Shown: positions 1-64,000 of the stretch, piece by piece
Layout of the letters: each line of letters starts with the position of its first letter
Numbering within the stretch: position 1 is the stretch's first letter
NCBI GenBank assembly: GCA_965198325.1
Contig: CBDAPE010000019.1
Span: 335,063 to 399,062 of the forward strand
Reading direction: 5' to 3'
Source of the DNA: Alphaproteobacteria bacterium
GTDB taxonomy: Bacteria > Pseudomonadota > Alphaproteobacteria > UBA828 > JAPUJA01
DNA length: 64,000 nucleotides
Made by a program: the position numbers and the translations under genes
The notes under the pieces: model-generated
Databases searched by the model: none
What the model saw: the letters and a program-made list of their open reading frames with translations, nothing else
Told to the model about the DNA's origin: nothing

Positions 1-1
1 C

Positions 2-90
2 TGGTGCCCGCACCTGGATTCGAACCAGGACGGCGCTTGCGCGCCAACGGATTTTAAGTCCGTTGTGTCTACCAATTCCACCATGCGGGC
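2..90 (-). tRNA. tRNA-Leu (anticodon TAA)
   Basis: Reverse complement folds as a cloverleaf: 7-bp acceptor GCCCGCA/TGCGGGC, anticodon loop CTTAAAA, long variable arm, T-loop GGTTCGAATCC, 3' CCA. Length about 89 nt. Confidence 0.85.
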
Positions 91-105
91 AACCCGGCGC
101 ACATC

Positions 106-873
106 CTAGCGGGCCGCGTCGCTGTCCTCGACGGCGTCGCTCCCAAGCCGCTCAATCAGCGTAAGCAGGTCCGTCGCCGCGGCCGCGATCCGGCCCTCGT
201 CGACACCGCGCAGGACGAGGCTCGTACCCAGCTTCTGATCACGTACGAACGGATAGCTGCCGATCTCCAAATCGGGGTAGCGCTCCTGCAACAGGCCCAA
301 CTCCTCGGCGATCTCGCCCTCCGTCAGAAACGCGGCGATAGAGCGCGCCTTGGTTGGTTGCCCGCCCGCGAGTTCGCCTTTGATGTTCTCGAACATGGCC
401 TGCATGATTTTCGGCACGCCGGCGAAGACATAGACGTTCCCGATTTTGAAACCCGGCGCCTTGCTGATCGGATTATCGATCAGGCTCGCGCCCTCGGGCG
501 TGTGGGCCATCCTGAGGCGCGCTTCGTTGAGTTGATCGTCCGTGTAGTGCTCCTTCATCCGGGCGACCGCCTCCGCGTTCAGGATGAGCGGGACCGAGAA
601 CGCCGCAGCGATGGACGCTGCTGTGATATCGTCGTGGGTCGGGCCGATCCCGCCGGTCGTAAAGACATAATCGTGGCCCGCGCGAAGCTCGTTGACCGCG
701 GCGACAATCGGCTCTTTCAGGTCGGGTACAATGCGCACTTCGCGCAACCGGATCCCCTGCTCGTTCAGCCGCATCCCGATATAGGTCAGGTTGGCGTCGG
801 CCGTCCGCCCCGAGAGAATCTCATTACCGATGATCACGAGCGCGGCGGTAACGATGGCGGTCGAATCGGGCAT
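106..873 (-). CDS. CinA-like / molybdopterin-binding (MoCF biosynthesis domain) protein
   Basis: ORF 106..1218; start trimmed to Met116 (MPDSTAIVTAALVIIGNEILSGRTAD...). The GNEILSG and TTGGIGPTHDDIT motifs are typical of the CinA N-terminal/MoaB-MogA fold. Confidence 0.7.
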   Translation of the reverse strand: MPDSTAIVTAALVIIGNEILSGRTADANLTYIGMRLNEQGIRLREVRIVPDLKEPIVAAVNELRAGHDYVFTTGGIGPTHDDITAASIAAAFSVPLILNAEAVARMKEHYTDDQLNEARLRMAHTPEGASLIDNPISKAPGFKIGNVYVFAGVPKIMQAMFENIKGELAGGQPTKARSIAAFLTEGEIAEELGLLQERYPDLEIGSYPFVRDQKLGTSLVLRGVDEGRIAAAATDLLTLIERLGSDAVEDSDAAR

Positions 874-1034
874 GGCGTTCCACAGGGCTCGCAAGATGAG
901 CGTCGAAGTGTAGCCCATCGAACGCGCGCCGCCCATAGGGCCGGGGTTGGCACCGGGCGAGCGGGCCCAATCAAGGCACGCCGGCGGGCACCTGGTGCAT
1001 TGCCAGCCACAGGCCCGCCCGCTAGCGTGACGCG

Positions 1035-1751
1035 ATGAAGTTTCCCGAACCGCTCCTCCGGGCGAGCTTGGTTGCGCGCTACAAGCGTTTCTTGAGCGAC
1101 CACCGCCTCCAATCGGGTGAAATCGTGACGGCGCACTGCCCCAACCCCGGGGCCATGACCGGACTCGACGAGACCGGCGGCCAAACCTGGCTCGCCCCGG
1201 TGGCCAGCCCGACCGCAAAGCTGCCGTTTCGCTGGGAACTCCTCCACGTCGGCAAGGGCCTCGTGGGCATCAACACGAATCTCGCCAACCCGATTGCCGC
1301 CGAAGCCGTCGCGGCCGCACGCATCCCGGCGCTTGCCGGCTACGACTCGCTCCGCCGCGAGATCCCCTACGGCAAGAATTCGCGGATCGACCTGCTGCTC
1401 GAGAGCGCCGGCCGGCCGCCCTGCTATGTTGAGATCAAGAACGTTCATCTGAAGCGCCGCACCAATGCCGAATTCCCCGACGCCCCGACCAAGCGCGGCG
1501 CCAAGCACATGGCCGAGCTGGCGGCCATGGCTGAAAGCGGCGCCCGCGCTGTTGTTCTCTACGTCATCCAGCGCGAGGACTGCGAGGCGTTTTCGGTCGC
1601 GGACGACATCGATCCGGTCTACGCCGCCGCATTCGACGACGCCCGGCGGCGCGGCGTTGAAGCGCTCTGCTATTGCTGTACACTGACGATCGGCGCGGTC
1701 GAGCTGTCTCGCGCGATTCCCATCGTCGATGCGGACGGAACCAGCGGTTGA
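1035..1751 (+). CDS. sfsA: sugar fermentation stimulation protein SfsA
   Basis: 238 aa with SfsA-family hallmarks (LVARYKRF..., RIDLLLE, CYVEIKNV). Confidence 0.8.
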   Translation: MKFPEPLLRASLVARYKRFLSDHRLQSGEIVTAHCPNPGAMTGLDETGGQTWLAPVASPTAKLPFRWELLHVGKGLVGINTNLANPIAAEAVAAARIPALAGYDSLRREIPYGKNSRIDLLLESAGRPPCYVEIKNVHLKRRTNAEFPDAPTKRGAKHMAELAAMAESGARAVVLYVIQREDCEAFSVADDIDPVYAAAFDDARRRGVEALCYCCTLTIGAVELSRAIPIVDADGTSG

Positions 1752-1754
1752 GCC

Positions 1755-2582
1755 ATGCAGAATCTCGATAACGTCGAGTTGCTCGATGACACGGGACGCA
1801 CCATCAAGATTCACGGTGCGGAGGACGTCGAGGGCATGCGGCGCGCCGGTCGTTTGGCGGCGGAAATCCTCGATTTCATCACGCCCCACGTCCGCCCGGG
1901 CGTTTCTACGGGCGAACTCGACGAGCTGTGCCACAATCTCACCATAGAGCGCGGCGCGATCCCGGCGCCGCTCAACTATCGCGGCTATCCGAAGTCGATC
2001 TGCACCTCGATCAACCACGTCGTTTGCCACGGCATTCCCGATCCGGAAAAACTGCTCGAAGAAGGCGACATCATGAATATCGATGTCACGCCGATCGTCG
2101 ACGGCTGGCATGGCGATACGAGCCGTATGTTTTTCGTCGGCGACAAGATCCCGCTGAAGGCCCGCAGGCTGTGCGACGTAACCTATGAAGCCATGATGCG
2201 CGGCATCGAACAGGTTCGCTCGGGCGCGACGGTCGGCGACATCGGCCATGCGATCCAGAGTTTTGCCGAAGCCAACCGCTGTTCCGTGGTCCGGGATTTT
2301 TGCGGTCACGGCCTGGGCAAGGTGTTTCACGACGCGCCCAACATCCTTCATTTCGGACGACCCGCGACCGGCGAGATCCTGCGCGAAGGCATGTTTTTTA
2401 CGATCGAGCCGATGATCAATCTCGGCCGCTTCGATGTGAAAATTCTCAACGACGGCTGGACCGCAGTGACCAAGGACCGTATGCTTTCCGCGCAGTTCGA
2501 ACACAGCATCGGTGTTACCGCGGACGGCTACGAGATCTTCACGGCGTCGCCCACAGGCTACACCCACCCGCCATACGGCTAG
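1755..2582 (+). CDS. map: methionine aminopeptidase type I
   Basis: 275 aa. Start 4 nt after the sfsA stop. Pita-bread fold motifs: CHGIPD, MNIDVT, FCGHGLG, FTIEPM. Confidence 0.92.
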   Translation: MQNLDNVELLDDTGRTIKIHGAEDVEGMRRAGRLAAEILDFITPHVRPGVSTGELDELCHNLTIERGAIPAPLNYRGYPKSICTSINHVVCHGIPDPEKLLEEGDIMNIDVTPIVDGWHGDTSRMFFVGDKIPLKARRLCDVTYEAMMRGIEQVRSGATVGDIGHAIQSFAEANRCSVVRDFCGHGLGKVFHDAPNILHFGRPATGEILREGMFFTIEPMINLGRFDVKILNDGWTAVTKDRMLSAQFEHSIGVTADGYEIFTASPTGYTHPPYG

Positions 2583-2589
2583 CTCGCCC

Positions 2590-3270
2590 GTGAGCGACAA
2601 ACCCCACTATACCGGCCATCGGCAGCGTCTTCGGGACCGCTTCATGGCGGCCGGCGGTGGCGCGCTGCCCGATCACGAGCTGCTCGAACTGCTCCTCTTC
2701 CTCGCCCAGCCCCGGTCCGACATGAAGCCCGTCGCCAAGGCGCTCCTGAAGCGCTTCGGCGATTACGCCGCGGTGATCAGCACCGAGCCGAAGCTGCTGC
2801 GCGAAGTCGACGGCGTGGGTGATGCCGCCATCAGTGCTCTCAAGCTCGCCCAGGCCAGCGCCGAGCGCCTGCTCCGCGATCAGGCGATGGGCAAACACGT
2901 TATCGGCTCCTGGGATTCGCTGCTCGCCTATTGCCAGGCCAGCATGGCGCACGAGAAGACCGAGCAGTTTCGCATTCTGTTTTTGAACCACAAGAACACC
3001 CTGATCGCGGACGAAGTTCAGCAACGCGGCACGGTCAACCATACGCCGCTCTACCCCCGGGAAGTAATCAAGCGGGCGCTCGATCTGGGCGCTTCGGCGA
3101 TCATCATGGTTCACAACCATCCGAGTGGCGATCCCACCCCGTCGACGGCCAACGTCGAGATGACCAAAGAAGTCGTCGAGGCGGGCCGCAAACTGGGTAT
3201 CGGCGTTCACGACCACCTGATTATTGGCCGTGGTGCGCCTGCCTCTTTCAAGTCCCTGGGCTTGCTTTAG
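2590..3270 (+). CDS. radC: RadC-like JAB domain protein (UPF0758)
   Basis: GTG start in frame with ORF 2512..3270, placed after the map stop. N-terminus HYTGHRQRLRDRF..ELLELLLF and C-terminal JAB motif HNHPSGDPTPS. Confidence 0.8.
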   Translation: MSDKPHYTGHRQRLRDRFMAAGGGALPDHELLELLLFLAQPRSDMKPVAKALLKRFGDYAAVISTEPKLLREVDGVGDAAISALKLAQASAERLLRDQAMGKHVIGSWDSLLAYCQASMAHEKTEQFRILFLNHKNTLIADEVQQRGTVNHTPLYPREVIKRALDLGASAIIMVHNHPSGDPTPSTANVEMTKEVVEAGRKLGIGVHDHLIIGRGAPASFKSLGLL

Positions 3271-3322
3271 CCGGCCCCTGCGTTAGCCTTTGAGACGTGA
3301 TTCAGACGAAGGGAGATACCCG

Positions 3323-3712
3323 ATGAGCAAAACCGCCATGGACCTCGTCGCCGACGCGAACGAGGCAATCGAGACCATCGACGTCGACGACGCCCGCAAG
3401 ATCCACGGCAACGCCGACGTCATCTTCGTCGACGTGCGCGAGCCGCCCGAATTGACCCGCACGGGCACGGTTCCCGGCGCACTTGTCACACCCCGGGGCA
3501 TGCTCGAATTCGCGATCGATCCGTCTCTGCCGACCCACAACGAAGGCTTTTCGGCCGACAAGCTGTTCGTGTTCTTTTGCGGGAGCGGTGGGCGCTCGGC
3601 CCTGGCGGCCAAGACTGCCCAGGATATGGGATTGGAAAAGGTCTGCAGCATGGCCGGCGGCATCCGCGCCTGGATCGAATCCGGCGGCGAGTTGGAGACC
3701 CAGGGCGACTGA
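3323..3712 (+). CDS. single-domain rhodanese-like sulfurtransferase
   Basis: ATG at 3323 preceded by GAAGGGAGA. Rhodanese active-site loop FFCGSGGRS with catalytic Cys. About 130 aa. Confidence 0.8.
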   Translation: MSKTAMDLVADANEAIETIDVDDARKIHGNADVIFVDVREPPELTRTGTVPGALVTPRGMLEFAIDPSLPTHNEGFSADKLFVFFCGSGGRSALAAKTAQDMGLEKVCSMAGGIRAWIESGGELETQGD

Positions 3713-3719
3713 GCGCCCC

Positions 3720-3816
3720 TGGCGGAAGAGAGTGGGAGTCGAACCCACCCGGGACGCGAGCCGCGCCCCACACCGGGTTTGAAGTCCGGGCGCCCCACCG
3801 GGGACGAGCCTCTTCC
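3720..3816 (-). tRNA. selC: tRNA-Sec (selenocysteine tRNA, anticodon TCA)
   Basis: The 97-nt reverse complement has the defining Sec structure: 8-bp acceptor stem (GGAAGAGG/CTCTCTTCC), 6-bp D-stem with 4-nt loop (CGTCCC-CGGT-GGGGCG), anticodon loop CTTCAAA identical to E. coli selC, long variable arm, GGTTCGACTCC T-arm, CCA. It lies immediately downstream of selB. Confidence 0.9.
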
Positions 3817-3847
3817 GATTGCAATTTTAGAATTAACCTCCCGGCAA

Positions 3848-5776
3848 TCAAGCGACGGGGCGGCCGGGCCGGTCAGAGCCTCGATTTCGCAGCCGCCGCA
3901 CCGTATCGAGACGCTCGGTCAAACCGGTACGGTCGAAATACTCCAGCACTTCGATCGCGAGATTTCGACCGATCCCCGCCCGGTCGCGATAGGCGGCGAC
4001 GGTGAAGCGGCGATCCGGGGAGTCCATTGCGAGCGCTTCGGCGGCCGCCGCCAGATCGCGCACATGGTCCACTGAAAGAAACCGGTTTTCGGAGACTCGC
4101 GCGACCAGACCCAGGCTCTCCGCGCGTTGCAGGAACCGCCGGAGGGCCGCAGTCTCGAGGTCGAGGCTTTCGGCCAGTTCGTGGACCACCGGCGCCGCGG
4201 CGCTCGATGCAAGTTGCGGTCGGACGCGCCGCCACAGCGCCTGGTCCGGCCCAGGCAACGTCGGCTTGAAATCGGCCAGGGCGAGCCGGGCACCCATCCG
4301 CCGGATTTTGCCCGTTTCCGCCAAGGCGTCGACGACGCCCTCGATCAGGGGAATCGGCACACGCCGCTCGAGCCTGCGCCGCAAGCGGTCGACCTCGATG
4401 CCGGTTCGTTCCGGCTGTTCCTCGTGGCCACGCCCCAGCGCAGCGAGGATGGCTACCTTCAGGGCACGGCCGTGAGCAGGCGACAGGCCGTAGCGAGACG
4501 CCGCCCGATCGACGTGCACCATATCGGCCGCCCGCCACAGCGCCGCGGCGGCGGCTACCGTCAGGTTGCGCGCGCAGGCGAACCGGTTGAGATCGACCCC
4601 GTCCGGTGTCGCGACGAGCAGCGCGGCGAGAGCATCGGGGGCGCTATCGGCCGCCATGCCGGAAAGTGCCGCGAGACGGGCGTGTTTGGCCCGCCCGCGC
4701 GCGGGCGCGAACGGGTCGATGACCCGGCCGCCGCCGACGGTGTGCCGGGAGGTGCCGTCCCTGAGCACGAAGCGGTCGCCGAACAGTGCACCGATGGGGC
4801 GGTCAAGGACGAGTTGGGCGAGCCCCGTCTCTCCGGGCTCGATCGACTCGCGATCCAGCGGATGAACCCGGGCGGTCACGTGGGCCGCGCCGAGGTAGAG
4901 ATGCACGAGCGTTCTCGACCGGAGCACCCGGCGTTCTCCACCCAGCACCCGGATACATCCGTCGAGGCGCGGCGTCGGCGCGTGAGCGGGTTCGGCCACC
5001 AACCAGTCGCCACGGCCAATGTCCGTCCGGCTCAAGCCGCGCCCCGCAATATTCAGCGCACAGCGCTCGCCGGCTCTCGCCTCGGCCGCCTCCCGGTTGT
5101 TGGCGTGAATCCCCCGCACACGAACCGCAGCGCCCATCGGTGAAAGAACCAGGCTATCGCCAATCTGCGCCGTTCCCGACCAGACTGCGCCGGTTACGAC
5201 CAGCCCTGCGCCATCCAGCGTGAAGCAGCGATCGATCGCGAGGCGAAAATTGCCGCAGGGCGCTCTTGGCGCCAGCGCCGCCGCCTCGCGCTCCAGCCAC
5301 GCCCGAAGGGCCGCGATGCCTTCGCCCTGCGGGCTCGCGACGGGAAACACGGGCGCGCCGGCCAGCGGGCCCTCCCCCAGCAACGCAACCAGGGCGCCCA
5401 TCACCTTGACCCGCCTCGTCTCATCGATGCGGTCGATCTTGGTGAGTGCGACCGCTCCGCCCTCGATCCCGAGCAGCTCGAGAATCGCCAGATGCTCCGC
5501 TGTCTGCGGCATCGGCCCCTCGTCGGCGGCAATCACGAGCAGCGCCCGGTCGATTGCTCCGACCCCGGCCAGCATGGTGGCTATGAAGCGCTCGTGACCC
5601 GGCACGTCGACGAACCCCAGCATGTCCCCGCCCGCCGTCGGCTGGTAGGCAAAGCCCAGGTCGATCGACAGGCCCCGGCGCTTCTCCTCCGCCAGACGGT
5701 CCGTCTCGATCCCGGTCAGCGCGCGGACGAGCGCGGTCTTGCCGTGATCCACGTGCCCTGCCGTCGCGCCGATCAT
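3848..5776 (-). CDS. selB: selenocysteine-specific translation elongation factor SelB
   Basis: 642 aa. N-terminal GTPase (AGHVDHGKTAL, DVPGHERF, TKID), then EF-Tu-like domains and C-terminal winged-helix region. Its start overlaps the selA stop (ATGA). Confidence 0.9.
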   Translation of the reverse strand: MIGATAGHVDHGKTALVRALTGIETDRLAEEKRRGLSIDLGFAYQPTAGGDMLGFVDVPGHERFIATMLAGVGAIDRALLVIAADEGPMPQTAEHLAILELLGIEGGAVALTKIDRIDETRRVKVMGALVALLGEGPLAGAPVFPVASPQGEGIAALRAWLEREAAALAPRAPCGNFRLAIDRCFTLDGAGLVVTGAVWSGTAQIGDSLVLSPMGAAVRVRGIHANNREAAEARAGERCALNIAGRGLSRTDIGRGDWLVAEPAHAPTPRLDGCIRVLGGERRVLRSRTLVHLYLGAAHVTARVHPLDRESIEPGETGLAQLVLDRPIGALFGDRFVLRDGTSRHTVGGGRVIDPFAPARGRAKHARLAALSGMAADSAPDALAALLVATPDGVDLNRFACARNLTVAAAAALWRAADMVHVDRAASRYGLSPAHGRALKVAILAALGRGHEEQPERTGIEVDRLRRRLERRVPIPLIEGVVDALAETGKIRRMGARLALADFKPTLPGPDQALWRRVRPQLASSAAAPVVHELAESLDLETAALRRFLQRAESLGLVARVSENRFLSVDHVRDLAAAAEALAMDSPDRRFTVAAYRDRAGIGRNLAIEVLEYFDRTGLTERLDTVRRLRNRGSDRPGRPVA

Positions 5777-7190
5777 CGTGAGCCTGCGGGCTGCTCCAGG
5801 GCATCGAGCTGGCCGGCCAGCGCGTCCTCGTCGTCGAGGCCCCTGAGGTCGAACCGAAGGGCGCCGTCCTCGATCCGCCCGATCACCGGAACCGGCAAGG
5901 CGCGGAAGGCCGCCGCCAGCCGCTCGAGCGCCTTGCCGCTCCCCCGCCTGCCGGTGTTCGGGCTCAGCGCGAGCGCCACGCTTTCCAACCGGCTCGCGGG
6001 CTGGGCGCCGCTGCCCACTTGGCAGTCGGTTGCGATGATCTCGACCGCCACCCCCTCGAGCCTGGCGGCGAGCAGGGGCCCCAGGCGGCGAGCTACGGCC
6101 TCGATCTCGGACAACGGCCGGGTCATCTGGCGCAAGGCCGGCAGGCGCGCGGCCAGCCGGTCCGGATCGTCGTATAGCCGCAGCACGGCGTCGAGCGCGG
6201 CGAGGCTCAGCTTGTCCAGCCTGAGTGCCCGCTTCATGGGATTGCGGCGGAGTCTGGCGATCAGGTCCCCGCGCCCTACGATCAATCCTGCCTGGGGGCC
6301 GCCCAGCAGCTTGTCGCCGGAAAAGCTCACCAGATCGGCGCCGTGGGAAACCGCCTCGCCCGCCGTGGGTTCATGGGGCAGGCCGTAGCGCGCGAGGTCC
6401 ACGAACGCGCCGCTGCCGAGATCCACGATCAGCAGCAGCCCGTGATCGTGCGCCAGTGCTGCGAGCGACCCTTCGGGCACGGCTGCGGTAAAGCCCCGCA
6501 TCTGGAAATTGCTGAGGTGAACCCGCAGGATCAAGGCCGTGCGCGGCCCGATCGCATCGGCATAACCGGAACCATGCGTGCGGTTGGTGGTGCCACCTCG
6601 ATAAGCCGGCAGCCCGCGCGCGCCATGATGTCGGGAAGGCGGAACGAGCCGCCGATCTCGATCAGTTCGCCCCGCGAAACGATGACCTCCTTGCCCTTCG
6701 CAAGGCTGTTGAGCGCGAGCAGCAGGGCTGCTGCGTTGTTGTTCACCGCGGTCGCGGCCTCGGCCCCGGAAAACCGGCAAAGCCGCTCCTCGATATGGTC
6801 CTCGCGCTCTCCCCGCCGTCCTTTGGCGAGATCGTATTCGAGCGTCGAAGGGCCACGCGCCACCGCCGCGATTGCCGCGATCGCCTCTTCGGGCAGGCTC
6901 GCGCGGCCCAGATTAGTATGGATCAGCGTGCCCGTCAGGTTGAGCACGGGCCGCAGACTCGGCTGGCCGCGCGCGGCAAGGCAGGCGCCGACCCGTTCCC
7001 CGATCGCGCCTTCGCTGGCCTCGGGTGGATCGGCGGCCGCGTCCGCCGCCACCGTATCCCGCCAGTCGGACAGCACCGCGCGCACCGCCATGGTCGTGGC
7101 GTCGCGGCCGTGCGCCTCGATCAGCGCCTGGACGACCGGAAACCGCAGCACCCGGTCGACCGAGGGTATCGCTCGGTGCAATGAACTCAT
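5773..7190 (-). pseudogene. selA: L-seryl-tRNA(Sec) selenium transferase SelA, frame broken by a 1-nt deletion
   Basis: N-terminal part is ORF 6531..7190 (...AGCRLIEV|APPTARM*). C-terminal part is ORF 5773..6780 read one frame back (...GTTNRTHGSGYADAIGPRTALILRVHLSNFQMRGF...). Restoring one G in the GG run at about 6593-6596 (gaggtgGcacc to gaggtgGGcacc) gives the conserved SelA segment RLIEVGTTNRTH in one ~470-aa frame. Confidence 0.8.
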
Positions 7191-7474
7191 GACGCCTGCC
7201 GCCTTACCCCACTCCCGCGTGAACCAATGAAGCTAGCGCAAAATCCGATACTGTGGAAACAACCCGAACCTGCAAACCCGCGCCGGCCGCGGGCGCGACC
7301 AATGGTTATGGCCCGCGGGCAACCGCAGGGTGGGGCCAGCTCCGGGCGTGTGTCATGATCTTCGTTCAGCACCAGCGTGCGAACGGGGCGCAAGGGATAT
7401 AGGAATTTGTCCCTGCCCTCGCTCGCTCACGGAGGGGCCGGGCGCCCATTCGAGAACCAGGGGGAGACGCTGCG

Positions 7475-8464
7475 ATGTCAAAGGCACAGGTGATCCACGA
7501 ACTCGGCCCGCCCGAGGCCATGCGGTGGGAAGAGTGGGCGGTACCCGATCCGGCGACCGGCGAAGTCCGCTTGAGGCACACGGCGGTGGGCGTGAACTTC
7601 GCCGACACCTACCACCGGGGGGGCGTCTCCCATCCGGTGCGGGTGCCGGCCTGCCCGGTGGTGGTCGGGTTTGAAGGGGTCGGGGTCGTCGAGGGCGTCG
7701 GCGACGGTGTGAGCTAATTCAAGCCCGGCGATCGCGTTGCCTATGGCATCCCGCCGCTGGGCAGCTATTCCGAGGTGCGGAACTATCCCGCCGACAAGCT
7801 TCTCCATCTGCCCGACGGCCTTGATGAACGGGTTGTGGCCGCGCTCCTCATGAAGGGGATGACGGCCCATTACCTGTTACACCGGACCTACAAGGTGCAG
7901 CCCGGCGATACCATCCTGGTGCACGCCGCGGCGGGCGGCATGGGACTCATCCTGTGTCAATGGGCCAAGGCGCTCGGCGCCACGATCGTCGGCACGGTCA
8001 GCACCGAGGAAAAGGCCGAGGTCGCCCGCGCAGCGGGATGCGACTATCCGGTCGTGCGCTCCAGGGAGGATTTTGTCGCCAAGGTTCGTGAAGTCACCAA
8101 CGGTGAAGGAGCGGCCGTCGTCTATGAGGCGATTGGCAAGGACACCCTGCAACAATCGCTCGACAGCCTGCGGCTGATGGGCGTCTGTGCGGCCTATGGC
8201 CATGTCTCGGGCCCGCCCGATCCGGTCGACGTGATCCAGGACCTGGGTCGCCACGGCTCACTCTACATTACCCGGCCCGCGATCACGCACTACGTGGCCA
8301 AGCGGTCCGACCTTGAATGGACGGCCCGGGATCTCTTCAAGGCCATGGACGATGGAATTCTGGACGCGAACATCAATTACGAGTACCCGCTAAAGGACGC
8401 CGTCAAAGCCCATCAGGCACTCGAAAGCGGCACGACACTCGGCGCGACGGTTCTCATCCCCTGA
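7475..8464 (+). pseudogene. qor: quinone oxidoreductase (Qor-like, MDR/zinc-ADH superfamily) interrupted by an in-frame TAA
   Basis: ORFs 7475..7717 and 7775..8464 share a frame and together form one Qor-like protein (...GVVEGVGDGVS * FKPGDRVAYG...AAGGMGLILCQWAKALGA...). The TAA at 7715-7717 sits where Qor proteins have a sense codon before the conserved FKPGDRV. Good RBS GGGGGAGA before the ATG at 7475. Confidence 0.75.
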
Positions 8465-8518
8465 CACGGCGCCAAGCCGTCGCGGCGCTCCACAAGACTC
8501 TCGAGAAGCAAGCCTGAG

Positions 8519-8567
8519 CCGCCTGGAGCCGGACGGCACGGCAAGGTTCCGGGTCGGCTCCAGGCGG
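8519..8567. terminator. perfect 13-bp inverted repeat (CCGCCTGGAGCCG ... CGGCTCCAGGCGG) between convergent genes; candidate bidirectional terminator or REP-like hairpin
   Basis: Read directly: 13-bp arms with a 23-nt loop, lying between the qor stop (8464) and the stop of the minus-strand DUF1772 gene (8574). No U-tract, so the terminator call is tentative. Confidence 0.4.
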
Positions 8568-8573
8568 GGTGGG

Positions 8574-9062
8574 TTACGCCAGCGCGCGAACGGCCATGAC
8601 GAGCGATGCGGCCGCCGCCAGCGGCACGACTGTTCGAACGTGATTCCACGCTGTCCAGGCAGACAGGTAGCGGGTCCACAGTTCGGCCCCCGCCCCGTTG
8701 CCCGGTTTCACCGCGGCCAGCTCATTGTTGAGCGGAACGTTGAAGACGATGGTCACCAGGATACAACCGATCAGGTAAAGCAGGCCGCCTGCGACCAGAT
8801 AGATCGACCCGTGCGCTTCCCAGTTGAGGAGTCCCAGCACGCAAAGCGCGATCGAGCCCAGCGCGGTCCCGAAAAAGGCGCCGAAGAACCAGGGGTTGAT
8901 GACGACCACGTTGATCGACTGCATGGCCGCGATTCCCTGTTCGGGTGGCAGGCGGCCGAGAGCGGCCATGACGAAGGTCGAGAAGGCGAAGAAGACACCG
9001 GCGACCAGGGCGGCGCCCAACGCCGTCAAGACGGCGATTGTGCTGATCAGGATGGTGTCCAT
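8574..9062 (-). CDS. DUF1772-like small membrane protein (4 predicted TM helices)
   Basis: 162 aa, very hydrophobic with four ~20-aa apolar segments. The family call is from memory of DUF1772 anthrone-oxygenase-like proteins. Confidence 0.55.
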   Translation of the reverse strand: MDTILISTIAVLTALGAALVAGVFFAFSTFVMAALGRLPPEQGIAAMQSINVVVINPWFFGAFFGTALGSIALCVLGLLNWEAHGSIYLVAGGLLYLIGCILVTIVFNVPLNNELAAVKPGNGAGAELWTRYLSAWTAWNHVRTVVPLAAAASLVMAVRALA

Positions 9063-9901
9063 TACCCGATCCCCCAGACGCCGGTTGCAGCCGCATCCCG
9101 GCCATAGTCGGCGAAGTCCCTCGGCGGACGACCGAGAGCGCGATCTACGCCGTCCGCAACGAACTCGTTGCGACCGTCGAGCACGGTCGTGAAGAGATAC
9201 ATCACAAGCGAAGCGACGTTGGGCGGAACCTCGTGCGCTTCGAGCAGCGACGCGTAATCGTCCGCGGAAATTTCCTGGTAGCGGATCGTCCTGCCGCTTG
9301 CCCCGGCGATCTCGCCGACCGCATCGGCGAACGTCAGCAGGCGGGGTCCGGTCACCTCGTAGAGCTGACCGATGTGTGACGCATCCGTCAGCGCCGCCAC
9401 CACGACATCCGCGATGTCGTCCGCATCGATGAGCGGCTCTTTCGTTCCGCCCGCCGGCAAGGCGACCTCACCGGCAAGCACGGCGTCGAGAAGAAAGCTT
9501 TCGCTGAAATTCTGCGCGAACCAACTCGCCCGCACGATTGTCCAGTCGGCACCGCTATCCTGCAGCGCCCGCTGAGCGCGCTGCGCTTCCTCTTCGCCGC
9601 GCCCCGAGAGCAGCACGATACGCCCGACCCCGGCCGCGAGCGCCGTCTCGGTAAACGACCGGACGGCGTCGACCGCGCCCGGCACCGCCAGATCGGGATA
9701 ATAGGCGATGTAGACCGCGCCCACGCCGTCCAGCGCGGACGCCCAGGTCGCTTTATCGTTCCAGTCGAAGCGCGGCTCGCCCTTACGCGATCCGATCCGC
9801 ACCGCAAACCCGTGATCCCATAATTTCTGCGCCACGCGGCTGCCGGTTTTGCCCGTGCCGCCAAGAACCAGGATCGGCTTCGTCTTTTGCATGTCGGTCA
9901 T
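9062..9901 (-). CDS. NmrA-like NAD(P)-binding protein (atypical SDR)
   Basis: Start at MTDMQ, with GGAGG 5 nt upstream. Rossmann motif LVLGGTGKTGSRV. 279 aa. Divergent from tetR. Confidence 0.75.
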   Translation of the reverse strand: MTDMQKTKPILVLGGTGKTGSRVAQKLWDHGFAVRIGSRKGEPRFDWNDKATWASALDGVGAVYIAYYPDLAVPGAVDAVRSFTETALAAGVGRIVLLSGRGEEEAQRAQRALQDSGADWTIVRASWFAQNFSESFLLDAVLAGEVALPAGGTKEPLIDADDIADVVVAALTDASHIGQLYEVTGPRLLTFADAVGEIAGASGRTIRYQEISADDYASLLEAHEVPPNVASLVMYLFTTVLDGRNEFVADGVDRALGRPPRDFADYGRDAAATGVWGIG

Positions 9902-9945
9902 CGTCGCCTCCAAAGATGATAGGTTTCGTTTCCAATTCATTGTCA

Positions 9946-9962
9946 CTTGACACTATGTCAAG
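9946..9962. promoter_or_regulatory. candidate TetR operator: perfect palindrome CTTGACA-CTA-TGTCAAG overlapping the tetR start codon
   Basis: 7-bp inverted repeat with 3-bp spacer in the NmrA/tetR divergent intergenic region. The tetR ATG (9955) lies inside the palindrome. Confidence 0.55.
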
Positions 9963-10554
9963 CGATAAATCCGACACCCGGCAAAGAATTCTCAACGCCG
10001 CCGTGAATCGGCTCGAAGCGGGCCAGGGCGACGGCGTGCGCATGGCCGATATCGCCAAACAGGCAGGCATCAGCCGCCAGGCGCTCTATCTTCACTTCGC
10101 CACGAGAGCGGAGCTTCTGATCGCCACGACGCACTATGTCGACGAGGCGTTGGGGATTGAAGAGCGCCTTGTGCCGAGCCGCACGGCGCGCTCGGGCGTC
10201 GAGCGCCTCAATGCCTATATCGAGGCCTGGAGCGGCTACATCCCGGAAATCTACGCCATCGCCAAGGTGCTTCTCGCGATGCGCGACACCGACCACGCGG
10301 CGGCGCAAGCCTGGGACGAGCGGATGGGGGCCATGCGCGAAGGCTGCGCGGCAGCAATCGACGCGCTGGAGCGCGACAAGATGCTCTCGCCCGAGCATTC
10401 GCCCGACGAGGCCACGGATATTCTCTGGACGATGCTCTCGGTCCGCAACTGGGAACAGCTCACGATGGGCTGCGACTGGTCCCAAGAGCGCTATATCGAG
10501 ACGCTCAAATCACTGGCACGGCGTATTTTCGTGGCGGAACGCGGGTCCGGCTGA
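9955..10554 (+). CDS. TetR/AcrR family transcriptional regulator
   Basis: N-terminal HTH (TRQRILNAAVNRLEAGQGDGVRMADIAKQAGISRQALYLHF). 199 aa from the ATG at 9955; ORF track 9916..10554. Confidence 0.85.
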   Translation: MSSDKSDTRQRILNAAVNRLEAGQGDGVRMADIAKQAGISRQALYLHFATRAELLIATTHYVDEALGIEERLVPSRTARSGVERLNAYIEAWSGYIPEIYAIAKVLLAMRDTDHAAAQAWDERMGAMREGCAAAIDALERDKMLSPEHSPDEATDILWTMLSVRNWEQLTMGCDWSQERYIETLKSLARRIFVAERGSG

Positions 10555-10649
10555 AGAGCGGGCTGAGCGCGCAAGGCGGATCGATTGATCCCGTCTAGGA
10601 CGCCTGAGCGCTCGGCTCTTATGCTCAACCAACCGGGAGCGGCCTTCCT

Positions 10650-11849
10650 CTAGGCCCAGAACCGGGGCACGATAAGAAACATCTCCACGAGCTGCTTGAG
10701 CGCCTTGTCGTCGCTCTCTTCGCTCAGCGCCTCGAGCGCGAGGATCGCCTTGGCGGCCTTGGTCTCGGCCCAGAACCAGTCGCCGAGATCTTCCATCCCG
10801 GTCATCCCTCGTGAGCCGCTCGCGGTCTCGGTGTAATAGGCCCAGAGGTCTTCGCAGGCGAGCTTGAGCATCATGAGCGGGGGCACGCCCTTGCGCGGGC
10901 TCTTGACCTTGTCGGTCGTCAGCCAGCTGACGATAAAGGGTGCCAGCTCCTCGATCGCCAGCTCGCTCGCCCCGACGGGCGTCCGCCCGCGCCGGGCGAC
11001 CGCCGCGTCGTACTCGGGCCGGATTTCGGCAATCTCCGCCTGGATTTCGGCCAGCAGCCTTGCCGGGTCCGCCCGGTCTTCGGGCTTCGAGACCAGTTCG
11101 TTCGGCAGGGCATGGGTCATGCGCCGGCCGCGTATGGGAACGACCACGGGATAGTCGGCCAGAACCGGCCCCACGGGTGCGTCGAACAGAGCGAAGGCGG
11201 CGCGGATGACGCCTTTCTGAAAGTCGGGATCGTTCGGCTTGCCGAACGGGCGGCCCATGGGCATGTCGAGCCACAGCGCACGGGGCGCCCCGATCGCGGC
11301 GGCATGCTCGCGGACGAAACAGACCAGCGTCGTTGCCAGCCCCTCTTTCTCGAAGAAATATGCAAGCCCGCACACGGTGCGCGTGCAGAACGGTCAGACG
11401 GGGGCGAGCAGAACCGTGTTGACGCCCTCGGCCTTCATGCGGCTCGCGACGTCGTGCACGCTCTTTTCATACTCCAGCGGGTCGGTCGCGCCCATGAAGG
11501 AATAATGGGTCTCGGCCACCGCGCCGATCTCACCGTCCGCCGCCATCTCCTTCAGGCGGTCCACCGGCAGGATCGCATTGAGGTCCTGCTACCACGCGGT
11601 GCGGTCGTAATCCACCGCGACATGAGTCATCACGAGGTTCTTGTCGTCGGCGTCGAACGCCCGGTAATCCCGAGCGGACCAGCTAAACGGCTTGTCGCCC
11701 CGTTTGCTCAACCCCGCCGAGGAGACCACCGCCACCTTGCGCTCACGTGCAGCCACGGGCGCCGTCCAGGGCCGGTCCGCAAAATCCGGCATTTCGAGCT
11801 CCTCGAACATCTCGCGTGGCAGCTTCGGCATGTCATGCATCAGAACCAT
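10650..11849 (-). CDS. candidate selenoprotein (family unresolved, possibly GrdB/PrdB-like reductase B); one frame carries an in-frame TGA (Sec?) at 11394-11396 and an in-frame TAG at 11589-11591
   Basis: ATG at 11849 with GAGGAG 6 nt upstream. Frame reads 86 aa, TAG, 64 aa (...MKAEGVNTVLLAPV), TGA, then PFCTRTVCGLAYFFEKEG... for 247 aa (the ORF-track piece 10650..11375 starts at an internal GTG). U-x-x-C redox motif; GC hairpin 6-26 nt after the TGA. selABC is 4 kb away. Confidence 0.45.
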
Positions 11850-11922
11850 CGCTCGCTCCTCATCCTCAAGCCGTCGAGCGGCGCCAGCTTAGTAAAGCTC
11901 CGCCCTGGCGGACACAGCCTCT

Positions 11923-13200
11923 TTACCCCGGCGGATCATTTTGCCGTGATCGGGCCTTTGCCGGGATCAGGAACCACAGAAAGGCGATCACCTGCAGCCC
12001 CAGGGCGGCGGCGAATGCCGCCCGAAAACCCGCCGGGTCGTAGCCGCCTTCGGGGCCGAGGGGAAAGGCGTTGATAATGACGCCCATGCCGTACTGAACG
12101 ACGAACACGCCCGCGAAGACGACCAGGTTCAGGCTGGTGTTGGCCCGGCCCGCAAACTCGATCGGGAAATAGCGCGACAGATGGGCGTAGGTCAGCACCG
12201 ACATATGGCCAACCAGCCCGAACAGGATCCATGGCCAGATACCGGCAGGATCGAGTTCGAAGATGACGACCAACTGGGCCCCGAAAAAGAGCACGGTGCT
12301 CACACCCAGAACCTTGGCCAGGCCGATGCCTACGCGGGCCAGCCGGTCGGTGACCAGACCGCCCAGCGCGACCCCAATGCCCATGGCCGCCGTATTCGCC
12401 AGCAGATAGACCGCCAGCGTATTCCGATCGAGCCCGCCGACGTCCTTCATCCACGGCCCCGCCCACAGGCCCTGGATCGACATCCCCCCGGCGACGCCGG
12501 TTACGGCAAGCGGCGTATAGCGCCAGAATTCCCGGTCGCCGAAAATTCGGCGCAGATCCCGGATCTGGCGTGCAAAATTCAGCGGTGTGGTCGTGACCGG
12601 TTTTTCCGGCACGACAAAAAAGATCGCCAGCGACACCACGACGGTCGCGATCGCGCATCCCAAAAAGACGCCGCGCCAATCGGTCACCTGCAGGAGCGCT
12701 TCGACTGGTGCCGTCGCCGTCATCGCGCCGAGTGCGCCCATTCCCAGAAAGCAGCCGTTCGCCAGCGGCCAGCGCTCGCGGGGAAACCAGATGGTGATCG
12801 CCTTGAGCCCCGACATCAGGCCGCCCGAGACGCCGAAGCCGATCAACGCGCGACCGATCAGCAACGGTGTCTGGCTCTCGCCCAGCGAGAAAATCAGCGC
12901 GCCGAGCGCCGCGACGAGTAGTTGAGCCGACTGCACCCGGCGCGGCCCGAAGCGATCGAGCATGACGCCGAGGGGAAGCTGATTGGCGGTGAACGTGAGG
13001 AAAAACACCGCCGTCAACAGGCCGAGGCCGGCGGCGCTCAGGCCGAGCTCCGCGACCAGCTGGGGCGCGATGATCGCATTGATCTGGCGATAGAGGTCCG
13101 AGAAGAAAAATCCTGCGGCGAAGGGCAGAAAAACGAGAATCACGCCCAGCGCGAGGCTGGTGCCCGGTTCTCTGGCCGGGCTCGATTGGGGAGCACTCAC
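11923..13200 (-). CDS. MFS transporter
   Basis: 425 aa, about 12 hydrophobic helices, GTG start. Sits immediately upstream of the candidate selenoprotein on the same strand. Confidence 0.8.
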   Translation of the reverse strand: MSAPQSSPAREPGTSLALGVILVFLPFAAGFFFSDLYRQINAIIAPQLVAELGLSAAGLGLLTAVFFLTFTANQLPLGVMLDRFGPRRVQSAQLLVAALGALIFSLGESQTPLLIGRALIGFGVSGGLMSGLKAITIWFPRERWPLANGCFLGMGALGAMTATAPVEALLQVTDWRGVFLGCAIATVVVSLAIFFVVPEKPVTTTPLNFARQIRDLRRIFGDREFWRYTPLAVTGVAGGMSIQGLWAGPWMKDVGGLDRNTLAVYLLANTAAMGIGVALGGLVTDRLARVGIGLAKVLGVSTVLFFGAQLVVIFELDPAGIWPWILFGLVGHMSVLTYAHLSRYFPIEFAGRANTSLNLVVFAGVFVVQYGMGVIINAFPLGPEGGYDPAGFRAAFAAALGLQVIAFLWFLIPAKARSRQNDPPG

Positions 13201-13231
13201 CGGGCGCGCTCCACGGGCGCGGCGGAGATCG

Positions 13232-14062
13232 TCACGAGCCGCCGTCGGGGGTCTTCTGGAAGCGCGCCTCCCGCCATTCGAGCGCGGCTTTCAGGCCGTC
13301 CTTCTGCGCGATCGCGGTAAACGCGCGGCGAAGCGCGCTGCCCTCGCCCTCGATCAGCAGATCGGTGTCGAGCGCCATCTGAAGGGCCTTGTCCATGCCC
13401 ATGATATCGAGGCTGCGGTTGATCGCCCGCTTGGTGCTCTGCACCACGGCGGGGTCCATCACCGCCATGTCCCGCGCCATCGCAAGCGCGGCGTCGACAT
13501 GCCCGCCCTCGGGCACCACCCGGTTGATCAGGCCGATGGCAAGCGCGCGCTCGGCGGGGATCTTGTCGTTCCCCGTGAGCAGCAATTCCTTGGCCTGCTT
13601 GGGCCCGGTCACCCAGGGCAGGATCATGACGACGATGCCCGCGCCGAAGCGCAATTCGGGCTCGCCGAACATCGAACCTTCCGCCGCGATCGTGATGTCG
13701 CAGGCGAGTGCCAGTTCGCAGCCGCCCGCAAGCGCGAAGCCGTGAACCGCGGCGATGGTCGGCTTGGGACAGCGCCAGAAGCGCATGATGGTATCGAAAT
13801 CGAGCTGCAGCGCGGGCTGCCATTCGGCGACCCCCTCCGGCAGATCCGCAAGCTCCGCCTTCAGGTCGAAGCCTGAGGAAAACGCCTTGCCCGCGCCGGT
13901 CAGCACCAGCGCGCGAATCCCGTTTTCCGTCTCGACCTGATCCAGCACCTGATTCAGCTCGCCCAGCAATTCGGCATTCATGGCATTAAGCCGTTCGGGC
14001 CGATTGAGCGTCAAGAGGCCGACGGGCCCGCGGGTCTCGAACGAGACGGTTTCCCACGCCAT
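13232..14062 (-). CDS. enoyl-CoA hydratase/isomerase (crotonase) family protein
   Basis: Start trimmed to MAWETVSFETRGPVGLLTLNRPERLNAM (crotonase signature). GAGKAFSSGFDL oxyanion-hole motif. Confidence 0.85.
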   Translation of the reverse strand: MAWETVSFETRGPVGLLTLNRPERLNAMNAELLGELNQVLDQVETENGIRALVLTGAGKAFSSGFDLKAELADLPEGVAEWQPALQLDFDTIMRFWRCPKPTIAAVHGFALAGGCELALACDITIAAEGSMFGEPELRFGAGIVVMILPWVTGPKQAKELLLTGNDKIPAERALAIGLINRVVPEGGHVDAALAMARDMAVMDPAVVQSTKRAINRSLDIMGMDKALQMALDTDLLIEGEGSALRRAFTAIAQKDGLKAALEWREARFQKTPDGGS

Positions 14063-14201
14063 CGCTGCTTGCTCCATCAATGATCTGCAACAGCCCGCCG
14101 GGGCCCGTCCAGGGTACGAGAGGGTGTTGCCGGGATTGTATCGCCGGTGCCGGGGCATTAAGAAGAACAACCGGCGGCTTAATGGATACGGGTCTCGGCC
14201 C

Positions 14202-14825
14202 ATGCGCAAGCCAAAAACCTTGAAGGCGCTCAAAGAACTGGGGCGGGTCCGTCTCTCGCGGAGCTTCTTCATGCGGAATTTCCTCTACAGCGAGGTGAGC
14301 AATTTCTACGGCATCCCGAACCTCCCCGACGATCCGGACCTGGCCATCGCGGCGGGGCGCGCGCTATGCGAGAACATCCTCCAGCCCCTGCACGACACCC
14401 TCGGCGCGGTGGAGATCCGCTCGGCCTTCCGCTCGGCGCGAGTCAACCGCTACTGCAATACCCACGGCGGCAATTGCGACAAGAACGACAAGAATTACGC
14501 CCGTCACATCTGGGACCGGCGCGATGCCGACGGGGCGATGGGCGCCGTCGCCTCGATCGTCCTGCCCTGGTACCTGCCGCGTTATGAGAAAACCGGCGAC
14601 TGGCAGCCGCTCGCCTGGTGGCTGTTCGATACCCTGCCCTGTAGCGAGCTGCAGTTCTTTCCCAAGCTCGCCGCCTTCAACGTCGGCTGGCATGAGAATC
14701 CGAAGCGCATCATCCGGAGCTACGCTCCGCCCAGGGGCATTCTGACCCGGCCCGGCATGGCCAACTACGAGGGTAGCCACGCAAAGCACTACCGGGGGTT
14801 TCCCCGGCTGCGTCGCGCGCGCTGA
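14202..14825 (+). CDS. hypothetical protein (207 aa), basic and Trp/His-rich; weak resemblance to Zn D,D-peptidase-like (peptidase M15) folds
   Basis: ATG at 14202 inside ORF 13980..14825. Sequence FMRNFLYSEVSNFYGIPNLPDDPDL...HGGNCDKNDKNYARHIWDRRDADGAMG. I recognise no confident family. Confidence 0.4.
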   Translation: MRKPKTLKALKELGRVRLSRSFFMRNFLYSEVSNFYGIPNLPDDPDLAIAAGRALCENILQPLHDTLGAVEIRSAFRSARVNRYCNTHGGNCDKNDKNYARHIWDRRDADGAMGAVASIVLPWYLPRYEKTGDWQPLAWWLFDTLPCSELQFFPKLAAFNVGWHENPKRIIRSYAPPRGILTRPGMANYEGSHAKHYRGFPRLRRAR

Positions 14826-14867
14826 CCCCGAACCCGTCGCGCTACGCGCATAGATCGCCCCCTCACC

Positions 14868-16040
14868 ATGCCCCTCCTCGCCCTCGTTGCGGCCGTCCTG
14901 TGGAATCTGTTCATCGGCCTGTTCTATTGCTGGAGCGTCTTCATCGTGCCGCTGGAAGAGGCGCTCGACGTTTCACGTGCGAGCGTGAGCGCGGTCTTTT
15001 CGGTGGGCATCGCGTGCTACGCCGGCGGCATGTTCCTCTCGCCCCACCTGCTCGCCCGCGTCCCCCTGCCCCGGCTTGCCGCAGCGCTCGGACTCGGCGC
15101 AGCGCTCGGGCTCCTGATCGCCGGACTGGGGGCCAGCCTCGGCGCGCTGATCGCGGGCTTCGGCATTGTCTTCGGGCTGACGGCGGGCGCAGGCTATGCG
15201 CTGGCGCTGCAGGCAGCGAGCGGCGAGCTGCCGGTCAGGCGCAGCTTCGCCATCAGCATCACGGTTACCGCGTTCGCTACGGCGGCGCTGCTCTGGCCCA
15301 AGCCGCTCAGCCTGCTGATCGCCGCTCTGGGGCCGTTTACGACCCTCATCCTCTACGCCGGGGCGATGGCCGGAATCGGGCTCGTCATCGCACTCCTGCT
15401 TCGGCTCTCGGGCGCGCGGGCGCCGGCCGCGGACGACGCCGAGGCGACACGGATCTTGCACAACTTCCTGACCGACCGGCCGCGCGTCTTCGTGCTGATC
15501 TGGCTCAACTTCGTCTTCCTGGCGATGGGTGGCTTGACGGCGTTGAGCCACGCCGCCGGCATCGCCGGGGCCTTCGGCGTTCCCCCGGATCAGGTCTATT
15601 TCGCCCCGATGGTGACGAGCGTCGGTTATGTCGCCGCCTGCCTGTGCGCGGGCCCCATGACCGACTGGCTCACGGGCCGGCGCGTGCTGATGGGCCTCTC
15701 GGGCGTCATGATGGCGGCTCTGCTGGCGCTGTTCCTGGCCCCCTCGGCCTGGCTCAGCCTGCTTGTCCTGGCCCTCGTGGGTGCCAGCTTCGGCGCGACG
15801 GCTGCGGTTTATCCGGTCACCGTCGCGAGCTATTACAGCATCTCGGAAATGGGCCGCATCTACGGCCGGATTACGCTCGCCTACGGCACCGGCGGCATCG
15901 CCGCGCCCCTCATGGCCGGTGCACTCTACGACTGGGAAGGCGGTTACCACTGGTCGCTGCTGATCGCGGCCGGGTTCGCCGCCGCCGGAATCGCTGCAAG
16001 TTCGGCGCTGCCGCAGCCGGCCCGAACAACCGCCGGATGA
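14868..16040 (+). CDS. MFS transporter
   Basis: 390 aa, Ala/Leu/Gly-rich with about 12 TM segments. Its 3' end lies inside the 85-bp direct repeat. Confidence 0.8.
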   Translation: MPLLALVAAVLWNLFIGLFYCWSVFIVPLEEALDVSRASVSAVFSVGIACYAGGMFLSPHLLARVPLPRLAAALGLGAALGLLIAGLGASLGALIAGFGIVFGLTAGAGYALALQAASGELPVRRSFAISITVTAFATAALLWPKPLSLLIAALGPFTTLILYAGAMAGIGLVIALLLRLSGARAPAADDAEATRILHNFLTDRPRVFVLIWLNFVFLAMGGLTALSHAAGIAGAFGVPPDQVYFAPMVTSVGYVAACLCAGPMTDWLTGRRVLMGLSGVMMAALLALFLAPSAWLSLLVLALVGASFGATAAVYPVTVASYYSISEMGRIYGRITLAYGTGGIAAPLMAGALYDWEGGYHWSLLIAAGFAAAGIAASSALPQPARTTAG

Positions 16041-16054
16041 TTATCTACCCGCTA
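15970..16054. repeat. 85-bp perfect direct repeat, copy 1 (last 71 nt of the MFS CDS plus 14 nt of 3' flank)
   Basis: Identical to 16146..16230: ccgggttcgccgccgccggaatcgctgcaagttcggcgctgccgcagccggcccgaacaaccgccggatgattatctacccgcta. Both copies are followed by an A-run plus GG. Confidence 0.9.
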
Positions 16055-16145
16055 AAAAGGGGGTTGAACCTTTGCCCCGGCGGTTATCCCAAATCACTAC
16101 CCAGATAGTCGACCTGGCTGATTCTGCGCAAAATTCCCTCAGCAC

Positions 16146-16230
16146 CCGGGTTCGCCGCCGCCGGAATCGCTGCAAGTTCGGCGCTGCCGCAGCCGGCCCG
16201 AACAACCGCCGGATGATTATCTACCCGCTA
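16146..16230. repeat. 85-bp perfect direct repeat, copy 2 (non-coding; 91 bp of unique sequence separates the copies)
   Basis: Exact duplicate of 15970..16054 at 176-bp periodicity. The second copy has no upstream start codon in the MFS frame. Confidence 0.9.
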
Positions 16231-16308
16231 TAAAAAAGGCCGCGTTCAAATCGGACGAGTCACCGGATATCCAGGCCTTCGAAGCCGCCCGGGGCCGCCC
16301 GGAGCCGC

Positions 16309-16647
16309 CTAAACGGTGAAGGATTCGCCGCAGCCGCAGCGACTTGATTCGTTCGGATTGGAGAACCGAAAGCCCGGCTCGAGCTTGTCCTCGACATAGT
16401 CGAGCTCGGTACCGAGCAGATACATGGTCGCCAAAGGATCGACGATCACGGTCACGCCCTTGTCCTCGACGATCTCGTCGTGAGGCAGCACCTCGACGAC
16501 GTAATCCATGGTGTATTGCAGGCCCGAGCAACCGGCGGTTTTCACACCGATCTTCAGCCCGATCGCGGGTTTCTCACCCTCGTGCCTCTCGAGCAAGAGC
16601 TTGACCCGGTCGGCGGCCGCGTCGGTCAGGCTGATCAAATTCGGCAT
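16309..16647 (-). CDS. erpA: A-type Fe-S cluster carrier (ErpA/IscA/SufA family)
   Basis: 112 aa with the three conserved Cys (C...CGCGESF at the C-terminus). Last gene of the suf operon. Confidence 0.9.
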   Translation of the reverse strand: MPNLISLTDAAADRVKLLLERHEGEKPAIGLKIGVKTAGCSGLQYTMDYVVEVLPHDEIVEDKGVTVIVDPLATMYLLGTELDYVEDKLEPGFRFSNPNESSRCGCGESFTV

Positions 16648-16708
16648 CGCATTCTTCCTCGGCCCAATTGATAACTAATGTGGCGCACGTAAAGTTTCCG
16701 TCAACCCG

Positions 16709-17293
16709 TCAATACATGAAACCGGTCTCCAGCCGTGCAATCTCCGACATCCGCGACGGATCCCACGGCGGGTCCCAGACCAGCTCCACCTCGACCGTGC
16801 CGGCGCCCTCGACCCCGGCAACCGCGTCGCGCACCCAGTCGGGCATTTCGCCCGCGACGGGACAACCCGGCGCGGTCAGGGTCATGCGCACGACGACATT
16901 CATTTGGGCGTCGATATCAAGTTCGTAGATCAAGCCCAGCTCATAGATGTTGGTCGGTATCTCCGGATCGAAGACCGTGCGTACGGCGTCGATCACCGCC
17001 TCGCGGAAGGGATGGCGGATCGGGATATCGCCGCTTGCCAGCGCGGTATTTGGCTGATCGTCGTCTTCGTGCTCGTCGTCCGTCGCGCTGTCGGGCGCAA
17101 CCGGTGGAAGGGCGCTCGCCTCGGGCGCGGTCGGATACATGATGCCCCCATCAGGGGCCGGAACGGGCCGCGGCGGCGGTGGCGGGCCAACCTCGAGATC
17201 CGCCTCGCCCGCGTTGACCTCGCTGGGCGTGGCCTTGAGCGCCTCGGGCGTGGGTCGGCGCAACCCAAAAATCTCTGCCAGTCGCTGGATCAT
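16709..17293 (-). CDS. sufT: SUF-system DUF59 (SufT/MIP18-like) Fe-S assembly protein with a Pro/acidic-rich N-terminal extension
   Basis: Start at MIQRLAEIFG, overlapping the sufU stop (ATGA). C-terminal DUF59 core (IYELGLIY...TLTAPGCP). Confidence 0.75.
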   Translation of the reverse strand: MIQRLAEIFGLRRPTPEALKATPSEVNAGEADLEVGPPPPPRPVPAPDGGIMYPTAPEASALPPVAPDSATDDEHEDDDQPNTALASGDIPIRHPFREAVIDAVRTVFDPEIPTNIYELGLIYELDIDAQMNVVVRMTLTAPGCPVAGEMPDWVRDAVAGVEGAGTVEVELVWDPPWDPSRMSEIARLETGFMY

Positions 17294-17751
17294 TCGGTGG
17301 TCACCTCCGCCCCGCTGCGGTCCATCGCCGCGGTCATGGTATGCCAAGCAAGTGTCGCGCATTTGACGCGCATGGGAAATTCGCGCACCCCTGAGAGCAC
17401 GAGAAGCCGCTCGAAATCGGGATCGTCCAGATCGTCGTCGCTGATCTCGACATCGCCGGCGACAAGCCCGTGGAATCGGTCGAACAGGGTGCGAACCTGT
17501 TCTTCAGTCTTGCCCTTGAGGACCTCGGTCATCAACGAGGCGGACGCCATCGAGATCGCGCAGCCCGCGCCTTCGAAGCCGGCGTCCTTGATCGTATCGT
17601 CCTCGATCTTGAGGTAGATATGCACCTTGTCGCCGCAAAGCGGGTTGTAGCCGTCGCAATCCCGGTTGGCGCCCTCGGGCCGCGCGAAGTTACGCGGACG
17701 CTTGCCATGATCGAGGATAACCTCTTGATATAACTCGCGAAGCTCCGACAT
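17290..17751 (-). CDS. SUF-system NifU-N-like sulfur acceptor/scaffold (SufU/IscU-like)
   Basis: 153 aa. NPLCGD motif and GAGCAIS cysteine. Confidence 0.8.
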   Translation of the reverse strand: MSELRELYQEVILDHGKRPRNFARPEGANRDCDGYNPLCGDKVHIYLKIEDDTIKDAGFEGAGCAISMASASLMTEVLKGKTEEQVRTLFDRFHGLVAGDVEISDDDLDDPDFERLLVLSGVREFPMRVKCATLAWHTMTAAMDRSGAEVTTE

Positions 17752-19019
17752 CAGCCAAAAATCCTTTTGACTTCTCGCAGGCCCTCGACGAGTGCATCGG
17801 CATCGGCCCGGGTGTTGTACATCCCGAAGGACGCCCGCACCGTACCCGTGATACCGAAATGATCCATCAGGGGCTGGGCGCAGTGGTGGCCCACGCGGAC
17901 GGCGACGCCCGCCTGATCGAGGATCGTGCCGACATCGTGGGAATGCACGCCGTCGACAAGGAAGGAGACGATACTCGCCCGGCGCTGGGCCGTGCCCAGT
18001 AGCCGCACGCCCTCGACCTCTCCAAGCTGGCCGAGCACGTAGTCGAGGAGCGATTCCTCATGGGCCAGCACTGCCATACGGTCGAACGACGATACGTAAT
18101 CAACCGCTGCGCCGAGCCCGATCGAGCCCGCGATGTTCGGCGTTCCCGCCTCGAATTTACCCGGCGGATCGGCAAAGACGGTCTTCTCGAACGTAACGGT
18201 CTTGATCATTTCGCCGCCACCCTGGTAGGGCGGCATCGCATCGAGGTGCTCCGACTTGCCGTAGAGCACGCCGATACCGCTGGGGCCATACAGCTTGTGA
18301 CCCGAGAAGGTGTAAAAATCCACGTCGAGCGCCTGAACGTCGACGGGTATATGCGGCACCGCCTGGCAGCCGTCGAGCAGAACGGGAACGCCCTGGTCGT
18401 GGGCCAGAGCGATGATGTCCTCGGCGGGGGTGATTGTGCCCAGCGCGTTCGAGGCATGGGTGATCGCAACGAGCTTCGTCCTGGGGCCGAGCAGACGGCC
18501 AAATTCCTCCATGACGAGCTCGCCCCGCTCGTTAATCGGCGCGACGCGCAACTCGATGCCGGTTCGATCCCGCAGCAGCTGCCAGGGCACGATGTTCGAA
18601 TGATGCTCAAGCGTCGACAGGACGATTTCGTCGCCAGGACCGAAATTCGCGCCGCCATAGCTGGCCGCAACCAGATTGATCGCTTCGGTGGCGCCCCGGG
18701 TGAAGACGATCTGGTGCTCGCTCGCCGCGTTCACGAAGCGGGCGACCTTGCGCCGAGCCTCCTCGAACGCCTCCGTGGTCTTGGCGCTCAGATAATAGAC
18801 GCCCCGATGGACATTGGCATATTGATGCTCGTAGCACCCGGCCACCGAATCGATTACGGCCCGCGGCTTCTGGGCGCTCGCCGCGCTATCGAGAAAGACA
18901 AGCAGCTTGCCGTGGACCTCGCGCGCAAGAATTGGGAAGTCCGCACGGACCTGCTCGGCGTCGTAGCCTGCCGGTGCGGGCGGCGTGCTATTTATGACCT
19001 GTTCCGTCGCCGCCATCAC
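17751..19019 (-). CDS. sufS: cysteine desulfurase SufS
   Basis: 422 aa class-V aminotransferase. PLP-lysine region SGHKLYGP, catalytic Cys loop RVGHHCAQP. Confidence 0.9.
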   Translation of the reverse strand: MMAATEQVINSTPPAPAGYDAEQVRADFPILAREVHGKLLVFLDSAASAQKPRAVIDSVAGCYEHQYANVHRGVYYLSAKTTEAFEEARRKVARFVNAASEHQIVFTRGATEAINLVAASYGGANFGPGDEIVLSTLEHHSNIVPWQLLRDRTGIELRVAPINERGELVMEEFGRLLGPRTKLVAITHASNALGTITPAEDIIALAHDQGVPVLLDGCQAVPHIPVDVQALDVDFYTFSGHKLYGPSGIGVLYGKSEHLDAMPPYQGGGEMIKTVTFEKTVFADPPGKFEAGTPNIAGSIGLGAAVDYVSSFDRMAVLAHEESLLDYVLGQLGEVEGVRLLGTAQRRASIVSFLVDGVHSHDVGTILDQAGVAVRVGHHCAQPLMDHFGITGTVRASFGMYNTRADADALVEGLREVKRIFG

Positions 19020-20347
19020 GCCGCCTCGCCCGCCGCCAGCCAGCGGGCAACCTCGCCGCTTAGCGAAGTCCGGAGCGGCTCGATTTCGACCGGAGCGATA
19101 ACCTCATCCATGAAAGCCTCGATCAACAGGTGGCGGGCGCGGGCTTCGGCGATGCCGCGGCTGCAAAAGTAGAACAATGCATCGTCGTCAAGCTCGCCGG
19201 CCGTCGCGCCGTGGCTGCATTTCACGTCGTCGGCGAAGATTTCCAGCTCGGGCTTGGTGTCGATCTCAGCCTTGTCGGAAAGCAGCAGCGTCCGGCTGAG
19301 TTGATGGCCGTCGGTTTTCTGGGCGTCGGGCCGCACGACGATCTTGCCCTGAAATACGCCGTGTGCAGATTCGTCCAGTACGTTCTTGTAGATCTCGCGG
19401 CTGGTGCAACGGGGGTGGGCATGATCGATCAGCGTGGTTGCATCGGCATGCTGCGCACCCCGCAGCAGGGTTCCGCCGGTGAGACTGCATTCGCCGTTCG
19501 GCCCCTCGAAACTCGCATGGATCTCGTTCCGGGACAGCGCGGCGCCGCCGGTCATGACGAAATTGGCGTAGCGGCTGCCCGCAGCCAGACGCGCGCGGGT
19601 CAGGGCGACGTGATAGCTGCTCCTGGCTTCGTTCTGCAGCTTGTAATGAGCGAGTGATGCGCCCTCACCGAGCTCGATCTCCGCCAACGGATTCGACCAG
19701 TAAGATGCCGCCGGATCGACCGATAAATGGCTCTCAATCAGCGTCGCGCGGGTGTTGCGTTCGGCGACAACGAGCAGACGAGGATGGAAGGCGGCCCGGG
19801 CGGTTCCGGCACTCGCGACGGAGACGACGTGAACCGGCTCGTCCAACGCGACACCGTCGCCAAGCCGCAGTACGCAACCATCGCCCATGAAGGCGGTGTT
19901 CAGCGCGACCAGAGCGTTGCCGTTGAGCGGCGCAATTTGGCCCAGATGGTCCTCAAGCCAGCCTGAGCCGTCGGCGAGTACGCTGGCGAGACCGGTGAGC
20001 GTTACGCCCTCGGGCAGCGTGCCAATAGCCGAGCGGGCAGCATCGAAGCGACCGTTTACGAAAACGAGCCGATGCGCGGGCACGTCGCCAAGCAACGCCG
20101 CACCAGGGGTTTCGCTCGCGGTCAGCCGGGCGGCATCCGCCGGTGCGAATCCGGCCGCCGCAAGACCTGTGAGGCTGGTGTATTTCCACTCTTCGACTTT
20201 CTGGCTCGGCAGTCCCTGATCGCGCAGCCGATCGATGGCGTCGGCTCGCAATTTCGCGAGCCACGGCCGCGTCGCACCAGGCAGGTCATCGCGCAAATTC
20301 TCGAAGCACTCGGCGTAATCAAGCGCGATGGAGCGTTTTAGGGCCAT
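19016..20347 (-). CDS. sufD: Fe-S cluster assembly protein SufD
   Basis: 443 aa. Sits between sufC and sufS. Shows SufBD-family C-terminal conservation. Confidence 0.85.
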   Translation of the reverse strand: MALKRSIALDYAECFENLRDDLPGATRPWLAKLRADAIDRLRDQGLPSQKVEEWKYTSLTGLAAAGFAPADAARLTASETPGAALLGDVPAHRLVFVNGRFDAARSAIGTLPEGVTLTGLASVLADGSGWLEDHLGQIAPLNGNALVALNTAFMGDGCVLRLGDGVALDEPVHVVSVASAGTARAAFHPRLLVVAERNTRATLIESHLSVDPAASYWSNPLAEIELGEGASLAHYKLQNEARSSYHVALTRARLAAGSRYANFVMTGGAALSRNEIHASFEGPNGECSLTGGTLLRGAQHADATTLIDHAHPRCTSREIYKNVLDESAHGVFQGKIVVRPDAQKTDGHQLSRTLLLSDKAEIDTKPELEIFADDVKCSHGATAGELDDDALFYFCSRGIAEARARHLLIEAFMDEVIAPVEIEPLRTSLSGEVARWLAAGEAA

Positions 20348-20377
20348 GATCGATGATCTCCGCTTTCGTCCGGCCGG

Positions 20378-21136
20378 TTAGGCAGCGCTCGCCGCAGGCT
20401 CGCCATATTCGGCGTAGCCCTTTTCCTCGAGCTCGAGCGCCAGCTCTTTGCCGCCCGAGCGCGCGATCTTTCCGTGGGCCAGGACGTGAACCCTGTCGGG
20501 CACGATGTAATTGAGCAGCCGCTGGTAATGGGTGATCACGATGATCGCGCGATCCGGCGAGCGGAGCCGGTTGACCCCATCGGCCGCGATCTTCAGGGCG
20601 TCGATGTCCAGTCCGGAATCGGTTTCGTCGAGCACCGCCAGCCTCGGCTCAAGCAGGGCCATCTGAAGCACTTCGTTGCGCTTCTTTTCACCGCCCGAAG
20701 CACCGACGTTAAACGCCCGCTTGAGCAACTCCTCGCCGATCCCAAGTTCCTTGCGTTTTACACGGATCAGCTTGAGGAATTCCATCGCGTCGAGCTCTGG
20801 TTCACCCCGGTGTCTGCGAACAGCGTTGACGCATTCCTTGAGGAAGGTGTTGGTTCCCACGCCGGGAATCTCGACGGGATACTGGAAGGCCAGGAAGATA
20901 CCCTCGCGCGCCCGGTCTTCGGGGTCCATTCCCAAGAGGTCATGGCCTTCGTAGGTGACCGCGCCTTCGGTGACCTCGTAGCCGTCCCGTCCGGAGAGGA
21001 TGTAGGAGAGCGTGCTCTTGCCCGATCCGTTCGGGCCCATGATGGCGTGGACCTCGCCGGCCTTTACCTCTAGGTCGACGCCCTTGAGGATCTCCTTGCC
21101 GCCTACGGTCACATGCAGAGCCTTAATCGAGAGCAT
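20378..21136 (-). CDS. sufC: Fe-S cluster assembly ATPase SufC
   Basis: 252 aa. Walker A GPNGSGKST, ABC signature, Walker B LAVLDETDSGLD. Confidence 0.92.
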   Translation of the reverse strand: MLSIKALHVTVGGKEILKGVDLEVKAGEVHAIMGPNGSGKSTLSYILSGRDGYEVTEGAVTYEGHDLLGMDPEDRAREGIFLAFQYPVEIPGVGTNTFLKECVNAVRRHRGEPELDAMEFLKLIRVKRKELGIGEELLKRAFNVGASGGEKKRNEVLQMALLEPRLAVLDETDSGLDIDALKIAADGVNRLRSPDRAIIVITHYQRLLNYIVPDRVHVLAHGKIARSGGKELALELEEKGYAEYGEPAASAA

Positions 21137-21173
21137 CCGGAAGCCCTTCTAATCTTACAAGAGTTTCAATCAG

Positions 21174-22637
<1,464 letters not shown>

Positions 22638-22638
22638 T

Positions 22639-23112
22639 CTATTTCACCATTCCAGGAACGGAGTTTTGGGACGCGTTATCGTCCGCGCCGACCGGCAGGG
22701 CGAAGCTCGGCAGACAAACCATCTGGGCAAGCGAGATACCTTCGAGCGCCGTCTGAATGGCGTCGCTGACGTTCTGCCACGGACCGCGAATCGGGCAGAT
22801 ATGCTCGATACCGCAGATTCCGTCGGACCCCTCAAGGCAATCGGCCAGAGCGATCGGCCCATCGACAGCACGGATAATCTCGGCAACCGAGATCTCCAAA
22901 GGCGAACGATGCATGCTGTAGCCACCCTTCGCCCCCCGGTGGGATTCGAGAATCCCGTCGTGCGCGAACTGCTTGAGCAACTTGCTAACGGTCGGCGCGG
23001 GCAGTTGGGTGGACGCGGCAATTTCCGCGGCTGTGATATGGCGGCCCGGTTCCCGCGCGACCTGGCTCAGCACCACGACGCCGTAATCTGCCATGCGGCT
23101 AACACGAATCAT
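22639..23112 (-). CDS. iscR: Rrf2-family transcriptional regulator, IscR-like (3 Cys + His cluster ligands)
   Basis: Start trimmed to [15 protein letters not shown] (Rrf2 N-terminus). HTH region, then [21 protein letters not shown]. First gene of the suf operon. Confidence 0.75.
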
Positions 23113-23329
23113 GCTTTCGCACTCCCACTCAACCGGCAATATCCCAAAACAGACCGATTTGGTACGATTTATTTGTTGCATCGGGCCGCGTCTGTCAAGT
23201 CTCCAGAGCAAATGAATTTTTCGCAATTCGATTTGGTGTGTCACCGGACCTCATCTGCGATGTCACCGGGCAACCAATCGGGCTAGAATTCGATCACGCA
23301 CGGGGAATCCAAAGGGGGCTTTATCCGGC

Positions 23330-24421
23330 ATGCGGATATCCGCGCTAAAAACAGTCTGCGTCGAGTTGCCGATCGAGAAGCCTGTCGCCACGGCAATTCA
23401 CGACATCCGCTCGATCGGCGCTGTGCTGGTTTTTCTCGAGACGGATGAGGGTGCAACGGGAGAGAGCTACCTCTTTTCCCTGAGCGGGAAGCGCCTGAAG
23501 ATTCTCGACGCCATGGTCGAAAGCCTCCGTCCCCTGATCATCGGCGCCAATCCGTGCGACCCCGAGGCGATCTGGGAGGCGATCTGGCGGGATATCAATT
23601 TCTTCGGCCACAAGGGCATCGCCGTGTTCGGACTCTCGGCCATCGACACTGCCTGCTGGGATGCGGCCGGCAAGGCGGCGGGACGACCGCTTCTGGACCG
23701 GCTGGGCGCGGTCCGGGACCGGGTTCCGGTCTATGCCAGCGGCGGGCTGTGGCTGAACAGCGAGGCCGAGGCCTTGGCGGAGGAAGCGATGGACTTCGTG
23801 GCAACCGGCTTTCGGGCGGTCAAGCTCCGCATCGGCCGTCCCGCGATCGACGAGGATGTCGCCCGGGTCGCGGCGGTGCGCGAGGCGATTGGCCCGGATA
23901 TCGCGCTTATGGTGGATGCCAATCAGGGCCTGTCGCACAAGCACGCGATCGAGCTCGGTCATCGGATTGCAGCATTCGATCTTACCTGGTTCGAGGAGCC
24001 CGTGCCGGTCTACGACCGCGCGGGCAACCACGCGGTCGGCGCGGCGCTCGAGATGCCGCTGGCGGGCGGCGAAACCGAATACACCCGATACGGCTTTCGC
24101 GACCTGATCGAAGCAAAGACCGCCCACGTGATGATGCCCGATCTCCAGCGGGTCGGCGGGATGACGGAGATGCTGCGGGTGGCCCAACTTTGCGCGGCCA
24201 ACGACCTGCCGGTCTCGCCCCATCTATTCACCGAGCACTGTCTGCAATTGCTCGGCAGCCTGCCCAACGGGACCTACCTGGAGCACATGCCGTGGTTCGC
24301 CCCGCTGTTCAACGAAACCCTGACCGTCGAGGACGGCACTATCGAGGTACCGCGCCGACCGGGTCTCGGTTTCACCTTCGACCGCAACGCCATCGAGCGC
24401 TATCGTATCGAGGTATCATGA
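23330..24421 (+). CDS. enolase-superfamily enzyme, mandelate racemase/muconate-lactonizing (MR/MLE) family
   Basis: 363 aa. Metal-ligand pattern KLRIG...DANQG...EEP...D. Confidence 0.8.
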   Translation: MRISALKTVCVELPIEKPVATAIHDIRSIGAVLVFLETDEGATGESYLFSLSGKRLKILDAMVESLRPLIIGANPCDPEAIWEAIWRDINFFGHKGIAVFGLSAIDTACWDAAGKAAGRPLLDRLGAVRDRVPVYASGGLWLNSEAEALAEEAMDFVATGFRAVKLRIGRPAIDEDVARVAAVREAIGPDIALMVDANQGLSHKHAIELGHRIAAFDLTWFEEPVPVYDRAGNHAVGAALEMPLAGGETEYTRYGFRDLIEAKTAHVMMPDLQRVGGMTEMLRVAQLCAANDLPVSPHLFTEHCLQLLGSLPNGTYLEHMPWFAPLFNETLTVEDGTIEVPRRPGLGFTFDRNAIERYRIEVS

Positions 24422-25527
24422 AGATCACGGGAATTACCACCGACATCATTTCGCTGCCCTTCGACCATGGCGGGCCGCCGGTCGGCTGGGGTGGGCGCGC
24501 CTGGACGCGGCTCGATACGCTGCTGGTCCGGGTCGATACGGACGACGGGCTCTCCGGGTACGGCGAAGCGTTCGGCTATAATGCGATTCCCGCAACCAAG
24601 GCGGCGCTCGAAACCATGATCGCGCCCCTGCTCTTGGGGCGGGACGCGAGCGACATCGAGCAGCTGACCATCGAGCTACAGCGCACGCTCCATCTGTTCG
24701 GCCGCTACGGCGTCACCATGTTCGCGCTCTCGGGACTCGACATCGCCCTGTGGGACCTGGCGGGCAAGCGCGCCGATCTGCCGCTCCATCGCCTGTTGGG
24801 CGCCGCCCAGCGGGACGAGATTCCCGCCTATGCGAGCCTGTTCCGCTACGCCGACCCGGCGCTTGCCGTGGAACGGGCCGGCGACGCGATCGAGGAGGGT
24901 TATCCACAGATCAAGCTGCACGAAACCGACCCGGCGATCGTCGAGGCGGTTCGCGGGGCGCACGGCGACGAGCTGCCTCTCATGCTCAATGTCAATTGTG
25001 CCTGGTCGATCGCCCAGGCCTTCGAGGCAGCGGATCGGCTTATCCCCTGCAACCTGCTGTGGCTCGAAGAGCCCCTCTGGCCGCCGGAGGACTACAAGGC
25101 GCTGGCCCGGCTCCGCTACAGCGGCGGAATTCCGACCGCGGCCGGCGAGAACGCGTGTACCAGCATCGAGTTCGAACGGATGCTGGAGATCGGCGCAGTC
25201 GCCTATGCCCAGCCGAGCGTCACCAAGCTCGGCGGGATCACGGAATTCCGGGCCGCAACCCTGGTCGCGCGGGAGCACAACTGCCTGATCGCGCCCCACT
25301 CGCCCTATTTCGGGCCCGGCCTGCTCGCCACCCTGCAGCTGCTGGCTGCGAGCCCGCAGGACGCCCATGTCGAGCGCTTCTTCTGTGCCCTGGAAGCCGA
25401 TCTCTACGACGGCGCGCTCGATCCGGTCGACGGCCTGATTCGGGTACCCGATGGGCCGGGGCTGGGGCTCGACCCCGACCCGGATATCATCGAGGCCTAT
25501 CGCGCCACGGAGGAGCCGCTGCAGTGA
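24418..25527 (+). CDS. second MR/MLE-family enolase-superfamily paralogue
   Basis: ATG at 24418 overlaps the upstream stop (ATGA). 369 aa (MKITGITTDIISLPFDHGG...); motifs IKLHE, LNVNCAW, LEEP. Confidence 0.8.
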   Translation: MKITGITTDIISLPFDHGGPPVGWGGRAWTRLDTLLVRVDTDDGLSGYGEAFGYNAIPATKAALETMIAPLLLGRDASDIEQLTIELQRTLHLFGRYGVTMFALSGLDIALWDLAGKRADLPLHRLLGAAQRDEIPAYASLFRYADPALAVERAGDAIEEGYPQIKLHETDPAIVEAVRGAHGDELPLMLNVNCAWSIAQAFEAADRLIPCNLLWLEEPLWPPEDYKALARLRYSGGIPTAAGENACTSIEFERMLEIGAVAYAQPSVTKLGGITEFRAATLVAREHNCLIAPHSPYFGPGLLATLQLLAASPQDAHVERFFCALEADLYDGALDPVDGLIRVPDGPGLGLDPDPDIIEAYRATEEPLQ

Positions 25528-25586
25528 GCCTTCGCGCTCGACAGGACAGCGCACGGCCCGACAGGCAAGACGAGGCCCGCGAGCGC

Positions 25587-25661
25587 ATGATCGAGCTGAT
25601 CGACGGCTGGTTCGAAAACCACCCGGAAATGACGGCAGAGCAAGAGGAGCCCCGCGCATGA
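25587..25661 (+). CDS. possible 24-aa micro-ORF (MIELIDGWFENHPEMTAEQEEPRA)
   Basis: Fills the gap between the second MR/MLE gene and the dehydrogenase. Its TGA overlaps the downstream ATG (ATGA). No strong SD. Confidence 0.2.
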   Translation: MIELIDGWFENHPEMTAEQEEPRA

Positions 25662-26569
25662 AAATCGGGTTTATCGGGCTGGGCACCATGGGCGGACCCA
25701 TGGCGCTCAACCTGATCAAGGCGGGACACAGCCTCGCAGTCTGCGACCTGGAGCCCACAAGAGCCGAACCTCATCTCGCCGCCGGCGCAATCTGGGCCGC
25801 GAGCGCCGAGGCTTGCGCGGGCGGAGTCGAGACCGTGATCACGTCGCTTCCGGGGCCGCCGCAGGTCGACCGGCTCGCTCACGGCGAAGACGGCTTGCTC
25901 GCGGGACTTACGCCGGGCCAGGCCTGGATCGACACCACGACGAGCGAGGTTTCACTGACCCGAACGCTCGCGGGCGAAGTCGAGGTAACCGGCGCCGCAA
26001 TGCTCGATGCGCCGGTCACCGGCGCGGTCGACGGCGCGCGCCAGGGCACGCTCACGCTCTTCGTGGGCGGGCCTGCTCCGCTGGTCGAGGCCCAGCGCCC
26101 CGCGCTCGAGCCGACGGGCCGGGTGATCCATTGCGGCGAGCTGGGCACCGGCCTCGTGGTCAAGCTGGTCACCAACATGCTGTGGTTCATTCATGCCGCG
26201 GCGCTGGGCGAGGGGCTGGTGCTGGGCAGCCGGGGCGGCGTCGAGCTGGGAACGCTATGGGAAGCGATCCAGGCGAGCGTGGGCGACAGCTTCGTCGCCC
26301 GGCACGACGCGCCGTCAATTTTCGCGGGCCACTACGATCCCTCGTTCCCGCTCGATCTATGCCTCAAGGATCTCGGCCTGATCAACGGGCTGGCCGATGC
26401 GCTGGCGGTTCCGGTTCCGCTCGCCAAGCGGACGGAACGCCTGTACGAGACGGCCCGGAAACGCTACGGAGGCGACGCGGGCGAGCTTCATGTGGTTCGC
26501 CAGCTCGAGGATGAGACGGGTGCGAGCTTGCGTCTCGCTGGCGACTGGACGCCCCCCTGGGAGCAGTAA
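25658..26569 (+). CDS. NAD(P)-dependent beta-hydroxyacid dehydrogenase (3-hydroxyisobutyrate dehydrogenase / GarR family)
   Basis: Starts MKIGFIGLGTMGGPMALNL (Rossmann). 303 aa. Confidence 0.85.
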   Translation: MKIGFIGLGTMGGPMALNLIKAGHSLAVCDLEPTRAEPHLAAGAIWAASAEACAGGVETVITSLPGPPQVDRLAHGEDGLLAGLTPGQAWIDTTTSEVSLTRTLAGEVEVTGAAMLDAPVTGAVDGARQGTLTLFVGGPAPLVEAQRPALEPTGRVIHCGELGTGLVVKLVTNMLWFIHAAALGEGLVLGSRGGVELGTLWEAIQASVGDSFVARHDAPSIFAGHYDPSFPLDLCLKDLGLINGLADALAVPVPLAKRTERLYETARKRYGGDAGELHVVRQLEDETGASLRLAGDWTPPWEQ

Positions 26570-26635
26570 AGGGCTCGATTTTTTGCCAGGGGGGCTTTAG
26601 AAGGGTCCCGATCCCTTCAATCCAGCAGAGGCTCG

Positions 26636-27997
26636 ATGATCCCGCGCTATTCCCGCCCCGAGATGGCTCGCATCTGGGAGCCCGAGAACCGGTTCGCGAT
26701 CTGGTACGAGATCGAGGCGCTCGCCTGCGAGGCGCAAGCCGAGCTCGGCGTGATCCCGAAGAAGGCGGCGCGGGCCGTGCGCAAGGCGGGACGCTCGCGC
26801 ATGAAGCAGATCACCGATCCGGTGCGGATCGACGCGATCGAGCGCAAGACCCGGCACGACGTGATTGCGTTTCTCACCAACCTGGCCGGCGAAGTTGGCC
26901 CGGACGCGCGCTTCGTCCACCGGGGCATGACCTCGTCGGACGTGATCGACACCGGCTTTTCGGTGCAGCTCGTCGAGGCCACCGACCTGCTGCTGGTCGA
27001 CATCGACGGGCTGCTCGGTGCGCTCGAACGGCGGGCCTTCGAGCACAAGACGACGCTGTGCGTCGGTCGCAGCCATGGAATTCACGCCGAGCCCACCACC
27101 TTCGGGCTCAAGCTCGCCGGATTTTACGCCGAGTTCGCCCGCAACCGGCGACGCCTGGAAGCGGCGCGCCATGACGTGGGGGCTTGCGCAATCTCGGGCC
27201 CCGTCGGCAGCTTCGCCTCGGTCGATCCGCGCGTGGAGGCTTATGTCGCCGACAAGCTGGGGCTCGCCGTCGAGCCGGTCTCGACCCAGATCATCCCACG
27301 GGACCGGCATGCGAATTTTTTCGCGACGCTCGGGGTGGTAGCGAGCTCGCTCGAGCGTCTAGCGGTCGAAATCCGCCACCTCCAGCGCACCGAAGTACGC
27401 GAGGCGGAGGAATTTTTCGCGCCCGGCCAGAAGGGCAGCTCGGCGATGCCCCACAAGCGCAACCCGATCCTGACCGAAAACGTGACGGGGCTCGCGCGGA
27501 TCGTGCGCTCGGCCGTGCTGCCCGCGATGGAAAATGTGGCCCTGTGGCACGAGCGCGACATTTCCCACTCGTCGGTCGAGCGGATGATCGGGCCGGACGC
27601 GACGGTGACGCTGGATTTCGCGCTGGTGCGCATGGCGGGCGTGGTCGAGACCCTGCTGGTCTATCCGGAGCGCATGCAGACCAACCTCGACGCGTTGGGC
27701 GGGCTGGTCTTCTCTCAGCGGGTCCTGCTGGCGCTGATCCAGGCGGGGATGAGCCGGGAGACGGCCTATCGAGCGGTCCAAAGCAATTCCATGGCGGTCT
27801 GGAAGACGGGCGGCGATTTCCGCGCCCGGCTCGCGTCCGATCCGGCGGTCGCCACGCTGCTCGACGACGCCGCGTTCGACGAAATCTTCGACGCCCGCGC
27901 CTATCTCGGCCAAGTCGACAAAATCTTCAAACGGGTGTTCGGGCGCGCGAAGACGGGAAAGCGCCGCCGCAAGGTCGAACCGCGAGGAAAAAAATAG
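26636..27997 (+). CDS. purB: adenylosuccinate lyase
   Basis: 453 aa. MIPRYSRPEM...; fumarate-lyase signature GSSAMPHKRNP. Confidence 0.92.
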   Translation: MIPRYSRPEMARIWEPENRFAIWYEIEALACEAQAELGVIPKKAARAVRKAGRSRMKQITDPVRIDAIERKTRHDVIAFLTNLAGEVGPDARFVHRGMTSSDVIDTGFSVQLVEATDLLLVDIDGLLGALERRAFEHKTTLCVGRSHGIHAEPTTFGLKLAGFYAEFARNRRRLEAARHDVGACAISGPVGSFASVDPRVEAYVADKLGLAVEPVSTQIIPRDRHANFFATLGVVASSLERLAVEIRHLQRTEVREAEEFFAPGQKGSSAMPHKRNPILTENVTGLARIVRSAVLPAMENVALWHERDISHSSVERMIGPDATVTLDFALVRMAGVVETLLVYPERMQTNLDALGGLVFSQRVLLALIQAGMSRETAYRAVQSNSMAVWKTGGDFRARLASDPAVATLLDDAAFDEIFDARAYLGQVDKIFKRVFGRAKTGKRRRKVEPRGKK

Positions 27998-28104
27998 ACG
28001 GCTGCGCCCATCTCGTGCGTGTCACGGCGCTCGATTAGGGTTCCTGGAATGCCGAAACCGGAAGAAGCCTGACGCCAGGGTCTCGCGAACGATCAGAGGT
28101 CCGG

Positions 28105-28425
28105 CTACTGGGACCGGATTTGTGCCCGGGCCTCGACCATCAGCCGCTCCATCTCGCGGCGCAGGCGGTACTCATCCATCTCGATGTTCGCGGCCTGGCA
28201 ATCGGCCAACACCTTCTCGACGACGTCGGAATCGCCGGGCCGCTCGAAATCGGATTCGATGACTTCGCGGGCGTAAGACTGAGCCTCGTCACCGGAGATG
28301 CCCATCTGCTCGGCAATCCACAGCCCCAGAAGCTTGTTGCGGCGCGCGTTGGCCTTGAATTCGAGTTCCTTGTCGTGCTTCCACTTGGCTTCTTCGCCCT
28401 TCTTGCGGTCTTCGAATGCGCTCAT
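28105..28425 (-). CDS. F1Fo-ATPase inhibitor zeta subunit (DUF1476)
   Basis: 106 aa. Strong similarity to the Paracoccus zeta subunit pattern (FEDRKKGEEAKWKHDKELEFKANARRNKLLGLW...SDFERPGD). Confidence 0.8.
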   Translation of the reverse strand: MSAFEDRKKGEEAKWKHDKELEFKANARRNKLLGLWIAEQMGISGDEAQSYAREVIESDFERPGDSDVVEKVLADCQAANIEMDEYRLRREMERLMVEARAQIRSQ

Positions 28426-28548
28426 CGCCTTCCGATCTCCCTCATCGCCTGGATTTCACGTTATGCTGCCGGAGCGGCTGCGCCCGGTCTAACCCAACGG
28501 GCCAGCGAATCCAATCTCAAAATAGAGACAGCCGGCGTTGAGATAAGC

Positions 28549-29310
28549 ATGTGCACCCTGGTGATCCTGCGCCGCCCCGGCAACCCGTGGCCCCTGCTTC
28601 TCGCCGCCAACCGCGACGAGATGACCGACCGGCCCTGGAGCGGACCCGCACGCCACTGGCCCGACCGGCCCGAGGTCGTCGCGGGGCGGGACGAGCTGGC
28701 CGGCGGAACCTGGCTCGGGGTCAACGATCACGGCGTAGCGGCCGGGATCCTCAACCGACCGGACGCGCTCGGCCCCGACCCCGGCAAGCGTTCCCGGGGC
28801 GAGCTGGTGCTCGAAGCCCTGGACCACGCCGACGCGGACGAGGCCGCCGCCGCGCTGGCGGCGCTCGAGGGCTCGAGCTATCGGGCGTTCAATCTGGTGA
28901 TTGCCGACAATCGGGACGCATTCTGGCTCAAGAGCAAGGGCGACGGCCCGGTGGGGGCCCAGCCGCTCCCGAAAGGCCTCTCCATGATTACGGCGTTCGA
29001 CCTCAACGACGCCGCCTCACCCCGGATCGCCCGCTACCGCCCCGGTTTCGAAGCCGCCGCCGCGCCCGATCCCGCCGCCGGCGACTGGCGGGCCTGGATC
29101 GAGCTTCTGGCCGCGCGCGAGGCGTCGCCGGGCGTGGGCGAAGAGGGCGCGATGAGAATCGACCCGGCAACCGGCTTTGGCACGCTAAGTTCGTCGCTGA
29201 TCGCGCTGCCGGCGGCGGGCGAAGCGGTCTACCTGTTTTCAGCCACGCCGCCCGGCGAGGGCGCTTACGAGCCCGTCCGCGACGCGACGGGTTTAAGCGG
29301 AAGGGCTTGA
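28549..29310 (+). CDS. NRDE-family protein (DUF833 / TANGO2-like)
   Basis: Starts MCTLVIL, with the family-defining LAANRDE motif at the N-terminus. 253 aa. Confidence 0.75.
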   Translation: MCTLVILRRPGNPWPLLLAANRDEMTDRPWSGPARHWPDRPEVVAGRDELAGGTWLGVNDHGVAAGILNRPDALGPDPGKRSRGELVLEALDHADADEAAAALAALEGSSYRAFNLVIADNRDAFWLKSKGDGPVGAQPLPKGLSMITAFDLNDAASPRIARYRPGFEAAAAPDPAAGDWRAWIELLAAREASPGVGEEGAMRIDPATGFGTLSSSLIALPAAGEAVYLFSATPPGEGAYEPVRDATGLSGRA

Positions 29311-29435
29311 AATCGACGAGGAAATTGCGCATTTGATTGTGCGAGCCTTAGGTTTCGGCTATGGTCCCGATAACCGCCGGCCAGCGCACGGACCCCCGTT
29401 GCGCGTCCCGGTTCTCCTGGTTCTGGAGGCCGACG

Positions 29436-30203
29436 ATGTCTCGTCGAAAGCGAATCTACGAGGGCAAGGCGAAAGTCCTGTTCGAAGGCCCGGAGCCCGG
29501 CACGCTGGTGCAGTATTTCAAGGACGACGCCAGCGTCGACAACAACCGCAAGCGGGGTACGATCACCGGCAAGGGCGTGATTAACAACCTTTGGATCTCG
29601 GAATATCTGATGACGCGCCTGAGCGAGGTCGGCGTGCACACCCACTTCGTCCGTCGGCTGAACATGCGCGAGCAGCTCGTGCGCGAAGTCGAGATCATCC
29701 CGATCCAGATCAACGTCCATAACGTCGCCGCGGGCGACTTCGCCCAGCGCCTGGGCCTGCGCGAGGGCGACGCCCTGCCCCGCTCGATCGTCGAATACCG
29801 CTACAAATCGGACGAGCTCGAAGACCCGTTCGTCTCGGAAGAGCACATCACCGCATTCGGCTGGGCGACGCCCCAGGAGCTCGACGAGACCCTCTCGATG
29901 TCGCTCCGGATCAACGACTTTCTTTCGGGCCTCTTCCTGGGCATCGACATCCGGCTTGTGGACTTCCAGGTCGAATTCGGCCGGCTCTGGAACAACGACG
30001 AGATGCGCATCATCCTGGCCGACGAAATCAGTCCCGATTCCTGCCGGCTGTGGGACGTCAAGACCAACGAAAAGCTCGATATGGACCGCTTCAGTAAGGA
30101 TCTGGGCCGGGTCGAGGAGGCCTATCAGGAAGTAGCACGCCGGCTCGGTATCCTGCCCGAAAGCGGCCCGCGCGACCTCCAGGGACCGGATGTAATGCAG
30201 TGA
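29436..30203 (+). CDS. purC: phosphoribosylaminoimidazole-succinocarboxamide synthase
   Basis: [31 protein letters not shown]... with GGAGG 7 nt upstream. 255 aa. Confidence 0.9.
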
Positions 30204-30442
30204 AGGCGCGGGTTCATATCACGCTGAAAGAGGGCGTTCTGGACCCCCAAGGCAAGACCATCGCGCAAGCCCTTCACTCTCTCGGATTCGATGGCGTCAA
30301 TGGCGTACGCCAGGGAAAATTCATCGAACTCGATATCGACGAGGCCGACGCGGACGCGGCGCGCGATGCCGTCGAGGCGATGTGCACGAAGCTCCTGGCG
30401 AACACCGTCATCGAGAACTACCACATCGATATCGATGCCTGA
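30200..30442 (+). CDS. purS: FGAM synthase PurS subunit
   Basis: 80 aa. GTG start overlapping the purC stop. Confidence 0.9.
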
Positions 30443-30487
30443 GACGCGGGCGCCGCACGGCGCACCGGCGACCGGCCTGAGGCGCCC

Positions 30488-31177
30488 ATGAAAGCTGCCG
30501 TCATCGTCTTTCCCGGCTCGAACTGCGACCGCGACGTGCAGGTGGCGCTGGCCAGGAGCATGGGCGCCCCGCCCCTGATGATCTGGCACAAGGACACCGA
30601 GCTGCCCACGCTCGACCTGATCGTCGTGCCGGGCGGGTTCTCCTACGGCGATTACCTGCGCTGCGGCGCCATGGCCGCCCATTCGCCGATCATGCGGGAA
30701 GTCAAGCAGTACGCCGCCACGGGTGTGTGCGTTCTCGCCATCTGCAACGGCTTCCAGGTGGTCACCGAGGCGGGCCTGCTGCCGGGCGTGCTGATGACCA
30801 ATGCGAACCTTCAGTTCATCTGCAAGGACGTCACGTTGCGGGTCGAGACGACCGACTCGGCCTTCGCTCGCCGCTATTCCGAGGGCCAGGTGATCCGCCT
30901 GCCGATCGCCCACCACGGCGGCAACTATTTCGCCGACGACGCAACGCTCGAACGCCTTTCAGGCGAGGGGCGGATCGCGTTCCGCTATTGCGCGCCCGAC
31001 GGCACGCTCGACGAAGCGTGGAACCCCAACGGCTCGCGACAGGCGATCGCCGGCATCTACAACAAGGACCGCACGGTGCTCGGCATGATGCCCCACCCCG
31101 AGCGCCTCGCCGACCCCCTGCTGGGGGGTTCGGACGGCATCGCGATGTTCGAGGGGCTGATGGACGCGCTGTCGTGA
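30488..31177 (+). CDS. purQ: FGAM synthase glutaminase subunit PurQ
   Basis: 229 aa. Class-I glutamine amidotransferase ([14 protein letters not shown]). Confidence 0.92.
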
Positions 31178-33402
31178 GCGAGGCGGCGATCACGCCCGAA
31201 ACCGTCGAACGCCACGGGTTGACGGCGCAAGAGTACGAACGGGTTCTCGAGATCATGGGCCGGGAGCCGAACCTCACCGAACTCGGCATCTTCTCGGTGA
31301 TGTGGAGCGAGCACTGTTCCTACAAATCGTCCAAGAAATGGCTGCGCCGTCTGCCGACGGACGCACCGTGGGTGATCCACGGCCCAGGCGAGAATGCGGG
31401 CGTCGTCGACATCGGCGACGGCCAGGCGGCGATCTTCAAGATGGAAAGCCACAACCACCCCTCCTTCATCGAACCCTATCAGGGCGCGGCGACGGGGGTC
31501 GGGGGAATCTTGCGCGACGTGTTCACCATGGGCGCCCGCCCGATCGCCAACCTCAACGCCCTTCGCTTCGGTGAGCCCGAAAACGCCAAGACCCGCCACC
31601 TCGTGAGCGGCGTGGTTTCGGGCATCGGCGGCTACGGCAATTGCGTCGGCATCCCGACCGTGGGCGGCGAATGCACGTTCCACGCCTCGTATAACGGCAA
31701 CAACCTGGTCAACGCGATGACCGTGGGGCTGGTGGACCGGGACAAGATCTTTCTCTCGGCCGCGGGCGGCATCGGCAATCTCGTGGTCTATGTAGGCTCG
31801 AAGACCGGGCGCGACGGCATTCACGGCGCGACCATGGCGTCAGCCGAGTTCGACGAGGATTCGGAGGCCAAGAAGCCCACGGTGCAGGTCGGGGACCCGT
31901 TCACGGAAAAGCTGTTGATCGAGGCCTGCCTTGAGCTGATGGCGACCGACGCGATCGTCGCGATCCAGGACATGGGCGCCGCGGGACTGACCTCGTCGAG
32001 CTTCGAGATGGCCTCGAAGGGCGGCACGGGAATCGAGATGGATCTGTCCGCCGTGCCCGTGCGCGAAACCGGCATAACAGCTTACGAGGTCATGCTGTCC
32101 GAAAGCCAGGAGCGGATGCTGATGGTCATCCCGCCCGGGCGCGAGGCCGATGCCCGCGCGGTGTTCGAAAAGTGGGAGCTGGATTTCGCGGTGGTCGGCA
32201 CGGTGACCGATACGGGCCGGATGCGCCTCGTCATGGCCGGCGAGACGGTCGCCGACCTGCCGATCGCCCCGCTTGTGGCCGCGGCACCCGAGCTCGACCG
32301 GGCCCATGACGCGCCGGCGGAGCCGGACGCGATTGGAGAGCGCGCGAATGCGGCACCGGCCGGCACGCGCGAAGCGCTTCTCCGCCTGCTCGGCTGCCCG
32401 GACCTGTGCTCGAAACGCTGGATCTGGGAGCAATACGACCACATGGTGATGGCCGACACTGTGCAGCGCCCGGGCGGCGATGCGGCGGTCGTGCGCGTCC
32501 ACGGCACCGACAAGGGCCTCGCCCTGACGATCGACTGCACACCGCGTTACTGTGCCGCCGACCCGAAGACCGGCGGCGCCCAGGCGGTCGCCGAAACCTG
32601 GCGCAACCTGAGCGCGACAGGCGCCACACCGCTCGCCATCACCGACTGCCTCAATTTCGGCAACCCGGAACGCGCCGACGTGATGGGCCAGTTCGTCCAT
32701 TGCATCGAGGGCATGCGCGAAGCCTGCCTGGCGCTCGACTACCCGGTGATCTCCGGCAACGTCTCGTTCTACAACGAGACCAACGGCAAGGCGGTTCAGC
32801 CGACCCCGGGAATTGGCGGCGTCGGCCTGATTTCGGACCTCTCCCGGATGGCTACGCCTGCCTTCGCGCGCGCCGGGGAGAGCATTATTCTGATCGGCGA
32901 GACCGCCGGGCACCTGGGGGCATCGCTCTATCTGCAGGTGATCGGGGGCATCGAGGCGGGCGCGCCGCCGCCCGTGGACCTGGGCGCGGAACGGCAGACC
33001 GGCGATTTCGCGCGGGGCCTGATCACAGCGGGGCGGGTCAGCGCCTGCCACGACATCGCCGACGGTGGCTTGATGGTGGCCCTGGCCGAGATGGCGCTGG
33101 CAACGCTGGCAAACGGCGAGCCGATCGGAGCCGACGTGGAGCCCGCGAACGGGGCGATCCCCCTGCATCGCTGGCTGTTCGGCGAGGACCAGGCACGCTA
33201 TCTGGTGACGGCCCGAATGGACGAGGCCGAAGCGATCCTGGCGGACGCGAGGACGGCGGGAATCCCTGCGGCGCGGGTCGGCGTCACGGGCGGCGATGCG
33301 TTGACTCTGGCGGGAGCCGATGCCATATCGTTAGCCGAACTCAATGCGGCGCACGAAAGCTGGCTGCCCGATTACATGGCCCGCTCCCAAGACCGCGGCT
33401 AA
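31174..33402 (+). CDS. purL: FGAM synthase large subunit PurL
   Basis: GTG at 31174 overlaps the purQ stop (GTGA). 742 aa. The ORF-track piece 30727..33402 includes a spurious upstream extension. Confidence 0.92.
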
Positions 33403-33415
33403 GGAGACACGCCGA

Positions 33416-33658
33416 ATGGCGATGGACGCACAGGAAATCGAGCGGCTTATCCGGGACTCCATCCCGGATGCGGATGTGACGATCAACGATCTGCGGGGTG
33501 ACGGCGATCACTACGCCGCCCGGGTGATCTCGACCGCGTTCAAGGGGAAGACCCGGGTGCAGCAGCACCAGATGGTCTATTCCGCCCTTCAGGGCAACAT
33601 GGGCAACGCACTGCACGCCCTGGCGCTCCAGACGGGACTTCCCGAAGACGCCACCTAA
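33416..33658 (+). CDS. bolA: BolA-family protein
   Basis: AAGGAGA SD 8 nt before the ATG at 33416. 80 aa. Paired with a monothiol glutaredoxin downstream. Confidence 0.8.
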   Translation: MAMDAQEIERLIRDSIPDADVTINDLRGDGDHYAARVISTAFKGKTRVQQHQMVYSALQGNMGNALHALALQTGLPEDAT

Positions 33659-33676
33659 CCGCTATCCACAGGAACG

Positions 33677-34021
33677 ATGACAATGACCGACAACCCGGCT
33701 TTCGAGCAGATCAACCAGCACCTCACGGCCAACGACGTGGTGCTCTTCATGAAGGGCACGCCGGTGTTTCCCCAATGCGGCTTCTCAGCCGCCGTGGTTC
33801 AGGCGCTGAGCGTGATGGGCGTGAAGTTCAAGGGCATCGACGTGCTCGCCGACCCGGGCCTGCGCGAGGGCATCAAGCAGTTCAGCAACTGGCCGACGGT
33901 GCCCCAGCTCTACGTCAAGGGCGAGTTCGTCGGCGGCTGCGACATCGTGCGCGAGATGTACGAGACCGGCGAGCTCGAGCAGTTCTTCAACGACAAGGGC
34001 GTCGAGCGCGCCGAAGTCTGA
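33677..34021 (+). CDS. grxD: monothiol glutaredoxin (Grx4/GrxD, CGFS type)
   Basis: 114 aa. Active site PQCGFS. Confidence 0.92.
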   Translation: MTMTDNPAFEQINQHLTANDVVLFMKGTPVFPQCGFSAAVVQALSVMGVKFKGIDVLADPGLREGIKQFSNWPTVPQLYVKGEFVGGCDIVREMYETGELEQFFNDKGVERAEV

Positions 34022-34023
34022 GC

Positions 34024-34383
34024 GTGACGGAGCTCTCGCCCGAGACGATTTCGGGCTACCACGCGCATATCTACTACGACGAGGCCAGCCGGGACTTCGC
34101 GGCGGATCTACGGATGCGGATCGGCGCATTGTTCGAGGTCCGGCTCGGGCGCATGCACGATGTGCCCGTCGGCCCCCACCCCGGCGCGATGTATCAGATC
34201 GCCTTTGCGCCCGATCAATACGCCGCGTTCATCCCTTGGCTGATGCTCAATCGGGCCGGGCTGACGGTGTTCCTGCACCCCGAAACCGGCGACGACCTCG
34301 CCAATCATACGGACCATGCCATCTGGATGGGCGCGATGCTGGAGCTGGATACGAGTGTTCTCGAGGATCACCCCGAGGACTAG
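34024..34383 (+). CDS. DOPA 4,5-dioxygenase-like (YgiD family) protein
   Basis: GTG 3 nt after the grxD stop. 119 aa (YHAHIYYDE...). Confidence 0.6.
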   Translation: MTELSPETISGYHAHIYYDEASRDFAADLRMRIGALFEVRLGRMHDVPVGPHPGAMYQIAFAPDQYAAFIPWLMLNRAGLTVFLHPETGDDLANHTDHAIWMGAMLELDTSVLEDHPED

Positions 34384-34412
34384 CGCAGCCTGTAACGACG
34401 CAACCTTCGGAC

Positions 34413-34446
34413 ATGAAAATGGCCGCTCACCTCACAGTGGCGGCCG
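34413..34446 (-). terminator. rho-independent terminator of rpsD (stem GGCCGC/GCGGCC followed by ATTTTCAT on the minus strand)
   Basis: GC stem-loop plus T-rich tail 25-55 nt downstream of the rpsD stop. Same hairpin could act on the plus strand for the YgiD-like gene. Confidence 0.55.
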
Positions 34447-34469
34447 TTCGTTGAACGGGTCGGCGCCCG

Positions 34470-35093
34470 CTAGCCCATCTTCGAGTAGTACTCGATGACC
34501 AGGTTGGGCTCCATCTCGACGGGATAGGGCACCTCGTCGAAGCTCGGCACTCGCGTGAAGGTTCCCTTCATGACGGCGTGATCGACCTCGAGATAGTCGG
34601 GCACGTCGCGCTCCGGCGAGGCGACGGCTTCAAGAACCAGGCCCAGCTCGCGGGACTTCTGCTTGATCTCGATGGCGTCGCCTTCCTTGACCCGGTAACT
34701 CGGGATGTTGACCCGCCGGCCGTTGACCAGGATGTGGCCGTGGTTGACGAACTGGCGGGCGGCGAACACCGTGGGGACGAACTTCATGCGGTAGATCGCG
34801 GCGTCGAGGCGGCTCTCCAGCAGGCCAATGAGGTTTTCGCTGGTATCACCGCGCCGGCGCGCCGCATGTTCGTAGGTGCGGCGGAACTGCTTCTCGGTGA
34901 TGTTGCCGTAATAGCCCTTGAGCTTCTGTTTCGCCTGAAGCTGAATTCCGAAGCTCGACAGCTTGCGCCCGCGCCGCTGGCCGTGCAGGCCGGGGCCGTA
35001 TTCGCGCGTGTTCGTCGGACTTTTCGGGCGGCCCCAAAGATTGATCTTCAGGCGCCGACAAATCTTGTATTTCGACTGCTTCCGCTTCGACAT
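34470..35093 (-). CDS. rpsD: 30S ribosomal protein S4
   Basis: Start [15 protein letters not shown]...; 207 aa. S4 domain present. Confidence 0.95.
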
Positions 35094-35170
35094 TCGGGCT
35101 CTCGGAATAAACAGATGGCCCGAAAAGCCCCTCCCAACGAACCTGGAGGCTCCTCGCGCCAAGCGGGCGT

Positions 35171-35198
35171 AATATAGCGCTCGAGCGGGCCTTGTCAA
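35171..35198 (-). promoter_or_regulatory. sigma70-type promoter of rpsD (TTGACA-16 nt-TATATT on the minus strand)
   Basis: Minus strand reads cacgTTTGACAaggcccgctcgagcgcTATATTacg. Near-consensus -35 and -10. Leader about 70 nt with a TCGGGC...GCCCGA hairpin just before the ATG. Confidence 0.65.
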
Positions 35199-35427
35199 AC
35201 GTGAATCACCGCTGGTTTCCAGCGGTATTCGCAAATCTCCGTTCCTCCCTGCCGTGCACCTTGCTCCGCGTGTTGGAACGGGCGACGGGACTTGCTAGGC
35301 TGTCGAGAGCTTCGGATTTCAGACCGGGGCGAGGCCACCGTCTTCGGTGGCCGGGAGAAACCGTGCGGGAATCTCCGCTCCCGCACGCCACCACATGGCC
35401 ACCGGCAGGCCAGCAAAGGAACGCGCT

Positions 35428-35913
35428 ATGCTTTTCTTCGACACGCCCGAAACCGCAGCCTTCTGGCAACAGGCCTGCGAAGCCGAGGGACTCGACCCGG
35501 CGGCACCCCATCATGCCGGGACCTTCTCCGCACCGGGGGGTGGTTACGACGAGGCCTTCAACGAAGAACTCGCCGCGTTGGTGCGCGATGGCCAGAAACG
35601 GGGCACGACGCACATGACGCTCGAATTCGAGCACCGGGCCATCCCCTTGCGCGATATCGGGCACTACTGGGTCGTGACGACGACGGGCGGCACGCCGTTC
35701 TGCGTCGTGCGCATCACGAACGTGGCGGTCGTGCCGTACGAGGACGTCACGCCCGAGTTCGCAGCCTCGGAAGGCGAGGGCGATCTGAGCCTCGCGTTCT
35801 GGCAGGGCGCTCATATCGACTACTTCAAGGATCAGTGCCGCCAATGGGGCTATGAATGGCGGGACAGCCAGCCGGTGGTGTGCGAAAGCTTCGAATTGAT
35901 TTACCGACCGTAG
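35428..35913 (+). CDS. ASCH-domain protein
   Basis: 161 aa from MLFFDTPETAAFWQQ (AGGA 9 nt upstream). ASCH-like core. Confidence 0.65.
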   Translation: MLFFDTPETAAFWQQACEAEGLDPAAPHHAGTFSAPGGGYDEAFNEELAALVRDGQKRGTTHMTLEFEHRAIPLRDIGHYWVVTTTGGTPFCVVRITNVAVVPYEDVTPEFAASEGEGDLSLAFWQGAHIDYFKDQCRQWGYEWRDSQPVVCESFELIYRP

Positions 35914-35979
35914 GGTCGGCGGCGGTCTTCCGAGACTCCAATTAAATACCGGGCGGCCTTCGGAAATGGGCTAAACTCG

Positions 35980-36870
35980 ATGCCGAACAAGACGGACCCA
36001 GGCGGCTTCAATGCCACGCGGAGAGACGCATCGACCATGGAACAGGTTCACAGCGTTACGGGCGGCGGCGGCCTGATGTTGTCGGTGCGGGAATGGGGCA
36101 AGGCCGACGGCCCGCCGATCCTGCTGATTCACGGGTTTTCGCAATGCCACCTGTGCTGGGGGGCGCAGGTGGGCAGCACTCTGGCCGACGATTTCCGGCT
36201 GGTCGCCCTCGACCTGCGCGGCCATGGCATGTCGGACAAGCCTCTGGAGATCGGGGCCTACACCGACGGCAAGCTGTGGGCCGACGACATTGCCGCGGTG
36301 ATCGACCAGCTCGAAATCGACGGGCCGGTCCTGGTCGGCTGGTCCTATGGCGGCTTCATCATGGCCGACTATGTGACCCATTACGGCCAGGAAAAGATCG
36401 GCGGGCTCAACTTCGTGGGCGCCGCAGTCAAGATGGGAACCGACGAGGCGGTGGCGATGATGGGGCCCGGCTTTCTCGAAAACATTGAGGACGTACGCCA
36501 GCCCGACCTGCCGACACAGATTACGGCGCTCCGCCGCTTCATCCGCGCCTGCACGGCCGAACCCCTGGGCGACGATGCCTTCGAGACGGTGCTTTGCTAC
36601 AATATGGCGGTTCCGTGGCAAGTCCGGCTCGGGTTGACGAGCCGCGAGCTCGACTACGACGAGGTTCTCAAAACCCTCTCGGTGCCTGCTCTGGTGACCC
36701 ACGGAACGGCGGATCAGCTTGTGCTCCCCTCGATGGCGGAGCATATCGTCAAGACCGTGCCCGGCGCGAAACCGTCGTTCTACGACGGTGTGGGGCATGT
36801 GCCCTTCGTCGAGGATATCGACCGGTTCAACGACGAGCTACGCAACCTGACGACTCGCGCCAACGCATGA
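35980..36870 (+). CDS. alpha/beta-fold hydrolase
   Basis: HGFSQ...GWSYGG nucleophile elbow. About 280-296 aa; alternative start at Met20 (36037). Confidence 0.8.
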   Translation: MPNKTDPGGFNATRRDASTMEQVHSVTGGGGLMLSVREWGKADGPPILLIHGFSQCHLCWGAQVGSTLADDFRLVALDLRGHGMSDKPLEIGAYTDGKLWADDIAAVIDQLEIDGPVLVGWSYGGFIMADYVTHYGQEKIGGLNFVGAAVKMGTDEAVAMMGPGFLENIEDVRQPDLPTQITALRRFIRACTAEPLGDDAFETVLCYNMAVPWQVRLGLTSRELDYDEVLKTLSVPALVTHGTADQLVLPSMAEHIVKTVPGAKPSFYDGVGHVPFVEDIDRFNDELRNLTTRANA

Positions 36871-36886
36871 TCGGAGGACGCGGACC

Positions 36887-38032
36887 ATGGCGAGGACAAC
36901 AGCCGAGGAACGCCTGAAAAGTTTCGATGCCGACCCGCGCAAGTCGCGGACGCTGCCGTCGTATTACTACAGGACGCCTGAGATCTACGAGCGCGAGCGC
37001 GAGGAGATCTTCTTCAAGACCTGGCAGTATGCGGGCTTTACGGGCGATCTGGCCGAGCCCGGCAGCTATATCACCTGCACCGTGCTCGATCAGGGGATCT
37101 TCGTCGTCCGGCAAAAGGACGGGAGCCTGCGCGGTTTCTACAACGTCTGCTCCCATCGGGGCAGCGAGTTGCTCGACGGCAAGGGCAAACACAGCAAGAT
37201 CAGTTGCCCGATCCACGGCTGGACTTACGATCTCGGCGGCAAGGTGGTTGGCGCGCCTGGTTTCTTCAAGGAACGGGGCGTGGATCTGGAACCCTTGTGC
37301 CTGAAGGAAGTGCGCGTGGAGACCCTGGCCAGCTTCGTGTTCGTCAACCTCGACCCGGACGCCCAGTCGCTGAAGGGCCAGACGCCGGGCCTCGAGGAGG
37401 AGATCGTGGCCGACTGGCCGAAGCTCGAGACGATGACCATGGTCGCGCGCCAGGACGGCGAGATTGTCGCCAACTGGAAGCTGATTACCGACAATTTCGC
37501 CGACGCCTTCCACGCGCTGGTGGGCCACCCCGAGATGGACACGGTCATCGGCTACGACAGCCTGCAATGGGCAATGCCCGAGGATGGGATCCATCTCAGC
37601 CTGCGCGGCGATCCGGGCAGCTTCGACTGCACGTTCTACCGGCTGACGCCCGACGACGAAGAGAAAGAGTTTCGGATGTACCTGATCTTTCCGAATACGC
37701 TCTTCATCATCTATCCGGGACCGGCCAATTTCGGCGTCATGACCTCGGTGCCCATCGGCATGGAGCGAACCATGCAGGCTTCGGAGGTCTACCTGGCGGA
37801 AGATCCGCCCGGCGAGAACGCGCAGGCCATGCTCGATTACCTGGACGATCGTGCGAATCCGGAGGATTTCCGGATCTTCGAGCATGTCCAGAAGGGCATG
37901 CGGTCACGGGCCTATACGAACGGCTACTACTCGGTCGACGAATCCTTCGGGTTTTTCTCGGAGCAGCAGGGCCACCGCATGCACCGGCTGTATCTCGAGG
38001 CCATGGGCGAGCTGCCAAGCAACCGGCGTTAG
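36887..38032 (+). CDS. Rieske [2Fe-2S] non-heme-iron oxygenase alpha-subunit-like protein (short, GbcA/Stc2/CntA-like size)
   Basis: Rieske motif CSHRGSEL...CPIHGW. Mononuclear-Fe motif FADAFHALVGHPEM. 381 aa. No adjacent reductase. Confidence 0.8.
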   Translation: MARTTAEERLKSFDADPRKSRTLPSYYYRTPEIYEREREEIFFKTWQYAGFTGDLAEPGSYITCTVLDQGIFVVRQKDGSLRGFYNVCSHRGSELLDGKGKHSKISCPIHGWTYDLGGKVVGAPGFFKERGVDLEPLCLKEVRVETLASFVFVNLDPDAQSLKGQTPGLEEEIVADWPKLETMTMVARQDGEIVANWKLITDNFADAFHALVGHPEMDTVIGYDSLQWAMPEDGIHLSLRGDPGSFDCTFYRLTPDDEEKEFRMYLIFPNTLFIIYPGPANFGVMTSVPIGMERTMQASEVYLAEDPPGENAQAMLDYLDDRANPEDFRIFEHVQKGMRSRAYTNGYYSVDESFGFFSEQQGHRMHRLYLEAMGELPSNRR

Positions 38033-38160
38033 TCAAGGCCGGGTCCGGCGCGACGGCCACCGCAAGCCTTTCCGCCATCGATCCCCGTGGCCGGCAGCGT
38101 TCGGGCAAGCTGCGGGCGCCCGTCGACCACCCGCCCGACAGCTTTGCCGCCTGTCGCCGG

Positions 38161-38946
38161 TCAGGCGCCGTCCGGCTCATCCGGCGGGGCGCCCCTGGGC
38201 CGGCGCAGGCGGGATACGATGCCGTGCAGCGTCTGGACGTCCTGCTCCGTGAGCGCCGTGCGTTCGAACAGATTGCGCAGGTTGCGCACCATCGTGGGGC
38301 GCATCTCCGGGGTCGGGAAAAACCCCGCGGCGTCGAGCTCGCGCTCGAGATGGTCGAAGAAGGCGAATAGCTCCTGCTTCGTCGCAATCCGGGTATCGAG
38401 CAGGGGCAGTTCCACAGCCGGCGCTTCAACGCCCGCCAGGAACCATTCGTAACCGATCACGAGCACGGCTTGTGCGAGATTGAGGGAGGAGAAAGCCGGG
38501 TTCAGCGGCATGCTCACCACCACGTCAGCGGCGACGATGTCGTCGTTGGAGAGCCCCGTGCGCTCGGGCCCGAACAGCGCCCCGCAGGCGAGCCCGGTCT
38601 CGGCGGCTGTGCGCATCTCGGCCGCCGCACGGCGCGGCGTGACGACGGGCTTGACCATGTGGCGATCGCGCGCAGTCGTAGCATAGACCCGGTTGAAATC
38701 CGCAACCGCGGCGGTTGTCGTCTCGAACAACCGGACCCGGGCGATGACCTCGTCGGCGCCCGATGCGGCGTTGAGCGCCTTGACGTTGGGCCAGCCGTCG
38801 CGCGGGCGAACCAGGCGCAGGTCGGTGAGGCCGAAATTGAGCATCGCGCGGGCCGCGGTGCCGATGTTCTCGCCCAGCTGAGGTTCGACCAGAACGACCG
38901 CGGGGCCGCCGAGCCGGGGCGCCTTCGTGCTGTCGGTTCCCGCCAT
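38161..38946 (-). CDS. trmJ: tRNA (cytidine/uridine-2'-O)-methyltransferase TrmJ (SpoU family)
   Basis: 261 aa. SpoU/TrmH fold (VVLVEPQLGENIGTAARAM...). Confidence 0.8.
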   Translation of the reverse strand: MAGTDSTKAPRLGGPAVVLVEPQLGENIGTAARAMLNFGLTDLRLVRPRDGWPNVKALNAASGADEVIARVRLFETTTAAVADFNRVYATTARDRHMVKPVVTPRRAAAEMRTAAETGLACGALFGPERTGLSNDDIVAADVVVSMPLNPAFSSLNLAQAVLVIGYEWFLAGVEAPAVELPLLDTRIATKQELFAFFDHLERELDAAGFFPTPEMRPTMVRNLRNLFERTALTEQDVQTLHGIVSRLRRPRGAPPDEPDGA

Positions 38947-39130
38947 GGATTCCTCTTAGAGTGACTGTTCGGCCTTACGAGGGGCTGCCGAACACCGTTC
39001 GCCCGCCACGCCTGCTTTCGCTGCGCCTAAAGATAGGGACCGGTCGCCCTGCGCCAACCCCGGCCTTGCGGCAAGCAGCGATTGCGGACGCGCAAAATCT
39101 GGACACTTCCCTGTCACCGGAACTCGCGGT

Positions 39131-40732
39131 TCAGGGCGCGGTCAGGTTCGCGCGAAAGAGCATGTAGGTGATCGCGTCGTGGAGCGCGTTATAGGAGGCG
39201 TCGATGACGTTGGCGGAGACACCGACCGTCGACCACCGCTCGCCCGCCTCGTCCGCGCTTTCGATCAGCACCCGGATAAGCGCCTCGGAGCCCTCCTGGG
39301 GGGTGAGAATCCGCACTTTGTAGTCGACCAGGCGCATGCGCTCCAGCATGGGATAGGCCTTAGCCAGCGCCTTGCGGAGCGCGTTATCCAAGGCGTTGAC
39401 CGGACCATTGCCTTCCGCGACGGTCATGATCCGGTCCGCGCCGACTTCGATCTTGATGGTTGCCTCGGACAGCGTGATCAACTCGCCCCGGGCATTGTAG
39501 CGGCGCTCATCGAGCACCCGGAAGCTGTCGAGCTTGAAGTAATCGGGCACGGAATCGAGCTCACGGTGAGCCAGGAGCTCGAAGCTCGCCTCGGAGCCGT
39601 CGTAGGAATAACCCGCGAACTCGCGCGCCTTGATCTGCTCGATGAGGCGGCCAAGCAGGTCTTCGGGCTGCGGTACGGGAAAGCCGGCTTCCGAAAGGCG
39701 CGCCAGCACGTTGGCGCGGCCCGCCTGATCGGAGATCACCAATTGGCGCTCGTTGCCGACCCGGGCGGGGTCGATATGCTCGTAGGACCCGGGATCCTTG
39801 GCGACCGCCGAGACGTGCAAGCCGCCCTTGTGGGCGAAGGCGGAGTCACCGACGTAGGGTGCGTGGCGATAGGGCGCACGGTTGAGCAGCTCATCGACCA
39901 GACGGGAGACCCGGGTGAGCCGCTCGAGCGCCTCCTCGGAGACGCCGGTCTCGTAACCTGATTTGAGCATGAGGGTGGGGATCAGGGTCGTGAGGTTCGC
40001 GTTGCCGCAGCGCTCGCCCAGGCCGTTGAAGGTGCCCTGGATTTGGCGCACACCGGCCTTCACGGCGGCCAGGCTGTTGGCCACCGCGGTGCCCGTGTCG
40101 TTGTGGCAGTGGATGCCGAGCTCGTCGCCGGGGATCCTGTCGGCCACCGCGGCAACGATCCGCTCGATCTCGTCGGGCAAGGTGCCGCCGTTGGTATCGC
40201 ACAGCACGACCCAGCTGGCTCCCGCCTCGCGCGCGGCTTCAGCACAGGCCAGGGCATAGCCGGGATCGGCCTTGTAACCGTCGAAGAAATGCTCCGCATC
40301 GAAGAGCAGCTCGGCGCCGCTCCCGACCACAGCGGCGGCACTGTCCCGGATCATGGTGAGGTTTTCGTCGAGCGTGGTTTCGAGCGCGACTCGGACGTGA
40401 AAATCCCAGCTTTTACCGACCATGCAGACCGCCGGCACGCCGGTTCCGGGAAGCGTTTGCAGACCGGGGTCGTTGTCCGTCGAGCGGCCCGAGCGCCGGG
40501 TCATGCCGAATGCGGTGAGCTTGGCGGACCCGAGCCGGGGCGGCTCTGCGAAGAAGGCGTCGTCGGTCGGGTTCGCGCCCGGCCAGCCGCCCTCGATATA
40601 GTCGATGCCGAGCCGGTCGAACTCGAGGGCAAGCAACGCCTTGTCGCCGGCAGTGAAATCGACGCCCCGGGTCTGCGCGCCGTCGCGCAGGGTGCTGTCG
40701 TAAAGGTAGACGCGCTTGCTCGCCGCCATCAC
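39131..40732 (-). CDS. cimA: citramalate synthase / LeuA-family 2-isopropylmalate synthase homologue
   Basis: 533 aa. DRE-TIM metallolyase N-terminus (LYDSTLRDGAQ). Matches the ~530-aa CimA type. Confidence 0.85.
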   Translation of the reverse strand: MMAASKRVYLYDSTLRDGAQTRGVDFTAGDKALLALEFDRLGIDYIEGGWPGANPTDDAFFAEPPRLGSAKLTAFGMTRRSGRSTDNDPGLQTLPGTGVPAVCMVGKSWDFHVRVALETTLDENLTMIRDSAAAVVGSGAELLFDAEHFFDGYKADPGYALACAEAAREAGASWVVLCDTNGGTLPDEIERIVAAVADRIPGDELGIHCHNDTGTAVANSLAAVKAGVRQIQGTFNGLGERCGNANLTTLIPTLMLKSGYETGVSEEALERLTRVSRLVDELLNRAPYRHAPYVGDSAFAHKGGLHVSAVAKDPGSYEHIDPARVGNERQLVISDQAGRANVLARLSEAGFPVPQPEDLLGRLIEQIKAREFAGYSYDGSEASFELLAHRELDSVPDYFKLDSFRVLDERRYNARGELITLSEATIKIEVGADRIMTVAEGNGPVNALDNALRKALAKAYPMLERMRLVDYKVRILTPQEGSEALIRVLIESADEAGERWSTVGVSANVIDASYNALHDAITYMLFRANLTAP

Positions 40733-42117
40733 GCGCGCCTCCAGCTGGTCCCGTCGGGTCCGTCCTCGAGCAGGATGCCGCGGGCTGCAAGGTCGTCACG
40801 GATCCGGTCGGCAATCGCAAATTCCTTGGCCTGGCGGGCGTTGAGACGCTCATCGATCAAACCCTGGATTTCCGCTTCCGAGAGTCCGTCGGCGCGAGGA
40901 GATTGCCGGGTAAACCAATCGTGTGGATCGTCCGTCAACAGACCCATAAAACGCGCGCTGGCGAGAAGGTTTCGTTTTGCCTCAAGGTCTTGAGGCCCCG
41001 CCTCCGCCTTGCTTTCGTTATGAAGACGATCCAGAACCGTAAGTGCTCTCGGGGTGTTCAGATCATCCTCCAAAGCCTCGATCAGATCGCCTGAAATTTG
41101 TAAATCCTCACCCTCCCGGTTCTCTGGGGTCTCGTCCAACGCATCGACCGCGCGATACCAGCGATCGAGCTTTTTCTTCGCGTCCGCCAGACCCTCTCGC
41201 GTGAAATCGAGCGGGTGGCGGTAATGGGTCGCAAGCAATAGGAAGCGGACCGCCTCGCCGGGTACGCCCTCGTCCAGCAGCTCGCGGACGGTGATGAAAT
41301 TGCCCAAGGACTTCGACATCTTTTCGCCCTCGACCGAGAGAAAGCCGTTATGCATCCAGTAGCGCACGAAGGGGTGGCCGTGAGCGCATTCGCTCTGGGC
41401 GATCTCGTTCTCGTGGTGGGGAAAGATGAGGTCGGAGCCGCCGCCATGAATGTCGAATTCATCGCCCAGATGAAATTGGCTCATCGCCGAGCATTCGAGA
41501 TGCCACCCGGGCCGCCCGAAGCCCCATGGGCTGTCCCAGCCCGGCGCGTCCGAATCGGACGGTTTCCACAGCACGAAATCCGCCGCATCCTTTTTGTAGG
41601 GCGCGACCTCGATCCGGGCGCCGGCGATCAGTTCGTCGCGGTTGCGCCCCGAGAGCTTGCCGTAATCGGCCATGCCGGGAACGTGAAAGAGGACATGGCC
41701 GTCGGCGGCGTAGGCATGGCCTGTCTCGACGAGCCTTTCGACTAGAGCGATCATCTGGGGAATGTGGCCGGTCGCCCGGGGCTCGATATCGGGCGGGAGC
41801 GTGCCGAGCTCAGCCATGTCGTCATGAAACATTTTCGTCGTGCGCTCGGTCAACGCCGCGATGGGCTCGCTGTTTTCCTTCGCCGCCGCATTGATCTTGT
41901 CGTCGACGTCCGTGATGTTGCGCGCGTAGGTGACCTTGGGGTAGAGCCGCTTGAGCAGGCGGTAGAGCACGTCGAACACCACGACCGGTCGCGCATTTCC
42001 GATATGGGCGCAGTCGTAAACCGTCGGACCGCAGACATAGAAGCGGATGTGGCCCGGATCGAGAGGTTCGAAGGGCTCCTTGCGGCGGCTCTGGGTGTTG
42101 TGGATCACGAGGCTCAC
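40729..42117 (-). CDS. cysS: cysteinyl-tRNA synthetase
   Basis: 462 aa. HIGNARP (HIGH) and KMSKSLGN motifs. Confidence 0.95.
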   Translation of the reverse strand: MSLVIHNTQSRRKEPFEPLDPGHIRFYVCGPTVYDCAHIGNARPVVVFDVLYRLLKRLYPKVTYARNITDVDDKINAAAKENSEPIAALTERTTKMFHDDMAELGTLPPDIEPRATGHIPQMIALVERLVETGHAYAADGHVLFHVPGMADYGKLSGRNRDELIAGARIEVAPYKKDAADFVLWKPSDSDAPGWDSPWGFGRPGWHLECSAMSQFHLGDEFDIHGGGSDLIFPHHENEIAQSECAHGHPFVRYWMHNGFLSVEGEKMSKSLGNFITVRELLDEGVPGEAVRFLLLATHYRHPLDFTREGLADAKKKLDRWYRAVDALDETPENREGEDLQISGDLIEALEDDLNTPRALTVLDRLHNESKAEAGPQDLEAKRNLLASARFMGLLTDDPHDWFTRQSPRADGLSEAEIQGLIDERLNARQAKEFAIADRIRDDLAARGILLEDGPDGTSWRRA

Positions 42118-42136
42118 GGGGATCGACGCTTTGCCG

Positions 42137-43477
42137 TCAGGCTGTCCGGCCGGACAGCCGGGCGAGCGCCCGGTCGCGGCCGATCACGGGTAGCAGATTC
42201 CGAAGCTCGGGTCCATTCTCGCTCGCGGTCAGCGCAAGGCGGAGGGGATGGTAGAGCGCCTTGCCCTTGCGCCCGGTCGCCTTGCCCAGCTTATGGGTCC
42301 AGTCGGTCCAGGTCGCCTCGCTCCAGCGGTCCTTGGGCAGCAGGCTCGCGGCAACGTCGAGAAAGTCGGGATCCTCGATGACCGGTTCGATTTCGCCCCG
42401 GCACACCCGCCACCAGCGCTCCACGTCGCCGAGGGTCCGCAAGTTACCCCGAACCGCCCGCCAGAAGGTCTCGTCGGCATCCGCGAGCTTCATCGCGACG
42501 AGGCGGTCGGCGACCTGCTCGAAGGAAATAGCGTGGAGGGTCTTGGCATTCAGCCGCCACAGCTCGTCGGGATCAAACTTCGGAGAAGATCGGGAAATTT
42601 TGGCGAAATCGAAGCCGGTGACGAGAGCGCTCAAGGCGCTTACCGGCATGATCGAATCCGATGTACCCACATGCGCGAGCAGGGCGACCAGCGCCAGCGG
42701 CTCGATGCCGTCTTCGCGCAGGCTCGCGAGACCGACCGAACCGAGCCGTTTCGACAAACTTTCGCCGTCGGGCCCGAGCATCAGGGGGATGTGGGCAAAG
42801 GCGGGCAAGTCACCGCCCAGCGCCTGGATGAGCTGAATCTGCACGGCCGTATTCGCGACGTGATCCTCCCCGCGCAGGACGTGGGTAACGGCGAATTCGA
42901 TCTCGTCGAGTGCAGAGGCGAGATGGTAGGTGGGCTTGCCATCATCGCGTCCGACAACGGGATCGCTCAACGAACTCGAGTCGACGGACGCCGAACCGCG
43001 GACCAGATCGATCCACTCGATCGGCCCCGCATCGAGCCGAAACCGCCAATGGGGCCTCCGGCCCTCGGACTCGAGCCTCGTCCGATCGTCGTCGGTCAAG
43101 GCCAGAGCAGCGCGGTCGTAGACCGGCGGTCGGCCCTTGGCGCGCGCGCGTTCGCGTTTTTCAGCCAACTCGTCGGCAGTCTCGTAGCAGGCGTAGATCC
43201 GGCCCTGCCCGCGGAGTTGCTCGAACGCCGCCGCGTAGGCGTCAAACCGCTCCGACTGACGTGAAACCTGGTTCCAGTCGATGCCCAGCCAGACGAGATC
43301 CTCCTTGATGGCATCGACGTAGCGCCCCTCCGAGCGTTCCCGATCGGTATCGTCGATCCGGAGGATGAAGCGACCCAGGGTCTTGCGCGCGAACAGCCAG
43401 TTCGCGAGCGCCATGCGGGCGTTGCCGACATGAAGACGTCCGGTCGGGCTCGGCGCGAATCGGACGACGACGCTCAT
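42137..43477 (-). CDS. gltX: glutamyl-tRNA synthetase
   Basis: 446 aa. FAPSPTGRLHVGNAR and KLSKR motifs. Confidence 0.9.
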   Translation of the reverse strand: MSVVVRFAPSPTGRLHVGNARMALANWLFARKTLGRFILRIDDTDRERSEGRYVDAIKEDLVWLGIDWNQVSRQSERFDAYAAAFEQLRGQGRIYACYETADELAEKRERARAKGRPPVYDRAALALTDDDRTRLESEGRRPHWRFRLDAGPIEWIDLVRGSASVDSSSLSDPVVGRDDGKPTYHLASALDEIEFAVTHVLRGEDHVANTAVQIQLIQALGGDLPAFAHIPLMLGPDGESLSKRLGSVGLASLREDGIEPLALVALLAHVGTSDSIMPVSALSALVTGFDFAKISRSSPKFDPDELWRLNAKTLHAISFEQVADRLVAMKLADADETFWRAVRGNLRTLGDVERWWRVCRGEIEPVIEDPDFLDVAASLLPKDRWSEATWTDWTHKLGKATGRKGKALYHPLRLALTASENGPELRNLLPVIGRDRALARLSGRTA

Positions 43478-45138
43478 TCGAAGCCTCGGAAGCGGTTGGT
43501 GATGGGGTAGCGGCGGTCCCGCCCGAACGAACGCCGGGTGAGCTTGACGCCAGGCGGCGCCTGACGCCGTTTGTATTCGGCACGGTCGAGCATGTGCCAG
43601 ACCCGATCGACGGTCTCCAGGGCATGACCCCGGGCGACGATGTCGGCAACGGGCATCTCTTCTTCGATCAGACAGCGCAGGATGTCGTCAAGCTCGTCAT
43701 AGGGCGGCAGGGTGTCCTGATCGGTCTGATCGGCGCGCAGCTCGGCCGATGGCGGGCGCGTGAGAATACGTTCGGGAATGACCCGCCCCTCGGGTCCCAG
43801 GAGCCCATCGGGCCGGTTCTGGTTGCGCCAATGGCAGAGCGCGTAAACGGTCGTCTTATAGACGTCCTTGAGCACCGAATAGCCGCCACACATGTCGCCG
43901 TACAGCGTGGCGTAGCCCACCGACATCTCGGACTTGTTGCCCGTGGACAGCACCATAGAGCCGAACTTGTTGGACAGCGCCATCAGGATCATGCCGCGCA
44001 CCCGGGCCTGAAGGTTTTCTTCGGTCTCGTCTGCGTCGCGCCCGGCGAAAAGCTCGGCCAGCATCTCGTCATAGGCCGCGAGGGCGGACCCGATCGGCAC
44101 GCTGTCTATGACCGCACCCAACAGGTTGGCGCATTCGGCGGCATCGTCGCGAGACATATCCGAGGTATAGACCGACGGCATCATGACGCAATGAACCCGG
44201 TCGGGACCCAATGCATCGGCGGCGACAACCGCGCTCAGCGCGGAATCGACGCCGCCCGACATGCCCACCAGAACGCCGGAGAAGCCGTTCTTCTCGACAT
44301 AGTCATGAAGACCCAGAACCATCGCCCGGTAGACCGATTCGAGCCCATCGGGCGACGCGGCGGTCTCTCCACTTTCGCATGCCCAGCCGCGGTCTCCGTC
44401 AGCGGACCAGCGGGTCACTCGGCAAGCCGCGACCCAGGGCGGCAGTTGGACGGCGAGCGTGCAGTCGGCGTTGAGGACAAAGGAGGTGCCGTCGAACACC
44501 AGCTCGTCCTGACCGCCGATCTGGTTGACATAGATCAACGGCAAATGGGCCTCGGTGATCCGTGCAATGGCAAGGTTCAGCCGGACGTCGCCCTTGTCGG
44601 ACTCGTAAGGCGAGCCGTTGAGCACCACGAGGATGTCCGCGCCGCACTCGTCGAGGCATTCGGTTACCTCGGCCGTCCACATATCCTCGCAGATCATGAC
44701 CCCGAACCGCACGCCCTTGAACGGAATCGGCCCGGGCAAGGGGCCGGGATCGAACACCCGCTTTTCGTCAAAGACGCCGTAGTTGGGGAGGTCGTGTTTG
44801 TCGCGCCGCTCGACGATGTGGCCTTCGGCGAGAAGCAGGGCTGCGTTGAACAGCTTGTCGTCCTCCCGCCAGGGCGCACCGATCAGCAGCGCCGGGCCGC
44901 CGTCGGCGGTCTCGGCGGCAAGCTGCTGCACGGCGGAACGGGCCGCATCCTGGAGCATGGGTTTGAGCACCAGGTCCTCGGGCGGGTAGCCGGTCACGAC
45001 AAGCTCGGAACAGATCACCAGATCGACGCTCTCCACCGCCGCTTCGGCGCGCACAGCCCGGATCTGCGCAAGGTTGGCGTCGATCGCGCCGACCGTCGGA
45101 TTGATCTGCGCAAGCGCTATCGCCAACGCTTCGGTCAT
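43474..45138 (-). CDS. nadE: glutamine-dependent NAD+ synthetase
   Basis: 554 aa. N-terminal CN-hydrolase domain plus C-terminal NAD synthetase (SGGVDS). Confidence 0.92.
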   Translation of the reverse strand: MTEALAIALAQINPTVGAIDANLAQIRAVRAEAAVESVDLVICSELVVTGYPPEDLVLKPMLQDAARSAVQQLAAETADGGPALLIGAPWREDDKLFNAALLLAEGHIVERRDKHDLPNYGVFDEKRVFDPGPLPGPIPFKGVRFGVMICEDMWTAEVTECLDECGADILVVLNGSPYESDKGDVRLNLAIARITEAHLPLIYVNQIGGQDELVFDGTSFVLNADCTLAVQLPPWVAACRVTRWSADGDRGWACESGETAASPDGLESVYRAMVLGLHDYVEKNGFSGVLVGMSGGVDSALSAVVAADALGPDRVHCVMMPSVYTSDMSRDDAAECANLLGAVIDSVPIGSALAAYDEMLAELFAGRDADETEENLQARVRGMILMALSNKFGSMVLSTGNKSEMSVGYATLYGDMCGGYSVLKDVYKTTVYALCHWRNQNRPDGLLGPEGRVIPERILTRPPSAELRADQTDQDTLPPYDELDDILRCLIEEEMPVADIVARGHALETVDRVWHMLDRAEYKRRQAPPGVKLTRRSFGRDRRYPITNRFRGFE

Positions 45139-45196
45139 GGCTCAAATCTCTGGGTTTTCCCGGTGGCCGGGACAGTAGGCCCGGCCCGAATCCCTG

Positions 45197-46351
45197 TCAA
45201 TCGGACTTGGCACCGTTACCCTTGCGGCGCTTCGTGTTGCGCAACAGGAACTCGCGGCCGACCTTGACCAGCGGCTCGCCATCGTAAGACACGATATCAG
45301 CGGTGGCGTAAGTCTCGGACCAGTTGTCGGGCAGGAACGAGCCGGTCCCGATTACGTCGACCGGAGCTTCAACGCTGCCCATCACCCGGCATTTCGCCGG
45401 GTTGAAACCCGAGCTTGCGACGATACGCGTCTTCTCGAAGCCGGCTTCGTCCAGCTTCTCGCGAACATGGAAGATCGCCGCCGCGGTCACGCCCGTACCG
45501 ACGAGCCAGCGCAATTCCTCTTCGTTACGATACTGGCGCACAGCCTCGCGACGATGGCGTTCGAGCACGTCATAGGACGTCGCCGTGTCGAGCCCCTCGA
45601 CGAAGCGCCCGCCGTGGGTATCAAGCCGCACGGCGAGCCGACCCTCGGCCGCCAGAGCCGGGAAATGGCGACACGCGTCGAGCGAATCCGTGACCTCGCG
45701 ACCGAAATAATCGACCAGCACGGTCATGTCGCCGCCAGGGAACGTCTCGTGATACATCTCGGCGGCGCGGAGCGTCGAACCGGCATAGCCGATCAGGGCA
45801 TGAGGCATGGTGCCCATGCCCCGCTCGTTGCCAAAGTAGTGGGCGGTCGCGTCCGTTGCATTGCCGATGAACCCGACCGCGCCCGACTCGCGCTGGGCCG
45901 CAGCGGAACCGACGCTCGCCGCGTAGGCCATGAGCTCGGCCATCTCGGAACCCGCGCAGTGACGCGCGTCCATAGCGAGAAACCCCACCTTGGGAAGATC
46001 CGTGCACATGCCGAAGACGTTGTAGGCGGCAACGCACGGCGGCCCGAGACGCTGCAGATAGAGAGTTTCGAGATCGACGAGCTCGTAGAGCGGACCGGAG
46101 ATATAGGCGAGGGGCTCGCCAGCACCGGCCCAGTCGCCTTCGCTGAAACACAAGTCGACATCGATCGGCGCACCGCGCTCTTCAGCGACCCGCGCTAGCC
46201 ACTCGACCATGAGCCTGGGCGCGAAGCGTACCGGACGGCGCATGAAGATGGCGTAGCTGACTTGTTTGTCACCGAAACGCCCGACGGTCTCGCGGGTCTT
46301 GCTGAAATAGCGATCGGTGAATTTGTCGATGTCTTGAGGTGTTGGCGTCAT
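45197..46351 (-). CDS. pncB: nicotinate phosphoribosyltransferase family protein
   Basis: 384 aa NAPRTase-like. Adjacent to nadE. Confidence 0.8.
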   Translation of the reverse strand: MTPTPQDIDKFTDRYFSKTRETVGRFGDKQVSYAIFMRRPVRFAPRLMVEWLARVAEERGAPIDVDLCFSEGDWAGAGEPLAYISGPLYELVDLETLYLQRLGPPCVAAYNVFGMCTDLPKVGFLAMDARHCAGSEMAELMAYAASVGSAAAQRESGAVGFIGNATDATAHYFGNERGMGTMPHALIGYAGSTLRAAEMYHETFPGGDMTVLVDYFGREVTDSLDACRHFPALAAEGRLAVRLDTHGGRFVEGLDTATSYDVLERHRREAVRQYRNEEELRWLVGTGVTAAAIFHVREKLDEAGFEKTRIVASSGFNPAKCRVMGSVEAPVDVIGTGSFLPDNWSETYATADIVSYDGEPLVKVGREFLLRNTKRRKGNGAKSD

Positions 46352-46408
46352 GGGCTTGTTCGCTCGACCGAATTCTAGCGCCGCGTCAACTTCCCGGGGC
46401 TCGATGGC

Positions 46409-47809
46409 TCAAGAAGCAGCGCGCTCGCGCCTGTCTTCGTCGGCGCGTTCTTTCTTGAGCGCCTCGGCGATCAGGAACGCGAGTTCAAGGCTCTGGGAAC
46501 CGTTCAGACGCGGGTCACAGTGGGTATGGTAACGATCCGCGAGGCCGTCTTCGGTGATTGCCTGGGCACCACCGACGCATTCGGTAACGTCCTGTCCGGT
46601 CATTTCGAAATGGACACCGCCGGCGTGGGTGCCCTCCGCGCGATGAACTGCGAAAAAGCCCCTTACTTCGGCCAAAATGCGGTCGAACTGGCGAGTCTTG
46701 TAGCCGCTCGAGGCCTTGACAGTGTTGCCGTGCATCGGGTCGCAGGCCCATACGACGTTGCGTCCCTCGGCCTCTACCGCCCGGATCAGCGCGGGCAGCA
46801 GCGCTTCGACTCGGTCGGCGCCGAAGCGGCAGATCACGGTGAGCTTGCCGGCCTCATTGGACGGGTCGAGGATGTCAATGAGGCGAAGCAGCTCGTCCGG
46901 TGTCATGCTAGGCCCGGCCTTCAGCCCGACCGGATTGCCGACGCCGCGAAGAAACTCCACGTGGGCGCCATCGGTCTGGCGCGTCCGATCTCCAACCCAG
47001 AGCATATGCGCCGAGCAGTCATACCAGTCGCCGGTCGTCGAATCGACGCGAGTCAGGGCCTCTTCGTACTGAAGCAGAAGCGCCTCGTGAGAGGTGTAGA
47101 ACTCGGTTTCGCGGATCTGGAGCGTGGTTTCGGAGGTCAGGCCGCAGGCAGCCATGAAATTCAGCGTTTCGGACAGCCGGTCGGCGAGATCGGCATATTC
47201 GGCGCCCTGCGGGCTGCGTGCGACGAAGCCCAGATTCCAGCGGTGCACCTCGTGAAGATCGGCGTAGCCGCCCTGGGAAAAGGCTCTCAGCAAGTTGAGC
47301 GTGGACGCCGATTGGGCGTAGCCGCGGAGCAGGCGCGCCGGATCAGGCTCGCGGGCCTCCGCGGTAAAGTCCATCGCGTTGACCATATCGCCCCGGTAGG
47401 CAGGAAACGTGACGCCGTCGCGCTCTTCCGTGTCGGCCGACCGGGGCTTTGCGAACTGACCGGCAAGACGACCCACCTTGACCACCGGACAAGCCGCGCC
47501 GAAGGTCAGCACGATCGCCATCTGAAGCAGAACCCGGAAGGTGTCCCGAATATTGTCGGCGTTGAATTCGGCAAAGCTCTCCGCACAGTCGCCGCCCTGG
47601 AGCAGGAACGCGTCGCCGGCCGCGACCTGGGCGAGCCGCGCGCGCAGACGCCGGGCCTCGCCCGCAAAAACGAGCGGCGGCGAGCCACGCAACTCGACCT
47701 CAACCGCGTTGAGACGACCAGCCGGCCATTCGGGCTGCTGCTTGATCGGGCGCGCACGCCAGCGATCCGGACTCCATTTGCCCGTCGACGATGAAGCATT
47801 CCTAGACAT
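46409..47809 (-). CDS. class II 3-deoxy-7-phosphoheptulonate (DAHP) synthase
   Basis: Start [29 protein letters not shown] (class II N-terminus). About 466 aa. Confidence 0.88.
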
Positions 47810-47848
47810 GGCGACTGGATATACGCTCAAACGACCGATTTTTCCAGC

Positions 47849-49213
47849 TTATTCCGAGACTTGCAGGACCGGCTCGTAGAGCGTAACGAACTCTTCCGCC
47901 GAGGTCGGATGGATCGCCATGGTGGCGTCGAACTGGGTCTTGGTGACCCCCGCCTTCACACAAATTCCCAGGATCTGCACAACCTCGCCCGCACTCGGCC
48001 CCAGCATGTGACAGCCGACGACCCGATCGCTTTTCGCATCCACGATCAGTTTCATCAGGACCTTCTCGACCCGTTTCGTGATCGTGTGCTTGAGGGGTCG
48101 GAAGCGGGTCCGGAAGATCGTTATATCGCCGAATTCGGCCCGGGCCTCAGCCTCGGTCATGCCCACGGTTCCCATCTCGGGCTGGGTGAACACCGCAGTG
48201 GGAACATCGCGATGATCGGGCATCTGGGCATTGTCGTTATAGAGTGTATCCGCCAGACACCGGCCCTCGTGGATCGCGACGGGTGTGAGATTGATCCGGT
48301 CGGTGCAGTCCCCAATGGCATAGATGTTCGGAATGTTGGTGCGCGACCACTGATCGACGACGACCGCGCCCATCCTGTTGAGTTCGACGCCGGCCTCGAC
48401 CAGCCCGATCCCATGGGTATTGGGCGCCCGGCCGGTCGCGAACATGATCTGATCGGCCTCGATGGACTCGCTCCGGGTGGTCTGCGCGATCAGCCGTTCG
48501 CCGGACTTCTCGATCGCTTCCACATTATCCTCGAAACGAAGGTCGATGCCCTTGAGACGCATCTCCTCTGCGAGACAGGTCCGCAGATCGTCGTCAAAAC
48601 CGCGCAGGAACATCTCGCCCCGGTAGAGCTGGACCGTCTCGACGCCCAAGCCGTTCAAGATGCCTGCAAATTCGCAGGCGATATAGCCGCCACCCACGAT
48701 AACGATCTTGTCTGGCTTTTCGGGCAACAAGAATGCCTCGTTCGAGGTGATCGCGTGTTCGGCGCCTGGAATCCCGGGCACGACGGGCCAGCCGCCGGTC
48801 GCAATCCAAATCGTCTCGGCAGTATAGGTTTCGCCCCCGACTCGCACCGTGTGGTTATCGACGAGGGCGCCGTGCTCGGGCAGATAGGTGACGTCCGCCC
48901 CCTCTAGCAAGCCGTCATAGATTCCGTTCAGGCGATCGAGCTCGGCATTGACGTTGGCCATCAAGGTGGACCAGTCGTGGCGCGTCTCGCCGACAGTCCA
49001 GCCGTAGTTTTGGGCGTCCTCGAACTCCTCGTGGAAGTGCGAGGCATAGACAAGCATCTTCTTGGGAATGCAGCCCCGGTTTACACAGGTGCCGCCGATG
49101 CGACTTTCCTCGCAGATCGCGACCCGCGCGCCGTATCCGCCCGCGCGGCGCCCGCCCGCAACCCCAGCGGAGCCCGCCCCCATGACGAAGAGGTCGAAGT
49201 CGAAGCCTGCCAC
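47849..49213 (-). CDS. gor: glutathione-disulfide reductase
   Basis: 454 aa. FAD motif GAGSAG; redox disulfide GGTCVNRGCIPKK. Confidence 0.88.
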   Translation of the reverse strand: MAGFDFDLFVMGAGSAGVAGGRRAGGYGARVAICEESRIGGTCVNRGCIPKKMLVYASHFHEEFEDAQNYGWTVGETRHDWSTLMANVNAELDRLNGIYDGLLEGADVTYLPEHGALVDNHTVRVGGETYTAETIWIATGGWPVVPGIPGAEHAITSNEAFLLPEKPDKIVIVGGGYIACEFAGILNGLGVETVQLYRGEMFLRGFDDDLRTCLAEEMRLKGIDLRFEDNVEAIEKSGERLIAQTTRSESIEADQIMFATGRAPNTHGIGLVEAGVELNRMGAVVVDQWSRTNIPNIYAIGDCTDRINLTPVAIHEGRCLADTLYNDNAQMPDHRDVPTAVFTQPEMGTVGMTEAEARAEFGDITIFRTRFRPLKHTITKRVEKVLMKLIVDAKSDRVVGCHMLGPSAGEVVQILGICVKAGVTKTQFDATMAIHPTSAEEFVTLYEPVLQVSE

Positions 49214-49385
49214 GGGGTTCCTCTAGGTCATCACAAGCCCACCGTTATCTCCAACGGTGGGCGGCATTCAATCGCCACGGGATAATTCAACGCGCTCAGG
49301 TGCCACGCGGGCTGCTGCCGCAGAGGCAGCGTCGCGCGGTCACGGTCCGGCGTCAATGGACGGTTCCACTCGTTCTAGCGATCAC

Positions 49386-50852
49386 CTAACTGTCCAGACC
49401 GCCGACGCAGTGATACTTGACCTCGAGAAATTCCTCGATGCCGTGATGCGAACCTTCGCGGCCGATGCCAGATTCCTTCATCCCGCCGAACGGTGCTTCG
49501 GGCGCGGATATGATGCCCACGTTGACACCGACGATGCCGTATTCGAGAGCCTCCGCGACCCGCCAGGTCTTGCCGATGTCGCGGGTATAGAAATAGGCGG
49601 CGAGTCCGAATTCGGTATCGTTGGCGAGCTTGATCGCCTCGCCCTCGTCCTCGAAGCGGAAGAGCGGCGCGATCGGCCCGAACGTCTCCTCGCGCGCGAC
49701 CTTCATCTGGGTGTCGACCCCGGTTAGCACGGTGGGCTCGAAGAAGGTGCCGCCCAGCGCGTGGCGTTTACCACCGGTGACGACTTCGGCGCCCTTGCCC
49801 ACGGCGTCCTCGATATGCTCTTCGACCTTTTCCACCGCCGCCATGTCGATCAACGGGCCCTGCTCGGAACCGCCATCAAGACCGGGAGCGACCTTGAGGG
49901 CCGCTGCTGCCTTGGCGAATTTCTCGGCGAACTGGTCGTAGACGCCGTCCTGGACCAGGAAGCGGTTGGCACAGACACAGGTCTGACCGGTGTTGCGGTA
50001 TTTCGACTGCATCGCGCCAACGATCGACGCCTCGATATCGGCATCGTCGAAGACGATAAAGGGCGCGTTGCCGCCGAGCTCCATCGAGACCTTTTTCACG
50101 GTGCCCGCGCACTGGGCGATCAACTTCTTGCCGACCTCGGTGGAGCCGGTGAAGGTCAGCTTGCGAACAATCGGATTGCCGGTGATTTCGCCGCCGATAT
50201 CGCCGGACCCGCCGGTAATCACCGAAACGATGCCCGCCGGAATTCCCGCGCGCTCTGCCAATTCGCACAGCGCCAAGGCCGAATAGGGTGTCGCGGTCGC
50301 CGGCTTGATGACCATCGGGCAGCCCGCGGCCAGTGCGGGACCGGCCTTGCGGGTAATCATGGCGGTGGGAAAATTCCACGGCGTGATCGCAGCGGTCACG
50401 CCCACCGGCTCCTTGGTAACAACGATTCGCCGGTCGGCCAGCGGCGAGGGAATAGTCTCGCCATAGATACGGCGCGCCTCTTCGGCAAACCAATCGAGGA
50501 ACCCCGCAGCGTAGCCAATCTCGCCTTTCGATTCCGCGAGCGGCTTGCCCTGCTCGGCAGTCATGATAAGGGCGAGGTCGTCCTGATTTTCCATCATCAG
50601 ATCGAACCATCTGCGCAAGATACCGCTGCGCTCCTTGGCCGATTTCGACCGCCAGGCGGGATAGGCCGCACTGGCGCCCTCGATGGCGCGTCGGGTTTCG
50701 GCGGCGCCCATCTTGGGAACGGTGCCCAGCACCGACCCGTCGGCCGGATTCGCGACCTCGATCGTCTCACCGGAATCGGCGTTGATCCATTCGCCGTTTA
50801 CGTAGCATTGCTGCCGAAAAAGGCTGGAATCCTTCAGTTGCAGTGCGCTCAT
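49386..50852 (-). CDS. gabD: succinate-semialdehyde dehydrogenase (NAD(P)+)
   Basis: Start MSALQLKDSSLFRQQCYVNGEW (GabD-like N-terminus). ALDH catalytic Cys/Glu motifs. Confidence 0.85.
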   Translation of the reverse strand: MSALQLKDSSLFRQQCYVNGEWINADSGETIEVANPADGSVLGTVPKMGAAETRRAIEGASAAYPAWRSKSAKERSGILRRWFDLMMENQDDLALIMTAEQGKPLAESKGEIGYAAGFLDWFAEEARRIYGETIPSPLADRRIVVTKEPVGVTAAITPWNFPTAMITRKAGPALAAGCPMVIKPATATPYSALALCELAERAGIPAGIVSVITGGSGDIGGEITGNPIVRKLTFTGSTEVGKKLIAQCAGTVKKVSMELGGNAPFIVFDDADIEASIVGAMQSKYRNTGQTCVCANRFLVQDGVYDQFAEKFAKAAAALKVAPGLDGGSEQGPLIDMAAVEKVEEHIEDAVGKGAEVVTGGKRHALGGTFFEPTVLTGVDTQMKVAREETFGPIAPLFRFEDEGEAIKLANDTEFGLAAYFYTRDIGKTWRVAEALEYGIVGVNVGIISAPEAPFGGMKESGIGREGSHHGIEEFLEVKYHCVGGLDS

Positions 50853-50924
50853 CGTCTGGTCTCCCACGATCAAAGGCCCGGGCACAAAATGCGTCCGGAC
50901 TCATAAATTGTTAGGGTCGCCGGC

Positions 50925-51824
50925 TCAGCTGTCGAGCAGGTCGCTAATCTTGGTGCTGTTCCACCCCTCCTCGCGCCGCTTCCAGTAGCCGTTGTGGAGC
51001 TGCATGGTCAGCATGCCCGGCGCGCCGTTACCCAGCGGCTGGTGGTCGATCGCCGTGACCGGCAGGACGCCACCCGCAGAGGAGGTCACGAAGGCTTCAT
51101 CGGTATTGCTCAGCTCGTCGGGATGAACCTTGCGAATTTCACAGGGGATGCCTTCGACTCCGCAGAGTTCGATGGCCGTCTGGCGCGATATCCCGAGCAA
51201 GCAGTTCTCGTCGGGCGTGGCACAGACCCCGTCCTTGACCACGAAGATATTGAAGCCCGGCCCTTCGGACAGGTTGCCGTCGGGTCCGCACAGCACGGCG
51301 TCGTCGCATCCCCTCTCATAGGCGGAATACTGGGACTGGATCAGGTCGGCCCAGTGAAAATTCTTGTAGCGGGCATCGACCGCCCTGCTCGAGATCCGCT
51401 CTATCTCGGACATGTGCAAATCGACCCCCGCCTTGCTTTTCTCCTCGCCCCACAGCCAGATATAGGGGCTGACATAGCAGGTGAACTGGTTTTCGCAGAG
51501 ACGCGGATCGCGGGTACCCTCGGGGTATTGGCCGCGGGTCACATGCATGTGGATGAATCCCGCGTCTTCGCAACCCGCCCGGCGAGTGCATTCGGCCAGC
51601 AGTGCCCCTGTCTCCTCGTCGGAGTAGGGATTCTTCAGGCGGAATCCGGCGCAGGATGCGGCGAAGCGCTCGAGATGCTGCGGAAGTTTGAAGATGTAGC
51701 CGTTCCACGACGTGGTGACGTCATAGACCACATCGGCGTGCAGGAAGCCGGTGTCGAATATCGAAATTTTGGCATCTTCAAGGGATACGAACTCGCCATT
51801 GATGTACGCGCAGCCGATTGACAT
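50925..51824 (-). CDS. PLP fold-type IV aminotransferase (branched-chain / D-amino-acid aminotransferase family)
   Basis: 299 aa. Class IV aminotransferase. Confidence 0.8.
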   Translation of the reverse strand: MSIGCAYINGEFVSLEDAKISIFDTGFLHADVVYDVTTSWNGYIFKLPQHLERFAASCAGFRLKNPYSDEETGALLAECTRRAGCEDAGFIHMHVTRGQYPEGTRDPRLCENQFTCYVSPYIWLWGEEKSKAGVDLHMSEIERISSRAVDARYKNFHWADLIQSQYSAYERGCDDAVLCGPDGNLSEGPGFNIFVVKDGVCATPDENCLLGISRQTAIELCGVEGIPCEIRKVHPDELSNTDEAFVTSSAGGVLPVTAIDHQPLGNGAPGMLTMQLHNGYWKRREEGWNSTKISDLLDS

Positions 51825-51933
51825 CTCCCAAATCTCCCTCTGGATGCGGTGCGATGGGCGTGTTTCGCCCTGTTTTCCTTGGCACGGTAGTCTACGGACG
51901 CAGCCCTGACAAGCGCGCGCACGGTGACAGACT

Positions 51934-53088
51934 TCAGCCGAGGGCCGCCTTGAAATCGGCGATCAGCCCGTCGATGTCCTCGAGCCCAACGGAACAGCGA
52001 ACAAGGCCGTCGGTGATGCCCAACGCCGCGCGCGCGGCCGGCGGCACAAGCGCATGCGAGGTTCGGACGGGAAGCGTCAGCAGGGTCTCCGGCCCGCCCA
52101 GGCTTGGTGCAATGATCGGAATATCGACCGCCGCCATGAAGCGTTCCGCGGCCTCGGCCCCGCCCTCGATCTCAAAGGCCAGCATGCCGCCAAAACCGTC
52201 CAGGAGTTCGACCGCCCGGGCATGATCGGGGTGGCTCTCAAGCCCGGGGTAGCTGACCCGGGATGTGCCGGGATGGGCTTCGAGAAACGTTGCCAGTGCC
52301 AGCGCGGTCGCACTTTGCCGTTCGAACCGAAGCGCCAGTGTCGTCAGGCCGCGCTGAACGAGAAAGCAGGCATGGGGATCGAGCGCGCCACCCAGGCTGA
52401 ACTGCGTCGCGCGGACCGCTTCGACCAGCGCCGAGCGACCGATCACCGCGCCCGCCACCACGTCGGAATGGCCGTTGATGTATTTCGTGCCGCTGTGAAC
52501 CGAGAGATCGTAGCCGAACGCCGGCGCCCGGAAGCCAAGCGGGGTTGCGAAGGTGTTGTCAATCACGGACACCAGGCCGTTCGCCTGCGCGAAAGCAACG
52601 ATCGTCCGGTGATCGGGGACCCGAACCAGCGGATTGGTGACGGTCTCCACATAGATCACCTTGGACGCGGGCGTGATCGCCGCCGTCCAATGGTCGGCCC
52701 CTTCGCCTGGGATTGCCGTGTTGGATATGCCGTAGCGCGCAAGCAGGCCGTTGAGCAGATCGTGGGTGCCACCGTAGAGGCTGTCGAGCACGAGCAGATG
52801 GTCGCCGGGCGCGAGCAGGGTCATCAAGGTCGTCGAGATCGCCGCCATGCCGCTCGACGTGACCAGGGCGGCTTCCCCATCCTCGAGCGCCGCCAGCTTT
52901 TCGCCCAGCGCCAGCTGATTGGGCGTGTTGTTGTAGCGAATGTAGCGGGTGCCCCGGGGATCGCCCACGCCCGTCGATTCGAACATCGCCGTCTGAAACA
53001 CCGGCATAACGACGGCACCATCGATGCGGGGCTCGGGCGTGCCGGCGTGAACCAGCTTCGTGGCGACGGTCTTGGGAGGCTTTTTCAA
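51934..53088 (-). CDS. Cys/Met-metabolism PLP-dependent enzyme (cystathionine gamma-synthase / beta-lyase / methionine gamma-lyase family)
   Basis: 384 aa. PLP-lysine motif SGTKYINGHSDVVAG. Confidence 0.85.
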   Translation of the reverse strand: MKKPPKTVATKLVHAGTPEPRIDGAVVMPVFQTAMFESTGVGDPRGTRYIRYNNTPNQLALGEKLAALEDGEAALVTSSGMAAISTTLMTLLAPGDHLLVLDSLYGGTHDLLNGLLARYGISNTAIPGEGADHWTAAITPASKVIYVETVTNPLVRVPDHRTIVAFAQANGLVSVIDNTFATPLGFRAPAFGYDLSVHSGTKYINGHSDVVAGAVIGRSALVEAVRATQFSLGGALDPHACFLVQRGLTTLALRFERQSATALALATFLEAHPGTSRVSYPGLESHPDHARAVELLDGFGGMLAFEIEGGAEAAERFMAAVDIPIIAPSLGGPETLLTLPVRTSHALVPPAARAALGITDGLVRCSVGLEDIDGLIADFKAALG

Positions 53089-53149
53089 GAGATCTCTCCG
53101 TTTCGCTCAGGACCGGGCGCCGGGCGCAGAACCGCCTTGCGCCGAGGCC

Positions 53150-54001
53150 TTACGCACCGAGGATTGCGGCATGGTGGCGCAGGTGATCTTCCATGAAGCT
53201 ACTGATGAAGTAGTAGCTGTGGTCGTAGCCGTCCTGCATGCGGATCTCGAGCTTCTGCCCGCCTGCGCCACATGCCTCGACGAAGGCCTCGGGCATCAGG
53301 AGGTCATCCTTGAACTCGTCTGCCGTGCCCTGATCGACCAGGATCGTCAGGTCGCGACGCGATGCGCCCACGACCAACTCGCAAGAATCGTAAGCCCGCC
53401 AGGACTCTTCGTCGGTTCCCAGATAGCCTTCGAACGCGTTGCGCCCGATCGAGCAGCGGGTCGGGTTGCAGATCGGGGCAAACGCCGAGCAGGACTTGTA
53501 GAGATCGGGGTTGCGCAGAGCCGCGACGATGGCGCCGTGCCCGCCCATGGAATGGCCGAACACACCCTGGCGATCCGCGTTCGCCGGAAAATGCTCGGCG
53601 ATCACGGCCGGCAGCTCCTGGGTGACGTACGAATACATTCGGTAGTGGTCGGACCAGGGCGTTTGTGTCGCATCGCAGTAAAACCCCGCGCCGCTGCCGA
53701 AGTCCCAATCATCGTCCTCGCCGGCGACGCCCGTGTTGCGCGGGCTGGTATCGGGCGCAACGATCATCAGCCCGAGCTGTGCCGCGACCCGCTGGGCACC
53801 CGCCTTGATGGTGACGTTCTCCTCTGTGCAGGTCAGACCCGAAAGATAGTAGAGCACGGGAACCGGGCCCTCGTCGGCCTGCGGCGGAATAAACACCGCA
53901 AAGCGCATATCGCCACGACACGCCTCGGAGGCGTGGCCGTAGAACCGGGTCGCGCCATCGAAATGGCGGTGCTCCTCGCGCAACGTGGGCGCGGCGCTCA
54001 T
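53150..54001 (-). CDS. frmB: S-formylglutathione hydrolase (esterase D)
   Basis: GHSMGGHGA nucleophile elbow; family-typical N-terminus. Downstream of frmA. Confidence 0.85.
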   Translation of the reverse strand: MSAAPTLREEHRHFDGATRFYGHASEACRGDMRFAVFIPPQADEGPVPVLYYLSGLTCTEENVTIKAGAQRVAAQLGLMIVAPDTSPRNTGVAGEDDDWDFGSGAGFYCDATQTPWSDHYRMYSYVTQELPAVIAEHFPANADRQGVFGHSMGGHGAIVAALRNPDLYKSCSAFAPICNPTRCSIGRNAFEGYLGTDEESWRAYDSCELVVGASRRDLTILVDQGTADEFKDDLLMPEAFVEACGAGGQKLEIRMQDGYDHSYYFISSFMEDHLRHHAAILGA

Positions 54002-54017
54002 CGATTTCTGTCCCACC

Positions 54018-55127
54018 CTAGAAGGTAATGACGCTGCGGATCGACTTGCCTTCGTGCATCAAGTCGAAGGCGTCATTAATCTGGTCGAGCGGCAGGACGT
54101 GGGTGATCAGATCGTCGATGTTGATCTTGCCGTCCATGTACCAATCGACGATCTTCGGCACGTCGGTTCGGCCCTTGGTGCCACCGAATGCCGTGCCCCG
54201 CCAGACGCGGCCGGTGACGAGTTGGAACGGGCGAGTGCAGATCTCCTGGCCCGCGCCGGCAACGCCGATGATGACGCTTTCGCCCCAACCCTTGTGGCAG
54301 CATTCGAGTGCCTGGCGCATGGTCGCCACGTTGCCGATGCATTCGAAGCTGTAATCGGCACCGCCCTTGGTGAGGTCGACGAGATAGGGCACGAGATCGT
54401 CTTCGACTTCCTTTGGGTTGACGAAATGGGTCATGCCGAATTTCTCGCCGAGCGCCTCGCGGGCCGGATTGAGATCGACGCCGACAATCATGTCGGCACC
54501 CACCAGACGCAGGCCCTGAATCACGTTGAGCCCGATACCGCCCAGCCCGAAAACCACGCAATTCGCACCCGGTTCGACGTTCGCGGTGTTGATCACGGCG
54601 CCGATGCCCGTTGTGACGCCGCAGCCGATGTAGCAGATCTTCTCGAACGGCGCGTCCTCGCGGACCTTGGCGACGGCAATCTCGGGCAGGACGGTGTGGT
54701 TAGCGAAGGTCGAGGTGCCCATGTAATGGAACAGCTTGTCCTTGCCGATAGAAAACCGGCTCGTGCCGTCGGGCATGACACCCTGACCCTGGGTAACACG
54801 GATCGCCTGACAGAGGTTGGTCCTGCCGGACGTGCAGTATTCGCACTGACGGCATTCGGGAGTGTAAAGCGGAATGACGTGATCGCCCGGGGCAACGCTG
54901 ACCACGCCATCGCCGACGTCGACCACCACGCCCGCGCCCTCATGTCCGAGGATCGCCGGGAATAAACCCTCGGGGTCGGCTCCCGATCGGGTGAACTCGT
55001 CGGTGTGGCAAACGCCCGTCGCCTTGATTTCGACGAGCACCTCGCCGGCTCTCGGCCCGTCTAGTTGGACCGTTTCGACGGAGAGCGGCTTGTCCGCCTC
55101 GAACGCTACGGCTGCCCTGGTGTCCAT
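54018..55127 (-). CDS. frmA: S-(hydroxymethyl)glutathione dehydrogenase (class III alcohol dehydrogenase)
   Basis: Start MDTRAAVAFEADKPLSVETVQL; GHEGAGVV and GVCHTD zinc motifs. 370 aa. SD GGGAG 8 nt upstream. Confidence 0.9.
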   Translation of the reverse strand: MDTRAAVAFEADKPLSVETVQLDGPRAGEVLVEIKATGVCHTDEFTRSGADPEGLFPAILGHEGAGVVVDVGDGVVSVAPGDHVIPLYTPECRQCEYCTSGRTNLCQAIRVTQGQGVMPDGTSRFSIGKDKLFHYMGTSTFANHTVLPEIAVAKVREDAPFEKICYIGCGVTTGIGAVINTANVEPGANCVVFGLGGIGLNVIQGLRLVGADMIVGVDLNPAREALGEKFGMTHFVNPKEVEDDLVPYLVDLTKGGADYSFECIGNVATMRQALECCHKGWGESVIIGVAGAGQEICTRPFQLVTGRVWRGTAFGGTKGRTDVPKIVDWYMDGKINIDDLITHVLPLDQINDAFDLMHEGKSIRSVITF

Positions 55128-55478
55128 GATTGATCTCCCTCTGCGCGCCAAATGTTTCGCCCGATTGTAAACGGCCCGGGCAGGCGGCACCAACCCCTTC
55201 GATAGCGGTTTCGGCCCCGGTCGAGCCGGAAGACGGCCGGTCGGGCGACGGTTCCTCGTATCGCCACGCTGCTCCGGATTGCGGGCACGACGCACCACGG
55301 GCGGATCGCGGCGAACGCGATCCTCCGCACGCCCCTCTATCGGAGTAGTCTCGGAATGGTCTCTGGAACCGTCGATCGTCGGCCTCGGGATCAATGCCCG
55401 GCGTCGGCCTTCCCGGATTCACGGTGGAACAGGATGGATGCGGACTCGCCGATCGCAGTCGTGGGGGCAGCCACGGTG

Positions 55479-56579
55479 CTACATGGCGTGCAGCCGCTCC
55501 TTCTTCGGATCGAAGAAGGGCATGGGTACGACCGCTGCCGCACAGCTTACGGTTTCGCCTTTAATTTCGACGGCAGCCCCGATCGCGGTGTGCGCCGGCG
55601 CGATATGGCACATCGCAATCGACTTACCGAGCGCGCGGGAATAGGCCGGGCTGTTTACGGTCCCGACTTTCTCACCACCGACCAAAATATCGGCACCCGC
55701 ATCGACGGCAGCGTCATGCTGGGCCTCGATTCCACAGGTCAGCACCTTCTCCTTGCCTTCGAGCTCGAACAGCGCCGCCCGGCCCCGAAAATCCCCCTTC
55801 TTGCGGGAGACTGACCACGCACAGGCGCATTCCCACGGGGTGTGTTCCGGCGTCGCATCGCCGCCGTAAAACAGGAGTGCGCTTTCGACATGGAGAATGT
55901 CGAGACCACCGAAACTGATCGGGGTCATGCCGTACTGCCGACCGTCATCCAGGATCTGATTGTAGACGTCGACCGCGTTGGCTGCAGCGACACAGACCTC
56001 GTAACCCCGATCGCCGGAGAACCCGGTCCGCGAGATCGTCACGTCGACGCCGTATAGTTGTGTATCGATGTGATGGCAGAACGGCACTTCGGCGAGATTG
56101 CCCGTGCAGTGAGCATCGAGCAGATCGATCGATTTGGGACCTTGAACCGAGAGCATGTGAAGATCGTCGTCGAACTCGGCGACGGCATCCTTGCCCCTCG
56201 CGGAATCGGCCAGCATCGCTGCGCAGTCGCCGCCGCCATGGACGACGAGATAGTCGTTTTCGGCAAGGTTGTAGATGTAGGCGTCGTCGCAGAAATGGCC
56301 GTTGTCCTCCAGAACCGGCGTGTAGGCCGATTTGCCCACATAGATCTTGCTCATGTCGCGGGTGGCCAGGTGATCGACCACGGCGAGAGCATCGGGCCCG
56401 CGCAGGCGATGTTTCTTGAGCGCGGAGGTGTCCCACATGCCGGCCCCGTTCCGAACCGAATCCCGTTCGTCCTGGGGGTCGGTGGGGAAAGAAAACGGCA
56501 CGTCCATGTCGTTCCATTCGCCCATTTCTCCGCCCAGCTCGCGCAGTCTGGCGTCGAGCGCCGATACCCTTGCAGCCAT
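55479..56579 (-). CDS. GcvT-family aminomethyltransferase (folate-binding; DmdA / sarcosine-oxidase-gamma-like demethylase family)
   Basis: 366 aa. Aminomethyltransferase fold; co-oriented with the flavoprotein upstream. Confidence 0.75.
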   Translation of the reverse strand: MAARVSALDARLRELGGEMGEWNDMDVPFSFPTDPQDERDSVRNGAGMWDTSALKKHRLRGPDALAVVDHLATRDMSKIYVGKSAYTPVLEDNGHFCDDAYIYNLAENDYLVVHGGGDCAAMLADSARGKDAVAEFDDDLHMLSVQGPKSIDLLDAHCTGNLAEVPFCHHIDTQLYGVDVTISRTGFSGDRGYEVCVAAANAVDVYNQILDDGRQYGMTPISFGGLDILHVESALLFYGGDATPEHTPWECACAWSVSRKKGDFRGRAALFELEGKEKVLTCGIEAQHDAAVDAGADILVGGEKVGTVNSPAYSRALGKSIAMCHIAPAHTAIGAAVEIKGETVSCAAAVVPMPFFDPKKERLHAM

Positions 56580-56621
56580 GATCTATCTCCCTTCTTTCAT
56601 GTCCCCGATCGGATCTCGCCG

Positions 56622-58796
56622 TCAACCGATCTTCGGGTAGGTTTCGCTTCCCCAGATCTGGCGCTCCCGAATGTAGGGCAACGGCCTCTGGGGATCGCCG
56701 GACTCAATTTCCCGGGCAATTCGGTGCCCCTCGAAGACAGCGTCCGCGATGTAGCGGGGCGCGTAGGCATCGCCCGAGAGGTAGATCCCCTGAATCTCGT
56801 TCTCCTCCCACTCTGGCTGGCGCGCCTTGAGGTCGCGGAATAGCCCATCGTTGGAAAGCCGGGCCGTGACGAGGATGACCGAGTCGACCATGAAGTTCTC
56901 ATGTGCGGTGCCCTGGGCACGTGGCAACTCGCCGACGCGCGGCTCCGTGGTCCGGCGGTAGCCGTCGCGCGAGAGATCGTAGGCCTGCACCCGAACTTCA
57001 TTGCCGATCTCGACCTCTTCGACCCAGTGGCCGGTACGAATCGCAATGCCCTTTTCGTGCAACATCCGATGCAGGTTCGGACCTTCGAGGGTGAACTCGG
57101 TATAGGGTGCCACCGTGCCCTGCTGGGTGATTAGGGTGACGTCCTTGCCCTGATCGCACAGAAACTCGGCCATGCCGACGCCGGTAAAATAGCCATCCGC
57201 ATCCAGCACGACGACCCGGTCGCCGACCTCCTTGCCGGCCATTACCTGTTCAGGCGTGCAGAACTGCGCCTGAGAGGCATCGACATTGGCAATATTCTCG
57301 TGATCGATCGAATTGTGGCCATCCTGCGCCCAATAGGAGCCGGTGGCGACCACCACCTTGTCGGCGCCATAGCCCAACACGTCGTCCGCCGATAGACGGG
57401 ATTTGGTATGGACCTCGACGTTCTTGAGCTTGTCGAGCTGAATCTGACGGTAGGTGATCACCCGACCCCATTCGGACAAGCCCGGATAGCGCTGAATATC
57501 CCTCATGCTGCCGCCGATCTCCGCGTCGGCCTCGACGAGGTGAACCTCGTAGCCCCGCTCACCCAGTACCCGGGCGCATTCCATGCCCGAAGGACCGGCG
57601 CCAACCACGAGAACCGAAGCAGCCTCTTTCGCCTTCTCGAACTTCTCCGGATGCCAGCCCCGGCGGTATTCTTCCATCGCGGTGGCGTTCTGGGTGCAGA
57701 TCAGCGGTGGGCCGCCGATTTCCCAACGCGAGATGCACATGTTGCAGCCGATGCATTCGCGAATGTCATCGAGCCGGCCTTCCTCGAGCTTTTTGGGCAG
57801 GAACGGGTCGGAGATCGAGGGCCGCGCCGCACCGATGATATCGGCCTGACCCGACTTGATGATCTCGACCATATCGTCGGGGCTGGTCACCCGCCCGACC
57901 GTAAGGACGGGCACATTGGCGACCGATTTGACATCCTTGACCCAGGGCCGTTGATGGTTGGCCTTGTAGAATCGCGACGGACCCGCGTCCTCGCCCCATT
58001 CGGCGATATCAGCGACGTTGACGTCCCACATGTCCGCAAGGCCTTCGCGGGTGACGATCTCGACAAACTTGATGCCGTCATCGCCCGCCTCGACGCCTGC
58101 CGGGCCGATGATCGTATCGATGGCAAAGCGCGTCACGACGGCGCAGTTGGCGCCGACCGCTTCGCGAACGCCCGCGAGCGCTTCGAGCCAGAAGCGTGAG
58201 CGGTTCTCGAGCGAACCGCCATATTCGTCGGTACGCTTGTTGTAGTATTTCGAGAGGAACTGCAACGGCAAATAGCTGTGTGCACCATAGACATAGATGA
58301 TGTCGAACCCGGCCTGTTCCGCCCGCTTCGCGCCTTCGACATACATTTTGATCAGTTTCTTAATGTCGTCCGAATCCGCCTCGTGGGGATAGGTGCGGCT
58401 TTCAAAATTGGACGAATAGGGCGACGGGCTCATAGGCACATGACGGGTTTCCATACAGGGCGCGTGGGGTCCGCCATGCCACATCTCGCAACCGGCCAGC
58501 GCACCGTGCACATGGATACTATCGGTCATGTGACGCAGGTTGATGACATCGCCTTCGTCCCACAGACGCGCGTGCACCCGTGGCGTATCGTCCGAATCCG
58601 GATCGATGGAGCAATATTCAGTACATTGCGCGGCCCAACCGCCTTCGGCACGCATTGCCCGATAGGCGGCCTGGACGCCGGGCTTATCCGATCCGGCGCC
58701 AATACAATGGGGCACCACATAAAACCGGTTCTTCAGGGTTTTCGGACCAATCTGAATCGGTTCAAACAGAATGTCGTACTTCGGATCGCGTGCCAT
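56622..58796 (-). CDS. trimethylamine/dimethylamine dehydrogenase-like flavoprotein (OYE-like FMN + 4Fe-4S + FAD/NAD domains; StcD/TMADH family)
   Basis: Start MARDPKYDILFEPIQIGPKTLKNRFYVVPHC... (OYE TIM barrel). CIGCNMCISR 4Fe-4S motif; C-terminal VLVVGAGPSG. About 724 aa. Confidence 0.85.
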   Translation of the reverse strand: MARDPKYDILFEPIQIGPKTLKNRFYVVPHCIGAGSDKPGVQAAYRAMRAEGGWAAQCTEYCSIDPDSDDTPRVHARLWDEGDVINLRHMTDSIHVHGALAGCEMWHGGPHAPCMETRHVPMSPSPYSSNFESRTYPHEADSDDIKKLIKMYVEGAKRAEQAGFDIIYVYGAHSYLPLQFLSKYYNKRTDEYGGSLENRSRFWLEALAGVREAVGANCAVVTRFAIDTIIGPAGVEAGDDGIKFVEIVTREGLADMWDVNVADIAEWGEDAGPSRFYKANHQRPWVKDVKSVANVPVLTVGRVTSPDDMVEIIKSGQADIIGAARPSISDPFLPKKLEEGRLDDIRECIGCNMCISRWEIGGPPLICTQNATAMEEYRRGWHPEKFEKAKEAASVLVVGAGPSGMECARVLGERGYEVHLVEADAEIGGSMRDIQRYPGLSEWGRVITYRQIQLDKLKNVEVHTKSRLSADDVLGYGADKVVVATGSYWAQDGHNSIDHENIANVDASQAQFCTPEQVMAGKEVGDRVVVLDADGYFTGVGMAEFLCDQGKDVTLITQQGTVAPYTEFTLEGPNLHRMLHEKGIAIRTGHWVEEVEIGNEVRVQAYDLSRDGYRRTTEPRVGELPRAQGTAHENFMVDSVILVTARLSNDGLFRDLKARQPEWEENEIQGIYLSGDAYAPRYIADAVFEGHRIAREIESGDPQRPLPYIRERQIWGSETYPKIG

Positions 58797-59466
58797 GAGA
58801 TTCAACTCCCTTCCTGTTTGGGTTGCGTGCCCAGTTGATCCGGGCGCTTCCAGTTGCCGGCCGGGCCCATCCGACCGCGGACACCGGCCCCGCATCGCCA
58901 CCCTGCCGGCGTCGATGCGCGTGCGCCTGCCCTGCGAATCAGCCTCGGCTCAGTATGGTGCCGGTCGGACCTGCGTCCTTGACTCATATCAAACGCCGGT
59001 CCGGCCATCTCCGGGGATGTCATATGCGTTTTACAGCTTGTATGGTGCGTTCCCGCAGACTTGGCACCTTGTGGGCCGCAGACAGGACACGTATTGTACA
59101 TGAATTCAGCCGTTGTCGCCGCTGTCGCGCCCGGGGGAGAGTTGGCGCGCAAAGGGCAGGCGGCAGCCCTGCCAACACCGCGCGACGCCGTCGGCGTTAG
59201 GTTTCGCCACGCACTTGGGTGGTATCTCCCCATTACACCCCCGGAATCGTTCGCGCCCCACGCCCCTCAACCGCTGGCGCTCACGCAATGATTACCCCGT
59301 TCGACCAAAGCCGGCAACCAGCTTAGCCAAATTGGCCTACCGACTCAATGATACCAATTATGCCTATTGGTTATGTTGTGATAAGGGGTTAAGCGATAAC
59401 ACGTCTAAACCAATTTCATAATATTGGTTTAACTCGCGACCGGATCCGATTCGGCCTGCGGCGAGA

Positions 59467-59901
59467 TCAACGGGGCTCGGTCCGGCTGACCGGTCGAAGC
59501 AACGTGGCACCATCCGCAGCATCGCTCTCGATAATGAAATAGTGGCCGTCTCGCGCTGCGCGCTCGACCGACTGATCGAGGTCCGGCCGGCAAATTAGCG
59601 CACCTGCGCGCAACCAGGCGACGCCGATAATCGTGCCGAGTTCGACCCGCGGCATGTGGACCGAGCTCGGCAGGATGACGGCGCGTTTACCGACCGCGTC
59701 GCAGAGAGACGGCGGGTCCGGGGCATCCGCGCAGATGTCTTCGACCGGCGACTCTGCCAGCGCCCCAAACGATACCGCGCCAGCCAGGATCGCGCCGCGG
59801 ACGGCGCCGCGCCCAGTCGGTCCTATTGACCGGCGGGCGGGAGACTCGAGTTCCAGATGTCGATGGCGATCTGCCACTTTCCGTTCGGCCCGCGCTTCCA
59901 A
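59467..59901 (-). CDS. hypothetical ORF (uncertain; may be a GC-frame artefact or shorter)
   Basis: 144-aa ORF overlapping the 3' end of the downstream NTF2-like gene by 79 nt. Only the C-terminal half looks protein-like. Confidence 0.25.
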   Translation of the reverse strand: MEARAERKVADRHRHLELESPARRSIGPTGRGAVRGAILAGAVSFGALAESPVEDICADAPDPPSLCDAVGKRAVILPSSVHMPRVELGTIIGVAWLRAGALICRPDLDQSVERAARDGHYFIIESDAADGATLLRPVSRTEPR

Positions 59902-60311
59902 ACCAGCGCGTACTTGCCCGCCTCGCTTCCGCTCTCGCCGCCCTGAGGGGTGAACGAGAGCGTATAATCGCCCCGGGAATAGCCCAGCGTGCCGTTACGC
60001 TCGGCGGCCGTCACACTCAACTGGATATCGAACGCGCTCATGGCGCCGAAGAATCCGCCCCAGAACTCCTGAATCGCAGCGCGCCCTTCGAGAGGCCCGG
60101 CATTAGGCGCCATGACGACGGCGTCCGCACCGTAAAGCTCAGCGAGCGCTATGGCATCGCCCGTGTTGAAGACCTCGACAAAGTGGGCGACGGCCTTCTC
60201 GACCTTGCCCTCAAACCAGTCGGCCCTGGCCGCGCCGGGCGTAAGCAGCAGCACTCCAATCAGGGCGAGTGCCGCAACGCCAAGACGGCGACGGCGAAGA
60301 AATCGGTTCAT
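59823..60311 (-). CDS. secreted NTF2-like / SnoaL-like (DUF4440-type) protein with signal peptide
   Basis: MNRFLRRRRLGVAALALIGVLLLTPGAARA signal sequence, then an NTF2-fold-like core. Confidence 0.65.
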   Translation of the reverse strand: MNRFLRRRRLGVAALALIGVLLLTPGAARADWFEGKVEKAVAHFVEVFNTGDAIALAELYGADAVVMAPNAGPLEGRAAIQEFWGGFFGAMSAFDIQLSVTAAERNGTLGYSRGDYTLSFTPQGGESGSEAGKYALVWKRGPNGKWQIAIDIWNSSLPPAGQ

Positions 60312-60390
60312 GACACCCTCCCCCTGAGGACGTGGCGCAGCTCCAACTGCCGCGCTTGCACGACGTCCGTTGTGCAAATCGTTGCGGTGG

Positions 60391-60762
60391 CTATTCCGCC
60401 ATCTTTCCGTAATAACAAATGGTTTCCGAGAGTACGCCGGCTTCGCCGACCTTGATCAGGCCTGTGCCCTCGATCGGCGTGCCGGGGATCGCCCACCAGC
60501 ACCAGACCGTCATGGTGCCGTCGTCCTCTTCCTTGGTAACGACTTTCGAGATATCCATGAAGTTATCGAACTGCTGATCACCACGGATATCGGCCACCAT
60601 CGCCTTGACATCTGCAAAATAGGCCTCGAAATCGGCCTTGGCGACCTTGCCGGCGTTGGGATCGTCGAAATAGAAGCTGTCGGCGGTCGATGCCATGTGA
60701 AGCGATGAATCGCCCGCTGTCCAAGCCTGGGCATAGGTTCCAATGTGATCAGCAATGCTCAT
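60391..60762 (-). CDS. NTF2-like / SnoaL-like small protein
   Basis: 123 aa cytoplasmic paralogue-like ORF. Confidence 0.55.
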   Translation of the reverse strand: MSIADHIGTYAQAWTAGDSSLHMASTADSFYFDDPNAGKVAKADFEAYFADVKAMVADIRGDQQFDNFMDISKVVTKEEDDGTMTVWCWWAIPGTPIEGTGLIKVGEAGVLSETICYYGKMAE

Positions 60763-60901
60763 CGTGCTCTCCCCTTTGTTGATCCGCCACCCGATGGGCG
60801 AACGAACTCGAACCTTGAGTACGACGAACCACGCCGCGCTGTCAAACTCCCGTCGACGTGCCGGACAGGGTGTCGAAGCGCATAAATTGATCGACTGAAA
60901 T

Positions 60902-60977
60902 TGGCGTCCCCAGGGGGACTCGAACCCCCGTTTTCGGCGTGAGAGGCCGATGTCCTAGGCCACTAGACGATGGGGAC
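60902..60977 (-). tRNA. tRNA-Glu (anticodon CTC)
   Basis: Reverse complement GTCCCCATCGTCTAGTGGCCTAGGACATCGGCCTCTCACGCCGAAAACGGGGGTTCGAGTCCCCCTTGGGGACGCCA. Near-identical architecture to E. coli tRNA-Glu, with anticodon loop CTCTCAC. Confidence 0.85.
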
Positions 60978-61174
60978 CAGCGGCAAGGGGGCTGTGATAG
61001 CCCAAGGACCGGGGAAAATCAATTGTCCGAAAACCGCTTCCACGATCCTCGATGCGATGCAATTCTTAAGGGTTCGTTAACGCTAGAGGGCCTAGCAATA
61101 GGGTGATAGCGTGCCCTTGCTGGCGCTCTTTGCCGACGGTCCAGCGCAGGACAATCGGACGGATCGCACAACCC

Positions 61175-62260
61175 ATGCTCAAAGAAGCTCTGCCGCGCAT
61201 GCCCTTCTCTCGAATTGGGCTCCTGCTCATGGGTGGCGCGCTCGTAATCGGCACCGCCGACTGTGCCGAAATCCACGAAGATATCGTGAACAGCTTCGAA
61301 CAAGTCGCCGAAGAAGTGGACAGCCGGCCGGACAACGATCTACTGCTCGCCGACCAGGGTTTCCAGGCGCTGTCTCAGGGAAATTACCGCGACGCCGAGC
61401 TTTATCTCACCACCGCACTCGAGGCCAATTCGTCGAACCCCTATGCCCTGTTGAATATGGGTGTGGTCTACGAGAAGACCGGGCGCATCGAGCAGGCCCG
61501 GGATATGTACGCCCGGGTCGTCCTGATCAACCCCGTGGCGACCGCCGTGGAATCGACCGACGAGGGCCTGGTCGGCGCGACACTTGCCGATATCGCCCGG
61601 CAAAATCTAGTCTCTCTTAGCGAGCGCACCGAGTCGCTTGAAGAGAAGGAGCTCCTGGCGACCGGCGACGCCCGCCTCGGAATTCTGCGCGAATTGCTCG
61701 AGGCCGGCCTGATCACGACCAACGAGTACACGGCGCGCGCGCCGAGCGCCGAGAACTCAAGCCTCGACACGGAATTTGTGCTGCCCGCCTCGGCGGACGT
61801 CGTGCATCGCCTGGCTAGCCTACGGCTTTATTTGGAGACCGATTTCATTACCGACCGGGCCTATGGCTTCGAACGGATGGCAATCCTCGATGCCCTGCTT
61901 CCGATCGCCCCGCCGCCGCCCGCCAGTTCCGCCGAACCGATTCCGCTCCAGCCGACGCCCGAGGCCAGCCTGCCCGCCGCGCCGGCGAGTACCGCCACGA
62001 CCAATCCGGCAAACCCAATGCGCGTGCACCTAGCGTCCTATAGAAGCTTCGATGCGGCCCGGAAAGGCTGGTCCGAATTGCAAAGCGCCCACGGAGACCT
62101 GCTGGACGGCCTTTCTCTCGAGATTGGCGAAATAGACCTCGGGCCGGGCCAGGGCGTCTTCTTCCGGGTTCAGGCCGGTCCCATCGACGGCATCGCCGCA
62201 GCCCAGTCGCTGTGCGCTCGGCTCAAGCAGCGCGATCTCTACTGCGTGCCGACGATCTGA
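61175..62260 (+). CDS. TPR-repeat protein with C-terminal SPOR (peptidoglycan-binding) domain, probable envelope protein
   Basis: N-terminal hydrophobic segment, TPR-like region, Pro-rich linker, C-terminal SPOR-like block (RVHLASYRSFDAARKGWSEL...FFRVQAGP). Confidence 0.65.
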   Translation: MLKEALPRMPFSRIGLLLMGGALVIGTADCAEIHEDIVNSFEQVAEEVDSRPDNDLLLADQGFQALSQGNYRDAELYLTTALEANSSNPYALLNMGVVYEKTGRIEQARDMYARVVLINPVATAVESTDEGLVGATLADIARQNLVSLSERTESLEEKELLATGDARLGILRELLEAGLITTNEYTARAPSAENSSLDTEFVLPASADVVHRLASLRLYLETDFITDRAYGFERMAILDALLPIAPPPPASSAEPIPLQPTPEASLPAAPASTATTNPANPMRVHLASYRSFDAARKGWSELQSAHGDLLDGLSLEIGEIDLGPGQGVFFRVQAGPIDGIAAAQSLCARLKQRDLYCVPTI

Positions 62261-62275
62261 CCACTGGACGGGCGT

Positions 62276-63319
62276 CTAATCGCTTAAGTGGCGGCGCGCA
62301 GCCTCGATCAGGCCGTCGACCTCTTCCACCATCGTGTCGTGCGCCGTGACGAGACGGATCATCGGACTCGTCGGGGAGCTTTCCGGCCAACGGTAGAACC
62401 CGAACCCCTCGGCCTCGAGCCCTGCGATGACCGGCTTGGGCAAGGTCACGAAGATTTCGTTGCCTGCCGCCTCGCCTTCCAAGATCGCGCCGGGTAAAGC
62501 CGCCAGCCCTTCGGCCAAACGAGCCGCCATGGTATTCGCCGTACGCGCGAGATCGAGCCACAGGCCGTCGGCGATATAAGCCTCGAGCTGCACGGAGATG
62601 AAACGCATTTTCGAAACCAACTGTCCGGCGCGTTTGTGGTGATAGGCGAGTGTATCGGCGAGCTCGGGCTTGAACAGGACGATGGCTTCGGCCGCCATCG
62701 CGCCACCCTTTGTCGCCCCGAACGACAGCACGTCGACGCCGGTCCGCCAGGTCATGTCCGCCGGCGCGCAACCGAGTGCAGCAACGGCGTTGCCAAGTCG
62801 CGCGCCGTCCATGTGGACCGCGAGGTCCGCGTCGCGGGCAATCCCCGTTAGCTGGCGTATCTCCTCAATGCTGTAGACGCCGCCCGTCTCGGTCTGCTGG
62901 GTCAGACTCAGCACCGCGGGTTGGACATGATGAACATCGCCGACGCCCGCGTTGGTGAGCGCGAAAGCTAGGGCGTCGGCGTCGATCTTTCCCTGTTCGC
63001 CCGGCATCAAGGTCAGCTTTGCGCCGCCGGTAAACAACTCCGGCGCGCCGCATTCATCGGATTCGATATGGGCCGCGTCGTGACAGTAGATCGCGCCCCA
63101 GGGCGGCGAGAGTGTCGCGAGAGAGAGCGAGTTTGCCGCCGTGCCCGTCACCACCGGCATCACATGCACCTCGGTTTCGAACAGGGCGCCGAACGCCGCG
63201 TTGAGCCGGCCGGTGATTTCGTCGGCGCCGTAGCCGCTGACAGAGCGGTCGTTGGCCGCCGCGATCGCTGCCATGATCGATGGGGCGACCGCTCCGATAT
63301 TGTCGCTACGAAAGTTCAT
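62276..63319 (-). CDS. ltaE: low-specificity L-threonine aldolase
   Basis: 347 aa. MNFRSDN... with the PLP-lysine region FGATKGG. Confidence 0.88.
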   Translation of the reverse strand: MNFRSDNIGAVAPSIMAAIAAANDRSVSGYGADEITGRLNAAFGALFETEVHVMPVVTGTAANSLSLATLSPPWGAIYCHDAAHIESDECGAPELFTGGAKLTLMPGEQGKIDADALAFALTNAGVGDVHHVQPAVLSLTQQTETGGVYSIEEIRQLTGIARDADLAVHMDGARLGNAVAALGCAPADMTWRTGVDVLSFGATKGGAMAAEAIVLFKPELADTLAYHHKRAGQLVSKMRFISVQLEAYIADGLWLDLARTANTMAARLAEGLAALPGAILEGEAAGNEIFVTLPKPVIAGLEAEGFGFYRWPESSPTSPMIRLVTAHDTMVEEVDGLIEAARRHLSD

Positions 63320-63328
63320 GCGGGCCTC

Positions 63329-63793
63329 CTATTCGTCGATTGCATCGTCCGTGGCCCGACTCGGGTATGCAGTCCAGTCGCTTGTGCGCAGACCAATCTC
63401 ATGGAACTGCGACCCCTCCGCATCGAGCAGATGAGCGGTCGTGTGAACCGCCTGACCGGTCTCGACGGCCGTAATCAGCCACACCAGGCTGGGCTCCCAG
63501 GCGAGCTCCAGGTCGATCTCAGACGGCTGGGCCCGGTGATCGCAATGGGAATGGTAGACGCCGATCACCCGCTCATCGCTGCTGCGCAAATTTCGGTTCA
63601 GATCGATATACAGCTTTGAATCAACCTCGAAGCGATCCGGCCGGCCGCTTTCGTCAATATTATCACTGGGATGAACTGCGCGGACTTCGAGATTGTCGTC
63701 GGGCCGCGCAGCGCCAGATAGCAGACCGCAGCATTCGCGGGGATAGGCGGCTTCAGCGGCGTCGACGACGCGCTTGAGATGATCGCGACTCAT
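63329..63793 (-). CDS. stand-alone JAB/MPN (JAMM) metalloprotease-family protein
   Basis: ECCGLL plus JAMM motif YHSHCDHRAQPSEID. About 154 aa. 10 nt upstream of ltaE. Confidence 0.75.
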   Translation of the reverse strand: MSRDHLKRVVDAAEAAYPRECCGLLSGAARPDDNLEVRAVHPSDNIDESGRPDRFEVDSKLYIDLNRNLRSSDERVIGVYHSHCDHRAQPSEIDLELAWEPSLVWLITAVETGQAVHTTAHLLDAEGSQFHEIGLRTSDWTAYPSRATDDAIDE

Positions 63794-63816
63794 GAACAAC
63801 ATCGCGGAGCGACTCT

Positions 63817-64000
63817 TAAGGCGCCGCTTCGAGGTGAATCGACCCCAACCGGGCGCCGGTCTCGAGATCGACGATGATCACCCGCTCGCCCGCCTCGGAC
63901 ACTTCGACGACCAGGATCAGGCGCCGGCCTTCGACGCTCATGCTCCGCACGCGGCTTCCCGCGGGCAAACCCAGCGCGCTCGAGGCAAAGCCCGCAGGCG
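63817..64000 (-). CDS. 5'-truncated ORF of unknown function (C-terminus ...MSVEGRRLILVVEVSEAGERVIIVDLETGARLGSIHLEAAP)
   Basis: Open to the window edge. Stop TAA at 63817-63819, 23 nt upstream of the JAB gene start. Confidence 0.3.

Follow-up and report, generated by a model that had tools for sequence, protein, structure and literature searches.

The uncultured marine alphaproteobacterial lineage analyzed here, which we call W, has probably only just stopped using selenocysteine (Sec): selA and the neighboring selenoprotein gene appear to carry genuine inactivating lesions, and the stop codon in a third gene of the same region, qor, is best read as a separate event. The window, the whole stretch of W DNA under study, is 64 kb long, and together with adjoining sequence the analysis covered about 74 kb of the W genome. 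Comparisons were made with three sister lineages (S1, S2, and S3) at approximately 80% DNA identity to W. The region of interest is organized as follows.

3323..3712, plus strand, rhodanese-domain gene (PF00581), intact; adjoins selC in W, S1, and S2
3720..3816, minus strand, selC, tRNA-Sec (anticodon TCA; ARAGORN, Rfam RF01852), intact
3848..5776, minus strand, selB, Sec-specific elongation factor of 642 aa (TIGR00475), intact
5773..7190, minus strand, selA pseudogene; 1-bp deletion in a G run, premature stop at 6531-6533
7475..8464, plus strand, qor pseudogene, NADPH:quinone oxidoreductase, conceptual 329 aa; in-frame TAA at 7715-7717 (codon 81)
8574..9062, minus strand, DUF1772/anthrone-oxygenase-like gene of the accessory block (PF08592), intact
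9062..9901, minus strand, NmrA-like NAD(P)-binding gene, intact in W, frameshifted in S1
9955..10554, plus strand, TetR-family regulator (PF00440), intact
10650..11849, minus strand, PrdB/GrdB-like selenoprotein gene, conceptual 399 aa; premature TAG at 11589-11591, Sec-UGA at 11394-11396
11367..11389, minus strand, SECIS-like hairpin with a 10-bp stem and a triloop, beginning 5 nt past the UGA (ViennaRNA, -14.5 kcal/mol)

selA, selB, and selC adjoin a TGA-containing PrdB-like gene in W and in all three sisters, as well as at 7 of 80 distant selB loci. The TetR, NmrA-like, DUF1772, and qor genes form an accessory block between the selenoprotein gene and selA.

A sequence-only reading of this DNA had reported a frameshift in selA, a nonsense codon in qor, and an added TAG in the selenoprotein gene, with a low-quality assembly as the alternative explanation. 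All three lesions were found as claimed, and all of them recur in three other public assemblies of the W lineage: L081 (ERZ25072076), L082 (ERZ25072526), and L083 (Logan ERR13605531). These assemblies are 99.85-99.96% identical to the window, from which their SNP sets distinguish them, and represent at least two distinct SNP haplotypes; L082 and L083 have a haplotype in common and may also have reads in common. L081, L082, and L083 carry identical 30-mers around all three lesions and around the Sec-UGA, and gene callers divide the same genes identically in the three records. A literature search on the sample accessions returned nothing. Since identical lesion 30-mers occur in assemblies with different SNP haplotypes, sequence error is effectively excluded and the lesions are regarded as genuine. 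We therefore consider it very improbable that a sequencing or assembly error in a poor-quality stretch produced them. In favor of error, the selA lesion is an indel within a short homopolymer run; L081 and L082, which are probably long-read contigs, have scattered 1-bp indels of their own; and a platform-specific systematic miscall is formally possible given the haplotype shared by L082 and L083. Against this, the lesions recur in four consensus sequences of at least two haplotypes, including L083, which over 7.5 kb shows zero indels relative to the window; substitutions account for two of the three lesions; and the private indels of L081 and L082 fall elsewhere and are not shared.

Inspection of the selA lesion revealed a GGG-to-GG deletion at about 6593-6594, in the sequence context GAGGTGG^CACC, which divides the gene into a 219-aa open reading frame (6531-7190) and a C-terminal part. 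The TIGR00474 profile is matched at positions 2-193 by the first frame and at positions 194-448 by the second; the W island thus lacks an intact SelA, a component of the Sec-decoding trait, the gene being split at profile position 193/194. With one G inserted at 6593-6594, the gene encodes a 472-aa SelA, which matches PF03841 over positions 1-366 of 367 (498 bits) and keeps the FSGDK motif, the expected place of the PLP-binding lysine. All three sister lineages have GGG at the site, and uninterrupted SelA proteins of 486 and 475 aa are encoded by S1 and S3, respectively. No intact selA allele of the W lineage itself was found, all available W-lineage sequences being broken; intact alleles are known only from lineages at about 70-83% DNA identity to W, and in a search of 5.8 billion proteins the closest full-length SelA reached 66% identity. 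At 166 conserved SelA columns, W has 10 unusual residues versus 14 to 15 in the sisters, and by this sequence-based measure no additional decay of selA was detected beyond the frameshift.

In the selenoprotein gene, the TAG is codon 87 and lies 65 codons upstream of the Sec-UGA (codon 152), which sits in the motif PV-U-PFC. The TAG site reads CAG (Gln) in S1 and S2, and Gln is kept in five of seven distant homologues. TGA occupies the Sec column in W, S1, S2, and all seven distant homologues adjoining selB. The hairpin also forms in S1 and S2, where C-to-U changes preserve pairing as G-U. The gene therefore has both the UGA and a conserved hairpin, but the upstream TAG closes the frame. PF07355 matches residues 11-149, spanning the TAG (E = 4.7e-14); TIGR04483 gives E = 9e-13, yet below the curated cutoff, and the 247-aa C-terminal region has no Pfam match. 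Matches to the PrdA, GrdA, and GrdE partners in Pfam or NCBIfam were absent among window genes and the called genes of the sister loci; the gene is a PrdB-like homologue and not part of a canonical reductase complex. A PDB sequence search with the protein returned no match, and a metagenome scan for either allele around the TAG found nothing.

Sec genes are themselves recoded, and for that reason alone we considered whether the interruptions might be bypassed by programmed -1 frameshifting, by read-through or suppression of UAG and UAA, or by a SelA that functions in two pieces. We found no point in favor of this idea and regard it as scarcely credible. There is no slippery heptamer at GAG GTG GCA CCA, the SelA break lies within the PLP fold, and the sisters encode uninterrupted forms. 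Stop usage in the 56 window genes (TGA, 30; TAG, 16; TAA, 10) shows no sign of recoding, with TAG and TAA serving as the ordinary stops of 26 of them, and the tRNA genes of the window are confined to Leu(TAA), SeC, and Glu(CTC), with no suppressor tRNA seen.

The earlier description of selB and selC as pristine was confirmed. SelB matches TIGR00475 essentially end to end (positions 1-580 of 581, E = 1.5e-116), and all of its domains align with those of 16 homologues. selC scores 73 bits over the full RF01852 model (gathering score, 47), and a D-stem pair differs from that of the sisters by a compensatory C-G/U-A change. SelB identity to outgroup SelBs is 0.51-0.55 for W versus 0.47-0.52 for the sisters, which suggests that SelB of W is not accelerated. 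The dN/dS values of selA and selB show no rise beyond the general trend of W comparisons; with W as outgroup to the S1-S2 pair and dS at approximately 1, dN/dS and three-point branch lengths are uninformative for dating. No exact match to the window's SelB is on record, and the nearest SelB from a contig scan of genomes is 55% identical. No selD was found within the 64-kb window, where purL is the sole AIRS-domain gene. With selB and the tRNA-Sec intact, only one lesion in each broken gene, and no further decay detected in either selA or selB, the loss looks recent, and selA in particular looks recently inactivated. For both selA and the selenoprotein gene, sister lineages show the ancestral state.

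We propose the following course of events. The 1-bp deletion breaks SelA within its PLP domain, near residue 199, and Ser-tRNA(Sec) is predicted to be no longer converted to Sec-tRNA(Sec). In the adjacent selenoprotein gene, a C-to-T change would have turned a conserved Gln codon into an amber stop upstream of the Sec codon. If this gene is the only or main selenoprotein gene, either mutation, whichever came first, would make the other neutral, and the two genes would hence be expected to decay together. The selB ATG overlaps the selA stop (ATGA), and premature termination in selA may have a polar effect as well, by uncoupling the translation of selB.

The qor stop would be a separate event, in a dispensable block that is decaying independently in several lineages. 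The conceptual protein is colinear with 109 homologues, each exactly 329 aa long and 83-89% identical. The NF008024 profile is matched over positions 2-77 upstream of the stop and over 80-327 downstream of it, so that the ADH_N and ADH_zinc_N domains are present, but not in one uninterrupted polypeptide. Three residues of W qor (W55V, R260H, and M271T) depart from columns that do not vary across the 109 homologues. Codon 81 is variable among them (D, G, E, A, and others), and that part of the gene is missing from S2. The accessory block is deleted in S1, 5'-truncated in S2, and absent in S3, all of which keep Sec genes, and for this reason the qor stop is probably unrelated to selenium. The proposal of the sequence-only reading that the Sec trait is in early decay accordingly fits selA and the selenoprotein gene and probably does not extend to qor.

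For three sites placed at random in 64 kb, the probability of lying within 5.0 kb of one another is p = 0.017. Three of the 8 island genes are broken, versus none of about 20 non-housekeeping genes in the rest of the window (Fisher p = 0.017, with the non-housekeeping set being our own rough classification). The claim that nothing else is damaged stood inside the window, where Pfam scans of essentially all other large open reading frames gave full-length matches and no other split genes; these scans replaced GC3 and codon-usage gene calling, which antisense frames contaminate in DNA of 65% GC. It did not stand beyond the window: 5 to 6 kb to its left, in the same lineage (L090 and L091), lie two IS transposases and a Rieske dioxygenase paralogue pseudogene, with a TGG-to-TGA change and a frameshift. 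In view of these neighbors, the clustering is partly regional, due in part to a dispensable, decay-tolerant accessory region.

A rival explanation is regional or genome-wide decay of dispensable genes under weak purifying selection and active IS elements. The selenium genes would then be affected merely through their location in an accessory, recombining island, and Sec might still be in use through genes elsewhere. We consider this unlikely, although the IS transposases and the broken Rieske paralogue speak for it, as do qor and the NmrA-like gene, which are decaying in sisters that keep Sec genes. The block at 7.9-13.1 kb is 85-94% identical to S2, versus 62-77% in the flanks, a mosaic that indicates exchange of the island between lineages. 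Among strains, the ratio of nonsynonymous to synonymous changes is high in all genes (8:5 SNPs in broken genes versus 10:6 in intact ones), with no independent sign of relaxed selection. On the other side, all of the approximately 20 non-housekeeping genes in the remaining 52 kb of the window are intact, and two of the three lesions fall in Sec-related coding sequence, which at 4.6 kb makes up about 8% of the coding DNA of the window (p of approximately 0.02 by our own binomial calculation). Regional decay moreover overlaps with recent loss of Sec use, our preferred explanation, and does not exclude it.

More doubtful still is a broader version of Sec loss, in which the PrdB-like/selABC island is a recombining unit under parallel dismantling in several sister lineages of one marine clade. 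S2 (ERZ26167216) has a candidate selA frameshift and a 44-aa deletion in SelB (132 bp of selB), with the client gene still open, and S1 and S3 are intact. The S2 frameshift, which may not be real, lies in a G5/C3 run within a hypervariable linker, on a 15x contig that, to guess from its name, is probably long-read. If parallel dismantling were true, the clade would offer a natural series from which to read the order of steps in the loss of the Sec trait.

Recent loss of Sec decoding has a precedent in Yersinia pestis CO92 and Mediaevalis, in which a selB frameshift pseudogene was read as a very recent loss (Romero et al. 2005, PMC1273633). W resembles that case in having a single frameshift in one sel gene, the other sel genes intact, and a client that retains its UGA. 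Unlike Y. pestis, in which selB is broken and the client is FdoG, W has a broken selA and a PrdB/GrdB-like client with a premature stop of its own; moreover, W is uncultured, and the intact sequence with which it is compared comes from a sister lineage with about 80% DNA identity rather than from a sister strain. Clusters of selA, selB, and selC with a single selenoprotein gene, fdhA, are found in Alpha- and Betaproteobacteria and Pseudomonadales, and such a compact Sec island is thought to make it easier for the trait to be transferred and lost as a whole (Zhang et al. 2006, PMC1794560). The W island is likewise compact, with one selenoprotein gene as the only nearby client; that client, however, is a PrdB-like UxxC protein instead of a formate dehydrogenase, and a variable accessory block is inserted between it and selA. 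In the Sargasso Sea, PrdB-like UXXC proteins ranked third in abundance among selenoprotein families (Zhang et al. 2005, PMC1088965). The W protein shares with them a PF07355/TIGR04483-like N-terminal domain, the U-x-x-C Sec motif, and a marine aerobic host, and differs in its length of 399 aa, its unmatched 247-aa C terminus, and the inactivation of its gene. In Helicobacter pylori, selA is reported to be an orphan, the rest of the Sec system being gone (Cravedi et al. 2015, PMC4607533); on that account both Sec systems are incomplete after loss, but H. pylori retains SelA, whereas in W SelA is broken and SelB and tRNA-Sec are kept.

W is a new natural example of recent Sec loss, a process already documented, for example, by the selB pseudogene of Y. 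pestis, and it leaves the known course of such loss unchanged. Its value is as a clean example, seen in multiple assemblies, of the first steps by which a free-living marine lineage loses the 21st amino acid, and such cases help to account for the patchy distribution of Sec. On a practical level, the cluster of stops in this metagenome-assembled genome reflects biology and not poor assembly. For annotators, the case is a warning that selB and selC, by which the Sec-decoding trait is usually recognized, can outlast the trait itself.

The selenium locus of the window (GC content about 65%) comprises the following features:

3323-3712, rhodanese-domain gene (129 aa), adjoining selC
3720-3816, minus strand, tRNA-Sec (selC)
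3848-5776, minus strand, selB
5773-7190, minus strand, selA
7475-8464, plus strand, qor
8574-10554 together, after qor, DUF1772/anthrone-oxygenase-like gene, NmrA-like gene and TetR regulator
10650-11849, minus strand, PrdB/GrdB-like gene

The accessory block, consisting of qor and the three genes after it, lies between selA and the PrdB-like selenoprotein gene (the client). The rhodanese-domain gene stands beside tRNA-Sec in the lineage of the window (W) and in the sister lineages S1 and S2, and its product may work with the Sec system as a selenium- or sulfur-transfer protein.

All three gene-breaking lesions read from the sequence alone were borne out. For selA, TIGR00474 positions 2 to 193 match a 219-aa ORF and positions 194 to 448 the next frame. 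The lesion (GG at 6593-6594) reads GAG GTG GCA CC where Glu-Val-Gly-Thr-Thr-Asn-Arg-Thr-His is expected, and the truncation falls inside the PLP domain. With one G added, selA encodes a protein of 472 aa that matches PF03841 in full (498 bits) and keeps the FSGDK motif, at which the PLP-binding lysine of SelA is expected. In qor, the match to the quinone reductase profile extends across an in-frame TAA (7715-7717). In the PrdB-like gene, the extra TAG (11589-11591; ...DRTAW-TAG-QDLN...) precedes by 65 codons the Sec-UGA (11394-11396; ...LLAPV-TGA-PFCTRTVCG...). PF07355 spans residues 11 to 149 of the conceptual protein, so that the TAG lies within the conserved domain.

The sequence-only reading had left localized sequence error as an alternative. 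Via the C-terminal PrdB-like fragment, three other public contigs of W were found that are 99.85 to 99.96% identical to the window: L081 (ERZ25072076), L082 (93.5 kb; ERZ25072526) and L083 (Logan assembly of ERR13605531). The 30-mers at the selA deletion, TAA, TAG and Sec-UGA are identical in all three. L082 and L083 have the same SNP set, L081 another and the window a third; these are separate consensus sequences, though some of the assemblies may share reads or a sequencing platform. Private 1-bp indels are scattered in L081 and L082, none at the lesion sites, and L083 shows no indels against the window over 7.5 kb. The split gene fragments also are recorded verbatim on a 719-kb NCBI contig, presumably from the window's own genome. 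Apart from a small residual doubt, these comparisons lead us to reject assembly error as the source of the lesions. Elsewhere, the window carries a 176-bp insertion (15970-16234) that L081 and L082 do not have, made up of 87 bp of unique sequence and 89 bp that directly repeat the 3' end of the MFS gene (14868-16040). This may be a strain polymorphism, an assembly artefact, or a trace left by an element that integrated and was later excised.

The sister-lineage comparison proposed in the same reading revealed that all three sisters carry sel genes, in differing states:

S1 (L084-L087; MAG Alphaproteobacteria CBN3_323.43), ~70-85% DNA identity to W: selA intact (486 aa), PrdB-like N-terminal part of 151 aa up to the TGA, no qor gene
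S2 (L089, 1.74-Mb contig), ~70-85% DNA identity to W: PrdB-like gene open, selA frameshifted, selB minus 44 aa, qor 5'-truncated
S3 (L092), 92% identical to S2: selA intact (475 aa), accessory block absent

Both S1 and S2 have GGG where W has GG in selA, and CAG (Gln) in place of the TAG. These two W lesions are thus a 1-bp deletion and a C-to-T transition, respectively. In S2 (L089 15708-18897), selA has a frameshift of its own, located in a variable linker at a G5/C3 run, and the 44 residues missing from SelB directly follow domain III. The close relative S3 has an intact selA. Either parallel decay or an error of long-read assembly could account for the damage in S2. Five unusual SelA residues are common to the whole W/S clade, in columns where 120 other SelAs are conserved to at least 95% (e.g., a Ser-to-Cys change at alignment column 423 and a Cys-to-Gly change at column 497).

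A 10-bp hairpin begins 5 nt past the UGA of the PrdB-like gene and is retained in the sisters, where changes preserve pairing. Among 80 loci fetched with SelB, seven carry a more distant homologue of the PrdB-like gene within 10 kb of selB. All seven have TGA at the same position (motif PV-U-PxCT), and in five of them Gln occupies the site that is TAG in W. This conservation supports the view that the gene is a genuine selenoprotein gene, of a family repeatedly linked to selABC. Clusters of selABC with a single neighboring client have been described (Zhang et al. 2006, PMC1794560), and PrdB-like UXXC selenoproteins are abundant in the Sargasso Sea (Zhang et al. 2005, PMC1088965).

The qor stop had been counted as part of the Sec decay. 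It is probably separate from the selenium story: the accessory block is absent from S3, S1 has another reductase gene in place of qor, and only the C-terminal 194 codons of qor are left in S2. Conceptual W Qor is 83 to 89% identical to many 329-aa proteins of Alpha-, Beta- and Gammaproteobacteria, an unusual conservation that suggests strong constraint or frequent transfer in the family. Its changes W55V, R260H and M271T fall in columns invariant in 109 homologues, which suggests relaxed constraint in W. Codon 81, TAA in W, is variable among homologues, so they point to no single ancestral codon. Three S1 assemblies (L084 11377-12191, L085 and L086) share, in identical form, a frameshift of the NmrA-like gene near codon 245 together with a 7-codon deletion; the k141 names of these contigs suggest short-read assembly.

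Judged from sequence comparison, inactivation of the Sec genes in W looks recent. Each broken gene carries one lesion. As first proposed, selB and selC are intact: SelB keeps all domains, and the D-stem change that distinguishes tRNA-Sec from that of the sisters is compensatory. Identity to 14 outgroup SelBs is 0.51 to 0.55 for W versus 0.47 to 0.52 for S1 and S2, and W SelA has 10 unusual residues versus 14 to 15 in the sisters (166 columns at least 95% conserved in 120 homologues). dN/dS gave no specific signal and is uninformative here, since dS is almost saturated and W forms the outgroup. No intact W-like SelA was present among 5.8 billion proteins (best full-length match, 66% identical), and neither allele around the TAG was found in a scan of JGI metagenome contigs.

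The three sites lie within 5.0 kb of 64 kb (p = 0.017). Housekeeping genes (suf, pur, cysS, gltX, nadE, leuA and rpsD) abound in the right-hand 50 kb, so the clustering partly reflects where dispensable genes lie. The claim of no comparable damage elsewhere held inside the window, where the other large ORFs have full-length Pfam matches, Pfam scans of them revealed no split genes, and the single apparent gap contains a second enolase-superfamily gene. Just to the left of the window (L090 11791-15812 and L091, ~1 to 6 kb from position 1), two haplotypes of W share two IS transposase genes, one of them split in IS5 style, and a Rieske ring-hydroxylating dioxygenase paralogue broken by a TGG-to-TGA change and a frameshift. 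These neighbors, 5 to 6 kb away, temper the clustering argument. The 56 window genes end in TGA (30), TAG (16) or TAA (10), all of them serving as normal stops. From 7.9 to 13.1 kb (qor C terminus to MFS gene), identity to S2 is 85 to 94%, compared with 62 to 77% for the flanking selAB and suf genes. The N-terminal part of the PrdB-like protein groups with S2; in the C-terminal part, S1 and S2 are more alike than either is to W. This pattern points to an island exchanged between lineages by recombination or gene flow.

Early loss of the Sec trait is supported at this locus, with qor probably unrelated: SelA is truncated, the client is closed ahead of its Sec codon, and neither SelB nor tRNA-Sec is damaged. 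Synthesis of Sec-tRNA(Sec) should have ceased, and each lesion would render the other neutral if there is no client but the PrdB-like protein. Because selA and selB overlap by ATGA, premature termination in selA may lower selB translation. In Yersinia pestis CO92 and Mediaevalis, selB is frameshifted, selA, selC and selD are intact, and fdoG keeps its UGA, a pattern from which the authors concluded that Sec decoding had been lost very recently (Romero et al. 2005, PMC1273633). The process in W appears to be the same, although the broken gene and the client differ, and W would represent a new example of recent loss of Sec decoding.

Follow-up and report, generated by a model that had tools for sequence, protein, structure and literature searches.

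Gene content of the selA-selB-selC locus

The window, by which we mean the whole 64-kb stretch of DNA analysed, carries a selA-selB-selC locus and a rhodanese-domain gene (Table 1). The rhodanese gene adjoins selC in the window and in 3/3 sister species (designated A, B and C), and the order suf...grdB-like...selA-selB-selC-rhodanese is common to all of them. Apart from selA the locus is complete, as an earlier reading made from the sequence only had proposed. SelB scores 390 bits against TIGR00475 (cut-off, 242), and tRNA-Sec scores 73 bits against Rfam RF01852 (gathering score, 47), with a compensatory stem change relative to its relatives in the alignment. The start of selB overlaps the stop of selA as ATGA (5776-5773), an overlap that the same reading had described correctly. 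selD was not found within the 64-kb window. Coding calls used a self-trained codon score, a GC3-only gene caller being too coarse at 64% GC.

One further disrupted gene, qor, has an in-frame stop. Its Pfam ADH_N match crosses the TAA, and the match to NF008024 extends across the stop from position 2 to 327 of 327. The ~55 other genes of the window are undisrupted. The ORF pairs 13953/14826, 25439/26570, 33335/33659 and 35299/35914, considered as genes with in-frame stops, were rejected; they are same-frame adjacent ORFs and just ordinary neighbours.

Table 1. Features of the selA-selB-selC locus and the genes linked to it
Feature	Position	Strand	Basis or remarks
Rhodanese-domain gene	3323..3712	plus	Pfam Rhodanese; synteny
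selC, tRNA-Sec, anticodon TCA	3720..3816	minus	Intact; ARAGORN, Rfam RF01852
selB	3848..5776	minus	Intact, 642 aa; Pfam GTP_EFTU, Beta-barrel_SelB and SelB winged-helix domains
selA (L-seryl-tRNA(Sec) selenium transferase), probable pseudogene	5773..7190	minus	472 aa once repaired; Pfam, TIGR00474, E. coli alignment
SelA C-terminal coding part	5773..6594	minus	-1 frame; GTTNRTH, FSGDK(294)LLGGPQAG, C-terminal domain
Truncated SelA N-fragment ORF	6531..7190	minus	199 native residues and a 20-residue out-of-frame tail
1-nt deletion site	6593..6594	minus	GAG GT[N] GGC becomes GAGGTGGC; downstream frame is -1 relative to upstream
qor (NADPH:quinone reductase) pseudogene	7475..8464	plus	In-frame TAA at 7715-7717
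PrdB/GrdB-like selenoprotein gene, now a pseudogene	10650..11849	minus	Pfam GRDB PF07355; sister-species comparison
SECIS-like hairpin	11362..11386	minus	11-35 nt after the TGA; RNAalifold, five species
Sec codon TGA of the PrdB/GrdB-like gene	11394..11396	minus	Motif PV-U-PFCTRTVCG
Premature TAG in the PrdB/GrdB-like gene	11589..11591	minus	CAG (Gln) in sister species, Gln in Cys-homologues

A one-base deletion splits selA

A single uninterrupted selA frame was not found; a 1-nt deletion leaves a 219-aa product. From the ORF listing and the sequence, the ATG at 7190 opens an ORF that ends at a TGA (6533-6531). Residues 1-199 of this N-fragment correspond to Pfam Se-cys_synth_N and to positions 1-119 of the SelA profile, and the fragment lacks the PLP-binding lysine (K294 in the numbering of the repaired protein). 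Positions 119-366 of the Pfam SelA profile are covered by the -1 frame between ~6600 and 5773, in which gene callers begin the C-terminal piece at TTG 6534-6532, giving 253 aa. Both ORF pieces are therefore homologous to SelA, and the C-terminal frame resumes one position back, as the sequence-only reading had described. The end of the N-terminal frame had been misread as APPTARM*; it consists of 20 out-of-frame residues, APPTARMVPVMPMRSGRARP*.

The lesion is located by nucleotide alignment. Sister species A and B read GAGGTCGGG and GAGGTGGGC where the window reads GAGGT-GGC, the codon pair losing one base being GTN-GGC (Val199-Gly200), and every other gap relative to the two species has a length divisible by three. 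Extending the GG at 6593-6594 by one G yields a single protein of 472 aa, in line with the ~470 aa expected from an insertion at ~6593-6596. Against NCBIfam selA TIGR00474 (cut-off, 267.9) the repaired protein reaches 553.9 bits over model positions 2-448 of 455, and it aligns with residues 3-457 of E. coli SelA (8uzw), EVGTTNRTH being identical. The PLP-lysine motif FSGDKLLGGPQAG and the GTTNRT segment, both in the -1 frame, are likewise identical to those of E. coli SelA. Together, the sister-species alignment and the full-length match of the repaired protein bear out the deletion first noticed in the sequence-only reading.

The relation of the two frames, the C-terminal one lying at -1 to the N-terminal one with ~250 nt of overlap, is consistent with full-length SelA being made by programmed -1 ribosomal frameshifting or transcriptional slippage. 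Yet no X XXY YYZ heptamer occurs where both frames are open, the gene's only one being at 6081; A or T runs of at least 5 are absent; and tRNA-Val could not re-pair from GUG onto GGU. Moreover, SelA occupies one frame in syntenic species A, B and C (intact at 486, 480 and 488 aa) and in nine more distant loci, so that recoding is not conserved. Such decoding is extremely improbable here, and -1 slippage had already been thought unlikely. Nor is the split itself a probable route to activity. The called TTG start overlaps the stop of the N-fragment (TTGA), as might suit an active enzyme formed from the 219-aa N-fragment and the 253-aa C-fragment, but neither piece retains the 20 native residues GTTNRTHGSGYADAIGPRTA, among them the conserved GTTNRT, and the out-of-frame tail stands in their place. 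No split selA occurs among the relatives examined, and we regard a two-piece SelA as highly improbable. Retention of SelA activity by either route, non-canonical recoding at GAG-GUG-GCA or a two-piece enzyme, is very unlikely; were it the case, it would account for the undecayed state of selB, tRNA-Sec and the rest of selA, and for an allele fixed in several strains.

A linked selenoprotein gene carries a nonsense mutation

A gene resembling PrdB and GrdB sits 4-5 kb from selA and is the only selenoprotein candidate in the window. The PrdB and GrdB selenoprotein B family models considered were TIGR04483, TIGR01918 and PF07355. The Pfam GRDB domain passes (52 bits vs 22), and the protein falls under the curated NCBIfam cut-offs (PrdB TIGR04483, 106 vs 300; various_sel_PB, 58 vs 65.45), so that by these profile scores the gene belongs to a related family and is not a member of the PrdB/GrdB equivalogs. 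TGA stands at the Sec position in five species (the window and four others), two full-length homologues, P0155 and P0156, have Cys there, and in 34 further homologues the annotated part starts just past the Sec site. The SECIS-like hairpin predicted by RNAalifold from the five species has 8 pairs, one of them compensatory; in the window a G>A change breaks one upper-stem pair (A-C at pair 19-27).

The UGA and SECIS-like element of this sole candidate are not accompanied by an otherwise open frame. A CAG>TAG nonsense mutation lies 64 codons upstream of the Sec-UGA, where the sister species have an uninterrupted 151-aa part ahead of the TGA. The premature TAG is present in all three haplotypes, whose gene calls are 86 + 56 + 241 aa. 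Three 'hypothetical proteins' of 86, 56 and 241 aa are pieces of one selenoprotein gene, an annotation to be corrected along with the flagging of selA as a pseudogene. Four related alphaproteobacterial species have the gene in linkage with selA-selB-selC, and it may be why the clade keeps Sec machinery at all. An uncharacterised selenoprotein family related to PrdB/GrdB is thereby brought to light.

The deletion recurs in related assemblies

The exact 219-aa truncated SelA is also encoded by ENA ERZ25072526 contig_60 (93.5 kb) and by Logan ERR13605531_154267, the Logan assembly having been built directly from run ERR13605531. Both contigs are 99.9% identical to the window, represent a different SNP haplotype and align gap-free across the deletion site. 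The deleted state is therefore seen in 3 assemblies and 2 SNP haplotypes, the assemblies possibly sharing one study and one platform. Differences between these contigs and the window are transition-type SNPs that are mostly synonymous in housekeeping genes, which indicates real strain variation. Non-synonymous/synonymous counts between haplotypes, which are very small, are 2/1 for selB and 3/2 for the grdB-like gene.

Recurrence of the deletion in three assemblies and two haplotypes bears directly on whether the true sequence is GTGGGC, its 3-G run under-called in every assembly and selA intact. The related contigs are long-read assemblies with short-homopolymer errors, and relative to the window they carry homopolymer indels, such as the shortening of GGG to GG in the essential purC of contig_60, a change of the kind seen in selA. 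That selA is otherwise undecayed, and selB and tRNA-Sec intact, also suits such an error. The Logan contig, however, reads through the selA site but terminates precisely at a C5/C6 run in which contig_60 and the window differ (window 13835/13836). No second frameshift occurs in the ~55 window genes, so indels are not widespread in the assembly. The TAG in the client gene is a substitution that homopolymer error does not explain, and the nonsense substitution in qor, common to contig_60 and the Logan contig (gene pieces of 80 + 229 aa), is equally beyond the reach of indel errors. A sequencing or assembly artefact is accordingly unlikely, and the selA deletion is probably real.

An intact selA allele of this species was not found among 5.8 billion protein clusters, the best SelA match being 66% identical, and a scan of GTDB genomes gave no same-species SelA, only relatives at most 62% identical, all intact. 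In metagenome contigs (JGI), an exact 36-nt pattern allowing either selA allele had no match, and no contig of the same species came up with a SelA peptide pattern; the JGI data thus give no independent Illumina confirmation. Exact look-ups of three proteins of the window, SelB, ribosomal protein S4 and P0173 (its 241-aa GrdB-like fragment), gave no match, and a literature search for the ERR, ERZ and GCA accessions found no paper naming them.

Constraint on the remainder of selA

In relative-rate and divergence tests, SelA/SelB divergence ratios lie within the range of neighbouring genes, with an outgroup set biased towards the window; no acceleration is detectable in either. In an alignment of 120 SelA homologues, the columns conserved to 97% or more have a mean of 1 deviation, and the window has 6. 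These were rejected as evidence of decay, since counts of 9 and 4 are found in sister species whose selA is intact, and two of the window's six are clade-wide. The frameshift aside, the alignments give no sign of relaxed constraint on selA.

Probable loss of selenocysteine decoding

A real, evolutionarily recent inactivation is favoured because the same deletion is present in two other assemblies, selA is intact in sister species and the linked selenoprotein gene has a nonsense substitution. We consider it likely that selA is a real pseudogene and, given the broken client gene, that Sec decoding is being lost in this population; the uncultured alphaproteobacterium is probably losing its use of selenocysteine. 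Translation of selA would shift frame after residue 199 and stop 20 codons on. The predicted product would be without the GTTNRT segment and the C-terminal domain as well as the PLP-binding K294 (the counterpart of E. coli K295), so that, from established SelA biochemistry, Ser-tRNA(Sec) could not be converted to Sec-tRNA(Sec). The lesion would be fixed in a natural population, the CAG>TAG change in the linked gene would be a second lesion of the Sec trait alongside it, and selB, selC and the UGA/SECIS would be leftovers not yet decayed.

The best reading is that this loss is recent but population-wide. At least two co-circulating haplotypes had not yet split when the selA lesion arose, and selA is not further decayed. 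The sequence-only suggestion of a 'very recent' inactivation thus stands as regards a real and recent event, and 'very' has to be qualified by the age of the haplotype split. If the lesion is real, the locus offers a natural snapshot of a genetic-code extension in the course of being lost: the synthase and its only visible client have each been lost by one point event, and SelB, the tRNA, the UGA and the SECIS remain.

Comparison with known systems

Once repaired, the window protein aligns end to end with canonical bacterial SelA (E. coli 8uzw; Aquifex aeolicus 3w1h), sharing the N-terminal tRNA-binding domain, EVGTTNRTH and the PLP-lysine motif; unlike theirs, its frame is broken after residue 199. 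The linked gene matches the models of both PrdB and GrdB (D-proline reductase and glycine reductase) across the Sec site and, like PrdB, has its Sec at about residue 151 in a UxxC context. It differs from both in having the motif UxxCxxxxC rather than UxxCxxC and an extra C-terminal region of ~245 aa without a Pfam family. Moreover, grdA, prdA and prdC are not near the gene, and the alphaproteobacterial lineage that carries it appears to be of an aerobic type.

Loss of the Sec trait through frameshifts in sel genes is already documented, and current understanding is unchanged by the present case. In Yersinia pestis (CO92 / Mediaevalis) selB is a pseudogene; in CO92 it is frameshifted and selA, selC and selD are retained (Romero et al. 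2005, PMC1273633). As there, one sel gene in the window is frameshifted and the other Sec machinery and a client UGA are kept, which is consistent with a recent loss of Sec decoding. Unlike Y. pestis, the window loses selA rather than selB; its client is PrdB/GrdB-like rather than a formate dehydrogenase and is itself nonsense-mutated; and the organism is known solely from metagenome assemblies. In Mycobacterium liflandii and M. pseudoshottsii, selA and selB are pseudogenes together with FDH pseudogenes, losses ascribed to genome-wide reduction and IS expansion (PMC13449736). As in these species, decay in the window affects both the Sec machinery and the selenoprotein gene that depends on it, with selC kept, whereas the lesions of the window are point events within ~5 kb and ~55 other genes are intact. 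By analogy, we count both precedents in favour of a loss of Sec decoding.

Disruption of selA

Profile matches bear out the single-base deletion that the sequence-only reading had placed in selA. The N-terminal ORF encodes 219 aa, of which residues 1–199 align with Pfam Se-cys_synth_N and with positions 1–119 of the SelA profile, while positions 119–366 are matched in the -1 frame. At the junction (ATC GAG GTG GCA CCA CCA), one additional G restores ...IEVGTTNRTH... and yields a single protein of 472 aa, close to the ~470 aa that had been predicted. This repaired SelA scores 553.9 bits against NCBIfam selA (cut-off 267.9 bits) over model positions 2–448 of 455, and aligns with E. coli SelA (PDB 8uzw) over residues 3–457 with EVGTTNRTH identical, placing the break within the conserved segment, as had been described. 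The N-terminal frame does not, however, stop after APPTARM as first read; 20 further residues, APPTARMVPVMPMRSGRARP, follow residue 199 before the stop. The motif with the PLP lysine, FSGDK(294)LLGGPQAG, falls beyond the break, and the sole product available from the split gene lacks K294 and all else past residue 199. In nucleotide alignment, sister species have GAGGTCGGG and GAGGTGGGC against GAGGT-GGC in the window, and all remaining gaps are multiples of three.

Programmed -1 frameshifting, which would yield full-length SelA, is exceedingly improbable, in keeping with the initial doubt about slippage: neither an X XXY YYZ heptamer nor an A or T run occurs in the doubly open region, and none of the relatives has a split selA. 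A two-piece enzyme with its C-terminal part restarting at TTG 6534 is also very improbable, as it would be without the conserved GTTNRT segment.

Features of the window.
Feature	Coordinates	Strand
Rhodanese-domain gene	3323-3712	+
tRNA-Sec	3720-3816	
selA, -1 frame part	~6600 down to 5773	-
selA, N-terminal ORF	ATG at 7190, stop 6533-6531	-
GG at selA deletion	6593-6594	-
qor (NADPH:quinone reductase), divergent neighbour of selA	7475-8464	+
qor in-frame TAA	7715-7717	+
Variable slot	8574-10554	
PrdB/GrdB-like ORF run (Pfam GRDB match)	11849..10650	-
SECIS-like hairpin	11362-11386	-
Sec-TGA	11394-11396	-
TAG	11589-11591	-
207-210-aa protein gene	14202-14825	+
MFS gene 3' end	15969-16058	
177-bp insertion	16059-16235	

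Intact neighbours and sister species

The remainder of the sel locus is intact, as had been thought. SelB (642 aa) reaches 390 bits against TIGR00475 (cut-off 242 bits), tRNA-Sec reaches 73 bits against Rfam RF01852 (gathering score 47 bits), and the selA stop and selB start overlap in the coupling ATGA.

Three syntenic sister species were reached through homologues of a neighbouring gene: A (L014–L017; NCBI GCA_963694715.1 and ENA assemblies), B (L018–L021) and C (a 324-kb JGI contig, gene calls only). In all three the genes run in the order suf operon, MFS, 210-aa protein, enoyl-CoA hydratase, MFS, GRDB-like gene and a variable slot, followed by selA, selB, tRNA-Sec, rhodanese and RadC, and their selA genes are intact (486, 480 and 488 aa). 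Compared with L014 and the species C contig, the variable slot holds TetR, NmrA-like and anthrone-oxygenase-like genes common to the window and species C, and partly to A; their place is taken in species B by GFA and cupin genes. The rhodanese-domain gene directly adjoins tRNA-Sec in the window and 3/3 sister species, a conserved linkage that hints at a part in delivering selenium or sulfur. Separately, the 207–210-aa protein, whose gene is flanked by those for enoyl-CoA hydratase and an MFS protein, is 84–86% identical in sister species and matched no Pfam or NCBIfam family.

A linked selenoprotein gene with a nonsense codon

The PrdB/GrdB-like gene and selABC are linked in the window's species, and likewise in its three sister species. 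Its match to NCBIfam PrdB spans the Sec site at a score under the family cut-off, and the ORF run contains two in-frame stops. The TGA is a genuine Sec codon on comparative grounds: TGA occupies this position in four other species, and two full-length homologues, P0155 and P0156, have Cys in this column (LPV-C-PNCSRTVCG versus APV-U-PFCTRTVCG in the window). Further support comes from a conserved SECIS-like hairpin that lies 3' of the TGA and contains one compensatory pair; its nucleotides are nearly identical across species whose proteins are only ~65% identical. In the window, a G>A change (Ala>Thr) breaks the pair beside the apical loop and may represent further decay. Also in line with a Sec codon, annotation of 34 database homologues begins only immediately past the site. 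The protein carries the motif UxxCxxxxC and has ~245 aa at its C-terminal end that match no Pfam family. In more distant lineages the gene adjoins a 727-aa Pyr_redox_2-SelD (AIRS/AIRS_C) fusion gene (L023, 8205–11787) or a molybdopterin oxidoreductase gene with a 42-aa ORF before it (L022, 7053–10762).

The TAG is a nonsense mutation: A and B have CAG (Gln) at this codon, and the Cys-homologues likewise have Gln. Gene calls place it in 3/3 haplotypes, the databases listing the gene as three hypothetical proteins of 86, 56 and 241 aa. Because it is a C>T substitution, homopolymer error cannot explain it. The selA frameshift and this nonsense codon are observed directly, with both genes intact in sister species. 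A third lesion is the TAA within the ADH_N domain of qor (VGDGVS*FKPGDRV), common to the contig_60/Logan haplotype; sister species lack qor at the selA-divergent position and have a 293-aa NAD_binding_2 dehydrogenase or GFA and cupin genes there. Since 18 window genes are full length by comparison with A and B, and 19 ORFs at 35–64 kb match Pfam profiles over the whole profile length, the three lesions cluster at 6.6–11.6 kb in an otherwise clean window.

Recurrence of the deletion across assemblies

A search of 5.8 billion protein clusters returned no intact selA allele of the window's species, the closest SelA homologue being only 66% identical. The exact 219-aa product is recorded twice, in ENA ERZ25072526 contig_60 (L012; 93.5 kb) and in a Logan contig assembled directly from run ERR13605531 (L013). 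A third relative, ERZ25072076 (L011), was found by an exact SufC match. These contigs are 99.8–99.9% identical to the window. Their SNPs are mostly transitions and define three haplotypes (window; contig_60 and Logan; ctg218952); those in housekeeping genes are predominantly synonymous, the pattern expected of real strain variation. A second class of difference comprises homopolymer indels, each private to one assembly. The purC gene, intact in the window, carries GGG>GG and TTT deletions in contig_60 (L010 ~1385 and 1547; window 29755 and 29590–29592) and is called as a 101-aa fragment; these, and C5/C6 and G5/G6 run differences at window 13836 and 14799, are assembly errors of contig_60.

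Errors of exactly the selA type therefore occur in these data, and this precedent, with selA showing no other decay, is what favours a systematic sequencing error at the selA G-run. We nevertheless consider such an error unlikely. Across 5157–8130 the window, L012 and L013 are identical, so the deletion recurs in three or more assemblies that represent at least two haplotypes; elsewhere the window is clean, and substitution-type lesions are co-located with the deletion. The Logan contig spans the selA site and breaks off exactly at the C5/C6 run (13835/13836) that differs between contig_60 and the window. Neither of two scans of JGI metagenome contigs, which could have given an independent short-read check on the deletion, turned up sequence from the same species.

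The window also carries a 177-bp insertion relative to L010, L011 and L012 (99.9% identical), comprising ~88 bp of unique sequence and then a 90-bp direct repeat of the MFS gene 3' end.

Consequences, timing and known parallels

Three assemblies, a linked client lesion and intact sisters support real inactivation of Sec synthesis, the first option of the sequence-only reading. With the selA product stopping short, no Sec-tRNA(Sec) would be made and the UGA of the PrdB/GrdB-like gene would stay undecoded, leaving selB, selC, the UGA and the SECIS as probable relics. Neither divergence ratios (selA 2.19, selB 1.88, neighbouring genes 1.1–3.5) nor deviations at conserved SelA sites (6 in the window; 9 and 4 in sister species whose selA is intact) reveal decay of selA beyond the frameshift, which argues for inactivation that is recent on a between-species scale. 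'Very recent', as originally proposed, holds in that sense only: the inactivation appears to predate the split of the sampled strains, yet to be recent between species.

The broken selA locus is a new instance of an already known phenomenon. Yersinia pestis CO92 and Mediaevalis have a frameshifted selB and keep selA, selC, selD and the fdoG UGA (PMC1273633), and Mycobacterium liflandii and M. pseudoshottsii have selA and selB pseudogenes with FDH pseudogenes and keep selC (PMC13449736). The selA lesion is the same kind of event as both; what is particular to the window is its client, an uncharacterised PrdB/GrdB-related selenoprotein.

Follow-up and report, generated by a model that had tools for sequence, protein, structure and literature searches.

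A probable recent inactivation of a PrdB/GrdB-superfamily selenoprotein gene, with a frameshift in the neighboring selA, in an alphaproteobacterial contig

The D-proline reductase subunit PrdB (TIGR04483; Clostridium sticklandii, Kabisch et al. 1999, as cited in PMC13188914) is a protein of ~240 aa that carries selenocysteine (Sec) in a U-x-x-C motif, where it likely forms a selenol/thiol pair. Its partners, the pyruvoyl proprotein PrdA and PrdC, are encoded alongside it, and its hosts are amino-acid-fermenting anaerobes. The protein B subunits GrdB, GrdF, and GrdH share the UxxC motif. Selenoproteins named “proline reductase PrdB” have been reported in surveys of marine metagenomes from 2005 onward, with 42 Sec sequences from the Sargasso Sea (Zhang, Fomenko & Gladyshev 2005, PMC1088965) and 235 Sec and 110 Cys forms in GOS (Zhang & Gladyshev 2008, PMC2398784). 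The bacterial SECIS (bSECIS) model that describes the hairpin behind the UGA requires a loop of 3 to 9 nt with a G in its first two positions, a spacing of 16 to 37 nt, and a minimum free energy (MFE) of −7.5 kcal/mol or lower (PMC13188914). Losses of the Sec-decoding trait have also been documented (Zhang et al. 2006, PMC1794560), among others in the Helicobacter pylori lineage (PMC4607533).

In the window, which is the whole 64-kb stretch of DNA analyzed here, a gene of this superfamily lies on the minus strand (Table 1). As the preliminary description had proposed, one frame opens at an ATG (11849..11847) behind a GAGGAG Shine-Dalgarno (SD) sequence and continues through an in-frame TGA, in this case to a TAG stop at 10652..10650. 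Apart from a TAG at codon 87 and the TGA at codon 152, it contains no further stops or frameshifts, and it is collinear with the intact 399-aa orthologues L004, L008, and L088. The GAGGAG is kept in relatives that are 82% identical (L004, L005, and L007), and the local context around codon 152 reads ...LLAPV-U-PFC-TRTVCG. The co-oriented MFS transporter and crotonase genes reported upstream are present.

Table 1. Coordinates of the selenoprotein locus and the adjacent Sec machinery in the window. Hairpin nucleotides are numbered from the U of UGA (nt 1).
Feature	Position	Strand	Remark
PrdB/GrdB-superfamily selenoprotein gene, interrupted here (probable pseudogene)	10650..11849	minus	399 codons by translation
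Shine-Dalgarno GAGGAG	11856..11861	minus	6 nt 5' of ATG at 11849
N-terminal alpha/beta domain	codons 1-~220	minus	PrdB-type part
Premature TAG, codon 87 (ancestral CAG, Gln)	11589..11591	minus	absent from all other species' loci examined
Candidate Sec codon TGA, codon 152	11394..11396	minus	first residue of U-P-F-C
Helix A (hairpin of the preliminary description)	11368..11388	minus	nt 9-16 with 22-29, loop GCACC; mutually exclusive with helix B
Helix B (family-consensus SECIS hairpin)	11366..11382	minus	nt 15-20 pair with 26-31, loop CGUGU nt 21-25
C-terminal helical domain, ~180 aa	codons ~260-399 (helices ~264-393 in model)	minus	extra relative to PrdB
Thr291-to-Pro, window-specific	10977..10979	minus	inside conserved GRTTVG motif; column 94% conserved
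selA (selenocysteine synthase), 1-nt deletion at 6593/6594	5773..7190	minus	frame ends at 6531
selB	3848..5776	minus	open frame, 642 aa
tRNA-Sec (selC), anticodon TCA	3720..3816	minus	ARAGORN; Rfam RF01852 73 bits against gathering 47

Comparison with homologous loci indicates that the in-frame TGA of the V-U-P-F-C motif is a real Sec codon in the intact relatives, as had been suggested for this site. TGA occupies the aligned position in 78 of the 80 loci from other species, one further locus (L082) has TGC (Cys), and a series of full-length homologues (P0035, P0161-P0171, P0181, and P0185) align a CxxC to the UxxC. Behind the TGA, codons +4 to +9 have entropies of 0.18 to 0.63 bits, and their synonymous sites are nearly frozen, AT-rich genomes included; the Cys form in L082 has unrelated codons there. 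Almost all database entries are annotated as if the TGA were a true stop between genes of 151 and 241 aa, and the family is represented by hundreds of fragments of exactly 151 aa (up to the TGA) or 241 to 253 aa (from after it). This two-gene interpretation is effectively refuted: homologues with Cys at the TGA position form a single chain, alignments to the NCBIfam PrdB and GrdB-type profiles run through the site without interruption, the sequence directly after the TGA is under extreme constraint at synonymous sites and contains a covarying hairpin, and selA or selB is linked to the gene in about half of the genomes. Orthologues do not begin after the TGA, and the supposed downstream gene would start without an SD at a GTG inside a conserved motif. 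The absence of an SD agrees with the preliminary description, which had put this GTG two codons inside the UxxC motif; its position is instead four codons past the Cys of that motif and seven past the TGA.

The translated window protein matches PF07355 (GRDB superfamily) with 52.1 bits (E 8e-14; residues 11 to 149 on profile positions 198 to 345), above the Pfam gathering cut-off of 22 bits, and intact relatives score 30.5 to 51.8 bits. The best-scoring curated model is TIGR04483 (PrdB), with 105.7 bits (E 2.5e-30) over residues 33 to 219; this is short of the equivalog cut-off of 300 bits, as are the 90 to 136 bits of intact and Cys-form relatives, and the profile (238 positions) stops near residue 220 of the 399-aa protein. 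Scores on the other models are likewise below the curated cut-offs: 57.0 bits for TIGR01918 (cut-off, 65.45; relatives, 37 to 52), 49.6 for TIGR01917 (602), 62.6 for NF040794 (800), and 58.0 for NF040795 (775). The assignment to a GRDB-like UxxC family thus stands at the level of the Pfam model and does not extend to any NCBIfam definition of PrdB or GrdB. Compared with GrdB, the family aligns with the C-terminal half (profile positions ~196 to 345, ending at the Sec) and lacks the N-terminal ~195 residues. Compared with PrdB, which has the U-x-x-C at the equivalent position, it has the additional helical domain at the C terminus. Pfam gave no match to this domain in the window protein or in the intact relatives, and a PDB sequence search (E up to 1) returned no match.

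Pfam lists of the called neighbors contain no PrdA/GrdE-type reductase partner at the loci, and none of grdA, grdE, grdC, and grdD appears in the neighborhood listings. When ORFs within ~7 kb of the gene were clustered across 81 loci, the only recurrent identifiable neighbors were SelB (41 loci), SelA (36 loci), and SelD (16 loci). The failure of the curated PrdB and GrdB definitions, together with the lack of partner subunits nearby, makes the label “D-proline reductase” probably wrong. The hosts differ as well, being largely aerobic marine Proteobacteria, with most of the relatives coming from marine Rhodobacteraceae, SAR116, and Granulosicoccaceae; the cultured Roseovarius aestuarii KCTC 22174 (locus L048) has the gene intact. 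In public pipelines, the labels “PrdB” and “selenoprotein B family” are already in use for the N-terminal fragments. In its Pfam model (pfam07355), UxxC Sec motif, and abundance in marine bacteria, the family fits the “proline reductase PrdB” selenoproteins of the marine surveys (PMC1088965, PMC2398784). On these shared traits it would be that known family, and the novelty implied earlier does not hold. Neither the C-terminal domain nor the missing PrdA partner is described in those surveys, and the copy in the window differs from their sequences in being an apparent pseudogene.

For the Cys homologue P0035, AlphaFold2 predicts a structure (pLDDT 91.1) in which Cys155, the counterpart of U, follows a strand (149 to 153) and Cys158 opens a helix (159 to 172). 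In intact relatives, codon 152 would be decoded as Sec within a protein of ~400 aa that joins a Rossmann-like PrdB-type domain to the extra helical domain. The Sec would then sit at the end of a beta-strand, with the Cys three residues on at the start of a helix, which is a geometry suited to selenol/thiol redox chemistry. By analogy with GrdB and PrdB, decoding would be directed by SelB bound to a SECIS hairpin at nt 15 to 31 with the loop C-G-U-G-N. The lack of a conserved PrdA/GrdE-type partner nearby suggests a stand-alone reductase, and we infer that the protein probably cycles via an Se-S bond and is not a true D-proline reductase. An earlier AlphaFold2 model, built from an alignment of N- and C-terminal fragments only, was poor (pLDDT 64.8); a Foldseek search of the PDB with it gave nothing at E < 0.2 and was disregarded.

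Two mutually exclusive hairpins can be drawn behind the UGA. The 8-bp GC hairpin that had been put forward as the SECIS (helix A; CUGCACGC/GCACC/GUGUGCGG, +6 to +26 after the UGA) does form in the window sequence. The 69 homologues show it 89% paired and without a single compensatory change, just as in shuffled alignments, and its loop is spaced 13 nt from the UGA, short of the 16 to 37 nt that the bSECIS model allows (PMC13188914); the absent covariation and this spacing rule it out as the SECIS. The 70-nt segment after the UGA is no more stable than its shuffles (z = −0.33; 66 of 200 fold at least as well), and single-sequence folding stability is uninformative in this GC-rich DNA. Helix B, in contrast, is selected unaided by RNAalifold and has a covariation score of 0.127; shuffles give 0.065, and none of the 500 attains the observed value. 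Its pair 16:30 is CG in 59 homologues, UA in 7, and GC in 2; the covariation rests essentially on this pair, plus single cells at two others. With the apical loop C-G-U-G-N, the consensus helix B agrees with the bSECIS model, and with the E. coli fdhF type, in its 5-nt loop, G then U at loop positions 2 and 3, 17 nt from UGA to loop, upper stem of 5 to 6 bp, and MFE of −7.9 to −11.7 kcal/mol in intact relatives (PMC13188914). It departs from the bacterial consensus in its short stem and in a G-G mismatch at 17:29 in the marine clade. A search of the whole window at Rfam gathering thresholds returned the tRNA-Sec and two tRNAs and no SECIS family.

In the window itself, helix B is broken. A G19-to-A change at 11378 replaces the invariant G19-C27 pair with an A19-C27 mismatch and raises the energy from −7.9 kcal/mol in sister sequences to −2.5 kcal/mol, which for this reason no longer lies within the bSECIS energy limit. 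The same substitution turns the invariant Ala158 into Thr, so that its effect is not assignable to the RNA alone. Other changes at conserved columns of the window protein are P188A, L276I, and T291P, which are listed with A158T; the last reflects a C at alignment column 922 where all other sequences have A.

The preliminary description implied a functional selenoprotein gene and left the TAG at codon 87 unweighed, proposing that it be translated as X. The codon is TAG in the window and in L001 to L003 and CAG in L004, L005, and L007; Gln is the majority residue of the column (90%), and the N-terminal frame is open in every other species' locus. The four sequences with TAG are near-identical and not identical, with SNPs that define three haplotypes. 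TAG closes 12 of the 45 long ORFs in the window, this gene included, and as such a frequent ordinary stop it rules out reassignment or pyrrolysine.

The Sec machinery adjoins the gene, as had been noted (selA-selB-tRNA-Sec lie ~3.4 kb downstream), and is itself damaged. One base is missing from selA, which changes GTGGGCACC to GTGGCACC within the VEVGTTNRTH motif. When SelA of L008 is mapped onto the window, it falls into two frames that join at 6594, and the gene is called as 219 plus 253 aa, compared with 486 aa in L004. A DNA alignment shows the deletion to be common to the window and L001 to L003 and the gene to be intact in L004 and L008. With selA frameshifted, Sec-tRNA is not expected to be makeable from this operon; a second selA or a suppressor may lie outside the 64-kb window. 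In contrast, selB is open, and the identical selB of L001 and L002 contains the Pfam domains GTP_EFTU, Beta-barrel_SelB, and WHD_SelB. Within the flank that is syntenic with L008, genes split into two frames were limited to selA and one probable antisense-ORF artefact, which does not support genome-wide pseudogenization. SelD was not found by tblastn in the 64-kb window, where the sole weak match (E 0.005; 31510-31857) falls inside a 973-codon ORF (30481-33402).

We consider it probable, from the lesions in these assemblies, that a GrdB/PrdB-superfamily selenoprotein gene has recently been inactivated at this locus, in a lineage where Sec decoding is apparently being lost. A gene that still functions, with the TAG read through, suppressed, or tolerated and Sec still inserted at codon 152, would account for the otherwise open and collinear frame, the conserved SD and start codon, and the intact selB and tRNA-Sec, and no excess of nonsynonymous changes is seen on the branch. 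It is nevertheless quite unlikely: the use of TAG as a stop in the window shows that it is not reassigned, no other species' locus has a stop at codon 87, the same genomes carry the selA frameshift, and the consensus helix is weaker by 5.4 kcal/mol. Branch-wise nonsynonymous:synonymous counts of 40:66 for the window and 16:30 for its sister L088 revealed no detectable difference and hence no long-term sign of relaxed selection, which fits a very recent inactivation without proving it. Still less credible, and in our view highly improbable, is a shortened active product from a restart downstream of the TAG, such as at Met103, in which the TAG would trim the protein without killing it. Gene finders do call a 56-codon ORF from Met103 to the TGA. 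However, both the conserved VAVVSSAGL segment and the first strands of the alpha/beta core, modeled at E39-44, E63-67, and E75-77, fall within the missing 86 to 102 residues; no homologue begins there, and Sec insertion would still be needed with selA and the SECIS broken.

The nonsense codon and the selA frameshift are known from assembled sequence alone, and the four assemblies may derive from related samples. The TAG, the selA deletion, and an ADH TAA could accordingly be shared assembly or base-calling errors that hide an intact gene and an intact selA. Some contig names resemble those of long-read assemblies (L001 “ctg..._3x_l,” L002 “contig_60”), the MFS gene is split in L001 and undivided in L002 and L003, which means that the L001 contig does contain errors, and the selA lesion is a single base missing from a short G run. 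That run is merely 3 nt, however, two of the three lesions are substitutions and not homopolymer indels, and the same three recur in four SNP-distinct sequences of three haplotypes from different assemblies. Thus, shared error is unlikely.

Under the preferred interpretation of recent inactivation, codon 87 would have changed from CAG to TAG in the lineage of the window, the SECIS would have lost its G19-C27 pair through the substitution that also altered Ala158, and selA would have lost one base inside its catalytic core, while selB and tRNA-Sec stayed intact. No full-length protein would be expected, and the Sec-decoding trait would have been caught early in its decay; we infer both the loss of function and the order of these events. 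Documented losses are similar in that the trait goes with its main selenoprotein client and sel remnants linger (PMC1794560, PMC4607533). They differ in that the window would represent a very early stage, with selA and the client bearing point lesions and selB and tRNA-Sec intact. The H. pylori case is the reverse, as selA survives there and the other sel genes are gone (PMC4607533).

A broader proposal, which we regard as evenly balanced between right and wrong, is that the locus records the first steps of Sec-trait loss. The main, and perhaps only, client would be a stand-alone PrdB-like enzyme whose gene is physically linked with selAB(D) in roughly half of the hosts; the client, its SECIS, and selA would each carry one inactivating change, with selB and tRNA-Sec untouched. 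The family would then be an uncharacterized, ocean-abundant selenoenzyme distinct from D-proline reductase and marked by its helical domain, the lack of PrdA, and a compact SECIS. As a natural early example of the coupled decay of a selenoprotein gene and its Sec machinery, a kind of event already documented, the window may help to place the steps of trait loss in order. Marine Proteobacteria carry the family in abundance, often next to selA or selB, and databases split it into “genes” of 151 and ~245 aa, which the conserved UGA and the SECIS at nt 15 to 31 with its CGUGN loop would permit to be merged.

The flagged PrdB/GrdB-like gene is best explained as a recent pseudogene within a decaying selenocysteine (Sec, U) trait, and we consider this reading probable. 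The coordinates, Shine-Dalgarno sequence, U-x-x-C motif, and hairpin given in a preliminary description were all found in the sequence. Its 399-codon frame contains two internal stops, a TGA and a TAG; the TAG is present as that description had it, but was mentioned there only in passing, as a codon to be read as X.

Features of the PrdB/GrdB-like gene and its SECIS region (window positions; helices numbered from the U of UGA)
Feature	Position	Strand	Remarks
Shine-Dalgarno GAGGAG	11861..11856	minus	5' of ATG
Start ATG	11849	minus	Opens 399-codon frame
TAG, codon 87	11591..11589	minus	...DYDRTAW-*-QDLNAILPVDRL...
TGA, codon 152	11396..11394	minus	...NTVLLAPV-U-PFC-TRTVCGLAYFFEKEG...
Terminal stop TAG	10652..10650	minus	Ends 399-codon frame
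ORF piece, 86 aa	11589..11849	minus	Mechanical ORF list
ORF piece, 241 aa, GTG start	10650..11375	minus	Mechanical ORF list
Helix A	nt 9/10-16 with 22-28/29		Apical loop nt 17-21
Helix B	nt 15-20 with 26-31		Apical loop nt 21-25, C-G-U-G-N

For the profile searches, U was replaced by C and the codon-87 TAG by X. The window protein matches Pfam GRDB (PF07355) with 52.1 bits (gathering score, 22) in an alignment that uses only the final ~150 model positions and ends at the Sec residue; its C-terminal ~180 residues gave no match in the Pfam search. The top NCBIfam model is D-proline reductase PrdB (TIGR04483; E = 2.5e-30, 105.7 bits), whose equivalog cut-off of 300 is not reached, and the protein lies below each cut-off of the GrdF, GrdH, GrdB, and “various selenoprotein B” subfamily models. 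Intact relatives show the same Pfam and NCBIfam behavior. Thus, judged by these profiles, the gene is a member of the GRDB superfamily outside the curated PrdB and GrdB families.

When 5.8 billion proteins were searched with a word index, most of the matches returned were 241 to 253 aa long and started right after the TGA; a few were full-length 415-aa proteins reading ...LPVCPNCSRTVCG... Nearly all of the 120 listed among 381 matches to an N-terminal query are exactly 151 aa long, i.e., cut at the TGA, and several of the matches listed carry the label “D-proline reductase PrdB” or “selenoprotein B family” at source. In public databases the family is systematically misannotated, being split into two genes, one for a 151-aa “PrdB” fragment and the other for a 241- to 253-aa hypothetical protein with a GTG start inside the conserved motif. 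Scanning one genome per species yielded at least 578 loci; among the best 80, 78 have TGA at the Sec site, one (L082, from Luminiphilus) has TGC, and the remaining one has a scrambled upstream frame. With the Cys form as query, exhaustive HMMER searching found 2,220 relatives; of the top 150, 18 span the full length (367 to 419 aa). Cys occupies the U position in 10 of the 11 long forms examined (379 to 419 aa), and Gly does so in the other (P0276). This is the Sec/Cys pattern by which selenoprotein families are defined, and the comparison makes a strong case for the TGA at the codon 152 position as a Sec codon. With the PF07355 match, the conserved TGA, and Cys in relatives, the family and Sec reading proposed earlier was right. 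Two loci, L054 (Sec codons at 4958 and 6191) and L068 (9970 and 11200), hold tandem paralogues, each with its own TGA and SECIS-like block. Another, L073, has GGG at the Sec/Cys position around 10001 and an unrecognizable upstream frame, and may be a further decayed or N-terminally divergent copy.

Codons just 3' of the UGA are nearly frozen among 78 unique Sec-type sequences: from +4 to +9, Thr is ACG in 76/78, Arg is CGC in 66/68, Ala is GCC in 73/78, Val is GUG in 69/77, Cys is UGC in 36/37, and Gly is GGG in 37/41. Their codon entropy is 0.18 to 0.63 bits, versus 1.4 to 2.3 at comparably conserved four-fold sites elsewhere. This constraint persists in AT-rich SAR116 and Rhodobacteraceae genes. 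In the Cys form, L082, unrelated codons (TGT TCG AGA ACT GTT) specify these residues.

The block can fold into two mutually exclusive hairpins, with 89% (helix A) and 91% (helix B) of cells paired across homologues. Helix A, which the preliminary description had taken for the SECIS, showed no compensatory changes across homologues, and its statistics equal those of shuffles. Helix B has double-sided changes at three pairs, including 16:30 (C-G 59, U-A 7, G-C 2), and its covariation score is 0.127, versus 0.065 when shuffled (0/500 shuffles reach 0.127). No slid control equals helix B in percentage paired or in the number of cells changed on both sides. For the covariation score, the +2 slide of helix A does as well (0.130), but no slide of helix B itself does. 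RNAalifold selects helix B unaided. Published constraints on the bacterial SECIS are a loop of 3 to 9 nt, a G among its first two nucleotides (with G or U next in most cases), a UGA-to-loop spacing of 16 to 37 nt, and an MFE of ≤ -7.5 kcal/mol (PMC13188914). Helix B lies within all of these limits (loop G22-U23; 17 nt; -7.9 to -11.7 kcal/mol), and helix A, at 13 nt, falls short in spacing and is rejected. Helix B is therefore taken as the functional SECIS, with covariation support mainly from one base pair.

Codon 87 is CAG (Gln) in five relatives that are 82 to 86% identical (L004, L005, L007, L008, and L088), and every locus from another species has an N-terminal frame free of stops over 151 codons or more. 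Reassignment of TAG is ruled out, since TAG terminates 12 of the 45 long ORFs in the window, the flagged gene included. The codon-87 TAG is common to the window and L001 to L003, near-identical contigs from other assemblies. The main rival explanation, that the lesions are an assembly error shared by these contigs, is improbable; the four represent three haplotypes, distinguished by five positions in the gene.

The pseudogene reading also takes in the SECIS. Nucleotide 19 is A in the window clade (the window and L001 to L003) and G in 69/69 other sequences, disrupting the G19-C27 pair (elsewhere G-C 68, G-U 1), weakening helix B (-7.9 kcal/mol with G19, -2.5 with A19), and turning the invariant Ala158 into Thr. 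With helix B so weakened, the minimum-energy fold of the window block switches to helix A, which explains why that hairpin was first noticed. P188A and L276I, also found in this clade, alter conserved columns too. T291P (10977-10979, minus strand), inside the conserved GRTTVG motif, is found in the window only and not in L001 to L003, which would fit continuing drift after inactivation. Branch nonsynonymous:synonymous counts do not differ (window, 40:66; L088, 16:30), indicating that inactivation is recent relative to the ~15% nucleotide divergence.

On the same strand and 3.4 kb downstream of the PrdB/GrdB-like gene, selA has lost one G at 6593/6594 (GTGGGCACC to GTGGCACC), inside VEVGTTNRTH, and its frame stops at 6531. 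The deletion is common to the window and L001 to L003 and absent in L004 and L008, where SelA is called as 486 aa and the selA ORF is uninterrupted, respectively. In the window, selB remains intact at 642 aa, as does tRNA-Sec, with an Rfam score of 73 bits. Given the codon-87 TAG, the damaged SECIS, and the frameshifted selA, the earlier claim of a functional selenoprotein gene in this genome does not hold, and the preliminary description is confirmed in part. We also found a Zn-dependent alcohol dehydrogenase-like gene (7475-8464, plus strand) with an in-frame TAA (7715-7717, within ...GVGDGVS*FKPGDRVAYG...), split identically (80 + 229 aa) in L001 to L003; together with the selA frameshift and the codon-87 TAG, it brings the inactivating lesions in a 4.1-kb stretch to three.

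A “proline reductase PrdB” selenoprotein family (pfam07355, UxxC) is among the most abundant in the Sargasso Sea, with 42 members there and 235 Sec plus 110 Cys forms in GOS (PMC1088965, PMC2398784), and “proline reductase” selenoproteins are listed for Anaeromyxobacter and Geobacter (PMC1794560). Judged by Pfam model and motif (pfam07355, UxxC), the window's family probably corresponds to the marine one. Cases are documented in which the Sec trait disappeared once its main client had been lost, e.g., in the H. pylori lineage (PMC4607533). Thus, the selenoprotein family is not new, and the window copy is a newly found, decayed member.

The gene is preceded by genes for an MFS transporter and an enoyl-CoA hydratase in the same orientation; on its downstream side come a TetR regulator, NmrA-like, DUF1772/Anthrone_oxy, and the Zn-ADH-like gene, then selA-selB-tRNA-Sec. 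The only identifiable neighbors in more than about a dozen of 81 loci are SelB (41), SelA (36), and SelD (16). A gammaproteobacterial MAG (L091, 2626-8236) has two PrdB-like paralogues on either side of selA-selB. By analogy with the established biochemistry of PrdB and GrdB (summarized in PMC13188914), the U-x-x-C pair would most likely cycle between selenol/thiol and an Se-S bond during reductive cleavage. No PrdA/GrdE, GrdA, or PrdC-type partner was found in any neighborhood listing. The family enzyme appears to act without a pyruvoyl partner, which makes the “D-proline reductase” label doubtful.

In Roseovarius sp. (L089, 8326-14384; L090, 4485-10543), the PrdB-like gene adjoins a convergent gcvH-selA-selB-(64 aa)-selD operon, with SelD fused to a Pyr_redox_2 domain (733 aa). 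A GcvH-like gene lies just downstream of the PrdB-like gene in 7 of 81 clustered loci, and in L089 and L090 it heads the adjacent sel operon; speculatively, its product could be a lipoyl dithiol donor.

Follow-up and report, generated by a model that had tools for sequence, protein, structure and literature searches.

The selenoprotein gene on the minus strand between positions 10650 and 11849 very probably carries a genuine and recent nonsense lesion. The gene is PrdB-like, and its in-frame TAG at codon 87 would make it a young unitary pseudogene in a lineage whose selenocysteine (Sec) pathway is decaying. All coordinates refer to the window, that is, the whole 64-kb stretch of DNA analysed. 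The first-pass annotation of the window had offered three explanations for the TAG, namely a nonsense lesion in a decaying selenoprotein gene, a sequence error, and an independent 86-aa protein that is in frame only by coincidence. The first is the one borne out, as the orthologues have CAG at this site, Gln occurs in 118 of 120 homologues, three haplotypes carry the TAG, and the neighbouring selA is frameshifted. The features of the gene are as follows.

10650..11849, minus strand: PrdB-like (Pfam GRDB) selenoprotein gene, probable pseudogene, 399 codon positions including one TAG and one TGA
11589..11591, minus strand: in-frame TAG, codon 87, CAG (Gln) to TAG, from orthologue and homologue alignment
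11394..11396, minus strand: TGA selenocysteine codon (codon 151) in U-P-F-C (UxxC), from family comparison
11366..11382, minus strand: SECIS-like hairpin, starting 11 nt after the UGA, RNAalifold consensus with 5 pairs

Read on the minus strand, the frame starts at ATG 11849-11847, which is preceded by an SD sequence (AGGAG, 11860-11856) with a 6-nt spacer. From this ATG, 86 sense codons lead to the TAG at 11591-11589, another 64 to the TGA at 11396-11394, and a further 247 to the terminal stop, TAG 10652-10650. The start and the codon counts given by the first-pass annotation were reproduced exactly. Besides TAG-87 and the Sec TGA, the frame contains no stop or frameshift, and 311 of its codons lie downstream of the TAG. 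The frame looks coding on both flanks of the TAG, with a GC3 of 0.83 and 0.88 for the 60 codons on either side, compared with a window GC of 0.64. When normal gene ends and antisense artefacts were excluded, a six-frame scan of the window left three stops in coding-like surroundings, namely TAG-87, the Sec TGA, and a TAA at 7715.

Profile searches were carried out with the 399-residue product in which both stops were masked. PF07355 (GRDB) matched aa 11-149 with 52.1 bits (cutoff, 22). TIGR04483 (PrdB) matched aa 33-219 with an E value of 2.5e-30 and 105.7 bits, which is under its equivalog cutoff of 300, and the various_sel_PB subfamily model gave 57 bits against a cutoff of 65.45. The joint homology search of the 86-aa and 64-aa segments, which had been proposed in the first-pass annotation, thereby yielded GRDB and PrdB matches that both cross codon 87. 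Searched alone, the 64-residue segment still matched GRDB and the 86-residue fragment had no profile match. A sequence search of the PDB returned no match, even at E = 1.

For the N-terminal part, database searches recovered more than 200 homologues, almost all with a length of exactly 151 aa because gene callers end them at the TGA. The region past the TGA is represented by many 241-253-aa "hypothetical proteins". Two Cys-type homologues (P0035 and P0036) are single unbroken 415-aa ORFs with CPNC at the Sec site, which shows that the entire frame encodes one polypeptide. The Sec position of the window reads V-U-P-F-C, and TGA is followed by P-F-C in all 77 family loci from reference genomes, which represent SAR116, Rhodobacteraceae, Granulosicoccaceae, Stellaceae, and other Alpha- and Gammaproteobacteria. 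In the Sargasso Sea and GOS metagenomes, the UxxC "proline reductase PrdB" family (pfam07355) has been reported to rank among the most abundant selenoprotein families (PMC1088965, PMC2398784; Zhang, Gladyshev and co-workers). Judged from profiles and alignments, the 1.2-kb frame is one gene of this marine PrdB-like selenoprotein family.

Comparison with orthologous loci, a check also proposed in the first-pass annotation, recovered a sense codon at the site of the TAG. Species C (L003, L004, L009, and L011; 82% nt identity) has TGG-CAG-CAG where the window has TGG-TAG-CAG, with CAG at codon 87 read in L003, L004, and L009. Species B (L012, an Alphaproteobacteria MAG, CBDFML010000012.1; 88% nt identity) encodes A-W-Q-Q-D-L-N, with Gln at codon 87. 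In these two nearest sister species, the 151-codon segment up to the TGA is unbroken. Among 120 homologues, the column aligned with the TAG holds Gln in 118, Leu in one, and a gap in one, and it sits in the most conserved motif of the domain, D-R-[TS]-[AG]-[WF]-Q-Q-D-x-N. Since the sister species retain the Gln codon, the lesion is a C-to-T transition in the first base of CAG. TAG-87 is, on this comparative evidence, a nonsense mutation of a nearly invariant Gln codon.

Just upstream of its intact PrdB-like gene, species C (L009 9210-9434; also L003, L004, and L011) has a 74-aa ORF that is 57% identical to the first 67 residues of the PrdB-like product. This ORF is absent from the window and from L012, and looks like a partial tandem duplicate of the PrdB-like N-terminus.

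The TAG is also present in three assemblies of the same species, ENA ERZ25072076 (L001/L006), ENA ERZ25072526 (L002/L007), and Logan ERR13605531 (L008). In L006-L008, gene callers split the frame into ORFs of 86, 56, and 241 aa, as would be expected if the gene were split into two functional polypeptides, an N-terminal one of 86 aa and a downstream one that restarts at GTG 11564. We give this reading hardly any credence. GTG 11564 is the sole start between the TAG and the TGA that gives a listed ORF, and no AGGAG-like sequence lies upstream of it, in agreement with the earlier statement that the inter-stop segment has no SD-bearing start. A restart at this GTG would also lose eight residues of the core motif (QQDLNAILP). 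No homologue is split here, the 86-aa product (P0127) is confined to the species of the window, and the 56-aa and 241-aa calls are the pieces that the Sec TGA yields throughout the family. The proposal of an independent 86-aa protein was likewise rejected, since the TAG lies inside the Pfam and NCBIfam matches and the homologues, in place of a separate conserved gene for the 86-aa domain, are continuous over 151 aa, or over 415 aa in the Cys type.

The machinery for Sec insertion is encoded 4-8 kb from the PrdB-like gene.

5773..7190, minus strand: selA (selenocysteine synthase), disrupted, from profile, tblastn, and DNA alignment
3848..5776, minus strand: selB (Sec-specific elongation factor), 642 aa, apparently intact, with the full domain set
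3720..3816, minus strand: tRNA-Sec, anticodon UCA, intact, from ARAGORN and Rfam RF01852

The selA of the window is broken into a 219-aa and a 253-aa ORF that lie in separate frames and match SelA profile positions 1-119 and 118-366. A tblastn search with the intact 486-aa SelA of species C placed the frame switch at window position ~6594, and the DNA alignment (GAGGT-GGC versus GAGGTCGGG) revealed that the window lacks 1 bp between Val203 and Gly204 of the orthologue. L006, L007, and L008 share this deletion, whereas L009 and L010 do not have it and encode an intact SelA of 486 aa. SelB of the window contains GTP_EFTU, a beta-barrel domain, and three winged-helix domains. The tRNA-Sec scores 73 bits with RF01852, compared with 72.9 bits in L009, in which selA and the PrdB-like gene are intact, and the two tRNAs differ by one compensatory pair. 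No selD was found among the ORFs scanned in the 64-kb window. Beyond it, the genome could encode another selA, a selD, further selenoprotein genes, or a suppressor tRNA.

Across the family, selA was found within 8 kb of the PrdB-like gene in 24 of 80 loci and selB in 29 of 80, and most of these loci belong to the nearest clades. A more distant relative, L093 (4.5-Mb genome), has its PrdB-like gene next to a selD fusion, followed by tRNA-Sec, selB, and selA. The fusion (L093 8245-10437) is a 730-aa protein with a pyridine-nucleotide disulfide oxidoreductase domain and SelD (AIRS/AIRS_C), and the whole forms a compact selenium cassette. Since the Sec genes adjoin the PrdB-like gene in close relatives, the PrdB-like protein is likely a principal client of the Sec machinery there.

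A split selA was also observed in L012 (CBDFML010000012.1, 13708-15134), in which the PrdB-like gene is intact. Its 81-aa and 400-aa ORFs result from a net -1 frameshift that falls within a variable, G-rich linker and not at the site of the window's lesion. The split could have arisen independently as a genuine lesion, or it could reflect a homopolymer error in long reads. In the former case, the sister lineage would have lost selA before its client gene. As the site is G-rich, some selA indels in such assemblies could be errors.

The nucleotides past the TGA are extraordinarily conserved across the family, including at synonymous sites. In the RNAalifold consensus, 98% of the cells of the hairpin are paired, and columns 19/33 form a covarying pair (7 of the 77 sequences have U-A in place of C-G). 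An alternative fold with 9 pairs is 88% paired, shows no covariation, and is disrupted in half of the sequences. Folded by itself, the window sequence did no better than shuffled controls (z = -0.33), so the case for the hairpin rests on nucleotide invariance across species and one covarying pair. Position 11378 (column 22) is A in the window and G in all 77 other genes, and it shows no polymorphism among the four same-species sequences. The G-to-A change replaces Ala with Thr at codon 157. It loses the G-C pair beside the apical loop in the consensus fold and is a loop change in the alternative fold. Cys homologues, which need no SECIS, have Thr at residue 157; hence, the Ala157Thr substitution appears to be tolerated in the protein, and the invariance of the G looks like a constraint on the RNA. 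The change at 11378 would presumably disable the SECIS.

If the TAG were a sequencing or assembly error, the true base would be C (CAG) and the PrdB-like gene would be intact. The assemblies are indeed not free of errors, since L006 is a low-coverage contig ("3x" in its name) with several private 1-bp indels, and the selA frameshift in a G run of L012, a long-read-style MAG, is possibly artefactual. The TAG is a substitution, however, not a homopolymer indel. It is identical in four sequences obtained from three samples or runs with different assemblers, and it co-occurs with two further lineage-specific changes in the Sec pathway, in selA and in the SECIS. The three same-species assemblies are 99.85-99.96% identical to the window and differ from it by 7-24 SNPs, and SNPs at 11753 and 11741, 150-160 nt from the TAG, segregate among the same-species sequences. 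L007 and L008 represent one haplotype, so the window and the three assemblies comprise three haplotypes, all with TAG. The comparison was made at assembly level, and ERZ25072076, ERZ25072526, and ERR13605531 may stem from one study. The same base in four separately obtained sequences that differ by SNPs excludes a random sequencing error, and the earlier suggestion of such an error was rejected on this ground. For a substitution, a systematic error of the sequencing platform is highly improbable. Overall, there is only a very slim chance that the gene is intact and the TAG an artefact. The JGI metagenome collection gave no match to an exact 47-nt pattern with Y at the variable base, which indicates that the species of the window is absent from that collection.

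The remainder of the window gives no sign of general gene decay or of generally poor assembly, since its housekeeping genes match NCBIfam models at essentially full length. Among them are purL, purB, cysS, nadE, gor, and the genes for DAHP synthase, succinate-semialdehyde dehydrogenase, class III alcohol dehydrogenase, and citramalate synthase. The three lesions found, namely the selA frameshift, a TAA in an alcohol dehydrogenase (ADH)-like gene, and the TAG of the PrdB-like gene, all lie within 5.7-11.9 kb.

The ADH-like gene is a zinc-type alcohol dehydrogenase / quinone-oxidoreductase-like gene of 329 codons (7475-8464, plus strand), located between selA and the PrdB-like gene. Its in-frame TAA (7715-7717; context G-V-S-*-F-K-P-G-D-R-V) yields an 80-aa ORF (ADH_N) and a 229-aa ORF (ADH_zinc_N), and the same split is called in L006, L007, and L008. 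In the sister species, its place is taken by a different gene (NAD_binding_2 / RedAm-like). The ADH-like gene looks like a second nonsense pseudogene. Elsewhere in the window, two 89-nt direct repeats (15970-16058 and 16146-16234; 99% identical) flank an 87-nt insert and cover the 3' end of an MFS transporter gene. The extra 176 nt are absent from L006 and L007. The repeat region (15970-16234) may reflect structural variation, a duplication-insertion, or an artefact of assembly.

A genuine TAG could still be read through. UAG-87 might be decoded by a near-cognate tRNA-Gln or by a suppressor tRNA encoded elsewhere, and the gene, with two recoding events, would give some full-length selenoprotein. 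Near-cognate read-through of UAG usually inserts Gln, which here is the wild-type residue. The open frame over the 311 codons past the TAG and the intact selB and tRNA-Sec are also in line with this idea. It is opposed by the selA frameshift in the same haplotypes, as Sec-tRNA(Sec) is not expected from that copy and ribosomes that read through UAG would still stop at UGA-151. The mutated, otherwise invariant SECIS base speaks against it as well. ARAGORN and Rfam found only tRNA-Leu, tRNA-Sec, and tRNA-Glu in the window, with no tRNA(CUA) or tRNA-Pyl. No TAG occurs at codon 87 among ~120 aligned homologues, and a degenerate motif pattern with the TAG fixed had no match in the JGI metagenome collection. 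The earlier remark that UAG read-through or pyrrolysine is unexpected here is consistent with these results. We therefore regard decoding of UAG-87 as very unlikely. A low-level variant, in which UAG-87 is read as Gln by a near-cognate tRNA-Gln or an unseen suppressor tRNA and UGA-151 as Sec by means of a selA copy or an alternative route outside the window, is very improbable; if true, the locus would be a naturally attenuated, doubly recoded selenoprotein gene.

TAG-specific recoding in the organism was also considered and rejected. The only other genuine internal stop in the window, in the ADH-like gene, is a TAA, so no TAG-specific pattern exists. The locus resembles known cases of pyrrolysine use or amber suppression in that an in-frame UAG lies within a conserved enzyme domain. 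It differs from them in that the window has no tRNA(CUA), the TAG is not conserved in homologues, and the ancestral codon is an ordinary Gln codon.

Three-taxon estimates of branch dN/dS for the PrdB-like gene, for which the tree varies between genes, were 0.19 for the window, 0.11 for species B, and 0.36 for species C. A value of 0.19 indicates purifying selection over almost the whole branch of the window, and by a crude estimate at most ~8% of this branch was neutral. Long-term relaxed selection on the gene was rejected, since the dN/dS shows no long neutral phase. Within the species, the PrdB-like gene has five SNPs in 1.2 kb (three nonsynonymous and two synonymous; binomial p = 0.025), and SNPs are 2.2 times as dense in the three Sec-pathway genes as in the other coding DNA (binomial p = 0.039). 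The within-species N:S ratio is not distinguishable from that in other genes (Fisher p = 0.70), so it is only the SNP density that suggests relaxed constraint. The low branch dN/dS and the unremarkable N:S count against a pseudogene, and the intact selB and tRNA-Sec are compatible with a system that is still in use. The combination of intact selB and tRNA-Sec with a low long-term dN/dS is also what points to a recent decay. The TAG arose after the divergence from species B and predates the common ancestor of the sampled haplotypes.

Gene trees around the locus are discordant. In MFS1 and TetR, the window is closest to L012 (86-88% nt identity), and the PrdB-like and Anthrone_oxy genes are intermediate (~8500-13400 versus flanks). 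In the suf genes, MFS2, enoyl-CoA hydratase, selA, and selB, the window is the outlier at ~75%, and L012 and L009 are mutually closest. This pattern suggests that the island once recombined or was transferred between these lineages.

The preferred reading, a recent nonsense lesion in a failing Sec pathway, can be put as a sequence of events. In functional relatives, translation would start at the SD/ATG, and UGA-151 would be decoded as selenocysteine when SelB with Sec-tRNA(Sec) binds the hairpin 11 nt downstream, which would yield the U-x-x-C redox centre. In the species-level lineage of the window, a C-to-T change turned Gln-87 from CAG into TAG, and translation would stop after 86 residues, ahead of the active site. 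With the 1-bp frameshift, the selA copy of the window would supply no Sec-tRNA(Sec). An otherwise invariant SECIS nucleotide has changed in the same lineage. Selenocysteine use would thus be in the course of being lost, with selB and tRNA-Sec not yet decayed. It is the occurrence of the TAG, the selA frameshift, and the SECIS change in one lineage that points to this loss. We infer that termination at UAG-87 is efficient and that the genome has no second selA or suppressor tRNA elsewhere.

Taken alone, the PrdB-like gene is an ordinary pseudogene. The locus is a dated snapshot of a bacterium abandoning selenocysteine. The client gene (TAG and SECIS change) and selA are broken, whereas selB and tRNA-Sec have stayed intact and the cassette still works as a whole in sister species. 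For annotation, the locus is a practical warning, as the TGA splits members of this family into 151-aa and 241-aa "hypothetical proteins", and here the pieces measure 86, 56, and 241 aa. Pipelines that separate Sec codons from true stops could use it as a natural test case.

The product of the window shares with clostridial PrdB and with GrdB, GrdF, and GrdH a homologous N-terminal region of ~220 aa and the same position of the Sec residue. It differs from them in scoring far under the equivalog cutoffs and in having an additional C-terminal region of ~180 aa that matches no Pfam model. In the window's species, L009, the P0045 genome, and L093, the Pfam-annotated genes out to ~10 kb include no PrdA- or GrdA-like or other prd genes; what is conserved nearby is an MFS transporter, an enoyl-CoA hydratase, and a TetR regulator. 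Given the sub-cutoff score, the extra C-terminal region, the lack of a prdA-like neighbour, and the different conserved neighbours, the gene does not appear to be a bona fide clostridial D-proline reductase PrdB. The closer likeness is to the marine PrdB family, with which it shares the GRDB domain, Sec at ~151 in U-x-x-C, a candidate hairpin closely 3' of the UGA, and hosts among marine Alpha- and Gammaproteobacteria. Unlike other members, the copy in the window has TAG at Gln-87, an altered SECIS base, and a frameshifted selA nearby, and would be a dead member of the family.

Most bacterial lineages are inferred to have lost selenocysteine use (Zhang et al., 2006, PMC1794560). The terms "pseudogene" and "frameshift" are absent from the text of that paper, which infers loss from presence and absence, whereas the locus of the window has been caught mid-loss. 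The locus is a clean instance of this well-known loss of the Sec trait, with no new mechanism, and it shows the intermediate state that such a loss is expected to pass through.

Follow-up and report, generated by a model that had tools for sequence, protein, structure and literature searches.

Gene content of the window

The window (the whole 64,000-nucleotide stretch of DNA that was analyzed) was examined by Pfam scans of 44 open reading frames (ORFs), which cover most of the 64 kb. All content identified in this way is core chromosome. It comprises tRNA-SeC, selB, selA, a TetR regulator, an enoyl-CoA hydratase, and two MFS genes, as well as sufBCDS-U-T-erpA, purB/purC/purL, rpsD, a leuA-like gene, cysS, gltX, nadE, DAHP synthase, aminoacyl-tRNA synthetases, and others. 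A few ORFs of the window are without a Pfam match. Domains of integrases, recombinases, transposases, phages, or conjugation systems were found in none of the 44 ORFs scanned. The same holds for reverse transcriptase and for Ku/LigD, the latter result referring to these 64 kb of the genome only.

A selenocysteine-incorporation cluster, in which tRNA-SeC adjoins selB and selA, lies at positions 3720–3816 and 3848–7190. The organism would therefore use selenoproteins, provided that selA is in fact intact. In the window, selA, the gene for selenocysteine synthase (5773–7190, minus strand), is split into two frames, one for the N-terminal part (6531–7190) and one for the C-terminal part (5773–6780), with the break at about position 6592. 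The break reads GTGGCACCACCAACCGCACGCAT and is one G short of the codons for EVGTTNRTH, within a run of G. Either the gene is truly frameshifted or the split is a homopolymer error, which would mark the window as a long-read assembly with residual indels. A zinc-type alcohol dehydrogenase is found at 7330–8464 (plus strand), where the ORF at 7775–8464 holds the C-terminal ADH_zinc_N domain only. Lacking the N-terminal GroES-like part, it may represent another frameshift or a truncated gene.

The structure described here lies between an MFS gene and erpA, with the suf genes and the enoyl-CoA hydratase as further neighbors. The coordinates of the locus are collected in Table 1, together with the sibling contigs used for comparison (L numbers denote the loci that were fetched). 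Directly upstream of the MFS gene and co-oriented with it is a gene for a hypothetical protein of ∼207–210 amino acids without a Pfam match (window 13980–14825, plus strand), which is kept in all related lineages (L003, 5648–6271; L006, 2321–2953; L010, 2354–2986). This protein may be a functional partner of the transporter. It is called at a length of only 109 amino acids in the sibling contig_60, probably as the result of a 1-nt indel. On the other side of the locus, a 10-nt tandem repeat (AGCCGCCCGG, 2.7 copies) occupies positions 16283–16309 directly after the erpA stop, and a SNP falls within it in L003.

Table 1. Coordinates of features at the MFS–erpA locus of the window, and sibling contigs from the same population
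Feature	Position or accession	Strand	Description or basis
MFS transporter gene, OFA (oxalate/formate antiporter-like) family	14868–16040	+	390 aa, intact; PF07690; JGI names of homologues
Repeat copy 1 (A1)	15970–16054	+	last 71 nt of MFS CDS including TGA (16038–16040), plus 14 nt downstream
TACCCGCTA, 9-mer TACCCRCTA just 3′ of the MFS stop, right edge of the repeat	16046–16054, again 16222–16230	+	stop-region alignment
Spacer B, 91 nt	16055–16145		no gene, RNA family match, or significant fold; source not found
Repeat copy 2 (A2), non-coding	16146–16230	+	native downstream sequence TAAAAAAGGCCGCG... comes next, as in single-copy siblings
Native MFS–erpA intergenic sequence, also in siblings	16231–16308		sibling comparison
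erpA-like Fe-S cluster insertion protein gene	16309–16647	−	112 aa, last of suf operon, convergent with MFS; PF01521 (Fe-S_biosyn)
Sibling	ENA ERZ25072526 contig_60		loci L001/L004/L008
Sibling	ENA ERZ25072076 ctg218952_3x_l		loci L003/L007
Sibling	Logan ERR13605531		loci L002, L009

An exact direct repeat at the 3′ end of the MFS gene

Comparison of the window with itself identified an exact direct repeat of 85 nt (A1 and A2), the copies of which start 176 nt apart and enclose the 91-nt spacer B. An earlier note on this DNA had described a perfect repeat of this size, spacer, and spacing, and all of its coordinates were reproduced. The content that it had assigned to the first copy also agrees with the MFS coding sequence at 14868–16040. 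No leftward extension of the repeat is possible, and the two copies diverge on their right side at 16055/16231 (A versus T). Only ∼1e-39 exact 85-mer pairs are expected by chance in 64 kb, in line with the claim that the repeat is not fortuitous. It is also the sole repeat of at least 28 nt with >81% identity in the whole window.

The 3′ end of the MFS gene and its stop codon sit inside A1. The second copy is indeed non-coding, as had been proposed: its frame is closed by a TAG at 16106–16108, and no ATG, GTG, or TTG occurs between this codon and A2.

Sibling assemblies carry a single copy

Look-ups with exact proteins recovered three independent assemblies from the same population. Their identity to the window is 99.7–99.98% across as much as 9.3 kb, and they encode an identical MFS protein. 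At the MFS–erpA site, all three siblings possess one repeat copy (ending in ...CCCGCTA), which is followed immediately by the sequence found after A2 in the window, so that the junction reads ...GATGATTATCTACCCGCTA/TAAAAAAGGCCGCG... and B is missing. Relative to the siblings, the window carries exactly 176 bp extra at this site, which can be described as A + B or equally as B + A. SNPs between the window and the siblings are sparse (∼1 per kb) and show no clustering around the insertion, indicating that no recombination tract was imported.

The structure is present in one assembly only. Look-ups of two small ORFs that cross B, made for further carriers of the insertion, gave no record, and those of erpA and NifU returned the same sibling contigs again without a new carrier.

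Related lineages and the ancestral state

A distance of 25 nt separates the MFS and erpA stops in lineages whose MFS is 70–72% identical to that of the window (L006, L010–L014, and P0004 on its JGI contig), and B is missing from these lineages. The MFS–erpA intergenic region thus has been expanded in this species, where it measures 93 nt. In L005, the closest other lineage, whose MFS is 75% identical, the gene is followed by a hairpin terminator and then by a 110-nt remnant of erpA, and B is absent. This remnant (ENA ERZ27250962 k141_299886, positions 2455–2564) corresponds to the 3′ part of erpA and is 86% identical to the window. The suf operon of L005 is replaced by unrelated genes (Meth_synt_2-like, Ribonuc_L-PSP, and PTE). 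The rearranged locus of L005 indicates that the same intergenic site served as a rearrangement breakpoint elsewhere too, and, together with the 93 versus 25 nt of intergenic sequence, the erpA remnant points to a site with a history of rearrangement.

No match to B was detected by blastn in any of the 14 fetched loci. A search of the GTDB species representatives with the MFS protein returned no related locus, i.e. the lineage has no representative detectable by that method.

Because siblings and outgroups are all single-copy, one copy is the ancestral state, and the 176-bp insertion is derived and very recent. The view of the earlier note that an insertion-type scar lies between MFS and erpA is borne out in this respect, the window having gained exactly 176 bp. 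The comparison of orthologous loci that the note had suggested as a way to find an inserted element turned out negative, with none in four contigs of the same population and eight contigs of related lineages.

When the stop-codon regions of the window, L001, L005, L006, and L010–L014 were aligned, the short non-coding sequence TACCCRCTA, followed by an A-rich run, was seen immediately 3′ of the MFS stop in all related lineages, the MFS itself being only 70–75% identical. The motif is found at 2388–2405 in L005, at 4171–4188 in L006, just after the MFS stop in L010–L014, and twice in the window (Table 1). The right edge of the repeat coincides exactly with the end of this motif. TACCCRCTA lies between the two convergent genes and may belong to a bidirectional terminator or serve as a binding site.

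Spacer B is an orphan sequence

Spacer B has a G+C content of 53% (window, 64%) and is not of low complexity. Smith–Waterman alignment of B to the window gave no similarity beyond that of shuffled controls, and blastn found no match in plasmids, phages, or Escherichia coli genomes. Genome and metagenome contigs were scanned for exact occurrences of 26- and 27-mers of B. The right piece was not found in the GTDB species representatives (596 Gb of genomes), nor were the left and right pieces found in the JGI metagenome contigs. An exact scan of the IMG/VR viral contigs with the left, middle, and right pieces was likewise negative. B is therefore an orphan sequence.

At E ≤ 10, Rfam contains no family matching B, and the only match elsewhere was a chance snoRNA. 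Folding of B gave z-scores of +0.2 and +0.4 on the two strands, so that B has no notable fold, and the scores for both strands of B and of A, each folded separately, ranged from +0.2 to +1.4. A scan of B for promoters and terminators yielded neither. A search of 5.8 billion proteins gave no relative for the +1 frame, the more protein-like of the two frames that run open through B.

The left end of B (AAAAGGGGGTTGAACCTTTGCCCC) consists of an A-run and a weak hairpin, which fails the terminator scan. It occupies the position at which L005 has a true bidirectional terminator. The sequence AAAAGG, with which B starts, recurs in the initial part of the native downstream sequence (TAAAAAAGG) and possibly represents microhomology at the left junction. 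The right junction of B shows no microhomology.

We also compared B with adapter and barcode flanks of ONT and PacBio libraries (AAGGTTAA...CAGCACCT, the rapid-barcoding flanks, and the SMRTbell adapter). The resemblances are short and partial, and neither the lengths nor the interior fit. Contamination by a common adapter or barcode would appear in genome and metagenome collections, and the pieces of B have zero exact matches in these very large public collections, which argues indirectly against such a sequence.

Origin of the insertion

Our preferred reading, which we hold tentatively, is that the 176 bp arose in a one-step illegitimate event, in which a staggered break or a template switch led to the duplication of 85 bp and the capture of 91 bp of filler. 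In the first of two possible routes, a double-strand break with nicks ∼85 nt apart would have left overhangs that were filled in, and a 91-bp DNA fragment would then have been captured between the ends by end-joining. In the second route, the replication machinery would have switched templates, such that the nascent strand copied A, then 91 nt from another template, and then returned to the start of A. By either route, 85 bp would be duplicated de novo, with foreign filler placed between the copies. The comparisons show how the insertion is built, that it is derived and recent, and that B is an orphan; the repair or replication mechanism is what we infer.

A de novo duplication from the same chromosome would explain the perfect identity of the copies. 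The tail of the MFS gene diverges fast between lineages, yet all 85 nt agree between the copies (100% identity), which fits a de novo duplication better than an att copy that was carried independently. A one-step event would also account for the absence of element genes and for the recent age, and it is plausible that convergent gene ends are fragile sites. In Sinorhizobium meliloti, NHEJ was demonstrated to capture heterologous DNA at chromosomal breaks, where the events left small deletions or insertions at the junctions, not 85-bp duplications (PMC6379672).

Several observations weigh against this reading. "Filler" is a label for B, the donor of which was found in none of the collections searched, and this counts against break repair. 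We know of little documentation of a duplication-plus-filler of such size in bacteria. The support from a single assembly and the frameshift in selA weigh against a real polymorphism. Moreover, a repeat that comprises a gene 3′ end with its stop and has its edge at a conserved 9-mer is an equally expected product of site-specific integration.

It is rather unlikely, although a serious alternative, that the 176 bp stem from one aberrant or chimeric long read, or from a faulty read join, that survived polishing, the true genome being single-copy. The insertion is seen in one assembly, and three of three siblings from the same population are single-copy. Leftover single-base indels, such as the G missing from selA in the window, give the window and the siblings the look of long-read assemblies, and the siblings carry 1-nt indels that break ORFs. 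Such indels suggest noisy long reads, and in data of this type one read can be enough for a large insertion to persist. The lack of a source for B in any collection searched is also in keeping with an artefact. However, a ligation chimera would require two independent fragments of this locus, co-oriented and sharing an 85-nt overlap, to be joined through a third fragment of 91 nt, which is extremely unlikely in a metagenome. Nor does B resemble low-complexity basecaller junk or, as its unmatched 26- and 27-mers indicate, a common adapter or barcode. The repeat is free of mismatches, and a similar structure occurs nowhere else in the 64 kb. Finally, long reads easily span 176 bp, and polishing should remove a minority insertion.

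We regard it as unlikely that the insertion is the scar of an integrative element. According to this explanation, an element with the MFS 3′ end in its attP integrated and created attL and attR, and an internal deletion then left 91 bp as a minimal, CIME-like remnant. A variant, which is included in the same low estimate, invokes a circular DNA that carried the MFS segment and integrated Campbell-style by homologous recombination. The layout is the classic target-restoring one, the direct repeats consisting of the gene 3′ end, its stop codon, and a further 14 nt. The conserved TACCCRCTA, with which the right edge of the repeat coincides, could be a recognition site, and B combines a lower G+C content (53% versus 64%) with the absence of a relative in the host window.

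Against an element scar stands the lack of any integrase, recombinase, or element gene among the scanned ORFs of the window. An occupied site was seen neither in this population nor in at least three related lineages, which is weak evidence in an uncultured lineage that is thinly sampled. A and B are absent from the viral, phage, and plasmid collections: the last 29 nt of A, sought as a possible attP, did not occur in the viral contigs (exact scan), and A had no match in phages and only chance G+C-rich matches (E ≥ 0.2) in plasmids. Two rare events would be needed, the second of which, an illegitimate internal deletion, must outcompete the easier precise loss via the 85-bp repeats. In addition, the att copy would have to match 85 nt of a species-specific, fast-evolving gene tail. 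Of the earlier interpretation as an attL/attR remnant, the insertion scar at a gene 3′ end is retained, whereas an element gene, an occupied site, or an attP-like sequence did not come to light. It is very improbable that TACCCRCTA at the convergent MFS/erpA terminator is the attB of an uncharacterised integrative element and that the 91 nt are its fused outermost ends, which would then be smaller than any CIME-like remnant described so far.

That the structure is a functional repeat system or a small mobile element (MITE, DGR, CRISPR-like unit, or regulatory RNA in the spacer) is scarcely credible, as the bare presence of a repeat at a gene 3′ end is all that favors such a reading, and the structure is absent from near-identical (99.9%) siblings.

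The individual candidates of this kind were rejected on the following grounds. For a MITE or other transposable element, there are no inverted repeats within or bounding B and no other copy of A or B in the window or the 14 loci, and a target-site duplication of 85 bp is far beyond the known short ones of 2–15 bp. In the case of a DGR, the copies are identical and so lack adenine-specific differences, no reverse transcriptase is encoded by the ORFs scanned, and copy 2 is absent in the siblings. A CRISPR-like repeat-spacer unit would here consist of two repeats only. With respect to a regulatory RNA, B has no Rfam match, fold z-scores of +0.2 to +0.4, and no promoter or terminator signal. The 91 nt that separate the copies are foreign to the single-copy siblings and to the rest of the window, and this rules out a plain tandem duplication, which the earlier note had also considered; TRF reports no array.

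Consequences of the insertion

The reading frame, the stop codon, and the protein of the MFS gene are unchanged by the insertion, the protein being identical to that of the siblings. Reading on the minus strand, the sequence downstream of erpA is unchanged for 78 nt plus a T-run. The effect of the insertion is to place the convergent genes 176 bp further apart and to replace the sequence after the MFS stop beyond 14 nt. On this basis, the insertion appears to be functionally silent and neutral, and the second copy would be dead DNA.

Two identical copies of 85 nt allow easy reversion by recombination or slippage, so that the insertion should be unstable. Easy reversion would in turn explain its rarity in the population. 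Taken together, the insertion is most likely a recent neutral scar of recombination or repair, and possibly an assembly error. The event belongs to known kinds of structural variation, and there is no evidence of a system or function.

If real, the insertion is a neutral structural polymorphism that sets one uncultured strain apart from its siblings and might serve as a strain marker. It would also provide a natural example of duplication plus filler at a convergent gene end, an event seldom recorded in bacteria. As an artefact, it would call for caution regarding large single-read insertions that persist in long-read metagenome assemblies. The locus would be moderately interesting only if spacer B represented the ends of an unknown integrative element, and otherwise it matters little.

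Comparison with known systems

The prophages e14 and phage 21 carry a replacement 3′ end of icd. CIMEs are cis-mobilizable elements, decayed remnants of ICEs or IMEs in which attL and attR are retained where the target gene ends on its 3′ side (PMC5704250). As in CIMEs and in e14 and phage 21, direct repeats with a gene 3′ end and its stop flank foreign DNA at the MFS–erpA locus, and the target gene is intact. The known CIMEs are kilobases long and were recognized through related intact elements at the same site. In contrast, only 91 nt lie between the repeats of the window, no related element or integrase is known, and the site is empty in every relative examined. The repeats are also unusually long and perfect for a target other than a tRNA gene.

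The arrangement resembles a simple tandem duplication in its two identical head-to-tail copies close together, from which it differs in that the copies are separated by 91 nt that do not derive from the ancestral locus.

The insertion is comparable to FoSTeS/MMBIR and to homology-facilitated illegitimate recombination in transformation, in that a local duplication and an inserted sequence could have arisen in one step, possibly with AAAAGG as microhomology. Most documented cases of template-switch and homology-facilitated mechanisms come from eukaryotes, E. coli amplification systems, or naturally competent bacteria. Unlike in FoSTeS/MMBIR-type events with a templated insertion, the template for the 91 nt was not found here.

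Whereas the experimental junctions of NHEJ capture contain small deletions or additions, the inserted sequence of the window is flanked by an 85-bp duplication (PMC6379672). In both cases, short unrelated DNA resides at a core chromosomal site, without homology or mobile-element machinery (Dupuy et al., Nucleic Acids Res 2018/2019, PMC6379672).
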